DNA of 63,932 bases, filler included, from Reclinomonas americana ATCC 50394 (taxonomy: Eukaryota): NCBI GenBank assembly GCA_048213135.1. It is 15 parts of 15 records of this genome, joined end to end, with 100 filler letters (N's around TTAATTAATTAA, not from the genome) between each part and the next. Parts side by side here need not be neighbours in the genome. Positions count along the whole stretch, not along the records: positions 1 to 12,860 come from AFZH01021073.1; 14 more parts are not named here. One strand, written 5' to 3'. The number at the start of each line of letters is the position of its first letter. The first letter of the stretch is position 1. Shown piece after piece: positions 1 to 63,932 of this stretch. The translations under genes and the position numbers were made by a program. A model generated the notes under the pieces. It was not told the origin of the DNA. It saw only the letters and a list, made by a program, of their open reading frames with translations, and did no database searches.

Positions 1-54
<54 letters not shown>

Positions 55-80
55 CAGAGAAACAGAGAGAGAGAGAGAGG
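1..80. repeat. (GA)n microsatellite at segment start
   Basis: About 25 perfect GA units, then degenerate GA repeats to position 80. Confidence 0.95.
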
Positions 81-83
81 CGT

Positions 84-1845
84 GTGGCATTACTTGTGAG
101 CCTCCTTGCGGATCAGCACTCCAGCTACGTGCTAGAAGGGTTTGATCCGAAGCTGTCTCACTCGGAGCACCCACTGCAACACCTGATACGTGACACTGCA
201 CCTACACGATGGAAACGCAGAAAGACTACATCAGAGAACAGATCTGCCACTAGAAGCAGTTCGCGACTGCAACCTCACTCCTCTCCAGATTCATGCCGAA
301 AGCCACATTCGTCATGCAGTCTATCGATCTTACAGCGACCTTACTCAGCGAGATCGACACCAAGATCAGAGAGGCAGTGAGAGCTGTCACAGGTCTATCG
401 AAAGGAAGTGGCAACGCAGTGATAGAGACACCGCTCTCCTTGGGTGGACTGGGAATCCGATCTCTGGCCGACCGTCGCGCACCATTCCTCATCTCGTCGG
501 CACACAAACTCCTCACGAGCGCAACCTCGTCAGAAACGTTGCACGCAGAGTGAAAGCAAACACGATGGAGAAGTTTGCACTCTTGCCCGACAACGCTGTC
601 CCTCCCACTGATCACCTGTTCAAGAGAGACGTCGTGCAGAACCACAAGGAGCTGCACCGCCAGCAGGTAGACGTCAATGCTCCCCCCCGTTTCTTTGACT
701 TTCCCTTTGTCGCGAGAGAAGACGGCACCTTTGTGTTCAATGGTCAGCAGCCAGGAAAGACAGACAAGGCAGAGAACATCATCGCCACCGCAGCCACTCT
801 AGCTGCGAAGCACAGATTCAGCGTAGACTGCTACACTGATCCAGTCACTCAGAAAGTCACCACGACTGGCCGTCTTTCCGTTCACTGAGAAGTTCCTGAA
901 ACTGTCAACAAGTTCCAAGGAAATGAGAAGTCCGAGAAGTGGAACGAAGAGGTGGCAGAAGAAAACGGAGATGTGCACCCGAGAAAGTCAGGTCGCTTTG
1001 CTTTCACTTACCGTCACGGTGCTGGTGCACACGACTGCTTGAAAATCGGTCGTGGTCTGTACCCGAAGCAACAGTCTTTCGCCTTGAAACTGCGCACCAA
1101 CTCCCTCTATCTCAACGCTACACGCGCGAAGAATAGCCAGAACTATACCCCTCACATGGCTAGCTGCAAAGTGTGTAACAAGGGACAGCCGGAGACAGTG
1201 GCGCACCTCTTGTGCTGCTGTGAGGCACAGAAAGACAATGTGATGAGTCGACACAACAGAGTGGCAACGATCTTGCACGAGGAATTGAGAGACTCAAGTG
1301 TACACAGCGAGGCAGTCTTCTACACTGAGAAAGTACCGCAGAATTTGTTGGCAGCAGGAGAAAACCAGTTGGCACAGTTGAAACCAGACATTGTGGCTGT
1401 GACTCGAGCAGGTCCAGATGCCGATGCACAGGTGACGAAGGTGCTGATTGTGGAGCTCACCGTGGCGTACCCCAAGGACGAAGAGGCACTGCAGAAGGCG
1501 TACGACCGCAAGTTGGCGAAGTATGCCGAACTGGTGGAGAAGATCCGAACGCACACTGGAGCGGTGGTTACGTACGTACCGATTGTTTTCACGTGTGCAC
1601 AGACTTCCCAGGCGTCGTTGAAGAAGATGGGCATTGAGAACGGCCAGCTGCGCCGAGTGGTGGACAGGTGCTGCGTGGAGATCCTGCGGGCGGACTATGC
1701 GATGTTTGCTTGTTTGTGTTCAACTAGTATACGTGTGTCAACTCCGTTGCCGTCATTGCGTGATGCTGTTCCTTGTTTGTGCGATAAGTTGCAGCGTACT
1801 TCGGAACAACTTCAATCAGTAAGTGATTCAGTCTTCATGAAATAG
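84..1845 (+). mobile_element. Decayed, 5'-truncated non-LTR retrotransposon with C-terminal restriction-like endonuclease (R2/R4/NeSL-type RLE group)
   Basis: ORF 293-553 has an RT thumb-like motif (..IETPLSLGGLGIRSL..). ORF 952-1845 has LKLRTNSL, a CCHC knuckle (CKVC-x9-HLLCCC), RHN, KPDIV..IVELTV and RKLAKY, the RLE motif series. Frameshifts near 285 and 525 and an in-frame TGA at 886-888 break the ORF. Confidence 0.85.
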
Positions 1846-1936
1846 AAAGGCGCTGAAATTCGAGGCTGGAGAAGATATGTGCATACGTAAAGGCGGGAGA
1901 CAACAAGGAACAAAATGAGAAGAACAATTCAACCGG

Positions 1937-4900
1937 CTACAGAGGTGAACCGGAGGAATGCGATGGACCGGCAGCAGCCGACACTTCCAGCAGATGAGTA
2001 CTTGCGGACCCTGGATGTGGACTGTCGCTCCCGGATGGAAATCGGATGTTGGACAACGTCTCGAAAATCTCGAGTGCAGACGGTCTCTCCTCAGGTGTAC
2101 GCGCCTAGATCGTTGTAATAATACAAGCACGACCACAATAGCATTCAGTCAACCTGTTGATGGACCACGGCAGCAACATCGGCCATTACACACCCAGCAG
2201 CGCGTCAACAGTGGCTCCAGCTCGACTCTCACTGTGTCAGGCAGCGCATCAAAGGTGTCCACAATGTCAATCTCGTCGCCGTCACGATCGACATCAGCAT
2301 ACATGGCTGCAGCACCGGGAAACAGTCCCTCGTCACATACATAGCTTCGGATCTGATAACACATGTGTCGGTCAACAGCGTATGAAAACTCGACGAATAA
2401 ATTAGCTGCCGCACCTGATGCATGTTCGAGGGTGCCGGAAACGAGTCTCGGAGCGTCATGAGCTCCCAAAGCAATGTACCGAATGCGTATATGTCACTCT
2501 CTCTTGTCGGGAGCACTTGCCGACGCTGTTGGAGACGCCAAGTCAAGTTAAACTGTGCTCGATGTGGTCACACAATGCAGCACCCACCGATATCTGAAGA
2601 AGCTCAGGAGCCGCATACTCGGCAGTATACCCTTCGAGTCCAGTGTGCCGCATAGCAACAATGTATGTCGTTTGGACTTGCGATAAGCCAAAGTCGGTGA
2701 GCTTTGGAGTCAATCCATCAAGGAGAATATCTGGTGGGAAGCTGTCATGAAAAATAAGACAGCAATCTGGAATAAGTACTGGAACGCAACTGTCGGGTTT
2801 TATGTCTCCGTGAACGATGCCTTCTCCGTGAATATAGCTTATAGCACTGGCCAAGGCGACAGCAATGCTGAGCGAATCCGCCAGTTGATTCTGCAAGTTT
2901 GCGAACATGTACATGTAAGTGTATGTACGCCGCAAGGAACAAAACAAACACGAACCGCATCCATCAGTGCGAGGGCTGCCTCATCGCGATGCTCATCGCT
3001 GCTGCGTCGCCGTTCACGGTACTGACGCCACTCGACCATTCTTTTTCGCAGAGTATCACCACCAAGTTCCAGAATCAGTCCTGGTCCGTCCTCATCATCT
3101 TTGACAACGCCCAACAGCCGCACTATTGATGGATGTCTGTATATATACTTCAATGAGAAATATACCGATATGACGCGACGCATGTCACTTACTGAAGACG
3201 CATTAGCTGCATTGCTTCAACTTGCATCACATCCATAAGGCGCTTCTTCGATTTTTCGTCCGTTGCACGGCCCATTCTAAATCGTTTGTAGGCCACATCA
3301 GCGCCGCCAAACTTTGCACGGTATACTGTTGCCGTCGCGCCTATAGAAAGACAGCAGAGCTGAGTGCACGTAGAAAGATGTTGACCGGCAATCTACGCAA
3401 CATGAAGTCGAGCTCACCATCTCCTAGAATATTGCTGGGACTTAGGTCTCCAAAATCCAAGGCACTGAAAGGAACGCCAGACTCCCGATCCTGTAACTCG
3501 CAAAATTTCTTGAAGAATTCCTCTCGCCGAACAATCTCAGTACGCGAAGTGAATCCTGCATGCAGCACGTCTCCGTTAGCCGTGCTACTCTCGGAGACAA
3601 CGATACACAAAGATGACATCCACGTACGCTTACTGGTGTCGGCTAGCTCCAGTACAAGTCGCTCGAAGTCGGCCCCAGGGAAAAGTGCTTTGGCACAGTG
3701 CTTGATTTGCTCCACAGTGTCGCGGTATTCTGCCGCAGGCACATGCATGGAGTGTCGGTGCGCCTGTGCATTACGCAAGCCCCTAAGTTGGTCCACCATT
3801 GAGCGCTGCAACGAAACAATCAGAAACAATTCTGAAACATGCACAATGAATCAATCTCAAATCTGTAACCATGCTGGGATCGGGCAACAACAACTGTGCT
3901 TCTGCAGCGCCTGGCGGGGTGTATGCAACGAAGAGGAGCAACGAAGTCGACAGCGTCATATCAAACACGACGTGGTTAGCGATCCGAGAGAATTCGTCGA
4001 TTCGCTCTCCCAATCGTTCACCGAGATTTCTCGTATACAAATAGCCACCGCCGAACTTATAGCTGGCATCAAGAGTAGGTTAGTGGATATGCCCAGGAGC
4101 ACATACGTAGACTGGGTGGGAGTCATCTTGGAAGGAGAATATGCTCACTCACCATGGCTGTGTTGGGTACCGAACAAGGTGTGACAAAGTGCCCTGCACA
4201 TCTGCAGCCGCTCTCCCGCAAAGAGGGCGCAGGCAAAACTCGCCGCCTGTTCGACGGGACAAGTCGTCGAGTTGTCGCCGCAGAAGTGGCATGATATACC
4301 GTGGAAGAACATCACTGAAGATAGACATCAGGATGAAGCAATATCGATGTCGGACATTTGTCGCATTATTGGAATGTGGTGAATGAAGTGTTTTGTTGTG
4401 CAAAGACAGACAGAATCATTCAGCAAATGATGAGTGTGACACTGAAAGAACAGGGGAAACGCAAACTTACTCATGAGGAATCCCTTCTGTAGCGCCTGAT
4501 GAAATAATTGAGAAGGGAATCTACTTGCTCACAGCCGAAGGGCACAAATGACAAACCTTCCGAAGTTGCAGTGGAATTCTCCTGCTCGCGGAGAAATGCT
4601 GGGAGAATGCGAATTCGGCACATGCGTGCACTCAGCGACATGGATTTATGGGCATGTAACATCCCTCGACCAGCAACAACACAAACGCACCTGGCAACGC
4701 ATTTTCTGCAGCTGCACGTAGATTAAAATTGATAACCACCTTCTCCGACAACGGTACATTCGCTGGCATTGTGCCGGCGATTGTCAGATCGTGAGCGACA
4801 AGCGTGTAAGTACGTTGCCATAGCTGTTCTCACCTGGTTTACCATCCTCCAATCCAAGACTTGTTAGAGAGCAGACGTGAAGCTGTGTTGCTTGACGAAG

Positions 4901-5780
4901 CTGAACACACTCTGCCGCACTGATGCAGTTGACTATGCACATCGAGTACAGATAGCGCAGTGAAAACACATAGTGAGGCAGCAGACGCAGCGCTGGCGAC
5001 AGAAAAGATAGCGCAACATGCGACGTCCAGCGATTTCAAATTGATACGTCTCGGCCTTGTGGGAAGGTCTACCGCAGCACGAACTAAAGCCGAAGCGCCC
5101 GCGAACTCAATTCGATTGCCTGCACAAAGAAGATGGCATTCAGGAGTGTGTGCACGACAACCGTGGCAGCGCACGCACATCCAACAAACCAACAATAGTC
5201 AATTTGGTCAACAGAGGAAGCCTGGCAGCAATTTCTTGCGCTCCTTGAGCCTCTAAAAAGTTATCTGAGAACCAACAAAACGATAGTCAAACGCAGCGCA
5301 CGAAGACAACCACAGACGACGCCGAAAAGCTTTCGCACTCACACGACACATCAAGCTCAATCAGGTTGCGAAAGGTGTTGCAGATGACTTTCGCACTCTC
5401 ATGTGTGAGGCCATTGGGATTCTCGATGTCGCGCCCAGCGAGTATGAGGCGCTGCACTTTATCGCGCTCGTCTTTGTACTCTTTCACTTGGTCAATGTAC
5501 TCACAAGCACGGTCGAGGCCATCGTCTCCCAGCACTCTCCCGTTGAGCGCTGGTTGCGAAAGATCGAGCTGCACGTGCATGCAGTGGATCGTTGAGTGAT
5601 CATGAGACGAGAGCAACAAAGTGGACAGGTGGCAGTGCATAAATCTGCGTGCGATGAACAAGAGAACAGCGCAGCGCTCACCGTGTACCAGCGCACTTCA
5701 CTGCCGGCCGCGGCGCCGACGCGGAAGCAAGCATCAACAGCCTGCTCAATCTGCTGTCGGCTGGCGAGCGCTGAACCCAT
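1937..5780 (-). CDS. Multi-exon protein: N-terminal MG (myristoylation-like), RI-like LRRs, HEPN (DZIP3-like) domain, TKL-like protein kinase
   Basis: ATG 5780 (MGSALAS..). LRRs about 5568-4840 (LDLSQPALNGRVLGDDGL; LIELDVSxNFLEAQGAQEIA; LKSLDVAFNCI). FDMTL at 3965-3951 and LRNAQAH (R..H at 3775-3758). Kinase motifs after splicing: ILGDGATATVY, VAYK, HPSIVRLLG, HGDIKPDNILL, DFG, YAAPE, SDIYAFG, CWARTPEERPS. Stop TAG at 1939-1937. Confidence 0.85.
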
Positions 5781-6191
5781 GCTCACGACACAGTTGACTG
5801 CCAGAGCTCGACAGAGGGTGAGCAAAGACCGATACGAGGAGTGGGGGACGCGCTGACGTCATGATGGCAATAAATTAATTGCTCACTGCATGCAATATTT
5901 AATCAGGGAACGAGCGTTACTGCAACTTCCAAAGCAGCAAGCCTGTGGTGTCTGCAAGTTCTCTGGGAGTTGTATTACCACTTCCATTATATATGGGAAC
6001 ATCAATATTTATGATCATATTTATATATTAGTGGTGTGGTGACAGTGGACAAGTGCTGGTGCGGTCCAGCGCCCTCCCACGCTGCCGTATATATATGTGC
6101 TGCATCGCGGTCTCAAGCAATTGAGTGATGGAGGAATAAGCGCAAGGGAATTCCAACGAACACGGCAACCATGGCCAGGCGGCCAGATGCG

Positions 6192-7096
6192 TCACACAAA
6201 GAAGTTGACCTGCATGCATATGCTGCGTTCACGATCGCGTTCACTAGTACTGGATGGTAGTACTTCTGCTGATAAGCGGAGAGTTCTCCTCATCTCTTCT
6301 GTCGGCGAGATTACCACCAGCTTTGATGACGAAGCGGTCACTTTTGATGGTTGTTGAATGGTTGACACCCACTCGCAGGAGAGAGAACGCAAGCTGAGTA
6401 CAGAAAATTAATTAAGAATGCAGCTGCTGCGGCAACACGCAAGCGAACGATGACGCAACAAAAATAAAGGTGACGTCTCGAATTGAGAAGTCATTGACAT
6501 ATCTGGGATCTGATATGGAACCGAGTATGCAACAAACGAGCCACAAAACGACCACAGTCGCGTACGCCAGACAGCCAATGACAGCCTACATCACCACCAT
6601 TAGGTGAGCAAAGCGCACGTGCACGCACATGAATATATAGCATTCCAGACACACTGTACTTTAACCATCCAGAAGATATCCGGACCAGAGGTAATAAAAA
6701 CGCGACTGGACAAGGCCACAGGAATGAATACTGACAACAATCCTGCCGTGCACACCAGCTTGATGTTCGTGTAATTAGGCATTGCTAAAAAGCGATGCAC
6801 GAGATAGCGGATAAGTACTCCCTTACCAAGCCAGTAGATATTCCAACAGCGATGCACGCGTCACTTGGGCACCTCAAACCAAAGAGAGGCAAATAGTACA
6901 GCAATGTCGCAATCTGACAACCACCACGAAGGATAGTGAGCCAACGCACGCACATCCACGCTGCAGTTGCTGCACTCACCGCAAGCATTGACGCACACAT
7001 GACGCATATGATCCGCACGGCTCGCGACCACAGAGGATTGAACTTCGTAAGTCGCGATACCTGCAGCCATCTTGCCGCCCTTCTCCTCGAAAGTGT

Positions 7097-7163
<67 letters not shown>

Positions 7164-7910
7164 CCTCTCTGCTTTGAAACAAAGGAACGCACCAGTGAAC
7201 GATTCCGAGGCTGTAGAAAATGATACGACAGAGGGTTGGACCGCCGTAAACACTCCCAAACACGGCTGTGAAGTTTACGTTGGTCGAGCAAAAGCCACTG
7301 AATGCAGAGCACGCTGACGACTGCGGGTTGTCGAGTATACACAAGGCTATTGCAACCATCGTAACTGATCAAAAAAGCACCAAAACATCAGCCAGCAGCA
7401 CAAAGCAACACAGAACTGAGGAATGGCGGTACTGATACCTACCAACAGGGAAAAATATCATCATCACCAACAGTCCTTGACCCGACCAAAATGCAATCCG
7501 AGATGCATGATGATAACGGCTGCAGGCAAGTTGCGGATGAAGACACGCTCAGATAGCACTTGTTTTCTCTCTCCCTTTTTCTCGCTCTCTCTCTCTCTCT
7601 CTCGCACACGCATACACACACAAAGCACACATACTCGCATTGTCGAACCTCTCACGCACACAACACAAAATGCATCTTACCTACAGCACATGAGACTCGA
7701 GCTCCTGATCACATGCGGCCGAAAGTTGCACAAGAGAGTGACCGTCGCAGCAACAATCGCCGCGGTGCTGTATGCATAAATGACTCCGAAAGCTCCCTGA
7801 GAAACGACGAACGCGGGTAAGTAAAGCAGCACAGTTTACACTCTCTCGGCGATGCAGATCGTTACCCCAGGCCACCAGCTTCCAATAGAACCCGTTTCGT
7901 CAGTCATCAT
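6192..7910 (-). CDS. Multi-exon multipass membrane protein (7TM/GPCR-like, uncertain)
   Basis: Spliced start MMTDETGSIGSWWPG|GAFGVIYAYSTAAIVAATVTLL. Further hydrophobic exons (TLCRIIFYSLGIVHW; MCASMLAVSAATAAW; GLLSVFIPVAL) and a polar C-terminal tail ending at 6192. Internal exon structure only partly resolved. Confidence 0.55.
7100..7160. repeat. (CA)n microsatellite, intronic
   Basis: About 30 CA units. Similar (CA)n/(GA)n tracts occur in many introns, e.g. 10262-10302, 39403-39450, 44640-44707, 58989-59068. Confidence 0.95.
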
Positions 7911-8196
7911 TGTGCAACTATGCACTCGCTGTGCTCGTGGGGGACGCCAATAAATGCGACTGGAAGTCACTTCAGCAACATGCTCTGCGCTTCGCCCGAG
8001 TCTTTGTACAAGAAAAACAAGAACTGGCATCATGATCAGCTTCTTCTTGGGCAGAGGAGCTCGAGAGGACGAGGCGTGCTGAAGCTCGAGCTCGAGCGCT
8101 CATTGCTGTCCTGAGCTTGCCCGCAGCGCCTCGTCTTCGTTTCGCTTCGTTTCCCCGCTCAGTGTCTCTCAACCAAGACCGCACTGGCCACGAACA

Positions 8197-9860
8197 ATGG
8201 ACAACCCAGTGAGCATCTTGTCCGTGAGTTCCTTCGTCCCCTCTGGTGTTACACTCGCGCACAAGGGAGAGGCTGACATATGTGTTTGTGTGTTGTGCAC
8301 TAACACATGTGTCAGCTAATTGTCGCAGTCTCTGTGTCTGTGGCGTCCTTGCTTGCCTTGGTGGTCGACGTTGTGCGCATCAGGCGCAATCCAGGTGTCT
8401 GCGGCAGCGGGTGCGTGAATGCAACAGCAAGAATTCGTCGTTGGATGCGCGTACGGAGTGTAACCCACGGCGTGCGTTACTTGCACAGGAGTCGCAATCG
8501 TGGTGCATTTTGGTTGATTCAGATACAGCGTGTTGTGTCGAGCATCACGTCATGTTGTACGTAATATGATCGTGAGACTATCGCGCATACCCACCGTGCG
8601 TGATCCTTGTTTTGCGTGCTCATGCAGTGGTGTGGTTGCTTTTGTTCGTGGCTGAGAGAGACGGAGTCGCAGCTCTCTCGGCATTTGAGGACGGAACAAT
8701 TGTTGGAGGGTACTCATGGTCGTTTCCAGTTGTCGGTGCTTTGTGGACAGTCGACGCACTACTTCTCCTTTTGATTGTGTGCGTTATCGTGTTGTGCATA
8801 TGAAACACCATGCGGCTGAGAGTGGTAACTCACGTGTACCCATGCACGTGTTCGCTGCATGATCGTCAATGCAGGTGTTTACGAACATTGCCGTTGAAGG
8901 TGTCCACTGCATTCTCCTGCAGCTCATTCCAGACAATGTGCAAGTGTTGTGACCTGCGGAAAGTCCGACAAGCGTGGTACATCATTGTCATATCGACGTG
9001 TGCTTTTTCGATGGTTTGCATGTTGCATGTCTCTCTGCGTATCCAACAAATGACTTCGTCACTGCATGTTACTGCCGTGCGCGTGACACAGGCATGCCTC
9101 ATTCTTGCCATGGCTGATATCACTTCGAGCAATCATTTCTCTAAGTGCACCTGGGAGTCAAGCTTTCAGTCGAGAATTCAATCTTCGATAGTGGCATCAT
9201 GTTTGGCGGCGTCACTGTGCTTCATCTTAGTTGCGTCGAGTATTCTAATTGCATATCCAAGTCTTGTCTGTCTCTGACGTCGCCTATGCACGTAGACACC
9301 AACAGTTGCAGGCATTGCAGCGCTGGCTTTCCTCGTGCACCACTGGCATCTCGCAAAGTCGACCATCGCGGAAGATAAATGGCAGATGGTGTCCAGCGTT
9401 AGCAGAAGGGGGTGCACTGCAGTTTAGTAACGCGTGGCCTGCATACGCCCCCTCGTTGTACCTCACGTCGCGGGTGTGCACACAGAAGCTTTATGGCGCC
9501 TGCGTTCTGCTTTCAGCAGTGCTTTCTACCTTGGTGGTGATGCTGCTGATCGTAGCGCGACTGGACGCGTCTCTGTTCGATGCTATGATCGTTAGCAGCC
9601 TTTTTGTGTTTCAGTTCGGCAGTGGCGTTGTGACCTCCGTGTCGGTAAGTGAGAAAGGTGCCGAGCATGCGGTGTACTCTACAGCAGTAGGCTCACCATC
9701 GCAGCAGACGTTTGCACTGATTAGCCAAATGTCGAACTGGGGCAAGAGGCACACGATTCGGTTGGTTTCATCTGTCACCGCGACAGACGAAGAGCGGCAG
9801 TCGTTAGTGTCAGACACCGAGACACACGTACGCTACTCTCACGCACACACTGTGAATTAG
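8197..9860 (+). CDS. Multi-exon multipass membrane protein (7TM/GPCR-like, uncertain)
   Basis: MDNPVSILS|LIVAVSVSVASLLALVVDVV, followed by about 5-6 more hydrophobic segments (WSFPVVGALWTVDALLLLLI; AWYIIVISTCAFSM; SIVASCLAASLCFILVASSILIAY; LYGACVLLSAVLSTLVVMLLI) and a Ser/Thr-rich tail. Stop at 9860. Confidence 0.6.
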
Positions 9861-10065
9861 CAGCTGTATTAACGCAGTGTTGCATTGAGTTGAACGAAAC
9901 ATTAATGAACGAGTCATCTAACCTCGTGGCTGTCACATCGGCAACGTCACGTGATCAACATCATTCACTCACACATCGAAACAACGAGAGCATGTCACCA
10001 TACACGCTCTCTCTCTCTCACACACTCAAACACACACACACACAGATATCAAAACATGGCTCCTT

Positions 10066-10259
10066 TTACGCCCAGATCTTGACCGTGTTGTCCCACGAGC
10101 CTGCATTTGCTTGTGTCAGTGCACGATTGTGGCAGTCTCCTTGCACAAGAGAGAGAGAGAGAACCAGAGACGAGTAGAGGATACACGGGGACAGAAGTGC
10201 GCGAGAGGCAAGAGCATTAAGAAAACGGGGACAGAATGCGTGTGTTTCGGAGAACACGA

Positions 10260-10304
<45 letters not shown>

Positions 10305-12732
10305 GAGCAGAGGATACACGGGGACAGGAGTACGGGTGTGTGGATGAATGAGTGGAAGAGAAAGACAGAGGCAAGAACATGAGGAAACGGGGAGAATGAG
10401 TGCCTCGGAGAACCAGAGAGAGTCAGCAGAGTGCGTGAGATAGGGAGATCAGGAACAGAGAAGTGATGAAAAAGACTGAGAATGAGAGAGAGAGAGAGAG
10501 AGAAAGGGAGCGAATAAGTGAGACGAATAGAGCGTGCGCGGCGACAGCGATTGAGCGGGTGTGGAAGGGAGAGAATACCGTCTCTCTCCGCTTCTCTCTC
10601 TCTCTCACACAAACACACGAGTCTACGAGATTCAAACGCACCAGTGGCCAGCGCCTGCCCATCGGACGACGTTTGCAGGCACGACACGCGGTTGTCGTGA
10701 CCGTCAAGCACCTGTGCAAGCACGAGCACATACATGAGCAACAGAAACCATTGTATACCGTTGAGGCGAGTTCTCACCTGCAAAATGGTTCCCTGCAGCA
10801 CATCCCACGCCACGGCTGGGTGGTCGTCGTAGCCGGCAAACAGCACACGGCCACTCTTGGTGAAGGCAATCTGCAGAAGGCAAAAACGAAAGCAAGTCAG
10901 AAAAGCGCACTGAAATCCTTTCAAGTCACGCGCGCCATCTCTCTCGATCTTTTTTCTTCTTCTTCTCTCCTCACACACCGCGCAGACTGACCGCGCGCGC
11001 ACGTCACATTTCTCATTTCTCTCTTCTCTCTCTCCCGCTCTCACACTCTCTCTCTGCCCCTTTCGACCCCTACTCACCGACGTCACTCCACCACGCTCAT
11101 CCTGCAACGAGTACTCCATCAACGGCCCGTCGGCACGCACGTCCCACATGCGGCACACGCCATGATCGTCGCCCGTGCCAAACGAGGTGCCATTCGGGAA
11201 GTACTGAATGCTGTTGACATCGAGGCCCTCGGGTGTCGGGTGCGGGTTCTTGAAGGTCTTGACGCAGCGGCCATTGTTGATGTCCCACAGCTTGGCCGTC
11301 GAGTCGCAAGAACCTGAGAGATAGAGAGGGAAAGGGAGTAAGCTCTCCATCTGATTCTTCCTCTCTCTCTCTCTCTCACTCATTTTCTCTCCTCTTCTGT
11401 CGCCTGCTCTCTTCCTCTCGTCGGGAGATATGTGACGAGCGACAAAGAGAGAGACTGACACTGCGAGAGAGAGACGGTAAAAACTCTCCATTTCATTCTC
11501 TCTCCTCTGTCGCCTGCTCTGTTTCCGCCTCTCTCTTTCTCTCCCTCTAAAGAAAAGAGAAGAGAGAGAGAAGAGAGAAGACGAACAGACAGAGGGAAGA
11601 GACTGGAACATTGAGAGTCAGAGAAATGGTAAAAACTCTCGAACTCATTCTCTCTCTCTCCCTCTGAAGAATAGAGAAGAGAAGAGAGAAGATGAACATG
11701 GCAGAGGGAAGAGACTAAAACATCGAGAGAGAGAGAGAGAAAGGGTAAAAGCTCTCCGCCGCATTCTCTCTCCTCTGTCGCCTGCTCTGTTTCCGCCTCT
11801 GTCTTTCTCTCCCTCTAAAGAAAAGAGAAGAGAGAAGACGAACACGACAGGGAGACAGAGAAATGGTAAAACTCTCCAACTCATTCTCTCTCTCACTCCC
11901 TCTCTCTCTCCCTCCGAAGAAAAGAGAAAGAGAAGAGAGAAGATGCACACGACAGGTGAGAGACTAAAACATCGAGAGAGAAAGGGAGTAGGCTCTCAAT
12001 CTGACTCCCATTCTCTCTCCTCTATCGCCTGCTCTGTTTCCGCCTCTCTCTTTCCTTCTCTCTTTCTTTCTCTCTCCCTCTTTCTCTCTCTCTCTCTGGA
12101 TGACTCACCCGAGATAAAGTTGGTGGCAGCCGGCTCCTCCACCGACACGCACATCACGTCGCCACCGTGACCAATAAACTTGCCGCGCACTTCGCCCGTC
12201 TCCACATCCCACAGGATGCACGTCATGTCGCCGGAGCTCGTCAGAATGTACCTATGTGGACAGTGAGGAACTAGTGACGGCCGACGACAGGTGCAGGTCC
12301 ACCACACAACTTGTCGATAATGAAGCGGCAGCACGAAATGTAGCCCGTGTGGTGCGCCAGTTCACGCGCCGGCTTGAGCGGGGCGTCGCGGACGCGCAGC
12401 TGGAACACGCTGCAGTGGTTGTCTGCGTTCGGGAGGTAGATGAGAGGAGAGGGATGGATAAAGGAGGGGAGGGGATAGAAACGCACCCAGTCCACCACAC
12501 GCGACCAAGTTTCCGGACGGCGAGTACGCGCACGTCATCACCCACACCGAGCGCAGCGGAATGTGATTGATCTTGTACGTCGTGAACGCGTTCCACACCA
12601 ACATCTGACCAGCGAGGGACAGTGAGCGCACGGCACAGCAGACAATCGCTCACAAACCAACGGAACCTTGCCGTCTTGCGACGCAGAGACCAAGCCGCGA
12701 GAGTCGTTCGGTGCCCAGTGCAATGCGTACAC
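10066..12732 (-). CDS. GNB: Heterotrimeric G-protein beta subunit (5' end lost in gap)
   Basis: Spliced sequence carries hallmark G-beta motifs: [84 protein letters not shown]. Confidence 0.96.
11320..12100. repeat. Degenerate intronic tandem duplication of CT/GA-rich blocks
   Basis: The block ..cattctctctcctctgtcgcctgctctgtttccgcctct.. recurs about 4 times inside one G-beta intron. Similar intronic duplications occur at about 47030-47500 and 49800-50500. Confidence 0.75.
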
Positions 12733-12791
12733 CTGCGGAGGAGGGGGGGGGGGGGGGGGGGGGAGAGGAGGGCGTGGGAGAGAGAGAGTAC

Positions 12792-12860
<69 letters not shown>

Positions 12861-12960
12861 NNNNNNNNNNNNNNNNNNNNNNNNNNNNNNNNNNNNNNNN
12901 NNNNTTAATTAATTAANNNNNNNNNNNNNNNNNNNNNNNNNNNNNNNNNNNNNNNNNNNN
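12861..12960. other. Artificial 100-bp spacer N44-TTAATTAATTAA-N44 (first of 14)
   Basis: Identical spacers start at 12861, 17231, 19169, 21299, 25621, 28954, 36792, 40058, 44819, 47721, 51521, 58866, 60568 and 62471. The 12-mer places stops in all six frames. Confidence 0.98.
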
Positions 12961-13124
12961 CCTCTCTCCTCTCTCCTCCCTCCTCTCTCCTCTCTCCTCT
13001 CTCCTCCCCTCTCTCCCTCCTCTCCCTCTCTCCCTCTCTCCCCTTCCTCCTGCCCCCTTCCTCTCGCCCCCTTCTCCTTCTCCCTCATTCTCCTTCTCCC
13101 TCATTCTCCTCATCTCCCCACCAG

Positions 13125-13746
13125 GTTCTGGAGGAGATCCGACACGCCGGCAGCGACCCAACAGCCCGCCGCAACATTCTGATCCAGGAGGCGGCCACCA
13201 TCGAGATGTGGGAAGAGGACATTACCAACATGGTCAAGGGTGAGAGACTGAGAGAGAGAGAGAAAGAGAGAAAGAGAGAAAGAGATTGAGACAGATGCGA
13301 GACGACCCTCTGCTCTTCTCTCTCTCTCTTCCCTTCCTGTCCCACTCACTCCTTTCCCTCCTCTCCCCCCTCCGGCAGCCTGCATCCTCACCCGCATCTT
13401 CATGCCATACCGAGAAGAAGCGATGCACTCTTCTTCTTCCTCGTCGTCGTCATCATCCACCGGCGGCGCATCTTCAGCCGCAGCTGGAGCGGCGGGAACA
13501 GGAGCGCGTCCGTGCGGCAACTGGAGAGTGCAGTTCTGCACCGACTGGCTGGATCTGTTGGATGACTCGCCCGTGTTCTCGAAGCTGTTCTGGACGGTGT
13601 GCGAGGTCGCCAACATGCTGGTCCGCTACCAAAAGATGAAGGGCGTGACGCTGACGAAGCGACAAGCGTTTTCGGAGATTTACGAGATGACGGGCCAGGA
13701 GGCGTTCAACTTGGCCGTGCTGCCGCGGGATCCGTTTGAGAAGTGA
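13125..13746 (+). CDS. 3' exons of a hypothetical protein
   Basis: Exons about 13125-13239 and 13379-13746 with AG/GT boundaries and GC-rich coding style (..DWLDLLDDSPVFSKLFWTVCEVANMLVRY..EIYEMTGQEAFNLAVLPRDPFEK-stop). Family not recognised. Confidence 0.75.
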
Positions 13747-13984
13747 GAGACTGGTGCACAAGCGTGCGCCATATATTGCCGAGAGAGTTTTTTGTATTGT
13801 GTGAATGGAGGTGGTTGTTTATGAGAGGCAGGAGAGGGGACTGCTTTTCTGTGAGGGGTAGGAGAATGTGTACTGTTCGTGGATGTAGCCCAGAGCAGGC
13901 GTGGCTCCTTTTAGCGCGCTCGGGGAAACAGCGTCACAGAGCGAGCAGATCTTTCTTCACGCGATGTGCTGTTTGCAGATGCCG

Positions 13985-14390
13985 CTGTTGTTCTCAAGGC
14001 TGGTGCAGCGAGTAGCTGCACATCTTCTTGACTTGCCTGGAGACACAGCTGGGTGATGCTTCTCGGTGTGTTGTAGGCATCTTGTGATCTGTTGTTCTCA
14101 AGGCTGGTGCAGCGAGTAGCTGCACATCTTCTTGACTCGCTTGTGGAAACAGCAGTGTGACGCTACTCGGTGTGTTGTCTCCAAGGCATCTTGTGATCTG
14201 TTGTTCTCGAGGCTGGTGCAGCGAGTAGCTGCACATCTTCTTGACTTGCTTGGAGACACAGCTGGGTGATGCTTCTCGGTGTGTTGTCTCCAAGGCATCT
14301 TGTAATCTGTTTTTCTCAAGACTCGTGCAGTGAGTGGCTGCACATCTTCTTGACTCGCTTGGAGACACAGCAGTGTGACGCTGCTCAGAG
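13985..14390. repeat. Tandem repeat of four 104-109 bp units in A-B-A-B order
   Basis: Units start at about 13985, 14089, 14198 and 14307 with the core ctgttgttctcaaggctggtgcagcgagtagctgcacatcttcttgact. Confidence 0.9.
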
Positions 14391-14873
14391 TGGGCAATCC
14401 TTCTCGGTGTGTCTGCTCTTGTTCAGTTTTCGTCAATATACGCTTACAATGCTGCACGTCGCACTGCTGCCAGACACTCTCCAGTGGCAGAATAGTGGTG
14501 TACATCTTCGTTTTCTGTTCCAGCATGTGCTGTACGTAGACAACAGCAGTCTGCTTGCAGAGGGTGCACTGAACAGCTGAGCTAGACCTTTCCTCCCCTC
14601 GGCCTCCCAGTTCTTGCTGCTGTGCCTCTTTATCTCACACCGAGAGTCGGAAAATTGTACTTGTCCTTTCCCCTTCTCCCTTCCCTCTCCCTTCCCTCTC
14701 CCTTCCCTTCCCTTCTCCTTCCCTTCCCCTTTCCCTTCCTCCTTTCCCTTTTATCCCCCTCTCCTTTCCCTCTCTCTCTCTTAAAAAGTGGTCGTTTACA
14801 TGATGTGTTATTACCAGTCCATACACGTACAAGTTATCAAACTCTCTTTTCTATCCCTCTATCTTTACGTCCA

Positions 14874-16650
14874 TCAACATTGCCGGTAACCCGCAGTACC
14901 AGCCGTCCGTGGTGCGTGCGGCGGGCGGTTGCCAGCGCGCTTGGCGGCCTTGATCATGCCCGAGGCGGAGGGCAAGAACGAGCCGGGCATTCCGCCACTT
15001 CCGCCACCACCACCACGCGACTGCATGCCACCTCCGCCCACCATGTCGTGGTTGAGGGCACGCAGAATGGCGGCCGGTGTCGGCGTGACATCCTGGTGCT
15101 GCAGCGCCACCATATCGCGCGTCGCCTGTCGGATCTCGTCGATGCGCGAGCGCGTCTGAATGCTCGTCTGTAACCTCTTGGCGAGGGCGTTGAGGTCGAC
15201 GGGAATGGGTGGCGGCGCCTTGATCAGCGCCATCTCCCGCTGCGCCTCCTGCGCCATGCGCAGGTGCATCTCCACCTGCATCTGGCGCGCCTGCAGGCTC
15301 TGCGCTAACCTGGCCAGCTCGGCACCGGCCGCCGTGTCGGGCATCATGGCCGAGGTGGCGGCCAGCGCCGATGAGGCCGCCAGTGCGGCCAGTGGGCCCA
15401 GGCGCGACATGGAGGTGGGACTGGTCATGGCGCTTCTGCCACCACCGCCACCGTTGCTATTGTCGGAGGGCCGCTGTTGGAGAATGGCAGGCAGTGTGCG
15501 CGCATTGGCCGCACGTCGCTGCTGCTCCATCTGCATCTGCATGTGCCGCCGCGCCGTGTCGCAAATGGTCGGCGTCATTAACCGGCCCGGCGTCGCGTAC
15601 ATGCTCGGCAGGAAGGGCGGTACAAGGGCGCGTGGATTCAGCACCGTTCTGCGAGTGGGTGGGTGAGCACGCGAGGCGCAAGGGGAGAGAGACAGAGAAA
15701 GAGAGAGGAAAGGCCAGCAAACCTGTCTTCCGCATCGCGCACAAACGACACGAGCGACGATCGCCGCTCGTCCTCACGCGGGTTGGCCTCGCCAAACTGC
15801 AACCGCCGCAGGTACGCAATCGCCTTTTTCGTGCGCAACTGCGCCCCTCGGTCCTCGGCAATCTGCCGCTCCTCCTGCGCCAGCGGAGACAAGTCGCCTC
15901 CGCGCTTCTCCGCCACCGCATGCACGACCGCCGCAGTCGCCGCGTCCTCCTGTGCACTGCCGCCCATCGCCAGTCCCGCAGCCGTCACCGACCACGACTC
16001 CGAAGGCGACAAAAGATCGCCCGGCAGCGCCTCCACTGTCGGCGAGTGCAACACCCGCACATGCGGGTACACATGCTCATCGCCCTCGACGCGCACTCGT
16101 CGCTTCCATCGCTGCCGGTCCCCCTCTGTCGGTGCCTCGCCCGCCGGTGGATTGTACGAGCGATCGGCGGGCGATGGCGTCGCCCCAAAGCGGTTGGGCG
16201 AGAGCACAGGAGGAGGCGAGGTGACGGCCGACACTGGCATGTCCTGCACGCCCATGAGCATGGCCTTGGCCTGCTGCAGCGAAACTCCTGCTCGCAGGGC
16301 GTTGTCGCGTGGCGCCCATGGTGTGTCGGTGCCACTTGATCGCGCTGGGAGCACACCCGCGCGGCGGAGGATACTCGCTGCGTCGTCCACACCTTCACAG
16401 TGAAAGAGTGAGCCTCCGGTGTGTGTCACAGAGAGTGTGACAACAACAACAACCACAACAACAACACTCAACTTATTGACACGCCGGGCGTGCGTCGCTT
16501 CTTCTTCCTCTTCGCCTTGGTTTTCACCTGCTCATCGTCCCGAATTTCTTCGACCTCGCAGCTGTCGTCCGGTTCCGCCACATCGTGCGAGTGGTGGTGA
16601 CGGACGCGCTTGCACACTTCAGAAGAAGGCGAAAGAACGCCTGCGGACAT
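14874..16650 (-). CDS. Hypothetical protein (3 exons; basic NLS-like N-terminus, low-complexity and coiled-coil regions)
   Basis: ATG 16650 (MSAGVLSP..KTKAKRKKKRR). Long ORFs 15638-16471 and 14874-15644 can be joined through GT-AG introns. Confidence 0.7.
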
Positions 16651-17856
16651 GCCTCCTCTTTGTGCGTGCAATAATAAAAAGAAAAACGCAGAAAAAAACG
16701 AATAAAACCAATTGCAATTGAGTGCGACAATTGCGGACAAAGCAATCAATTGGTCGGCACGGCAGCCACAGTGCGTCTCTGTGGGTCAGGACCCTGCTTT
16801 TCTGTGTCGCCTGCTGCTGGCTTCTTTCCGATCCGACGGCGATGGAAAGCGAGTGCATTTGTGCGTCTTGCAGTTGCGATATCATCGATTGAGACCGATT
16901 GCGCCGCTGTGGCACCTCGCATGCGCGATATCGATCGCAGAAAACTGCCCAGAGTGCTATGTAGTGCGCATCATTGCAGCCTATAACTGCACAGCTGCAG
17001 ACTTGCCTTGAATCGGGCAGCGAAATCGATAGCCGTCGCGAATTCGAATCCGAAATGACAAGCACGATATCGGTCGCGAAGCTGGCTACCCTTCCGTCAG
17101 GATCGGCGCCTGCAGGTTAAGCGACTAGTCAAATCCGTGTACGTTATGAGCCGTGATTTCTGTTGCAGAAACGCCAGCATTAGCTCGACCTTTTCTCGTT
17201 TTTCCGTGATATCTAGATCTGAGTTTCTGGNNNNNNNNNNNNNNNNNNNNNNNNNNNNNNNNNNNNNNNNNNNNTTAATTAATTAANNNNNNNNNNNNNN
17301 NNNNNNNNNNNNNNNNNNNNNNNNNNNNNNGTGCGGCGAACGGCAGGACCACCACTCACTCAAGATGGTGACCATCATGCAGCTATGTTGCTGTTTGGAT
17401 TAGGAAAATTGTTGTTGTTGGATGTACTTAGATTGCTATCGTCGTGACAGCTGCTGCAGCTGCTTGCAGTTGCTTGTGAACGAATTGCAGATGCTGCAAA
17501 ATACCGATTTCGAATGAATTGGCACTTGTACAGGGTCCAAGGGCCAGGAGCCTACCTATATACGAATGCACACAATGTACACACTCCTATGGTGGCTGAG
17601 GCTTCTACCGTTTCGCGTTGAATCGCACAAATCTCCGAGTTGTCCGTCGACGTCGACGTCAACTTCGCCCACCTGGTTTTAAAATGCACCACGGTCGTCC
17701 ACGCGATAGAAACAGAGAGCCACACGTACTACATGCAGCTCCACACAGACACAAGAGCACTGGCGGCGTGGGACCAAACGGACAAAGAGTTTCAACCTGC
17801 AAATAGACTCTCGCCGAGAGCGCGCTGCGCTGTGTGTGCAACCTGTGCTCGTCGCC

Positions 17857-19125
17857 ATGTTCAAGAAGGGACCACTGCGGGTATGCGTGCACTTCTTCCT
17901 CTCCTTCATTCTCTCTTCCTCTGTGATTGCGTCATGCTAACCAACTGTCTCTCCTTCCCTCTCTCCCTCTCTCTCTGCGTACAGTACTCACAAGGCCAAC
18001 TGAAGCAATCGGATCGCAAGAAGTTCAAGAGCAAGGTGCGCTGCGTTCACACCTCGCCACGCAAAAGTCATGAACGCACATCCTCTCACTCTCTACATAG
18101 TTGGAGGCAACTCTCTCCGGCACTGGTGTCAATGCCGACGAGGTGCTCGACGCCATGATGCCAGGCAAAGAACCGATTGCCACGTGGAAGGTGAGCGTGG
18201 CGCAGACATGTCGAGCTCTTCCCACTCTCACTCACACTCACGCACTCATAAGATTGCGGGTACGCGCGCGATTGTTTATGCGGTGAACGGCGAGCCACTG
18301 TTCTTCCACGGAGACGAGCGCGATCCAGTGATTCCCTCACTGTATGCACTGTGGAAGTGTCCGGCATTGGCCAAGGCCATCATTCCCGTACATGCACCCG
18401 TATCGCAGGTTGGCGCTCTTTTCTAGCAGAGGAAGAAGGAGGAGGAAGAGGAGGAGGAGGAAGAAGAAGAAGGACAAGCAGAGAAAGAGAAGAGCAACGG
18501 GAAGAAGAGGAGGAAGAAGAAGAACACCTTCGATATCTCTCTCTCCCCCACACACACTCTCAGACTTACGTGCATGCACGTGCATAGTTTATCTTTCGTG
18601 GAGCTGATGTGATGCTTCCGGGCGTGGCGATCCCGGGCTCGGCATTGCCGTCGTACAAGGCAAATGACTCGGCGGCGATCTTGTGTGTCGGCAATCCGTA
18701 TGCGGTGTGTGTGGCCGTGGCAGCGTGCTCCAGGTGTGTAGTGTGAACCAGGTGCTTTGTTTGCAAGGTGAGGCGCTTACGGTATTCTGTGGAGCAGCAA
18801 GGACGCAGAGGTGAAGCAGCGGATGCGAGGTGTCGGCTATCGTGTCGTGCATGTGTACGGTGATGCGCTGTGGGAGTTGGGCTCCAAGTTCACGCCACCG
18901 GGGTTTGAGCCGACGCGTGTACATCGTATTGCGCCGGAGGAGGTGGATGAGCAGTTGATGGAGGTTCTCAGCGCCTTGCAGCTGATGGATGCGCCGGAGG
19001 GTGATGAGAGTGCGTAGTGGTAGCCGGGGACAAACCGATGAGTGTTCTCCTCTCTCTCTCTCTTTCTGCCAGTCACTCTCATTGTGCATTCTTTCTGTCT
19101 CTCCTATCGCCCAGCCGCCCTCACC

Positions 19126-19168
<43 letters not shown>

Positions 19169-20524
19169 NNNNNNNNNNNNNNNNNNNNNNNNNNNNNNNN
19201 NNNNNNNNNNNNTTAATTAATTAANNNNNNNNNNNNNNNNNNNNNNNNNNNNNNNNNNNNNNNNNNNNTGCGCGTGTGTGTGTGTGTGAGAGAGAGAGAG
19301 AGACAGAGGCAGAAGAGGGGCGAATGTGCGCTGCGGTCTGTCTCCTCTCTTCACTCCTTGTCGTTCTCATGCGCTCGTGAACAGCTGCAAACGCTGCTCA
19401 AGTGGTTCAAGGACGAGAAGATTATCTTTACGAAGAACCTGCCGTCGGGCGAAGTGCAAATCATCAGAATTAACCGCAAGGCCGACGAGTTGCGTCACAT
19501 CCACCACCATGTGCACTTCACGAACGTCAAGCACATCCCCTCTCCCACCAGAATTGTCAACGTGAAGCGAACGCACGACCCAGCGACGTTTGCCGGTGCA
19601 TCCGCCGAGCGCGAGGCAGAGCAAGCCGAGTCTGCAAGGTAAATTCGTCCACGCTTCCCTCACCTCCCTTCCCCTCTTCGTGTCACCCACCTTGGTGTCT
19701 CTGCAGAGAGGCTGCCGTGTTCGGCCCCGTCGAGTTGCAGATGCTGTACAAGCCGCAGCATCACGTCCGCCCACTCTTCCCCCGTTCCAAGGTCGAGAAG
19801 GGACGACTGTACACCACGGCGGAGATTGCCGAGTGCTGTCGTGCGTACGCCGCCGAGCACGGCTTGGTGAATGCCGCCGATCCGAACGTGATCGAGGTGG
19901 ACGAGACGTTGCAGGCGATTGTCAATGACATTGCGACGACACCGCGCGATCTGCTCGATAAGGTCATCTCGCAGATGCAGGTGCACTACCAGGTGATGCG
20001 ACGGAACCCAGGTACGGTTGCTCATCCCTCCACACGGAAAACAAGGTCACTCACCCTTGTGTGTGCGTGCTGCAGCTGGCGAAGTGGAGGCACAGGCGCC
20101 CAAGAAGGGCACCGCACCACCCAAGATCACACTGTCGGTAGTCGATCGACAGGGCGGACGCAAGCACGTCACCAACGTCTCCAAGTGCGTGCTTCTCCCC
20201 ACGTCGCCTCCCCTCTTACCCACCCGCATGCTGATTCCCACACTTACACAGTCTCGCCGAGTACGGTCTCGACCTGGACGACCTCACACAAGTCCTCTCG
20301 AAGAAGCTGGCCACCTCCTTCACCATCTCCGAAGAGGTACGACGCGTTGAGAACTGCTCCAGCTCCCCGTGTACATCGACGCTCACATGTACAAAAAAAC
20401 ACAGATGCTGGTGGCGCAAGGCGAGGTCGCAGAAGAGATCTATCAGCACCTGGTCGATGTGTGCCGCATTCCACGCCAGTTCATCGGCGACTTGCCCTCC
20501 AAGTCCAAGAAGAAGCGACGCTAA
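17857..20524 (+). CDS. EIF2D: Eukaryotic translation initiation factor 2D (ligatin), spanning the gap at 19169-19268
   Basis: MFKK..LKQSDRKKF; PLFF..IPSLYALWKCP; GADVMLPGV and GDALW (pre-PUA/PUA); SWIB-like segment (YAAEHGLV..IEVDETL); SUI1 domain (RQGGRKHVT..VAQGEV..IPRQFI). Stop at 20522-20524. Confidence 0.92.
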
Positions 20525-20599
20525 TCGACACGCACGAAACAGAGAGACAAATACACTCGCGCGCATTTCCCGCACACAAACACAAACACACACACACAC

Positions 20600-21418
20600 A
20601 TGAAACGCGAACTGAGTGTGCCTCTCGGTGCACCCTCAGGCCGCACATGTCTCGCCTGCGCCACTGTGACCGACGACGCTGGCGAACAGCTGCGCACTCT
20701 CTCTCACACACTCACACACACAAAAAGTCACACTCTCTCACACTCTGCGTGTGTGACAGGCACTCTGCAGTGGCCGTGCGCGTCCACTGTGCACAACTAC
20801 ACATTGTGCGCGATGGAGCTCTTGTCAATGTCCTTTGTGTGGAGAGAGAGGAGGAGGGAGATGACATTGTGCATGTGTCATGCAATGCGCGCACTGTGTG
20901 TGTGATTACGGGAGCGGGCGATGTGTGGCTGTGCACGTGGACGCAACTGATGGGAGCGGGCAAGAATGTGCGGCGGAAAGTGGCGGGAAAAGTCGGCGCG
21001 AAACGAGCGGCAGTGGAACTCGTGCATCGCGATGGCGATCGTCAGCAGAGTAAGCGAGCAAAGGTGGCTCTTTCTCTCTCTCTCCACTCTGTTGCCTCGC
21101 TCTTCTCATCACCTGTAGTCTCCTGTTGTCTCCTCCCCTCTCCTCTCGCCTATTTCTCCCGCATTCTGCAGCCTCTTCTGTCGTCTCTATTCCCGTTGCC
21201 TTTCCGCTTCCTCCTCATTCTCCCTCTTTCTTTCTTCCGTTCCCTCACTGCAACTGCCTCCTCCCGCTCACATCCATTCTTCTCCGCGCCTCCATCTANN
21301 NNNNNNNNNNNNNNNNNNNNNNNNNNNNNNNNNNNNNNNNNNTTAATTAATTAANNNNNNNNNNNNNNNNNNNNNNNNNNNNNNNNNNNNNNNNNNNNCT
21401 CTCTCTCTCTTCTCCGTC

Positions 21419-21476
<58 letters not shown>

Positions 21477-24400
21477 CTCCGTCCTTACCTCAAACCACTG
21501 TCCCCGCCCTCTCACATCTCCACTTCTTCTCCGCGCCTCCATCCAGGATCGACTGCGCTCTTCTGTTGTCTCCCTTCTCCTTCGTTCTTGCTTCCTTCTC
21601 CTCCTTCCTGACTCCACTCTCCTCTCGCTCACTCCCGCGCTCTCTCCTCCCTCATTGCAACCCTCTTCTTGTCTCCGTTTTCTTTTACTTCTCGCTTCCT
21701 CCTTCTTATTCTCACTCGTCGTTTCCTTGTCCTGTTCTTCTCCTTCCCATCCCCTCCTTTCCTCCTCATCCCCTCCTTTCTCCTCATTCCTCTTTCTCTC
21801 GCTGTCCTCCCCCTTCTTACCCACTCCATCCCCCTCACTTTCGCAGTCCGCCCTCGGAGCTTCCGCCCCTCCATCAGTCGACGGCATTCGCCGCTCGAGC
21901 AGCATGTGCGACCATTTCCCTTTTCGTGCAGCGCCATTGCGCCACCACGCATCGCGGCTGTGCTCGCTGGTGAGTGACAGGTTGCCTTCTTACTTCCTCC
22001 TATGGCACTGATTACTCCAAACGCAGGTCGGAGCGCAACTGGCGACCACGCTGCCGAACAATGAATGCACCGTGTTGCACGTCTGCGGCTCGCCAGTCGA
22101 CTCGATGGCGCTGTGTTATCGCGTGCAGGCGGAATCGATCGAAGACGAGGTCATGGAGGTGGATCGCCAGTCGCGAAAGCAGCCACATTTCGATACACCC
22201 GATGACGAGCTGGCAGCGCCGTCATTTTCACTCTTTTGCGACGACACTGACTCTCCTGGCATCGCTGCTGCGGCACCACCGCCATCGTCGTCGTCTGCTT
22301 CGACAGCCGTGGTGCGCATGATGCCACTGACGCTGGCGTCGATGCGACTCGTCACTTGCATTGCTGGCGAGTCGTGTTATGTGCAGCACTTATTTGCATC
22401 CTCATCTCTGATTGCTCACTCACTCCGTACAGGAGTCTCACACAAGGCATCGATCGTGTCGCGGTGTTTGCCTGGCTACGCGAGGTTTGCTTGCTTGTTG
22501 TTCGCCTGTCAGTGATGGATGTCTGTCTCACTGCCATGGCGCAGTCGCCTGCTGAACCTCGATTGCGTCTTTGTGGGCGACGCTGCCGGTGCCGTTTACA
22601 TCATGGCGATACCCGACTTGTCAGCACGCGCTGCGTCGGGGTCGGGCAGACAGTCGACAGTGGGCGCACTCGTGCACCGGCTTCACGGATCGATTGTGTA
22701 CGTGGAATGCATCAAGTCACCCTCGTGTGCCGCAACCGACGACTGCGATGTCTTGGCGGTTGTGAGGTTGGTCTCCTTCTTCTCCTTCTCCTTCTCGCTT
22801 CCACGTGCGCCTGACGGCAAGACCGCTGCAGCTCCACCGGTGACGCCTTTGCGTTGAGTGCCGACCCACTGTGCCGTCCTCTGGTGTGGCGATTTCCGCA
22901 GCCAGTGTCTTCCTGTTGCTGCTTGTCGGTACGTTGTGCGACCCGTTGCTTTTGGCGGGGTGGATGCTTACTGTTACACGTTCAGGGCGTGTTGTATGCA
23001 GTGGCGGAGGGCGATCGACGACAAGTATTCTCGGCTCGTTTGTTCCGCGACGCTCCCTCCGAGTTGCTGCCGGTGGTGACAGCCACCACCTCTGTCGGTG
23101 CTTGATGACTGCGTGCCATCCCTCATTGTCGCAGCGTGCTCACGTTATTTGTGCGACAGCCTCGCTGCCTGGCGTGCGACGGATCTCCACCCTCGCATCT
23201 ACCGCACACGTGCGCAATCACGCACTCCTCGATCCGCTGACTGCATTCTCGAGTGACGGCGAGCAGTTCCTCGTCATGGTGACCGAGGATGGTCGTCTCG
23301 AGTTTGCCTCTGCGACAGGCGTCGACGACAGGTTACTATTCTGTGCTGCACTGGAGATTCAATTATTTATGCTCACCACTGGCGCAGCTCGACTGGTGAG
23401 GGCGTTGCATCGCGTTCACTGCGAGAGCGCCTGCAAGCTGCCGCAGAATCGTACACTGTGCTCAGCAATCGACTGACGGTGGCTCGGGAGGAACGCGATG
23501 TGCGTTGCACTGGTTGTCGCGCACTGCCACAGTTGTTTCACATTGTCTTTGCAGGCGTTGTCTCGCCGATTGGAAGGCGGCTTCTCGTTGATTCAGGCCA
23601 TTCAGTCGTCGGGAGGCGCAGCACCAGTTGCGAAGGATGGAAAGATTACAGTAGCTATCATTGTCGCCTCGCATCGCACACCGTCCACTCATTTTCCTCT
23701 TCGCCTTTGTGCACTTCCATTCCATCTCCTTTCTTCTTCTCACAAGTCCATCTCATTGTCGCCCATTCATCGAGCGCTGTTCTTCTCCTTCCTCTCCTCT
23801 CCTTTGCTGTTCGTCACTCCCTTGTCCACTACTCACCTCACTTTTCTCCACCTTCTATTCACTCTCTTTTTTCCCTGCCATCTCCATTCTCTTCTTTTCT
23901 GTCTCCTTGTCTTGTGCTCACCTTACCTTTCTCCACCTTCTATTCACTCTCGTTTTCACTCTCGTTTTCACTCTCATCTTCGCCTGCCCTCTACATTCTC
24001 CTGATCTCTTTTATTCCAGTCCCTCTTGTTTCTTTTCCTCCTTCTCCTTTCTGTCCCTCTGTTCTCTTCTTAGCCTCTTTCTTCTCTTCTCTCTTCTCCA
24101 TCTTACCTCTCCTCTTTTGCAGTCCGACGGCAAACGACCTCTCAGCGGCATCGTGTCATGCACACTGTCGTGGAGCAGCTCACTCACCACCGACGTGAGT
24201 GCACCGGTGCACACGGCGCTGCATTGCGAACTGCAAGTGCTGCAGCCTGCCCTCGACTTGTCTCATGTTTTCGATGGTACGCGCGACGGCAGTCTGCCCT
24301 TTTGCAAGTTGTGCAGTCGCTGACAATTGGCGGGCGTGTGTGCACACTCACAGTGCTGCTGTGTGTGACACACGGCAGTGGCGCAACATCGTCGTGTGTG

Positions 24401-25486
24401 TTTGCGATTCCTCGTCTGGTGGCGGACGAACCGTACACTGTCCAGTGGCCTGTGGCCGTTACCGACTTGAGACCGCTGCGATGCCGTGCGTTCGCCGTCG
24501 TGTCGACCAGTGCACGTCTTCCCACTGGTACGTGTGACAGAGATTGATTGTGTTTGTGACCTCAACTCACCTTCCTCTCTCCCCGCCCTGCAGTGGTGCC
24601 GCTGGCAGACAAGATTGTCGACGTGTTTGGCTTGACAGTGCCGGAGTTTCCCACTGCCGGCTTTGTGTGTGACAATCGGCAGCGACCATTGCCGTGGAGC
24701 TCCATGCTTCCACATGAGAAGCTGGCACACTCGATGCGACAATTGTGCCAGGTGAGCCTGCAAAGCAACGCACGCATGTGATGTTTTTCTCACCGACCTA
24801 CGTGCTGCGCAGGCATCGCCTCTCCCACAACCCTCTGCGTTGGTTCGCCGGTCGCCCATGCATTTTGTACGCCTTCTTGTGCCGTCGCCAGTGGCTGACA
24901 AGCTGCTGGCCGTGTGTGGGTGCGTGTAACTGCTGTCAGTTGCGAAACCATCGGCTCCTCATTTCTCTCTTGTCAGGGGCTCGACGGCAAAGCACAAAGC
25001 ATCAGCCGTGCGGCGAGCATGCACCATTTTCCGACATCCCATTTCACTCTCTGTGCAACGTGGAGCAGAAGAGTCAGGTTCGAGGAACAGGTGGTGCTGT
25101 CTTGCTTCTCCGACGATAATAATGTGGTTCGATTGCAGAAGATGCGACAGTCACGGTCCAGTGCCCGTCCGTCGCCGTAGAGGGCCTCGTACGTGAGGCC
25201 GTGGACCGCATGATTGCCGAGAGTGCCGTGCCACGCAATGTTGGAGGTACGTCGTGTTCCCCACCACCGTCATCACCACCCAATTCCTGCATGGACTTAA
25301 CACTTGGCGCGCGCAGACTCAGCAGGGCAAGTTGTTACGGCGGTGGAGGCCGATGACATTGCCGGTCTCATGCGACTGCGACAGGCTCTGGAGGCGTTCA
25401 GAAGACAGCTACACAGCATCGAGTTGCGCTTGCTCTCTGGTTGCAATCTCCGTGTCTCTGCCATCTCCGTGCAGGTCGCTTGTTGA
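20600..25486 (+). CDS. Putative FAAP100-like protein (beta-propeller, coiled coil, beta-sandwich); start uncertain
   Basis: Ordered motifs resembling FAAP100 as recalled: LLNLDCVFVGDAAGAV, LVHRLHGSIVYV..DCDVLAV, WRFPQPVSSCC, a helical linker, VVPLADKIVDVF and REAVDRM. Many short GT-AG exons. Spans the gap at 21299-21398. Confidence 0.55.
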
Positions 25487-25813
25487 TTCTTCAATCTGGA
25501 TCCCACTCTCTCTCTCTCTCTCGCATCTCTCTCGTCGTCGTACGTACTCGTTCGTCGTACGTACGTACGTACGTACGTACGTACCGTACCGTACGTTACG
25601 TACGTACGTACGTACGTACGNNNNNNNNNNNNNNNNNNNNNNNNNNNNNNNNNNNNNNNNNNNNTTAATTAATTAANNNNNNNNNNNNNNNNNNNNNNNN
25701 NNNNNNNNNNNNNNNNNNNNTCTCTTCGTTGTCGTACTACTCCGTCGTCGTCTCGTCCGTACTCTCCGTCGTCGACGGTCGTCGTTCGTTGTATTCTTCT
25801 ACTACTCGTACGT

Positions 25814-25877
<64 letters not shown>

Positions 25878-26195
25878 AGCTCCGTGCATTTCTCTAGGGT
25901 CGCTACTCGATACGCACTCGTACTAATTCTACAATGTTTTTGTCAGCTTCTCTCTCCTCCCTCTTCATCCTCACTTCCCTGTCCTTCTTTCACTTCTTCT
26001 CACCATTCATGTCCCTTCTCCCGTATGCTCAGCGACGGCACACGACGCACGCTGGCCACTCTCTACCACGACTGGTGCACGCTGCGGAGCACCACCACCA
26101 CCACCAGCGAACACGTACAATAGTAGTAGTAACAAGATTAATTAATATGTATGATGTAAAAAAAGATGTTAAACAAGCTCTTGTTTTGTTGGCTC

Positions 26196-40057
<13,862 letters not shown>

Positions 40058-40205
40058 NNNNNNNNNNNNNNNNNNNNNNNNNNNNNNNNNNNNNNNNNNN
40101 NTTAATTAATTAANNNNNNNNNNNNNNNNNNNNNNNNNNNNNNNNNNNNNNNNNNNNGAGACAGGGCATGTCACCCTCTCAAAATCTCAATCGTGCTGCG
40201 ATCAG

Positions 40206-43200
40206 GATGAAGCATGGCGACGCGGCAGTGTCGAGGAATCTGTGCACGGACTGACGCGCCGCGAGTTTGTTGACGCACTGGTTCAGCCGTCCGAGAACAT
40301 TGCGGCCACTTGCCAGAGCCTGCTGAAGCGGCTTACGCTGGCGCATGTGTCGGCGCCTCCGCGCTCCAAACTCATCTATCTGAAGCCACCGGAGGAGGCG
40401 GCCGCAAAGGTGGCCGACGCTGAGATGGTCGAGCGTTGGCACGAGGAGGTGAGTTGCACGAACACACTCGGGATTTCGCAGAAGAGTGCAGGCGCTCACA
40501 AGTTGCAAATAGTCGTTCACGGAGGTGTGGTCATCGGTCGGCGCACGACACGCTCTTCTTCATCGGCGCAGCCTGTCGGTGCCTGCGGCCTTGATTGACG
40601 ACTCGCTGACGTCGTTTTTTGTGCTGTGCGACGTGCACGCGAACGGAGTTGTACTGGCTTCTGTTCTCTACGACATTTGTCGTGCCGTGCTGTTAGTTGC
40701 GTCGTTTCTTGTGGAGGAGGTAGCTTCACGCGCTTCTCATCCTTGTCACAGAGTGTATTTGTCGATGTGTACATGGCGTATGTGATGGCACTGGATGCAC
40801 GCGCCCTTGCCGCCAAGGAGCAGCGAGAGCAGGAGGAGGCCGCACTCGTGGCGCCACCACCGACTCCCACCTCCTCGCCGGCCGCACCTGGTGCTGCTGC
40901 GTCGTCCCCCGTCGGCACACCAACCGCCGTCTCCCTCGCATCGTGCGTTTCGCTGCGCAACACCGTGCGCGTTCGTGCTCCTGCTGATCGTGATTCTCTT
41001 TCCACAGTCCATCCTCTGTCGCACGACCAGGCTCCGCGCCCGCTGACGGCCCGAGCCGCCGTCGCTCGAGAAATCCATCACAAACACCGGCACTGGCTGC
41101 GTTTGATCGCAACCAGGTGTGGCGGCAGGTGAGGTTGTGGTTTTCCTCCAGCACTCTGCCAATCCACGCCTCACTTTCTCGCGCGCTTGCTCAGCGCACA
41201 CACCGTTTGTGGACCATGCACTGGGGCGACCCAGCCGCCGAGCAGCAGGACGATAGTGCCTCGCGACGACCGATGTCAGTGATTCGGCCGCGTTCGGCGT
41301 TGCGCAAGCGTTGCGTGCTGTGGTAATCTTATGTCGTAGTCGGCGGTCGTGACTCACAAGGCTGCAGTGTTGAAAGGCAAGCCGACGCTGGACGACCTGC
41401 AGCAGGGCGGTGGTGCTGCTGCGCGATCCACCTCCACCTTCAAGACGCTGCACATGTCGACGACGTCGGTGGCCTCGGTCATTGATGCGTGCGACAGGTT
41501 GGGTTTCTCGCGTATCGACGGCTCCTCCGCCATGTATGTGCCTTCACGTCGCAATCATGCGTAGCAGTCTGCGCTGCTGACTCCATTCGCAGCTTTCATG
41601 CGGTCTACCGGCATTGCTGGCGTGTCGAGCAGCCAGCGAGGTTGGCGGAGGGAGCCAGTGCGCGCGAGTGGTACGCGCCCACCGGTAACGTGCACCCTGA
41701 AATGCTTCCCTTTTCTCTCTCCCTCGCTCAGCTCATAGTGTGTCCTCCATTGCAGTGTATGTGTACGACGAGGTGGCTGGCGAGGCATCGTGGCACGCCA
41801 TGTCGGCACTGGAGCCCATTGGATGCGCCCCGTGTCTCGCGCAATCGCTCTTGTCGACGATCATGCTGTCGACGGCGGGCGACGAGACGTCAGTACCGCG
41901 CATGTGTGTCGCCTCGGCGGCGGCCGTCGCTCCCTACTGGTGAGAGTGTCGTAATTAGTGGAGCCCTTGCGTGACGATTAGGCATTGACTGCGGTGTGGT
42001 ACGCGTGCGCAGCTGGGACGTGGGCGTGACGGGCCGCACTTTGTGGTGCACCTACCGCTCGGCGTTCGAGCCGCCACCTCGGCTGCTGCCTGTCACACCG
42101 GCCTCCAGCACCGTGGCCCCGACTCCGCACCCGGACGTGGTACCGACGCCCCTCGTCGGGGCCAAGCGCTACACGTTCCGCGAGCAGTCGACAGCCGTGC
42201 AGCTGAATGCGGTGCGTGCTGGGGGAAGTGAGAGTGAGAGTAAGGGGAAGAGAAAGAGCTGACGTGATTGCAGATGGCCGGCACCGCCACTGCGTCGACG
42301 GGTGTGGAGGTGGACATGACCATGGCCGAGCGCATTCCCCTCATGCAGGTGGTCACCGACGTGCAGTCGGTGATCGAGTTGTCGACTCGCACACTCAAGT
42401 CGCACTTTGAGGTGAGGGGGAAAGAGGAGGGGAAGGGGGGAAGGGGGAAGGGAAAGGGGGAAGGAGAGGGGGGGGCGGGGGGAAGTGAGCAAGGAGAATT
42501 GTGGAAGGCGAAACTGTCGACACGAGCAAGATGGAAACTGGCTCTTTGCCATTTCATTCTCCTAACACAAATGCACCCCACGCAGTACACCTCTCTGTGG
42601 TGCGACGTGCCACGTACCGGTGCTCTCTGGACCGCCGCTGGTGACATGGGTTTGGTTGCGTTCTGCTGCTTCTTGACAGCAACGACAATCCACCCTCTCA
42701 TCCCCTTGCCGCCACACGCAGGTTTTCGACGTGCGACGACCGGAAGCTTCGTTTGTGTACTCGGCCGCCGAGGCCGTGGAATTCATTCGTGAGGCAGAGT
42801 TGGCGTCGGTGGAGGATCGCCCAGTTGGTGACATTGCGGTGCTACCACAACCAGCACGCGCTCGCGAGGCCGCGGCCGCGATGGTGGAGGACCCTGCCAA
42901 GCAAGTGTGGCTGCTGGCCGATCAGCAGACCGCCGGTGAGCGTGTGACATTCATCCACAGTGTGACGACGACTCCACATCTCACGCTGTTTGTGCGCAGC
43001 CATGATTCACCGCGGAGCCGGTATGCCGTGGCACGAATGGACGCGGCCTGCAACGTACGCCTGGACGTCGCTGGTTCGTGCTGGCCTGCATGTGTTGCGC
43101 GAGCAGTGCACAGCGTACGAGCGACGATGCGCCGAGCAAGAGCGTGAGGAGCGTGAAGCGGCTGTCGCCGCCGTGGCACTCGTGTCTTCAACCACGGGCA

Positions 43201-43391
43201 AGTCACCGTCGCGCCACCAGATGAATGTCGCCAACACACCGACGGTGCAGGATCCGATTGCTCCCAACCTGCTGCTGGTGCGCGGCGCGTTTCTCTCGTT
43301 CCAGCCGACACTGGCGACGCACGCCATCCCGCTCGGCGTGCGCGCCCCACGGCTGACGTCTGCGCGCCCACTGTTTCTCTTCAAGACCTGA
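40206..43391 (+). CDS. Multi-exon hypothetical protein (5' end uncertain)
   Basis: Series of GC-rich exons flanked by GT/AG (ORFs 40242, 40626, 41349, 41740, 41996, 42268, 42731, 42990), ending ..RPLFLFKT-stop. No family recognised. Confidence 0.7.
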
Positions 43392-43542
43392 AAGGGAGGC
43401 GTGCAAGGAAGACGGCTGGTCGTGGCGCGACTTGGCCCATGCAGCCCGTCGACACTCGAGCTGTCGACGACGACTGACGACGATGAATGAAGACGAGTAC
43501 AAGTCTCTCTCTCTCTCTCTCTCTCACTCACTCATTCTTGTT

Positions 43543-44635
43543 TTATTTCATCGCCGTCACCAACCAATCCAACCCCTCCGCCACTCCCCGACCATCCAAC
43601 GCAATGCACTCGTGGATGCTCCACGGTCGCCCCAGCGCCTTCAACCCGAGCTCGTCGGTGATTCGTGATGTGGCTACGCAGTCGACTTGATCCTGCTTGT
43701 TGGCAAACACCAGCAGCGGCGCCTTGGCCAGTGCGGCGTCCTCGAACAGCTTGTGCAGCTCGGTTCGACTCTCCGTCAAACGCGCCTGGTCGGTGGCGTC
43801 GACCACCCACATGACGCCACGCACGCCGTCAATGTGCAGCCTGGGGGGAGGAGAGAAGGCGAAGGGTGACGAAGGGGAAGGAGAAGGGTGACGAAGGGGA
43901 AGGCGACGGGTGACGAAGGGGCGAAGGGCGACGGGTTTAGAAAAACAGCAGGATATCGTAGGACGACATCGATGCTCAACTCAAACAACGAGACATCCAG
44001 GAACGCAGTACATGTAACACGAGAGGGTTGCAAACGAATGCTACATAACGAACAGGGTGTGCCATTAGAAGGTTCTGAGAAAGGTGCGAGAGCGATGCAA
44101 AGCTCTGCCACTAGATGCACGAGGAGGCAGCACACGAACGGAACAGGGTGTGCCATGAGATGCACGAGAAGGTTCTGTGGAAGGTGCGAGATCGATGCCC
44201 AGCTCAGACAACGAGACATCGAAGAACGCTGTACCCCGAGGTGCGAGGAGGCCGCACAAGAGTGTAACAAAGCGAGCAGGATGCACGAGAAGGGTTGAAG
44301 GATCTCAATGTCCACATCGCAGAATGTTGCGACAAAAGGTGCACGCACACAGAAAGCTGATACACGAACGCACGCTGCTCGAGGAGCATGTCAAAGAGGC
44401 ATCGTGAGAGCAAGGTGCGAAACAGGGACGAGTTCGTGACATGAATAGCTCCACTCGAGACGATGTCTGTCTGTCTGAGAGAGAGAGGAGAGGAGAGGAG
44501 AGAGAGCACACAGCAAAACAGTCAGAGAGGGAACTCACCGCCAGTTCCTCCGTGCTTCCTTGCTGCCGCCCACATCGCGCAGTTCAACCGTGGTCTTGCC
44601 CACCTCGATCGATTCCTACGAGAGAGAACAAGAGG

Positions 44636-44712
<77 letters not shown>

Positions 44713-44758
44713 AGAGAGTAGAGAACGAACGAACGTAACGTACGTACGACGTACGAGA

Positions 44759-44789
<31 letters not shown>

Positions 44790-44986
44790 TACGCGGTCGG
44801 TCGGTCGGTACGTACGTCNNNNNNNNNNNNNNNNNNNNNNNNNNNNNNNNNNNNNNNNNNNNTTAATTAATTAANNNNNNNNNNNNNNNNNNNNNNNNNN
44901 NNNNNNNNNNNNNNNNNNTACGTACGTAGTACGACGTACGACGTACGACGACGAGAGACGTAGAGACGTACGAGACGACGAGAGAC

Positions 44987-45048
<62 letters not shown>

Positions 45049-45468
45049 AAGACAGAGATGATGACAAACAGATTCACGCATGAGAGACGACACACGGAGA
45101 GCACATGCGCGTGTGAGCTTGCACACCGTGTTGTATCCTGTGAGCAGAGTCTCAGCAAACGACACACGCACAAACACACACACTCAAAGGCGCGAAACAC
45201 ACCAATCGTCGGGATCACATTGACATTCTGCCATGATGATACGTGCGTGAGGCACAGAGAGAGAGTGAGGCAGAGAGTAGAGTGCAACACGCACCTGCTT
45301 GTACTTTAGCCAGTACAGTACTGCGCATAACGAGAGAGAGAGACAGTGAGTGAGCAAGTGTCGCTCTTGCATCTTTGTATCTTCTTTTTGTTGCTCACTT
45401 GTTGTGTTTCCTGCTCCGTCGAGTCCCGCACACAGCACGCGGCGCTCTTTCGACCCTCCTCCGCCCAT
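43543..45468 (-). CDS. ARF/ARL-family small GTPase with divergent G1 and G3 motifs
   Basis: Spliced: MGGGGSKERRVLCAGLDGAGNTT|ILYWLKYKQ|NVNVIPTI|GYNT|ESIEVGKTTVELRDVGGSKEARRNWR|LHIDGVRGVMWVVDATDQARL..PLLVFANKQD..GVAEGLDWL. Spans the gap at 44819-44918. Confidence 0.92.
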
Positions 45469-46438
45469 TGAGGTTGCAGAAAACACCCGTGATATCGGAG
45501 GAAATTTCAGTCGTCAACCACCTTGTCCAGACAGCGATGACCGTGATCTGTGGGAGGCATGGGTTCATCGTACGACTCTCTGCTGCGCTCTGGTCCGCGT
45601 TGCGATCGCGGGCAGGCATGCAAAAACAAATTTGATATCGTACAATTGCAAATCGATATCGCAATGCGGTGTGCGCATGCAGCCAAAGGAGGACCAGAGG
45701 CAAGAGAAGCAAACGCCAGTCTTGGCAACAGCGCAGTGGCAGATTTCTCTTGGTGCGGGATTCGCTCGCGAGCATGGAGGTTCGAACTCGATCACGCAGT
45801 TGCAATTAGTGCCGGCGCCGACAAAGCGCAAGAACACCGACAATGCTTTTGCTGATACGAACAGCAGCACAGCCGCATGACGATCACCATCTTGAGTGTC
45901 CACCAGGAACGGATCCGGAGACACCATAAAACGGTGAGGAAAGTCGAGAAGGCTAATGCGTATGCTGGTATTTCTGCAAGAGAAACCACGACTCGTGACA
46001 ATCGTGGATTATGTCAGACTCATTCGGCATGCTTGTTGTCGCAGGAGCCAACTTGGCTCGCGCATTATCTGCGCGCTGGAGTTGCAAAATGTGCTGTTTT
46101 GCCAATACTGGATCCGAACCGCGACATAGTCAGCACACACGCAAGCCATAGCACTCGGGGGAAGTGCGCCTTCCACGCAGCACCGCTTGCGGCACCAGTG
46201 TGCAGGACAGTGTTCGAAAGACAGCGCACGTGCACGACCAGCTGCAGAACGCAAAATCGCGACTTCCAATTGCCACTTCTGAAGTTTGCGCACAAGAGAA
46301 TCAACGCTGCGATTGCCCATCGTCTTGAGATAACCTCCAGCACAGGGTTTGGTGGCAAAGAAGTGCGTGATACCGGCGGAAAAATTCGTGTGTCCGCGTC
46401 CGACGCAACTGCATCACTCGAATAGAAAGCGCGCAAGC

Positions 46439-48676
46439 ATGCGGCTGCTCATCGCTCACATCAACAAGCTGTACGCGATGGAGATCGCGCCCGATGAGAA
46501 CGTGGAGGTGTGCATCTCTGTGTGTGTGTGTGTGTGTCTCTCTCTCCGTTGCTCACACTTCACTCGCAGGCCTTGCGCAGCATGATTCAGGAGCAGCATG
46601 GTGTGTGAGAGAGAGTATATGTGTCTCTCTGTGTGTGCACGTGCTGACTTGTTTGCGTTGACAGGCGTTCCAGCGTTGCGTGCATGCACACTCGTTCGAT
46701 CACTCTCACACTCTCACACTCTCTCACTCTCTCACTCACGCACACACTCACACACTCTCACACTCTCTCACTCTCTCACTCACTCACTCACTCTCGCTCT
46801 CTCTTGCTCACTCACTCACTCCTTCCCTTCCTCCTCACTCATTCACTCACTCTCCCCCTTCACTCACTCTGTCTCTCTCCTTTCACAGCGAGGAACAGCG
46901 CCTCATCCTGGGAGCCACATACCAGCTGCAGAACGGATTCCGACTCGCCGACTACCAGCTGCAGGATGACTTTGTCGTTGCTTGCTATCACTCGGTGTTT
47001 GCTGATGTTGCGTCGCTCTTCTCCACTCTCTGAACGCCCTTGCTCTCCTTTCGCGCCCTTCCACCTGCTCGACTCAACCTCTTCCTTCTCTGAACGCCCG
47101 TTGTTCCTTCACTCAAGGAATGCGTTCCTCCCTTCTCCTTTCCGCCCTTCCTCCCTCATTGTTCACTGAGCTCCCTCCTTGTCTGCCTCCCTCCCTCTCC
47201 GCTCTCTGATCGCCCTTGCTCTCCTTTCCCCCTTCCACGCCCGTTGTTCCTTCACTCAAGGAGTCACCTCCGCACTCACTTCCTCCCTTCTGCGCTCTTT
47301 CTCCTTTCCGCCCTCCCTCCTTCATTGTTCACTGAGCTTCCTCCTTGTCTGCCTCCCTCCCTCTCCGCTCTCTGATCGCCCTTGCTCTCTTTTGCGCCCT
47401 TCCACCTGCTCGACCCAAGGAGTTCCCCTCCTCTCTTTTCTGCTCTTCCTCCCTTCTCCACTCTCTGAATGCTTTTCTCTGTTCCACACTTCCTGCTTTG
47501 CCGCTCGTTGAATGCCCTTCCTCTACTCGACTCCGCACTTCCTCTTCCTTGTCTCCTTCCCCTCCTTTCCCCAACCCCTTCCCCAACACCTTCCCTGCGC
47601 AGTCCACCGTGTGGGGCTTCGAGGAGCGCTTCGAGAAGTTCCGGCAATCCATCGCCGTCGTGTGGGCACTCTATCATGGCGAGGAGGAGAGTTGCGCTTG
47701 CTCGTGGTAATTGTGTGTGCNNNNNNNNNNNNNNNNNNNNNNNNNNNNNNNNNNNNNNNNNNNNTTAATTAATTAANNNNNNNNNNNNNNNNNNNNNNNN
47801 NNNNNNNNNNNNNNNNNNNNAGAGTCAGGAGCAAAGAGGAGCATCGCTGACGCGCAAGGCGCACACGTGCACACTGTGCCACCCAGACCCAAGATCATCA
47901 CACGCACGAAGATCTACAGAGAGAGAGGGAGGCAGCAGCAATACTTCACACATGACAGCAACACACAACGAGAGCGATAACTTGTGGGCGTCACGTGTTT
48001 GCTTCTGTGCTTCTGTGTCTGTGCGCTTAATTCCTCCTTTCGTTGCCAACCATCGCAGTGTCAAACGCCACTGCTGCCGGTGGTGAGCAACCTGCTGCAC
48101 TTTTCCGGGTGAGTCTACAGCCACTCGTGCTGCGCGCACTCCACTCGCCAAACTCACATTCTCTCCCAGGTTCCTGGAGAAGAAGCGCGGACCCCGTGGC
48201 CAGAGCTGGCAACGCCGATGGTGCGCTCTTGTCCCTCTACCCTCCCCCCCCCCCCCCCCCATTGGCGTCCCTCATCCATCCCCTCGCGCAGGTTCATCCT
48301 GGACCCGACAGAGCGAGTGGTGCGCTACTGGAAGCTGCCGGTGGACCAGGCGAGTGGAAAGGCGGCCAAGGGCAGCATTCCGGTGGAGAACAACACCACC
48401 GATCGGCACCTCGCGGAATACCTCGGCTTCGACCTGTACCCCAACAGCAGCAAAGCCAAGCGCGCCTCGTACCATCTCCGTGCCGAGTCCGAGGAGCAGC
48501 TCGAGCACTGGCTTTGGCGCCTGGCCTTCCTCTCGGTGTTCCCGGTGCCGCACATTCATCAGGGCGCCGGTCTCGAGGAGTTTGAGCGCAGGTGTCGCGA
48601 GCGGCCGTGGATGGCCGGCGACCGCAACTCCATGCCAGCGCAGTTTTTGCGTGTCGACAAGCGAATCTACCATTGA
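46439..48676 (+). CDS. Ubiquitin-like domain + PH domain protein
   Basis: UBL: MRLLIAH..ENVEALRSMIQEQHGVPAEEQRLILG..LQNGFRLADYQLQ. PH: GFLEKKRG..SWQRRWFILD..AKGSIPV..YHLRAESEEQLEHWL. The two halves lie on either side of the gap at 47721-47820, so linkage is inferred. Confidence 0.75.
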
Positions 48677-49208
48677 AGGGCACTCAAACAAATTCGAACA
48701 CACGGCCACTGTGTCATCATGATGGTGCGTGTTTCGCGTTCTTGCTTCACGGATACAGCTGGCAGGTTGATTGCTGGTGCGTGAAGTGGTTGAACTCGAG
48801 GGTGAAGGGCAACAACAACGACAACAACAGCTTGCTGCATGCTGATCACCACCTTGAGTGAGGTCAAGGGGGCACAGGGCCCACAGAGTTGCTCCTGAGT
48901 GTATGATCCCGATGCAAACTGGAGGCTAGGAGGTCGAGGAGGTGTGCCAGAGAACCCACATGGAGCTGATGTTACAAGTGACTAATATCGAATGCGTACA
49001 TCGATTTGAAGGTGCCGGCTGTGTATTGATGCATACTGAACATGTTTTTATGCTCTTCTCCTTTCCAGACCGCTGCTGTGCTGTGCACACAACTAGAAAG
49101 TATGTCGTTGGTGCTTGATGGTCCAATATTTGGTTGAGCGCGCGAAAAAACATGACCAATCACACACTGACAATTGCGCAAATTCGTTTCACACACACTC
49201 ACTCAACA

Positions 49209-50523
49209 ATGGGGCAGGGTGCCAGCAAGGATGTGATTTCCGTCTTGCGACGCACAGCAGAGACTGATGGAGAGGACCTCACACGACAAGAGCTCCAGGC
49301 AAGCGTGTGTGTGTGTGTGAAAGAATGAGTGCAAAAAGACTCATGTGTGTATCACATGTGGCAGCATCTGTGGGACAAGTACGATGGCGACCGCAGTGGG
49401 TCCATTGGTGAGAGAGAGAGAGAGACTGAGTGTGTGTATAAGAGAGAGAGATTTGCTCATGTGATTTCCGTGTGTGTGAGAAGATCGCGACGAGTTTTTC
49501 GCGCTCTTGCGGGATGTGCGTCGCACGGCGAATGAGGAGTTCTTCCATGTGAAAGAGCTGCATGCGGAGACCGAGGAGAAGATCCTCGAGCGCGCCTTCC
49601 ATTTGGTCGATTCCAACGGCGACGGCGTGGTCTCGCGCTCCGAGTTCACCAACTTGCACAAGGCCCTCAAGCTCATGTGGGAGTGCCAGGAGCAGATTGA
49701 GACCGAGGCGGCTGTTGAGTCGGGGAGAGGAATGGGGGGAAAGGGGGGAAAGGGGAAGGAGGGAGGGAAAAGGAGAAGGAGAGTGAGAAATCAACACTAT
49801 CAAGCAGATGTCAGTCTTATTTCTGAGCAATCCTTTTCTGCTTGTCGCCAGCTGTGGTTCTGGTGCTTCTGTCTTTTCGCTTCGTCTCCTCTCTGCGCCT
49901 CTCTGAGGCGGCTGTTGAGTCGGGGGGAGAGGAGAAAAGGGGGGAAGGAGGGAAGGGGGAGAGGGAGAAATCAAACCATTTCAAGCACGGTTGTCCTTCC
50001 TCTCTGAGCCGTCCTTTGCTCGCTTCTCGCCAGGTGCGTTTCTGGGGTTTCTTTCTCCTCTGTTCCTCTTCTCTGTGCGCCTTTCTCCTTCTCCGAGTGG
50101 ATTTGCTCTTGGGTGTCGCCGCACCGTTCTCTTCTCGCCAGCGTGATTGTTCTTCTCGTCACTCCCTCTTCTTTGTGCGCCTCTCTCCCTCCGTCGCTGA
50201 GCGGATCTGTACTCTGTGCTTGTTCTGTCTCTTCTCTTCTCTCTCTGTGCGCCTTTCTCCCTCCGTCGCTGAGCGGATCTGTTACTTTGTGTTGCCTCAT
50301 CATTCGCTTCTCGCCAGCGTTTTAGTTCTGTCTCTTCGCTCCCTCTTCTCTGTGTGCCTCTCTCTCCTCAGCCGCCGAGCGGATCTGTTACTTTGTGTCG
50401 CCTCCCCATTCGCTTCTCGCCAGCGCATTGTTCTGTCTCTTCTCTCCCCATGTGCGCCTCTCTCCCTGAGCCGTCGAGTGGATCTGTTTCCCCCGTGCAC
50501 TGCTCTCCAGCTGCACGTGATTG

Positions 50524-50569
<46 letters not shown>

Positions 50570-51520
50570 CTCTCTTTCTCTCTGTTGCTTCTCGTGAGCG
50601 CTGATTTTCTGTTTCCTCTCTCGCATTCTCTGTCAGTCGCCGTGTGGATTTGCTCACTCTAAGCTTCCTGTTCGCTGTCTGGCATCATGCTCTTCTCTCT
50701 CCTCTCTTTCCCATCTCAGCAGTCTTTGATTGTAGCAACAGAAGTCTCCCACTTCTCGCACGCCCTCTTCTTTCTCCCGCCGTCTTTGACTGCCGTTGCA
50801 TTGTTGCTCCGTTCCTTCGCACTTCTGCTTCTTGTCCGAGATCGTGGAGATGCGTGCGAACTTGGGATGCTGACACGACCCTCGCAGCGCGACTTGTTCA
50901 TTCGAGAAATCATGCCCATGTTCGAGACGGGAGTGTGGGAGGGCAAGTTGATGGTGACGGCCACAGCCGGCGAGCCAGAGCGAGTAGACACACACATGGA
51001 GGTTCTCGGCCACGACCCGCAGAGGCCCGACGCCAAGGCACTGCAGGATCAGCAGTCGAGTTGCGTGGTGTACGCCATTTTTTCATCGACCTTCGTCAGT
51101 CGCCCTCTCTCTCGTTCACTCTTGGGTAAGAGGTACGAAGCAGACAGAGGGAGAGAAGGATAAAGGGAAAGGGTATTAGTGGAGGGAATCGGGAGAGAGA
51201 GAGAGAGAGAAGTGAGAAGACACTTCCTCCTTTTCCCCCTCCCCCTCTCCCTCTCACTTCCCCCCTCCCTCCCTCCTCCTTCCCCGCTCCCGCAGTCTAC
51301 CGACGAGTGACCTTTGCCGACCACTTTGACGTGGTCTCCGAGGGCACTCTCTGCCTCAACGACTTTAGCGACCAGTGGTGCTCCTTCTGCATCGACATTC
51401 CCGAGCGATTCATGGGCGTCGGCACCGTCTTTTATCCGACCCGCGTGGCGGCCGCCAGCGGCAGCGCACCAGTCTCGCAAGAACATCACCATCATCCGTG
51501 GTTCGATGGCAAGCTCGTGC
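49209..51520 (+). CDS. EF-hand protein with N-myristoylation-like start and an unknown C-terminal domain (3' truncated)
   Basis: MGQGAS start. EF loops DGDRSGSI(E)DRDE and DSNGDGVVSRSE. Later exons RDLFIREIMPMFETGVWEGKL.. and FDVVSEGTLCLND.. Confidence 0.85.
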
Positions 51521-51721
51521 NNNNNNNNNNNNNNNNNNNNNNNNNNNNNNNNNNNNNNNNNNNNTTAATTAATTAANNNNNNNNNNNNNNNNNNNNNNNN
51601 NNNNNNNNNNNNNNNNNNNNACTACTTACTTACTACTACTACTACTACTACTACTTACGGTACGTGTGTGTAGAGAGTAACTTACTACGTTCGTCGGTCG
51701 TCCGTCCGTCGTCGACACACA

Positions 51722-51775
<54 letters not shown>

Positions 51776-51796
51776 CCCCTCCCCCCCTTTAGAAAA

Positions 51797-51936
51797 ATGT
51801 CAGCACGCCGGTTATCGCTGGCTGTGCTCTCGTCGAACGACAGTCAACGCTCCAAACACTTGAACACCTCAATCACATTCGTCATTCAGCAACTGTTCCG
51901 CTCACACGACGGACCGCAGCCGCTGTTCACCTCTGT

Positions 51937-51969
<33 letters not shown>

Positions 51970-54900
51970 AAGCACACACGCACACGCACAGATTCCCTTT
52001 CTGTTTCTCTGTTTTTCACGCACTCACACACAACGCACGCGTGGTATTTCTTCTTGCAACACTACCTGCTTGCCATTCACAGGTGGCGTGGATCGACGCG
52101 TTGTGTTTTTTCGCCGTGCACATGTCCGCGTTCGCCACAGTCATGTCACCAATGGTGTTGGCGGGCACGGGCGAAAACGTTTTTCTCGCCGCCGCACTGT
52201 TACCTCAGGTAACTACACTCCGCTGGTGTTATTGATGTTGTCTACCAATGCGGCAGCGAGTGACCGTTTCAAAACCGACACACATTCTCTCTTCTCTCTT
52301 CCCTCGTGTGTGTTGCAGATGTTGACGCTGTCGCGCTTCCATGTGATCTTCGGCTACATTTCGATCTTTGTGGCCGGCCTCCTCGCGCAAGTGGTGCTGC
52401 TGTGGTGGTTGTCCAAGTCGAAAAAGACGGAGTCACAAACCGGTTCTGGACAAATCACTGGCAGCAGTGGAGGCTTGCACAGCATTCTGAGTGCCGCCTT
52501 GCGTGTGCAGGTGCACACCTACTCTTCCTCCCTCCCTCCCTCCCTCCCTCTCACTCTTTCCGCTTCCCCGTTTTGTCTCACGACACACACTCTTGCAGAT
52601 TGCTCTGGCTGTTGGCCCGTTTCTAACGGCCATTGCCCTCGTCTTGCTCCGGCCGTTGCACTGCGACTGGATCTCACTGCAGAACCTCAGCGTCATCACG
52701 AACGATCATGCGGGCCATGCAACGTGGAGTTGCGTACTTTACATACCACGAAAAGAGAAATTTGCGAACACTGAAAGCATCTCTGTGTGTGTACTGCGCA
52801 GCGTGTACGGAGGGCACCAACCTCGTACTCGGCGTCACGGGCATCCTTATGACCTTCTTCTTTGGGGTCCTCGCGATCCTTGTGCCGTTCATGTTGCGTG
52901 GTTTCCGTATCGATCCTCCCATTTTTCGGTTTCTCATTGTGGCGCCCCAGCTCGCTGGACTTCCGCCCGGCCTCCCGCTTGTGGACGGCCGGATTCCTGA
53001 GTGGACGATTCCTGGCCGCACTCAACGTGTTCCGCATGCTCCTTGTTGTCTCCCACACCTACGCCGCCCATCATGCGCCTCTCTTGCATTTGGGAGTGTG
53101 CGCCTGTGGTGCGCTGGTGCTGCTGATCGTCGCGGTGCGCTACGTGCCGTTCTTTGTGGTGGCCGCCAGTCGCATTTCCACTTGCTGGTGCCTCGCGATT
53201 CTGTGCGCCGCCGGTGGATGTGCGGCGGCCGTCCTCGTGCCCGCAGTGACGAAGAGCAGCCTCGGAGAGAAGATTGCCACGCCGGCCATTACGGTAGGCG
53301 CCGTGCTGCTGGCACTGCCGATTGGCCTGTTGGCGCATTGGCTGCAACAGCGCTACATCAGTCGACGCACCAACAAGTTCATCGACGGCACACTTGACGG
53401 CAATGCCACGAGCAGCAAGGGAAGCAGCAAGAGCATGCTGCTCTCTCCGACGGAGCGCTACTTGGTATGTTGACACCTGTTTCTTCCCCCCCCCCCCCAA
53501 TGCATCTCCAACACGCTAACATGCATACATGCATGCAACACAGCGCGGAGCCAGTCGATCCAACATGGGCAAGAGAGTGACTGTGGAAGAAGACACCGAA
53601 GAGACGGCCTTGCGGCATCTCTTCCCGTCGCCGTGGTCCGTGGAAATCGCCGCTCGCCTCCCACCGGCGAACACGCTCGAGCCGTGGGCGCGCGCCATGG
53701 ACTTGTTTGAACTCGGTATGTGTCTGCTTCCATCTCTTTGCATGCCTTTGTTGTGTTCCACAGCGCTGATGAATGTTCACGCAGGCACATTCCGCTTCAG
53801 TGATGACGACTCTGCCGCGTCACTCACGGTGCAGCTGCTGCACGCAATCTATCTGTGGAACTACAACGTAGACATTGACCGAGCGCAGCAAGTGATTGCC
53901 GAGGTGGCCGCGCAAGACGAGGCCAAGCATCTCCTCCCGATGGACCTGCATCGAATCGTGCAGGTGGCGGCCAACTCGTTCAGCACCAACGACGACTCGT
54001 TCAAGGAGGCCTCGTTCAATGCTCGCCTTGCTGCGCTGCACCACGAATGGTGTCAGTGCTACGTCATCAACATTGCAACGTGGCGCAACCTGGAGACTGT
54101 AGGCCATCGCACAGGTCCGCGCTCGTGTCTGCAGTTTACTCTCGCGGTCGACATCTCGATCTCTCTTCACTCACCAGCTCTCGTTCACAGACGAGAAGCT
54201 CTTGTCGCTTCTTCTCTCGTTGCGGGAGCAAGAGGCGACCACCGAACGCCTCTTCAAGTCTATGATGAAGGACTTTCCCAACAATGCCGACCTCGTGTCC
54301 TTGTATGGCATGGTTTGTCGGGAGTTGAAGCTCACCAGGCCAGTGGAGGCTGCGCTCACTCGCTTCTGAACGCAGTTCACCTCTGAGATCAAGAACGACA
54401 CCCATGAAGGCCAACGACTGGACGAAGTCGCCGATGCGATGACCACCGAGTCCGGCTTGAACAACAAGACTCGCACCGCAGAGCGCGAGTACGAAGTGAT
54501 GGAAGCCGTACAGGTTCGTGCAACAGCATCACTCTCTGTCAAACGCGCAGCGCTCACGGTTGGGTGTTCTGTTGTGCAGAAACTTCGGTCGTTTGCAACC
54601 AGGAGCGTCAGAGGCCGTCGAGGTAGCGCGGTGGAGGGCATCGATGTGTACGATGTACTCGATCTTGACCGTTGTGAGGGTCGTGACATGGATGCGAAAG
54701 GCATGTCTGCGCTCCTTTTTCTGCACTGCTTCTGCTGTCCTCCCTCATTCGACACACGTACAGTGCAAAGTCTCGGGCGCCGACTGAGCACCACCAATGA
54801 TGTTTTGACAGCTTCGACAGAGACCCTCACGGAATCAACAATGTCGATGGAGAGCGATGGCGTGCCGCAAGGTGTGTACCACTTGGCAGTTGTTGAGAAC

Positions 54901-57900
54901 GGCGCGCGAACGACATTGATGTCCTTCCTTACCATTGTTGCACGCAGTCGAACAGTGGACCACAACCCGTCTGAATGACACTGGCCCACGTCAGCCTGCG
55001 CCGGCTCGCCGAAAGCAATCCGTCATAGGTCCGGGTGATCGACGCAACACGGTTATCGGCATTGATCGCAAGCAGTCGGTTGCCGCCTTCCGCAGACAGT
55101 CGGTGGTCGGTAGTCTCTACAACGTGAGTTGTCACCAGCAGTGCGGTCTTTGTCTGTCAGCAGTGCGGTCTTTGTCTGCCAGCCACTTTGGCTCGCTCTT
55201 ATTTATTGTTTGCCCACCAGGTCACGGAGCACGTTGCTCGCCACAGTGAGTCATGCAGAAGCAAGCATCTTGTTGAGTCCGCCCACTAATCTTTACCGCT
55301 CAGTTGATCCAGTGGACACCGACAGTGACTCGGAGGCATCCAGTGGGCACGGATCAAGTACTGGACAGAGGTTTTGTTTCCAATCTCACCATGCGTGCAT
55401 TCGCCCTCGACTCAGTTCTTTTCGAACTCAGCTCTCGCCCCTCTGGCTCCCGAATGAGCATGGACACTGATTTCTCGACACTCTCTTCCTTCCGGCACAC
55501 CATTGCACGCGAAAAAGTGAGTGTCAGCAACGCTTGGTGAATGCAGCTTTGTACACAACCACCATCAAACTCATGCGACAGAATCCAACCATGGACCGTG
55601 CCATGTGGGCTCTGTTCCTCACGGGCCTCGTCTTCTTTGTGGCGCTGGCCTTTGCTGGCGCCGCTTCAAAGACAACCATGAAGGAGACGTACCGTCGCCA
55701 CGAAGTGTATGAAGTCGTGGCCGATGCCGGGTGCGTTTCACCGTTTCAGTGTAAGTTGCGACTGCTGTTGCTTACTCTCTTGTGTGCAGTGTTTACGCCA
55801 CAAGGGCTAGCATTTCTGCTCTCCAGATGCACTACTATGCCAAAACGAACATGCCTTCGATTTCTGAAGAGAGAGTGGAAGAACTGCGAGACTATATTCA
55901 CGAAAACTGCACGACTATACGAGAGTCGCTGGATGTGCTGAACACGTTGACGTTGCGTCTGTTGAAATAATGTGTGTACGTGTGTCATCCTGTTGCTCAC
56001 CACCGCGTCTGGTGAGAACAGTGAGCAATACGACAACGAATTCATCTTCGCCAACGTCTTCACTCTCTTGTTCGACTCGAAGACTACCTACGCCGGACGA
56101 AAGCTGCAGATGCACTTTGATACTGTGACAAAGCACTATGATGACCTGATGGTTTGCTCCACTCTCCAACTGCCCCACGTCTGTCGCTGTGACCTCATCC
56201 AGCATTGCTTGCGTGCGCAACAGCTTTACGCACAACAGTCGTACCAGAACGCCGGTACACCGTCGCTGCAGATGCCTGCATTTGCGGAGGGTATGAATAA
56301 TGCGATTTCGTCCAAGGAGGCGTGGTACGAGGTTGCAGACGAGCTGGTGGATCACATTGTAGTCCATGGACTGGAGATGAAGACGATCTTGTGGATTCAG
56401 ATGGGAATTGTGGTCAGGTGCGTTGCCCGCTGTCTTGCCTTCTCCCCCCTGTATTCATGTATCGCTCATTGTCATTTTACAACTCAGCGTCATTGGTGCT
56501 GTGGTATTTGGACTGTTTCTGCCGGCGGTGGTGATGGTGCGCAACAAGCTCAACGAGGGACTGGCCACGTGCCGGCTCGTACCCAAGAAGGAAGCAGCAC
56601 AAATGCGACAGCGAGTGCAGGCTCAGTATTTGAACTATCTGGACCTGTCGGACAAGGCCCGCAATGTTGCGTCTCTGCGATCAAGCAGCACTGTGTTTCT
56701 GGCAGGCGCTTATTGTGTAATCGTTATACAGGGAGTGCATCCGTCCACTGTGGTCAAGTCCAAGTACTTGCCGACACAATGCTTACGAGCGGACATGCAG
56801 TTCCTGCACAGCCTAACCTTCCGCAGTGTGGTGGTGCTGTTGGTGGTCATTGCCACCATCATGACGATGAAGTTGCGTGCCATGCATGGAGAAGGGAGAG
56901 TGTGTGAGTACCGTGTCGCTCACATAGTGTGGCGTGCTCGTGGACAAAAGCTGGACATCGACAGAAATCGCCGCCACCACATCGCATGCCATGCACATTG
57001 TGGATTTCCTGATGCAGCGGACGGCCGACATTGACGCAATGACGTTTGCGGTGTGGCAGCACACCACGCCGGACGGGTTGCTGTCACCGGACGACACACT
57101 GGCGAGATTAGCAGCGCAAGTGAGCAAAGCAGAACAGTCGTCGGTGGCTGCACTGGCCGTGGCCGACAAGGGTGGGCTTAATCCGGCCACTGACGATCTC
57201 GAGCACGCTATGCTGTACGGCGTACGGTGCCGACCGGAGGATCTTGCTGCCATCACAGGGCCAGTGTGGCGGGTGGATGTCGATTGTCTGCCGATGAATT
57301 CATTGGTTTGTTTGCAAGAGGCGCATGGGTGCGCTCAGCACGCACAACTCACTGACAACTATTTGCCTTTTACATCAGATTAACAAGATAGTCGCAGGGG
57401 CGCGAGACATTGCCAATGCCGGAACTCGTGTCGGACCAGCCGAAGTGGATCTACGCGATATGATTTTTGCCGCGCACACCCTGATACATGATCAGTACCT
57501 CATCGAGAGCTCTGACGTGAGTGGCGCGGCGGCTCAAGGCATTATCTTTCACGATTGTGCTCACGTCTGCGTGCAGTTATTCAAGATCTCGTACGAGCAC
57601 TACATTTTCCCTTTGTTGGTTCTCGGACAAGCAATGGTGGGTCTGGGAATCGGCGTTACAGCGATTGGTTTCTTCTACTTGTTGGCGCCGTTGTTGCGCG
57701 TGTGCGACGAGGAGCTGCGGTACTTCAAGAAGTTTGTGGCCGCACTGCCTTCGGCCGCCATCAACTCGGTGCCTGAGTTGCAAAAGGCTCTCCTCCCTCG
57801 TTGCGTGGCGACATGATGTCTTGTGTTTCTTGTATGAGGGTGAAGAAACACTCAATATGCAAATTCGCGTGGTGATCGCTCGCAGACTCACTGCTGGTGT

Positions 57901-58986
57901 CGATTCAACTCAACCAAGAGCTCAACGAGAGCGAATACATGTTCCGCGGCTTGACGTCGTGTTGCGTAACTTTTTGGATTCACTCGTTCAGCCCTCTCAG
58001 CTGTGTCTGCCTGTCTTACATTTTGACTGTGTGATATCAGTGTTTGGACTTGTTCTTACTTCAGAGGCGGTGAGGAATGCACACAAGAACCTGATTGCTT
58101 GCAACTCCAAACAGCACACTTACGCTGCATATTGCAGCTTATTGTCGAGTCTGTCAACAAGTCTTTCACGCGGATGCTCGGATATCCAGCCGACGCCATC
58201 GTGGGCTCGCACATCAAGGTGAATCACTGTGAATGTGCTGACTGGTAGCACCAACTTGGATACTCACGCATATTTGCAGGCCATCATTCCGCCAAACATG
58301 CACGCCTCACACGATGCACATGTTGCTCGACACATGAGCCAATCGGGAATGGCCGGTGCTCGAATTCTGCGTGTGGACAGACCGACAATGGTTCGTGATT
58401 ATGTTTGCACTTTTGCCTCTTGTTTCCGAGCTAATCAGGATGACATTCGTTCCTTCAGGCCCGTCATCAAAACGGCAGTGACATTCACGTTCGCGTCATC
58501 GTCATCGAAGTCATGGTGAACGGTCGCCGTCTGTTCGCTGCCATGCTGCACGATATCAAGGATAAAAAACTGAAGGCCGAAACAGTTCATCGAGCGCAAG
58601 CAAAGGTAGCTTGTTGCTGTGCACCTTGCAATCTAATCGTCTCTAAGCCCTGACTTTCTTTTGGGCCCAGGTGACCTCCATGTTGTCCACCATGCCACAA
58701 GCCACCATCATCAGCGACGCCACCGGCATGATCCACAACGTCAATGGAGCCGCTGTCGATCTGTTTGGATACGGCAAGCCCAGCGATCTTACCGGGCATC
58801 ACATCCGCATGCTAATGCCCGCACCACACTCGGAGCGCCACGATTCGTTGCGTGATCTGTCTGATNNNNNNNNNNNNNNNNNNNNNNNNNNNNNNNNNNN
58901 NNNNNNNNNTTAATTAATTAANNNNNNNNNNNNNNNNNNNNNNNNNNNNNNNNNNNNNNNNNNNNGTCGTCGTCGTCGTCTACTCG

Positions 58987-59070
<84 letters not shown>

Positions 59071-60567
59071 CATTGCACGAACAGATACATCTCCTCGTAC
59101 ATTACGCGGCACCCACACAGTGCTGATATGAAGCACCGAGAGGCCAAGTTGCGGCGGCAGTCCACACATTCTCCATCATCTGCCTTTTCAGGGAACTCAC
59201 AGTCGAGCACACGTGTAGATTCCGCGACGTGCAGGGACTGCGCAAGAACGGCACCGTGATTCCGCTCCGCTACCACACTGTGGATGTGACAGTGAACAGC
59301 CAGCGGTACTTCCTGGCAGTGCTGCACGACAATGTCAGCGAGGCACAAGTCCGAGCCGGCTACGAAGAGCGCATTGACCGACTTAGTGGCATGCTGTCGA
59401 CCTCCAATGATGCAGTTGCGTTTCTGTGTTGGTCTGCTATTCATTTCACATCGCTCACCTGCACGTGTGCGTGTGTGTAGATCTTGTGGGTCGACCAAAA
59501 TGGCATGATTCAATGGTGCAACGCATCCGTGTCGCGCCTGCTCGGCTACTCGACCGAGGAGCTCACTGGTACATGCTCGCGTGCAGTGCTCGATGCCGTA
59601 GGGTGATTTTTGAGACTTACGTTTCTTCGGTGAACACAGCCAATCGTCAAACGTCAGTGCACGATGTGCTGCGGCCACTGAGCACCGTCGAGTTGCAGAG
59701 TGGAGCAATCATGGAGGCGGAGCTGTTCCGGAAAGATGGACAACAGTTGCGTCGGCACGGCCATTGTGTGGCGATGGCATGTCATGACAAGAGTGTGCGT
59801 ATTCAGAGTGCGGCTGGTGGTGCGCGGTATGCACACGGTGGAAGCTGGTGAGGTGCACACGATTGTGCGTGTTTCAGAGCCGAATGCGCAGCTGGTGCAC
59901 ATCCACAAGCAGGAGCAACACAATGACAGATTGCAGGAGGTGTGTTGTGTGTGTGTGTGCCTCTTTTCGTTGTTGATTGTGTGGTATTCGCGCGAACTCA
60001 CACGGGCTGCTGTTACACAGCTATTGCGCATGTCGTTTCCGGCGGCAGCACTGGACAAGATCACAGCGTTGTCGAAGGACGAGGCGCAAGCGATGCTGAG
60101 GACGGTGAGCTCTTGAGTTTTGCATTTCGTGTGAATTCACGCGCTCACTGGAGAAGCAGGATATCGACGAGTCGCGATCACCGATGTGCACCATGTTCGA
60201 GTACCACGAAGAGGCGACGTGCATCTTTATCAAGATGGTGTCGGTGCAGCGGGTGGTGCCCGAGAGTGGTGCGTTTTGCTTTGATGAAGCACGAACTGGA
60301 CAGCTGGCTGAAATGCAAATGTTTCCCTTGCAGGCGATGTCGTGGCCCTGCCGCTGGTCGACAAGATCTGTGTGTTGCACGAGTTGTTCACGGCATTCGA
60401 CGCACTGGTGCGACGACACAATGTGGAGCGCGTGAAAACGATTGGTGAGTGCGGCGTGTGGTCAACGTTTGAGCATTGTTGTACGCATCACCCTCACCAC
60501 AACTCGAACATGCGTGCAGGATCCGCGTACCTGGCGGTCTCTGGCATGTATGTCCCACGACACGATC
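51797..60567 (+). CDS. TmcB/TmcC-like multipass membrane protein with at least 3 PAS domains and a class III nucleotide-cyclase-like domain (3' truncated)
   Basis: Hydrophobic clusters at about 52080-53350 and 55590-57710. PAS motifs VNKSFTRMLGY..IIPPNMHASHD, NVNGAAVDLFGY..LMPAPHSERHDSYI..GLRKNGTVIPL, and WCNASVSRLLGYSTEEL. Cyclase motif LHELFTAFDALVRRHNVERVKTIGSAYLAVSG. Spans the gap at 58866-58965. Confidence 0.85.
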
Positions 60568-60783
60568 NNNNNNNNNNNNNNNNNNNNNNNNNNNNNNNNN
60601 NNNNNNNNNNNTTAATTAATTAANNNNNNNNNNNNNNNNNNNNNNNNNNNNNNNNNNNNNNNNNNNNAAACGAGGCTTATGAATGCAAAAAATGGGGAGA
60701 GGTGGGATGTAATCTTGGCAAGAGAAGGCAGCAAGGGAAAAAAACACACACAAGAATCAACCAACAAGATGTCGACAGCGACA

Positions 60784-62470
60784 TTAATCACCACCACCGC
60801 CGCCGCCGCCGTCGCCACCTCCACCACCGTCTCCGCCGCCACCGCCGCCATCGCCACCGCCGCCGCCTCCGTCGTAGCCGCCGCCACCGCCATCGTAGCC
60901 ACCACCGCCACCGTCGTAGCCACTGTCACGACCACCGTCGTAGCCAGTGTCGCGGCCACCGTCGTCGCGGCCGTAGTCGCCAGCCATGCCGTCGTGGTGA
61001 TCGGTGCCGCCGCCCCCAGAATAGTCGAAATCACCACCATGGTGGCCGCCATCCTGCACGACGACGATGAGGACAAGAGAAAAACCAAGCTGCCTTCGCC
61101 TGCTAGCAACTGTGACGCAACGCCGTGGCCACCGTCGCCGCTATCGTGGTGATGCTGCGCGCCAACATCCGTGTCACCAAAGTCCTGTGCTCGCCTGTGA
61201 GTACGAGACGCTGCCGTGAAGTGTGCGGGTCGACGGGACGCACCTGGACTGGACCGGAGCCGCCGCCCCACGTATCGTTCCAGTTCGAGTCGCCATTGTC
61301 CCCGCCGACAATGCCAACATCGCCACCACCATCGTAGGCGTCGTAGCCGGCCATGGCGATGAAGCCGGCACCAATGAACAGCGCATCGTCTTCGCCTTGC
61401 TGTCGCACTGCAGTCGGACGATGAGCACCAGAAAGAGAGAGAGAGAGAGTGAACAGGGAGGAGAAGATGAGGAAGTGAGAGAAACAGTGTGCGAGAGAGA
61501 CAAAGAGGGAGAGAATCAAAGAGCAAGTATGGGAGAGAGAGAGAGAGAGACATGTTGGCCCACTGACCAGTCGTGTACACAATTCGAGCACGAGCAAGCG
61601 ACGTTGCCGGCAGCCGTCCGGCCACCAGAATCGTGCGCGAGTCGTACCAGCGCATGTTGGGAGGCGGGCATCGTGCCAGCTCAGATGGCTCCGGCCACAC
61701 CGTGGGCGGGCGCTCTTCCACCGGGAAGAACTCGTGATACGTGGCGTGTGCCATCTTGTACTGACCGCTGGGCGTCAAGTCGTAGACGGGATTCACGCGA
61801 TGCAGGAAGCGGCCTGGTGCAGCAACCACACGCACAAGTTAGTCACAGGGGAGGAGGGAAGTACATAGACAAGCCGCACCAAAAATGGCGGTGCAGAAGC
61901 GCGCGTAGTTGGCGGATGCAATGTGCGTGCGCCACACGTGGTCGATTTCCGGAGGCGGTGCCAGCACATGGTTCGTGGTCATGGCGTACATGAAGATGAA
62001 CCTGTCCACCCGAGGGAGAGAGAGAGGAGGGAGGGATAGAGGGAGGGAGGGGAGGAAGGGAGACACCAAGGGAGAGAGAATGGCAGAGAGAGAGAGAGAC
62101 GCCAGCCATGCATCAGTTCCCGGCTTCACAAAGAATACACGCGACAAGACGCACCTGCGGTACTCGGTGACCAGCACGGCCACTTGCTCGCCGGTGACGC
62201 ACAGCTCGCGTCCAAGGCGTCGCTCGAAACTCATCTCACTGCCCTCGAGAACACCGTCGGTCTCCGAAAAGTTCCAGAACACGAGGTGCTCCCACACGTC
62301 GGCATGATTTGCGTGGCCGCGCAGGCTGCGCAAAACATGCTGCTTGTCGTACGGCGGAAAGCGGAACGAGGCCGAACGTGCGAGCAGTTCATCGACGAGT
62401 GGCGCGTCGTCCGGGCGCGTCACGCTCAGATTGGTGTCGATCTGGATGAGATAGTTCTCGACATTGTCTG
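60784..62470 (-). CDS. DUF1399/GRDP-like protein with Gly/Asp/His-rich tail (5' truncated)
   Basis: EYRRFIFM..APPPEIDHVWRTHI..YARFCTAIFGRFLH..YHEFF..PTVWP matches the family pattern. Tail of (GY)DGGGGG repeats ends at 60784. Confidence 0.8.
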
Positions 62471-62570
62471 NNNNNNNNNNNNNNNNNNNNNNNNNNNNNN
62501 NNNNNNNNNNNNNNTTAATTAATTAANNNNNNNNNNNNNNNNNNNNNNNNNNNNNNNNNNNNNNNNNNNN

Positions 62571-63145
62571 TCGCCGGTGTCGTGGCTGAAGCGGCCGAGG
62601 CGGGCGCCGGTGTTGAGCGCCCGGATCGCATTGGCGGAGAGCGAGCCGAAGCTCATTGCCGAAATGTTGAAGACCGAAGCCGAATAGGGCTGCCGGCACT
62701 GGCCGTTACCGATGGTGATGCGGAAGCTCTCGGGATCCGAGACCGGTGCCGGCCGGGTCGAATGGCCGATGAATTCGTAGCCGTCTCTGTAGACGTCGAG
62801 CAGCGTGCCGAAGGGATGGTCGCCGGCGAGGTTCTTGGCGCGGCGATAGACCAGCGAGCGCTGCGAGCGCGAGAATGGCGCCGCCTCCTCGTCCGCCTCG
62901 AACAGGTACTGGCGCAGCTCTGGCCGGACCAATTCTGCGAACCAGCGGATATGGCCGATCACCGGATAATTGCGCTGGATGGCGTGCTCGGTCTGGGCGA
63001 GATCCCAGAGACCGAGCAGCGCCAGCAGCAACGCCAGCAGGCCGGGCAGCCAGAGCCAGGGATGGCTGAAGGCCAGCGGGATCGTGACGAGCGCGACCAG
63101 GATGCAGAGGGTGAGGGTGGTGAAGCGGCTCAGTCGCAACGTCAT
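62571..63145 (-). CDS. Bacterial FMN-binding glutamate synthase family protein, N-terminal part
   Basis: Intronless, with N-terminal TM helices, HAIQRNYPVIGHIR, RPELRQY, PFSRSQRSLVYRRAK, and FNISAMSFGSLSANAIRALNTGA..HDTG. Confidence 0.92.
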
Positions 63146-63245
63146 GTCCAAGGCCCGTCCGAACGAGGAGGCTGACAGCCTCCAGCTTCGAGCCAGTGTA
63201 AAGACGCCTGCGCCGACGGCCAGCCCCTTCCAACCCCCTTGCCTC

Positions 63246-63932
63246 TCAGTCGGCGCGCACGCTGCCGCTCTCGGCACTGACGCGGCCGAACAGGTCGCGG
63301 GCGCGGATGCGGTAGAAGCCAGCCCCGACGCTGCTATCGAGATAGACGCTGGAGAGTAGGCCGACCGGGTTGATCACCTGCCAGGGGCCGCTCTCGCCGG
63401 CGCTCCAGAGCACGTCGAAGAGCTGGACGCCCTCATAGGGCGCCGGCTCCCAGAACAGCACGCGGTTCTCGCCGTTGAGGCCGCCGAAGCGGCTGATCCT
63501 GGGAGTGGAGGGCGCGGCGGGCGCGGCATCATCACGACGGACCAGCGCGACCAGCGCCACAGAAGGCAGCGGCATGTCGAGCTTCAGCTCGTGCTCGGCT
63601 TTGGCGCCCCCGATCTGGAAATGCTCGATGCTCAGGGCCGGTTCCTGCGCCATCCGCATCGCTGCGAGCTCGGCTGCGTTCGGCAGATCGGGCGCCCCGA
63701 GGTCTTCCCAGACGGTGAAGGGGTCGCCCTTGCCATGGGCGATGCGGAAGCTGGCGAGCGCATAGGCGCCGGGCTGCAGTCCGGAAAAATCGAGCGCGAC
63801 CGTGCTCTCGCCCGACTGCCAGATGCGGTCGACGCTGTTGTAGAGCAGGACGCTGGCGCCGGAGGGCTTCTCGCCGCGTCCAAGCGCTGTCGCGATCGCG
63901 CCGAGGCCTACGCGGTCGGGATCGAGGCCCTG
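63246..63932 (-). CDS. Bacterial GH39-like (alpha-L-iduronidase/beta-xylosidase-like) glycosidase C-terminus with FN3-like domain (5' truncated)
   Basis: Frame is open from the window end: ..DPFTVWEDLGAPDLPNAAELAAMR..LPSVALV..GFYRIRARDLFGRVS. This resembles the GH39 W..MG.P..P motif and the iduronidase C-terminal domain. Confidence 0.65.
   Translation of the reverse strand, partial: QGLDPDRVGLGAIATALGRGEKPSGASVLLYNSVDRIWQSGESTVALDFSGLQPGAYALASFRIAHGKGDPFTVWEDLGAPDLPNAAELAAMRMAQEPALSIEHFQIGGAKAEHELKLDMPLPSVALVALVRRDDAAPAAPSTPRISRFGGLNGENRVLFWEPAPYEGVQLFDVLWSAGESGPWQVINPVGLLSSVYLDSSVGAGFYRIRARDLFGRVSAESGSVRAD

Follow-up and report, generated by a model that had tools for sequence, protein, structure and literature searches.

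RNase L and IRE1 join a sensor domain to a kinase or pseudokinase and to a C-terminal KEN-type HEPN RNase. LRR-plus-kinase signalling proteins include ROCO/LRRK proteins, plant LRR receptor kinases, and non-RD immune kinases, and kinases that signal pattern recognition typically carry HGD (non-RD) in the catalytic loop. MLKL-type proteins comprise an N-terminal helical bundle, a brace, and a kinase-like domain; to our knowledge, the bundle has no R-x4-H motif. HEPN domains of the DZIP3/hRUL138 type and of the CXorf38 (DUF4559) type, found in animals and Capsaspora, are fused to repeat or immune-type modules, including LRRs (Table 1 of PMC3710099, Anantharaman et al. 2013), and the fusion partners given for these two types in that table do not include a kinase.

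Our analysis of a 63,932-nucleotide stretch of Reclinomonas americana DNA, filler included (hereafter, the window), reveals a minus-strand gene, rich in introns, that probably joins an LRR sensor, a helical domain carrying a HEPN motif, and an active-looking protein kinase. Its features, in window coordinates, are as follows:

5682..5780, minus strand: exon 1, with the ATG at 5780 and MGSALAS at 5780-5760; residues 1-33
5568-5343, 5264-5190, 5119-5018, 4932-4834, and 4762-4691, minus strand: exons 2-6, five RI-like LRRs; residues 34-224
4315..4690, minus strand: ambiguous junction; in the best model, intron 4690-4599, exon 7a 4598-4557, intron 4556-4496, exon 7b 4495-4471 (25 nt), intron 4470-4315
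4314-4153 and 4062-3870, minus strand: exons 8 and 9, encoding the first half of the helical middle domain; residues about 247-365
3998-3984, minus strand: DEFSR, in exon 9
3965-3936, minus strand: FDMTLSTSLL, in exon 9
3634..3805, minus strand: exon 10, the exon of the HEPN-like motif; residues 366-423
3775-3758, minus strand: RNAQAH (R376..H381), in exon 10, with RHSMHVPAAEY next
3418..3555, minus strand: exon 11, encoding a linker and the first part of the kinase N-lobe (ILGDG); residues 423-469
3340-3193, 3136-2956, 2890-2791, 2730-2588, 2525-2415, 2352-2194, and 2104-1937, minus strand: exons 12-18, kinase domain and C-terminal tail
3424-3324, minus strand: kinase G-loop
3296-3285, minus strand: VAYK
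2812-2729, minus strand: HGDIKPDN, split by an intron
2698-2681, minus strand: TDFGLS (DFG)
2611-2603, minus strand: APE
1939-1937, minus strand: TAG stop, at the end of exon 18

The locus is a genuine eukaryotic gene of many exons; its N-terminal part appears to consist of RI-like LRRs, its kinase part has intact catalytic residues, and coding scores are positive across the exons of the gene model. The helical region and the kinase are encoded by a clean 557-aa frame assembled from 11 exons on the minus strand, from 4314 to the TAG at 1937, with GT..AG introns of 56-90 nt and no stop in frame. The LRR part is encoded by six exons (5780-4691, minus strand; 224 aa), with a stop-free spliced frame and introns of 70-113 nt, one of which has a GTTGCG donor. 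The best stop-free model of the full gene has 804 aa in about 19 exons and requires exons of 42 and 25 nt. The open frame 5858-5484 has its first ATG at 5780, and the 500 nt upstream of this ATG contain no clear coding signal. The helical middle domain spans exons 8-10, in different reading frames; for exons 8 and 9, frame 0 was rejected because its coding scores are negative and a stop interrupts it at 3959-3957. A sequence-only reading of this DNA had listed the MG start, the RI-like LRRs, FDMTLSTSLL, RNAQAH, and the kinase motifs, and all are present on the minus strand at the positions it gave. Its claim of a single spliced frame is borne out only in part, by the clean 4314-1937 chain and the stop-free LRR part; the link between them (4690-4315) is ambiguous, and the obvious reading there meets a TGA.

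At this junction, the best acceptor (4598) opens a frame that meets the TGA at 4473-4471, with GTAAGT immediately after; read to the TGA, this frame has 41 codons and a coding score of +0.16 per codon. Across 4760-4314, as many as 6623 distinct chains are free of stops, and openness of the frame alone is therefore no evidence for the link. The top-scoring chain, 4598-4557 plus 4495-4471, is frame-consistent and stop-free and is, judged from its sequence, a plausible candidate for the true link. The coding score is +0.41 per codon for 4598-4557 and is negative for the alternative frames and for 4415-4315. Splice-site scores at the junction are 7.5, 6.7, and 5.2 for donors and 5.0, 4.3, and 7.5 for acceptors, the acceptor of exon 8 (7.5) being the strongest in the region. 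Because this acceptor is the strongest and the preceding 100 nt are non-coding-like, exon 8 appears to be entered by splicing and not from an ATG of its own. The single-chain model needs introns of 92 and 156 nt, as compared with 56-113 nt for the other introns of the gene. An exon at 4581/4584-4533 with a GTGAGC donor was considered and rejected (-0.2 per codon, weak acceptors).

Residues 34-224 appear by eye to contain five RI-like repeats, in keeping with the proposed RI-like LRR N-terminus. RI-like LRRs recur in tandem with a unit of about 28 residues and the consensus LxxLxLxxNxIxxxGaxxL; the strict repeat pattern has three matches in the 224 residues, a number reached by 4 of 5000 shuffles. 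The one PDB match of the LRR part, a weak one (E 0.18), was to a leucine-rich repeat protein, and scans of single exons yielded no match to Pfam LRR families. The suggestion that the protein is membrane-tethered finds its sole basis in the MG start, with MGSALAS conforming to the common myristoylation pattern G-x-x-x-[STAGCN]; the protein model has no transmembrane segment (top 19-residue hydropathy, 1.49), and the suggestion is not sustained. The protein is predicted to be soluble and is possibly N-myristoylated.

The kinase part contains a G-loop, the VAIK Lys, HxD..N, DFG, and APE in frame, together with a profile match. In particular, one exon-bearing frame matches Pfam Pkinase with E 1e-8 (35.3 bits, cut-off 31.7), and two exon-bearing frames match PK_Tyr_Ser-Thr. 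PDB sequence searches returned kinases, among which those of the TK/TKL type match best. The Lys, HGD..N, DFG, and APE of an active kinase had been claimed to be intact, and they are, with Pfam support at exon level. We read the kinase as a tyrosine-kinase-like (TKL-type) Ser/Thr kinase with HGD in place of HRD ('non-RD'), and it looks active. No KEN RNase domain is present C-terminal to the kinase, and Pfam scans gave no match to the KEN family. A metagenome scan with the kinase frame returned 210 related kinases, of which 80 loci were kept.

The account of the HEPN motif in PMC3710099 (Anantharaman et al. 2013) gives R-x4-6-H with a polar residue (N/D/H) after the R, N directly after the R being typical of HEPN, and places the motif at the C-terminal end of a helix, before a loop. 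R376-N-A-Q-A-H381 is an R-x4-6-H with N after the R. The generic form R[NDH]x3H occurs 64 times in the 127,860 six-frame residues of the window (about once per 2000 residues, or about 0.11 times per 215 aa), and the form RNxxAH occurs a single time, in exon 10. A single-sequence AlphaFold prediction of exon 10 alone (pLDDT 69) gives helices at residues 3-17, 24-41, and 47-56, with the R-x4-H (fragment R11, H16) at the end of helix 3-17, followed by loop 18-23 and helix 24-41; this is a fragment model, in which helix numbering within the HEPN fold is assumed. The predicted position of the motif, at a helix end before a loop, agrees with the placement in that account. The prediction for exon 9 alone is one long helix (residues 6-47, mean pLDDT 81), and the proposal of a helical region is thus matched by the models of exons 9 and 10. 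DEFSR (D-x3-R) lies inside the long predicted helix of exon 9; the upstream acidic residue of HEPN helix 2 typically occurs as E-x3-[KR], the D here is non-canonical, and no alignment backs its equivalence. We read the middle domain, from its motif and predicted helices, as a candidate, very divergent HEPN-type module.

FDMTLSTSLL has a putative likeness to an FD-x-TL that the sequence-only reading took as typical of DZIP3-type HEPNs, and that reading had pointed to HEPN_DZIP3 and the HEPN clan as the profiles to compare. HEPN_DZIP3 (PF18738) gave no match at E up to 10 with exons 8, 9, and 10 and the frames containing them, and the best HEPN match in Pfam scans of single exons, HEPN_Swt1 (E 0.18, 12.5 bits), lies below its cut-off of 27.5; no HEPN profile match is significant. 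The HEPN_Swt1 match aligns exon 10 residues 1-21 with profile positions 76-96 of 115, and this motif helix is the only HEPN-family Pfam match in the gene. PF15112 (DUF4559) had no Pfam match on any exon, and exons 8 and 9 had no family match in Pfam or NCBIfam. PADLOC, run together with NCBIfam on exons 8-11, gave one weak match (E 0.012), between exon 9 and a model whose function is unknown. Against a local profile built from 32 bacterial Swt1-type HEPN domains (one narrow cyanobacterial Swt1 family), the exon 10 motif helix scores 9.1 bits, a score reached by 0 of 2000 shuffles, and the spliced middle domain scores 6.6 bits; hhalign of the spliced middle domain with the cyanobacterial Swt1 family gives a probability of 8.8%. 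Outside the roughly 28 residues of the motif, no similarity to the Swt1 profile is seen, shuffles scoring at least as high as the real sequence in 187 of 2000 cases for residues 1-116 and 105 of 2000 for exon 9, both upstream of the motif, and in 503 of 2000 for the part after the motif.

An ESM search with exon 10 places it near named clusters of DUF4559 (0.86), HEPN_DZIP3 (0.84), and HEPN_Swt1 (0.79), all below the lead threshold of 0.9; these HEPN families are, as we take it, three of the five named clusters listed. DUF4559 is carried by 16% of the members of its cluster and HEPN_DZIP3 by 10%. With exon 9, the search returned no cluster carrying a family. Searches for relatives gave no match in Foldseek with the exon 10 fragment model, only chance-level nsp1 matches in the PDB sequence search with exon 10, no accepted homologue when the exon 10-11 frame was run exhaustively with HMMER against 1.84 billion representatives, and nothing in word-index protein searches of the 'longer' length class with the exon 10-11 frame, exon 10, and a kinase frame. 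Look-ups of similar stretches with the exon 10-11 frame and with exon 9 likewise returned nothing. One HMMER match to the exon 10-11 frame (E 6.2e-4) was rejected as repeat inflation, being to a 676-aa tandem-repeat protein of which eight stretches fall on the linker exon. A metagenome scan with exon 10 returned 593 pattern matches, none of them related, and a genome-contig scan with exon 10 and a viral scan with exon 9 returned nothing related. The viral scan with exon 10 gave one locus, rejected as matching residues 32-56 only, from an exact 8-mer seed, and leaving the motif uncovered. A tblastn search of the 80 kinase loci (692,406 nt) with the spliced middle domain gave 16 weak segments (best E 0.82) and no credible relative; a segment of locus L170 with LRNARSH was rejected, the surrounding sequence not being protein-like. 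HEPN_DZIP3 was found in 0 of 401 cyanobacterial genomes, where the control genomes were silent too, and this count is uninformative on the family.

The likeliest explanation, which we hold tentatively, is one gene encoding LRRs, a divergent HEPN-type module, and a TKL kinase, with an RNase L/IRE1-like mode of working. The putative RNase identity of the middle domain rests on one short motif. It is quite possible, instead, that the gene encodes the same single LRR-helical-kinase protein with a middle domain that is not HEPN, being a lineage-specific helical regulatory or dimerisation domain that works as the helical bundle and brace do in MLKL, or as N-terminal extensions do in other TKL kinases; in a sensor-kinase of this kind, without RNase activity, the R-x4-H would be there by chance. 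The chance level of all profile tests beyond the 28-residue motif region is what such a domain would give, as are the failure of HEPN_DZIP3 to match either half of the domain, the empty Foldseek result for the exon 10 fragment, and the expected frequency of the generic motif in a stretch of 215 residues. What argues for a HEPN-type module is the uniqueness of the RNxxAH form in the six-frame window, the HEPN families among the named ESM neighbours, and the position of the motif exactly where a predicted helix ends, ahead of a loop and of a helix starting xxEYR, an arrangement that is the same in bacterial Swt1-type domains (...RNxWAH......DDxYR).

The other alternatives concern the gene and not the domain. 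Two transcription units or isoforms could give an LRR-only product ending at the TGA at 4473-4471 and a helical-kinase product starting near exon 8, possibly at an ATG at 4329, with the single LRR-HEPN-like-kinase chain absent or a minor splice form. The coding-like frame that runs from the best acceptor straight into the TGA, the need for a 25-nt exon in the stop-free alternative, and the in-frame ATG five codons upstream of exon 8 are all in line with two products. However, the distance from the TGA to the ATG is only some 140 nt, leaving little room for a 3′ end and a promoter; the non-coding-like 4415-4315 leads into the strongest acceptor of the region; and the 4598-4557 plus 4495-4471 chain has good sites and keeps the frame. 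On balance, we regard two products as unlikely. A decaying or unexpressed copy beside a retroelement remnant, with a disrupted exon behind the junction problem, would likewise account for the in-frame TGA, for the retroelement-like frame abutting the 3′ end, and for the homologue searches without result. This is very improbable, considering that 17 of the 19 model exons are in frame, stop-free, and bounded by canonical splice sites, that the catalytic residues of the kinase are all intact, and that coding scores are positive throughout.

If the preferred reading of one LRR-HEPN-like-kinase protein holds, the middle domain would be an all-helical domain of about 200 residues, with R-N-A-Q-A-H ending the third-from-last helix. 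The LRRs would bind a ligand or partner; binding would pair two chains through the helical domain; and pairing would allow the kinases to autophosphorylate in trans and, provided that R and H are catalytic, would create a composite RNase site that cuts RNA. Such a protein would work like RNase L or IRE1, but would have been assembled independently, with the HEPN-like part ahead of the kinase, and the gene would probably be one member of a lineage-specific set of sensor-kinases in Reclinomonas americana. A broader reading, which we consider doubtful, is that the gene belongs to a family of innate-immune-type sensors, each a single chain, whose interchangeable repeat sensors (LRR here) are joined to a cassette made up of a HEPN RNase and, after it, an active kinase. 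The family would be an independent counterpart of RNase L/IRE1, with RNA cleavage and phosphorylation set off at once when a ligand pairs two chains.

The likeness to RNase L and IRE1 is one of the set of parts and not of descent. The inventory would be the same if the HEPN reading holds (a repeat or ligand sensor, a kinase fold, and an R-x4-H HEPN RNase), and, by analogy, the expected logic would be ligand-driven pairing that switches on the RNase. In contrast, the order here is sensor, HEPN-like part, kinase, as compared with sensor, kinase, KEN; the KEN family is unmatched; the kinase matches the TK/TKL type best and not the IRE1/RNase L branch; and the sensor is an LRR in place of ankyrin repeats or a luminal domain. 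Among HEPN families, the DZIP3 and DUF4559 types are ESM neighbours of exon 10, whereas PF18738 and PF15112 are unmatched on any exon. The Swt1-like HEPN (PF18731; bacterial Ava_2192-type) shares a helix ending in RNxxAH, a short loop, and a next helix starting with an aromatic-R pair, over about 28 residues, whereas the rest is unaligned, the Pfam score falls short of its cut-off, and the parts upstream and downstream are at shuffle level. With LRR-kinase signalling proteins, the protein shares an LRR sensor joined to a TKL-type kinase, but it has no Roc-COR GTPase, transmembrane segment, or extracellular LRR and has a 200-residue helical domain between LRR and kinase. With MLKL, it shares a helical domain directly ahead of a kinase fold and a helical linker, a likeness known from arrangement, with sequence evidence neither for nor against it; unlike in MLKL, the kinase looks catalytically competent from its motifs.

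It is plausible, from the predicted architecture, that LRR-HEPN-like-kinase is a new domain order; the RNase role is putative. A full-text literature search, judged at the level of its results, returned no description of a eukaryotic protein with LRR-HEPN-kinase architecture. Should the middle domain prove to be a functional HEPN RNase, the gene would encode a sensor-RNase-kinase protein that arose separately from RNase L and IRE1, and eukaryotes would have arrived more than once, for defence or stress signalling, at coupling a HEPN nuclease and a kinase to a repeat sensor. The range of HEPN-LRR fusions, until now listed for animals, would then take in a protist, and the kinase would be a partner new to them. 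With a middle domain other than HEPN, the gene would be one more lineage-specific LRR-kinase, of modest interest.

At the C-terminal end of the protein, about 50 low-complexity tail residues lie between the kinase and the stop. The 3′ end of the gene is adjoined by a retroelement-like frame at 889-1845, with a zf-RVT match of E 0.0074 that is under its cut-off.

Reading 6100-1700 and translating all frames shows intron-dense eukaryotic sequence, in which short coding blocks on the minus strand alternate with GT..AG introns. Exon borders were located and the exons were joined by coordinates in a script. In the 3′ part, which starts at 4314 and closes with the stop codon TAG at 1939-1937, 11 exons separated by 10 introns (56-90 nt) form a single open frame of 557 residues; the 6 exons of the 5′ part, running from the ATG at 5780 to 4691, encode 224 residues and are split by introns 70-113 nt long. 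The middle domain, encoded by exons 8 (4314-4153), 9 (4062-3870), and 10 (3805-3634), occupies three exons in two reading frames. Because no clear coding signal is seen 5′ of 5780, that ATG is a plausible start, short of proven. Two of the 18 introns of the model have GTTGCG donors (5017 and 2790), in both cases after an exon without a final G. Four further model introns, at 5189, 4556, 3869, and 2955, begin with GTT (GTTTGT twice, GTTACA, and GTTCGT).

The motif positions of the sequence-only reading all proved correct on the minus strand:

5780, minus strand: motif MGSALAS
3965-3936, minus strand: motif FDMTLSTSLL
3775-3758, minus strand: motif RNAQAH
3296-3285, minus strand: motif VAYK
2812-2729, minus strand: motif HGDIKPDN
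within 2698-2681, minus strand: motif DFG
2611-2603, minus strand: motif APE

Both the gene and the kinase it encodes are genuine. Pfam Pkinase matches the exon-bearing frames above its cut-off (E 1e-8; 35.3 bits, cut-off 31.7), and PK_Tyr_Ser-Thr matches two exon-bearing frames slightly below its own. The catalytic-loop frame matches 22 PDB sequences at E up to 0.001, PDK1 first, and the subdomain IX exon matches 303 PDB sequences at E up to 0.1, the top ones being EGFR, ROS, CTR1, FGFR, and MET. These matches confirm the proposed kinase with Lys, HGD..N, DFG, and APE; on its sequence, it is TK/TKL-like with complete catalytic residues and with HGD replacing HRD. Non-RD kinases are linked with immune receptors.

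Of the single spliced frame originally proposed, two clean exon blocks stand, and the weak point is the junction between the LRR part and exon 8 (4690-4315), where the obvious reading runs into a stop. Specifically, donor 4690 ends exon 6, the best acceptor next is 4598, and the frame from 4598, which is coding-like over its first 13 codons (+0.41 per codon), reads through to an in-frame TGA at 4473-4471 (the 4470-4473 region), with a strong GTAAGT donor directly after it. Skipping of donor 4556 would leave a transcript for an LRR-only protein of ~266 residues ending at this TGA; such an isoform is possible, and alternative splicing could thus give a truncated, decoy-like product. Splice-site matrices built on the 15 introns that are secure in this gene identify a route around the stop: the best donor set is 4690 (score 7.5), 4556 (6.7), and 4470 (5.2), the best acceptor set is 4598 (5.0), 4495 (4.3), and 4314 (7.5), and the resulting best-scoring model places exons of 42 and 25 nt in the junction and keeps the frame, yielding a full coding sequence of 2415 nt (804 residues). 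Entry into exon 8 requires two carried-over bases. The preceding 100 nt are non-coding-like (−0.21 per codon), which speaks for entry into exon 8 via splicing, not from ATG 4329. Since 6623 stop-free chains span the junction interval, an open chain is by itself no proof. We consider it quite probable that both parts belong to a single gene, and the predicted product is likely to be one continuous LRR-middle-kinase chain.

The LRR part is credible. Five repeats, judged by eye, match the RI-like LRR pattern; a strict repeat pattern, written after viewing the sequence, has 3 matches in the 224 residues, a number reached in 4 of 5000 shuffles. A Pfam scan of single exons gave no LRR family match, and a leucine-rich repeat protein in the PDB matched only weakly (E 0.18). 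No membrane span is present; the highest hydropathy of any 19-residue window (1.49) is too low for one, so any membrane tether would depend solely on the MG start.

The middle domain had been read as a HEPN RNase. Anantharaman et al. (2013, PMC3710099) describe HEPN domains by a four-helix bundle, a polar residue following R, and frequently an acidic residue in helix 2, and RNAQAH (R376 to H381) agrees with the sequence criteria in that text. AlphaFold, run on single exons, predicts one long helix for exon 9 (pLDDT 81) and, for exon 10 as a single sequence (pLDDT 69), a helix at 3-17 whose C-terminal end holds R11 and H16, then a six-residue loop and two further helices. The pattern R[NDH]x3H occurs 64 times in the 127,860 six-frame residues of the window, and RNxxAH occurs once, at this gene. 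By pattern count only, a contiguous plus-strand frame (frame 1) at ~19900 carries hD-x-T-L and, 30 residues on, R-N-x4-H (VDETL...RRNPGTVAH).

Family profiles bear on a short segment. The suggested HEPN_DZIP3 affinity found no Pfam match on any exon; FD-x-TL, seen here in FDMTLSTSLL, is presumably typical of HEPN_DZIP3-type domains and serves as a lead. HEPN_DZIP3 was detected in 0 of 401 cyanobacterial genomes, with controls equally silent, so this count says nothing about the family. HEPN_Swt1 aligned residues 1-21 of exon 10 alone with profile positions 76-96 of 115 (Pfam, E 0.18). In an ESM search restricted to named clusters, three of the five listed are HEPN-related: DUF4559 (0.86), one in which 10% of the members carry HEPN_DZIP3 (0.84), and HEPN_Swt1 (0.79). 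All lie below 0.9, the level from which a match counts as more than a lead. Swt1-type reference domains came from cyanobacterial genomes (matched in 2 of 5, then 41 of 401), and the local Swt1 profile comprised the 32 matches having a locus among 47 match rows (one match in both lists). Against this profile the spliced middle domain scores 6.6 bits (best of 1000 shuffles, 4.7), with the alignment limited to residues 117-142, and the motif with its following part scores 9.1 bits (equalled by 0 of 2000 shuffles); hhalign against the Swt1-type profile gives a probability of 8.8% over 29 columns. Residues 1-116, exon 9, and the part after the motif score at chance level (187, 105, and 503 of 2000 shuffles, respectively, reach the real score), so the likeness to a known HEPN family is restricted to ~28 residues. 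A HEPN reading is thus plausible at the level of motif and predicted secondary structure only; we rate a HEPN fold as somewhat short of an even chance, and an active RNase, as predicted from the motif, as rather unlikely.

Word-index protein searches, covering the 'longer' length class, found no relatives, and no credible middle-domain relative emerged when contigs from metagenomes, viruses, and genomes were scanned. Look-ups for similar windows, made with the frame of exons 10 and 11 and with exon 9, came back empty. An exhaustive HMMER search with the frame of exons 10 and 11 (3555-3418) gave one match (E 6.2e-4), a tandem-repeat protein aligning to the linker, which we rejected as a relative. 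A full-text literature search, at the level of search results, found no description of a eukaryotic LRR-HEPN-kinase protein; the 2013 survey lists LRR, not kinase, as a fusion partner of DZIP3-type HEPN domains (PMC3710099).

Elsewhere in the window, a 318-residue plus-strand open frame at 889-1845, convergent on the 3′ end of the gene, matches zf-RVT weakly and short of its cut-off (E 0.0074; 17.4 bits against 27.5); it is probably what remains of a retroelement. At ~7100-7220, a long microsatellite of GT/CA dinucleotides translates as poly-(CV) and as poly-(TH), and an N run lies at about 12860-12965. Minus-strand frames at ~10200-12900 encode peptides resembling WD40/G-beta repeats (...AKLWDI..., ...CRMWDV..., ...GHDNRVSCL...; resemblance only) and are broken by long GA/CT-type low-complexity stretches.
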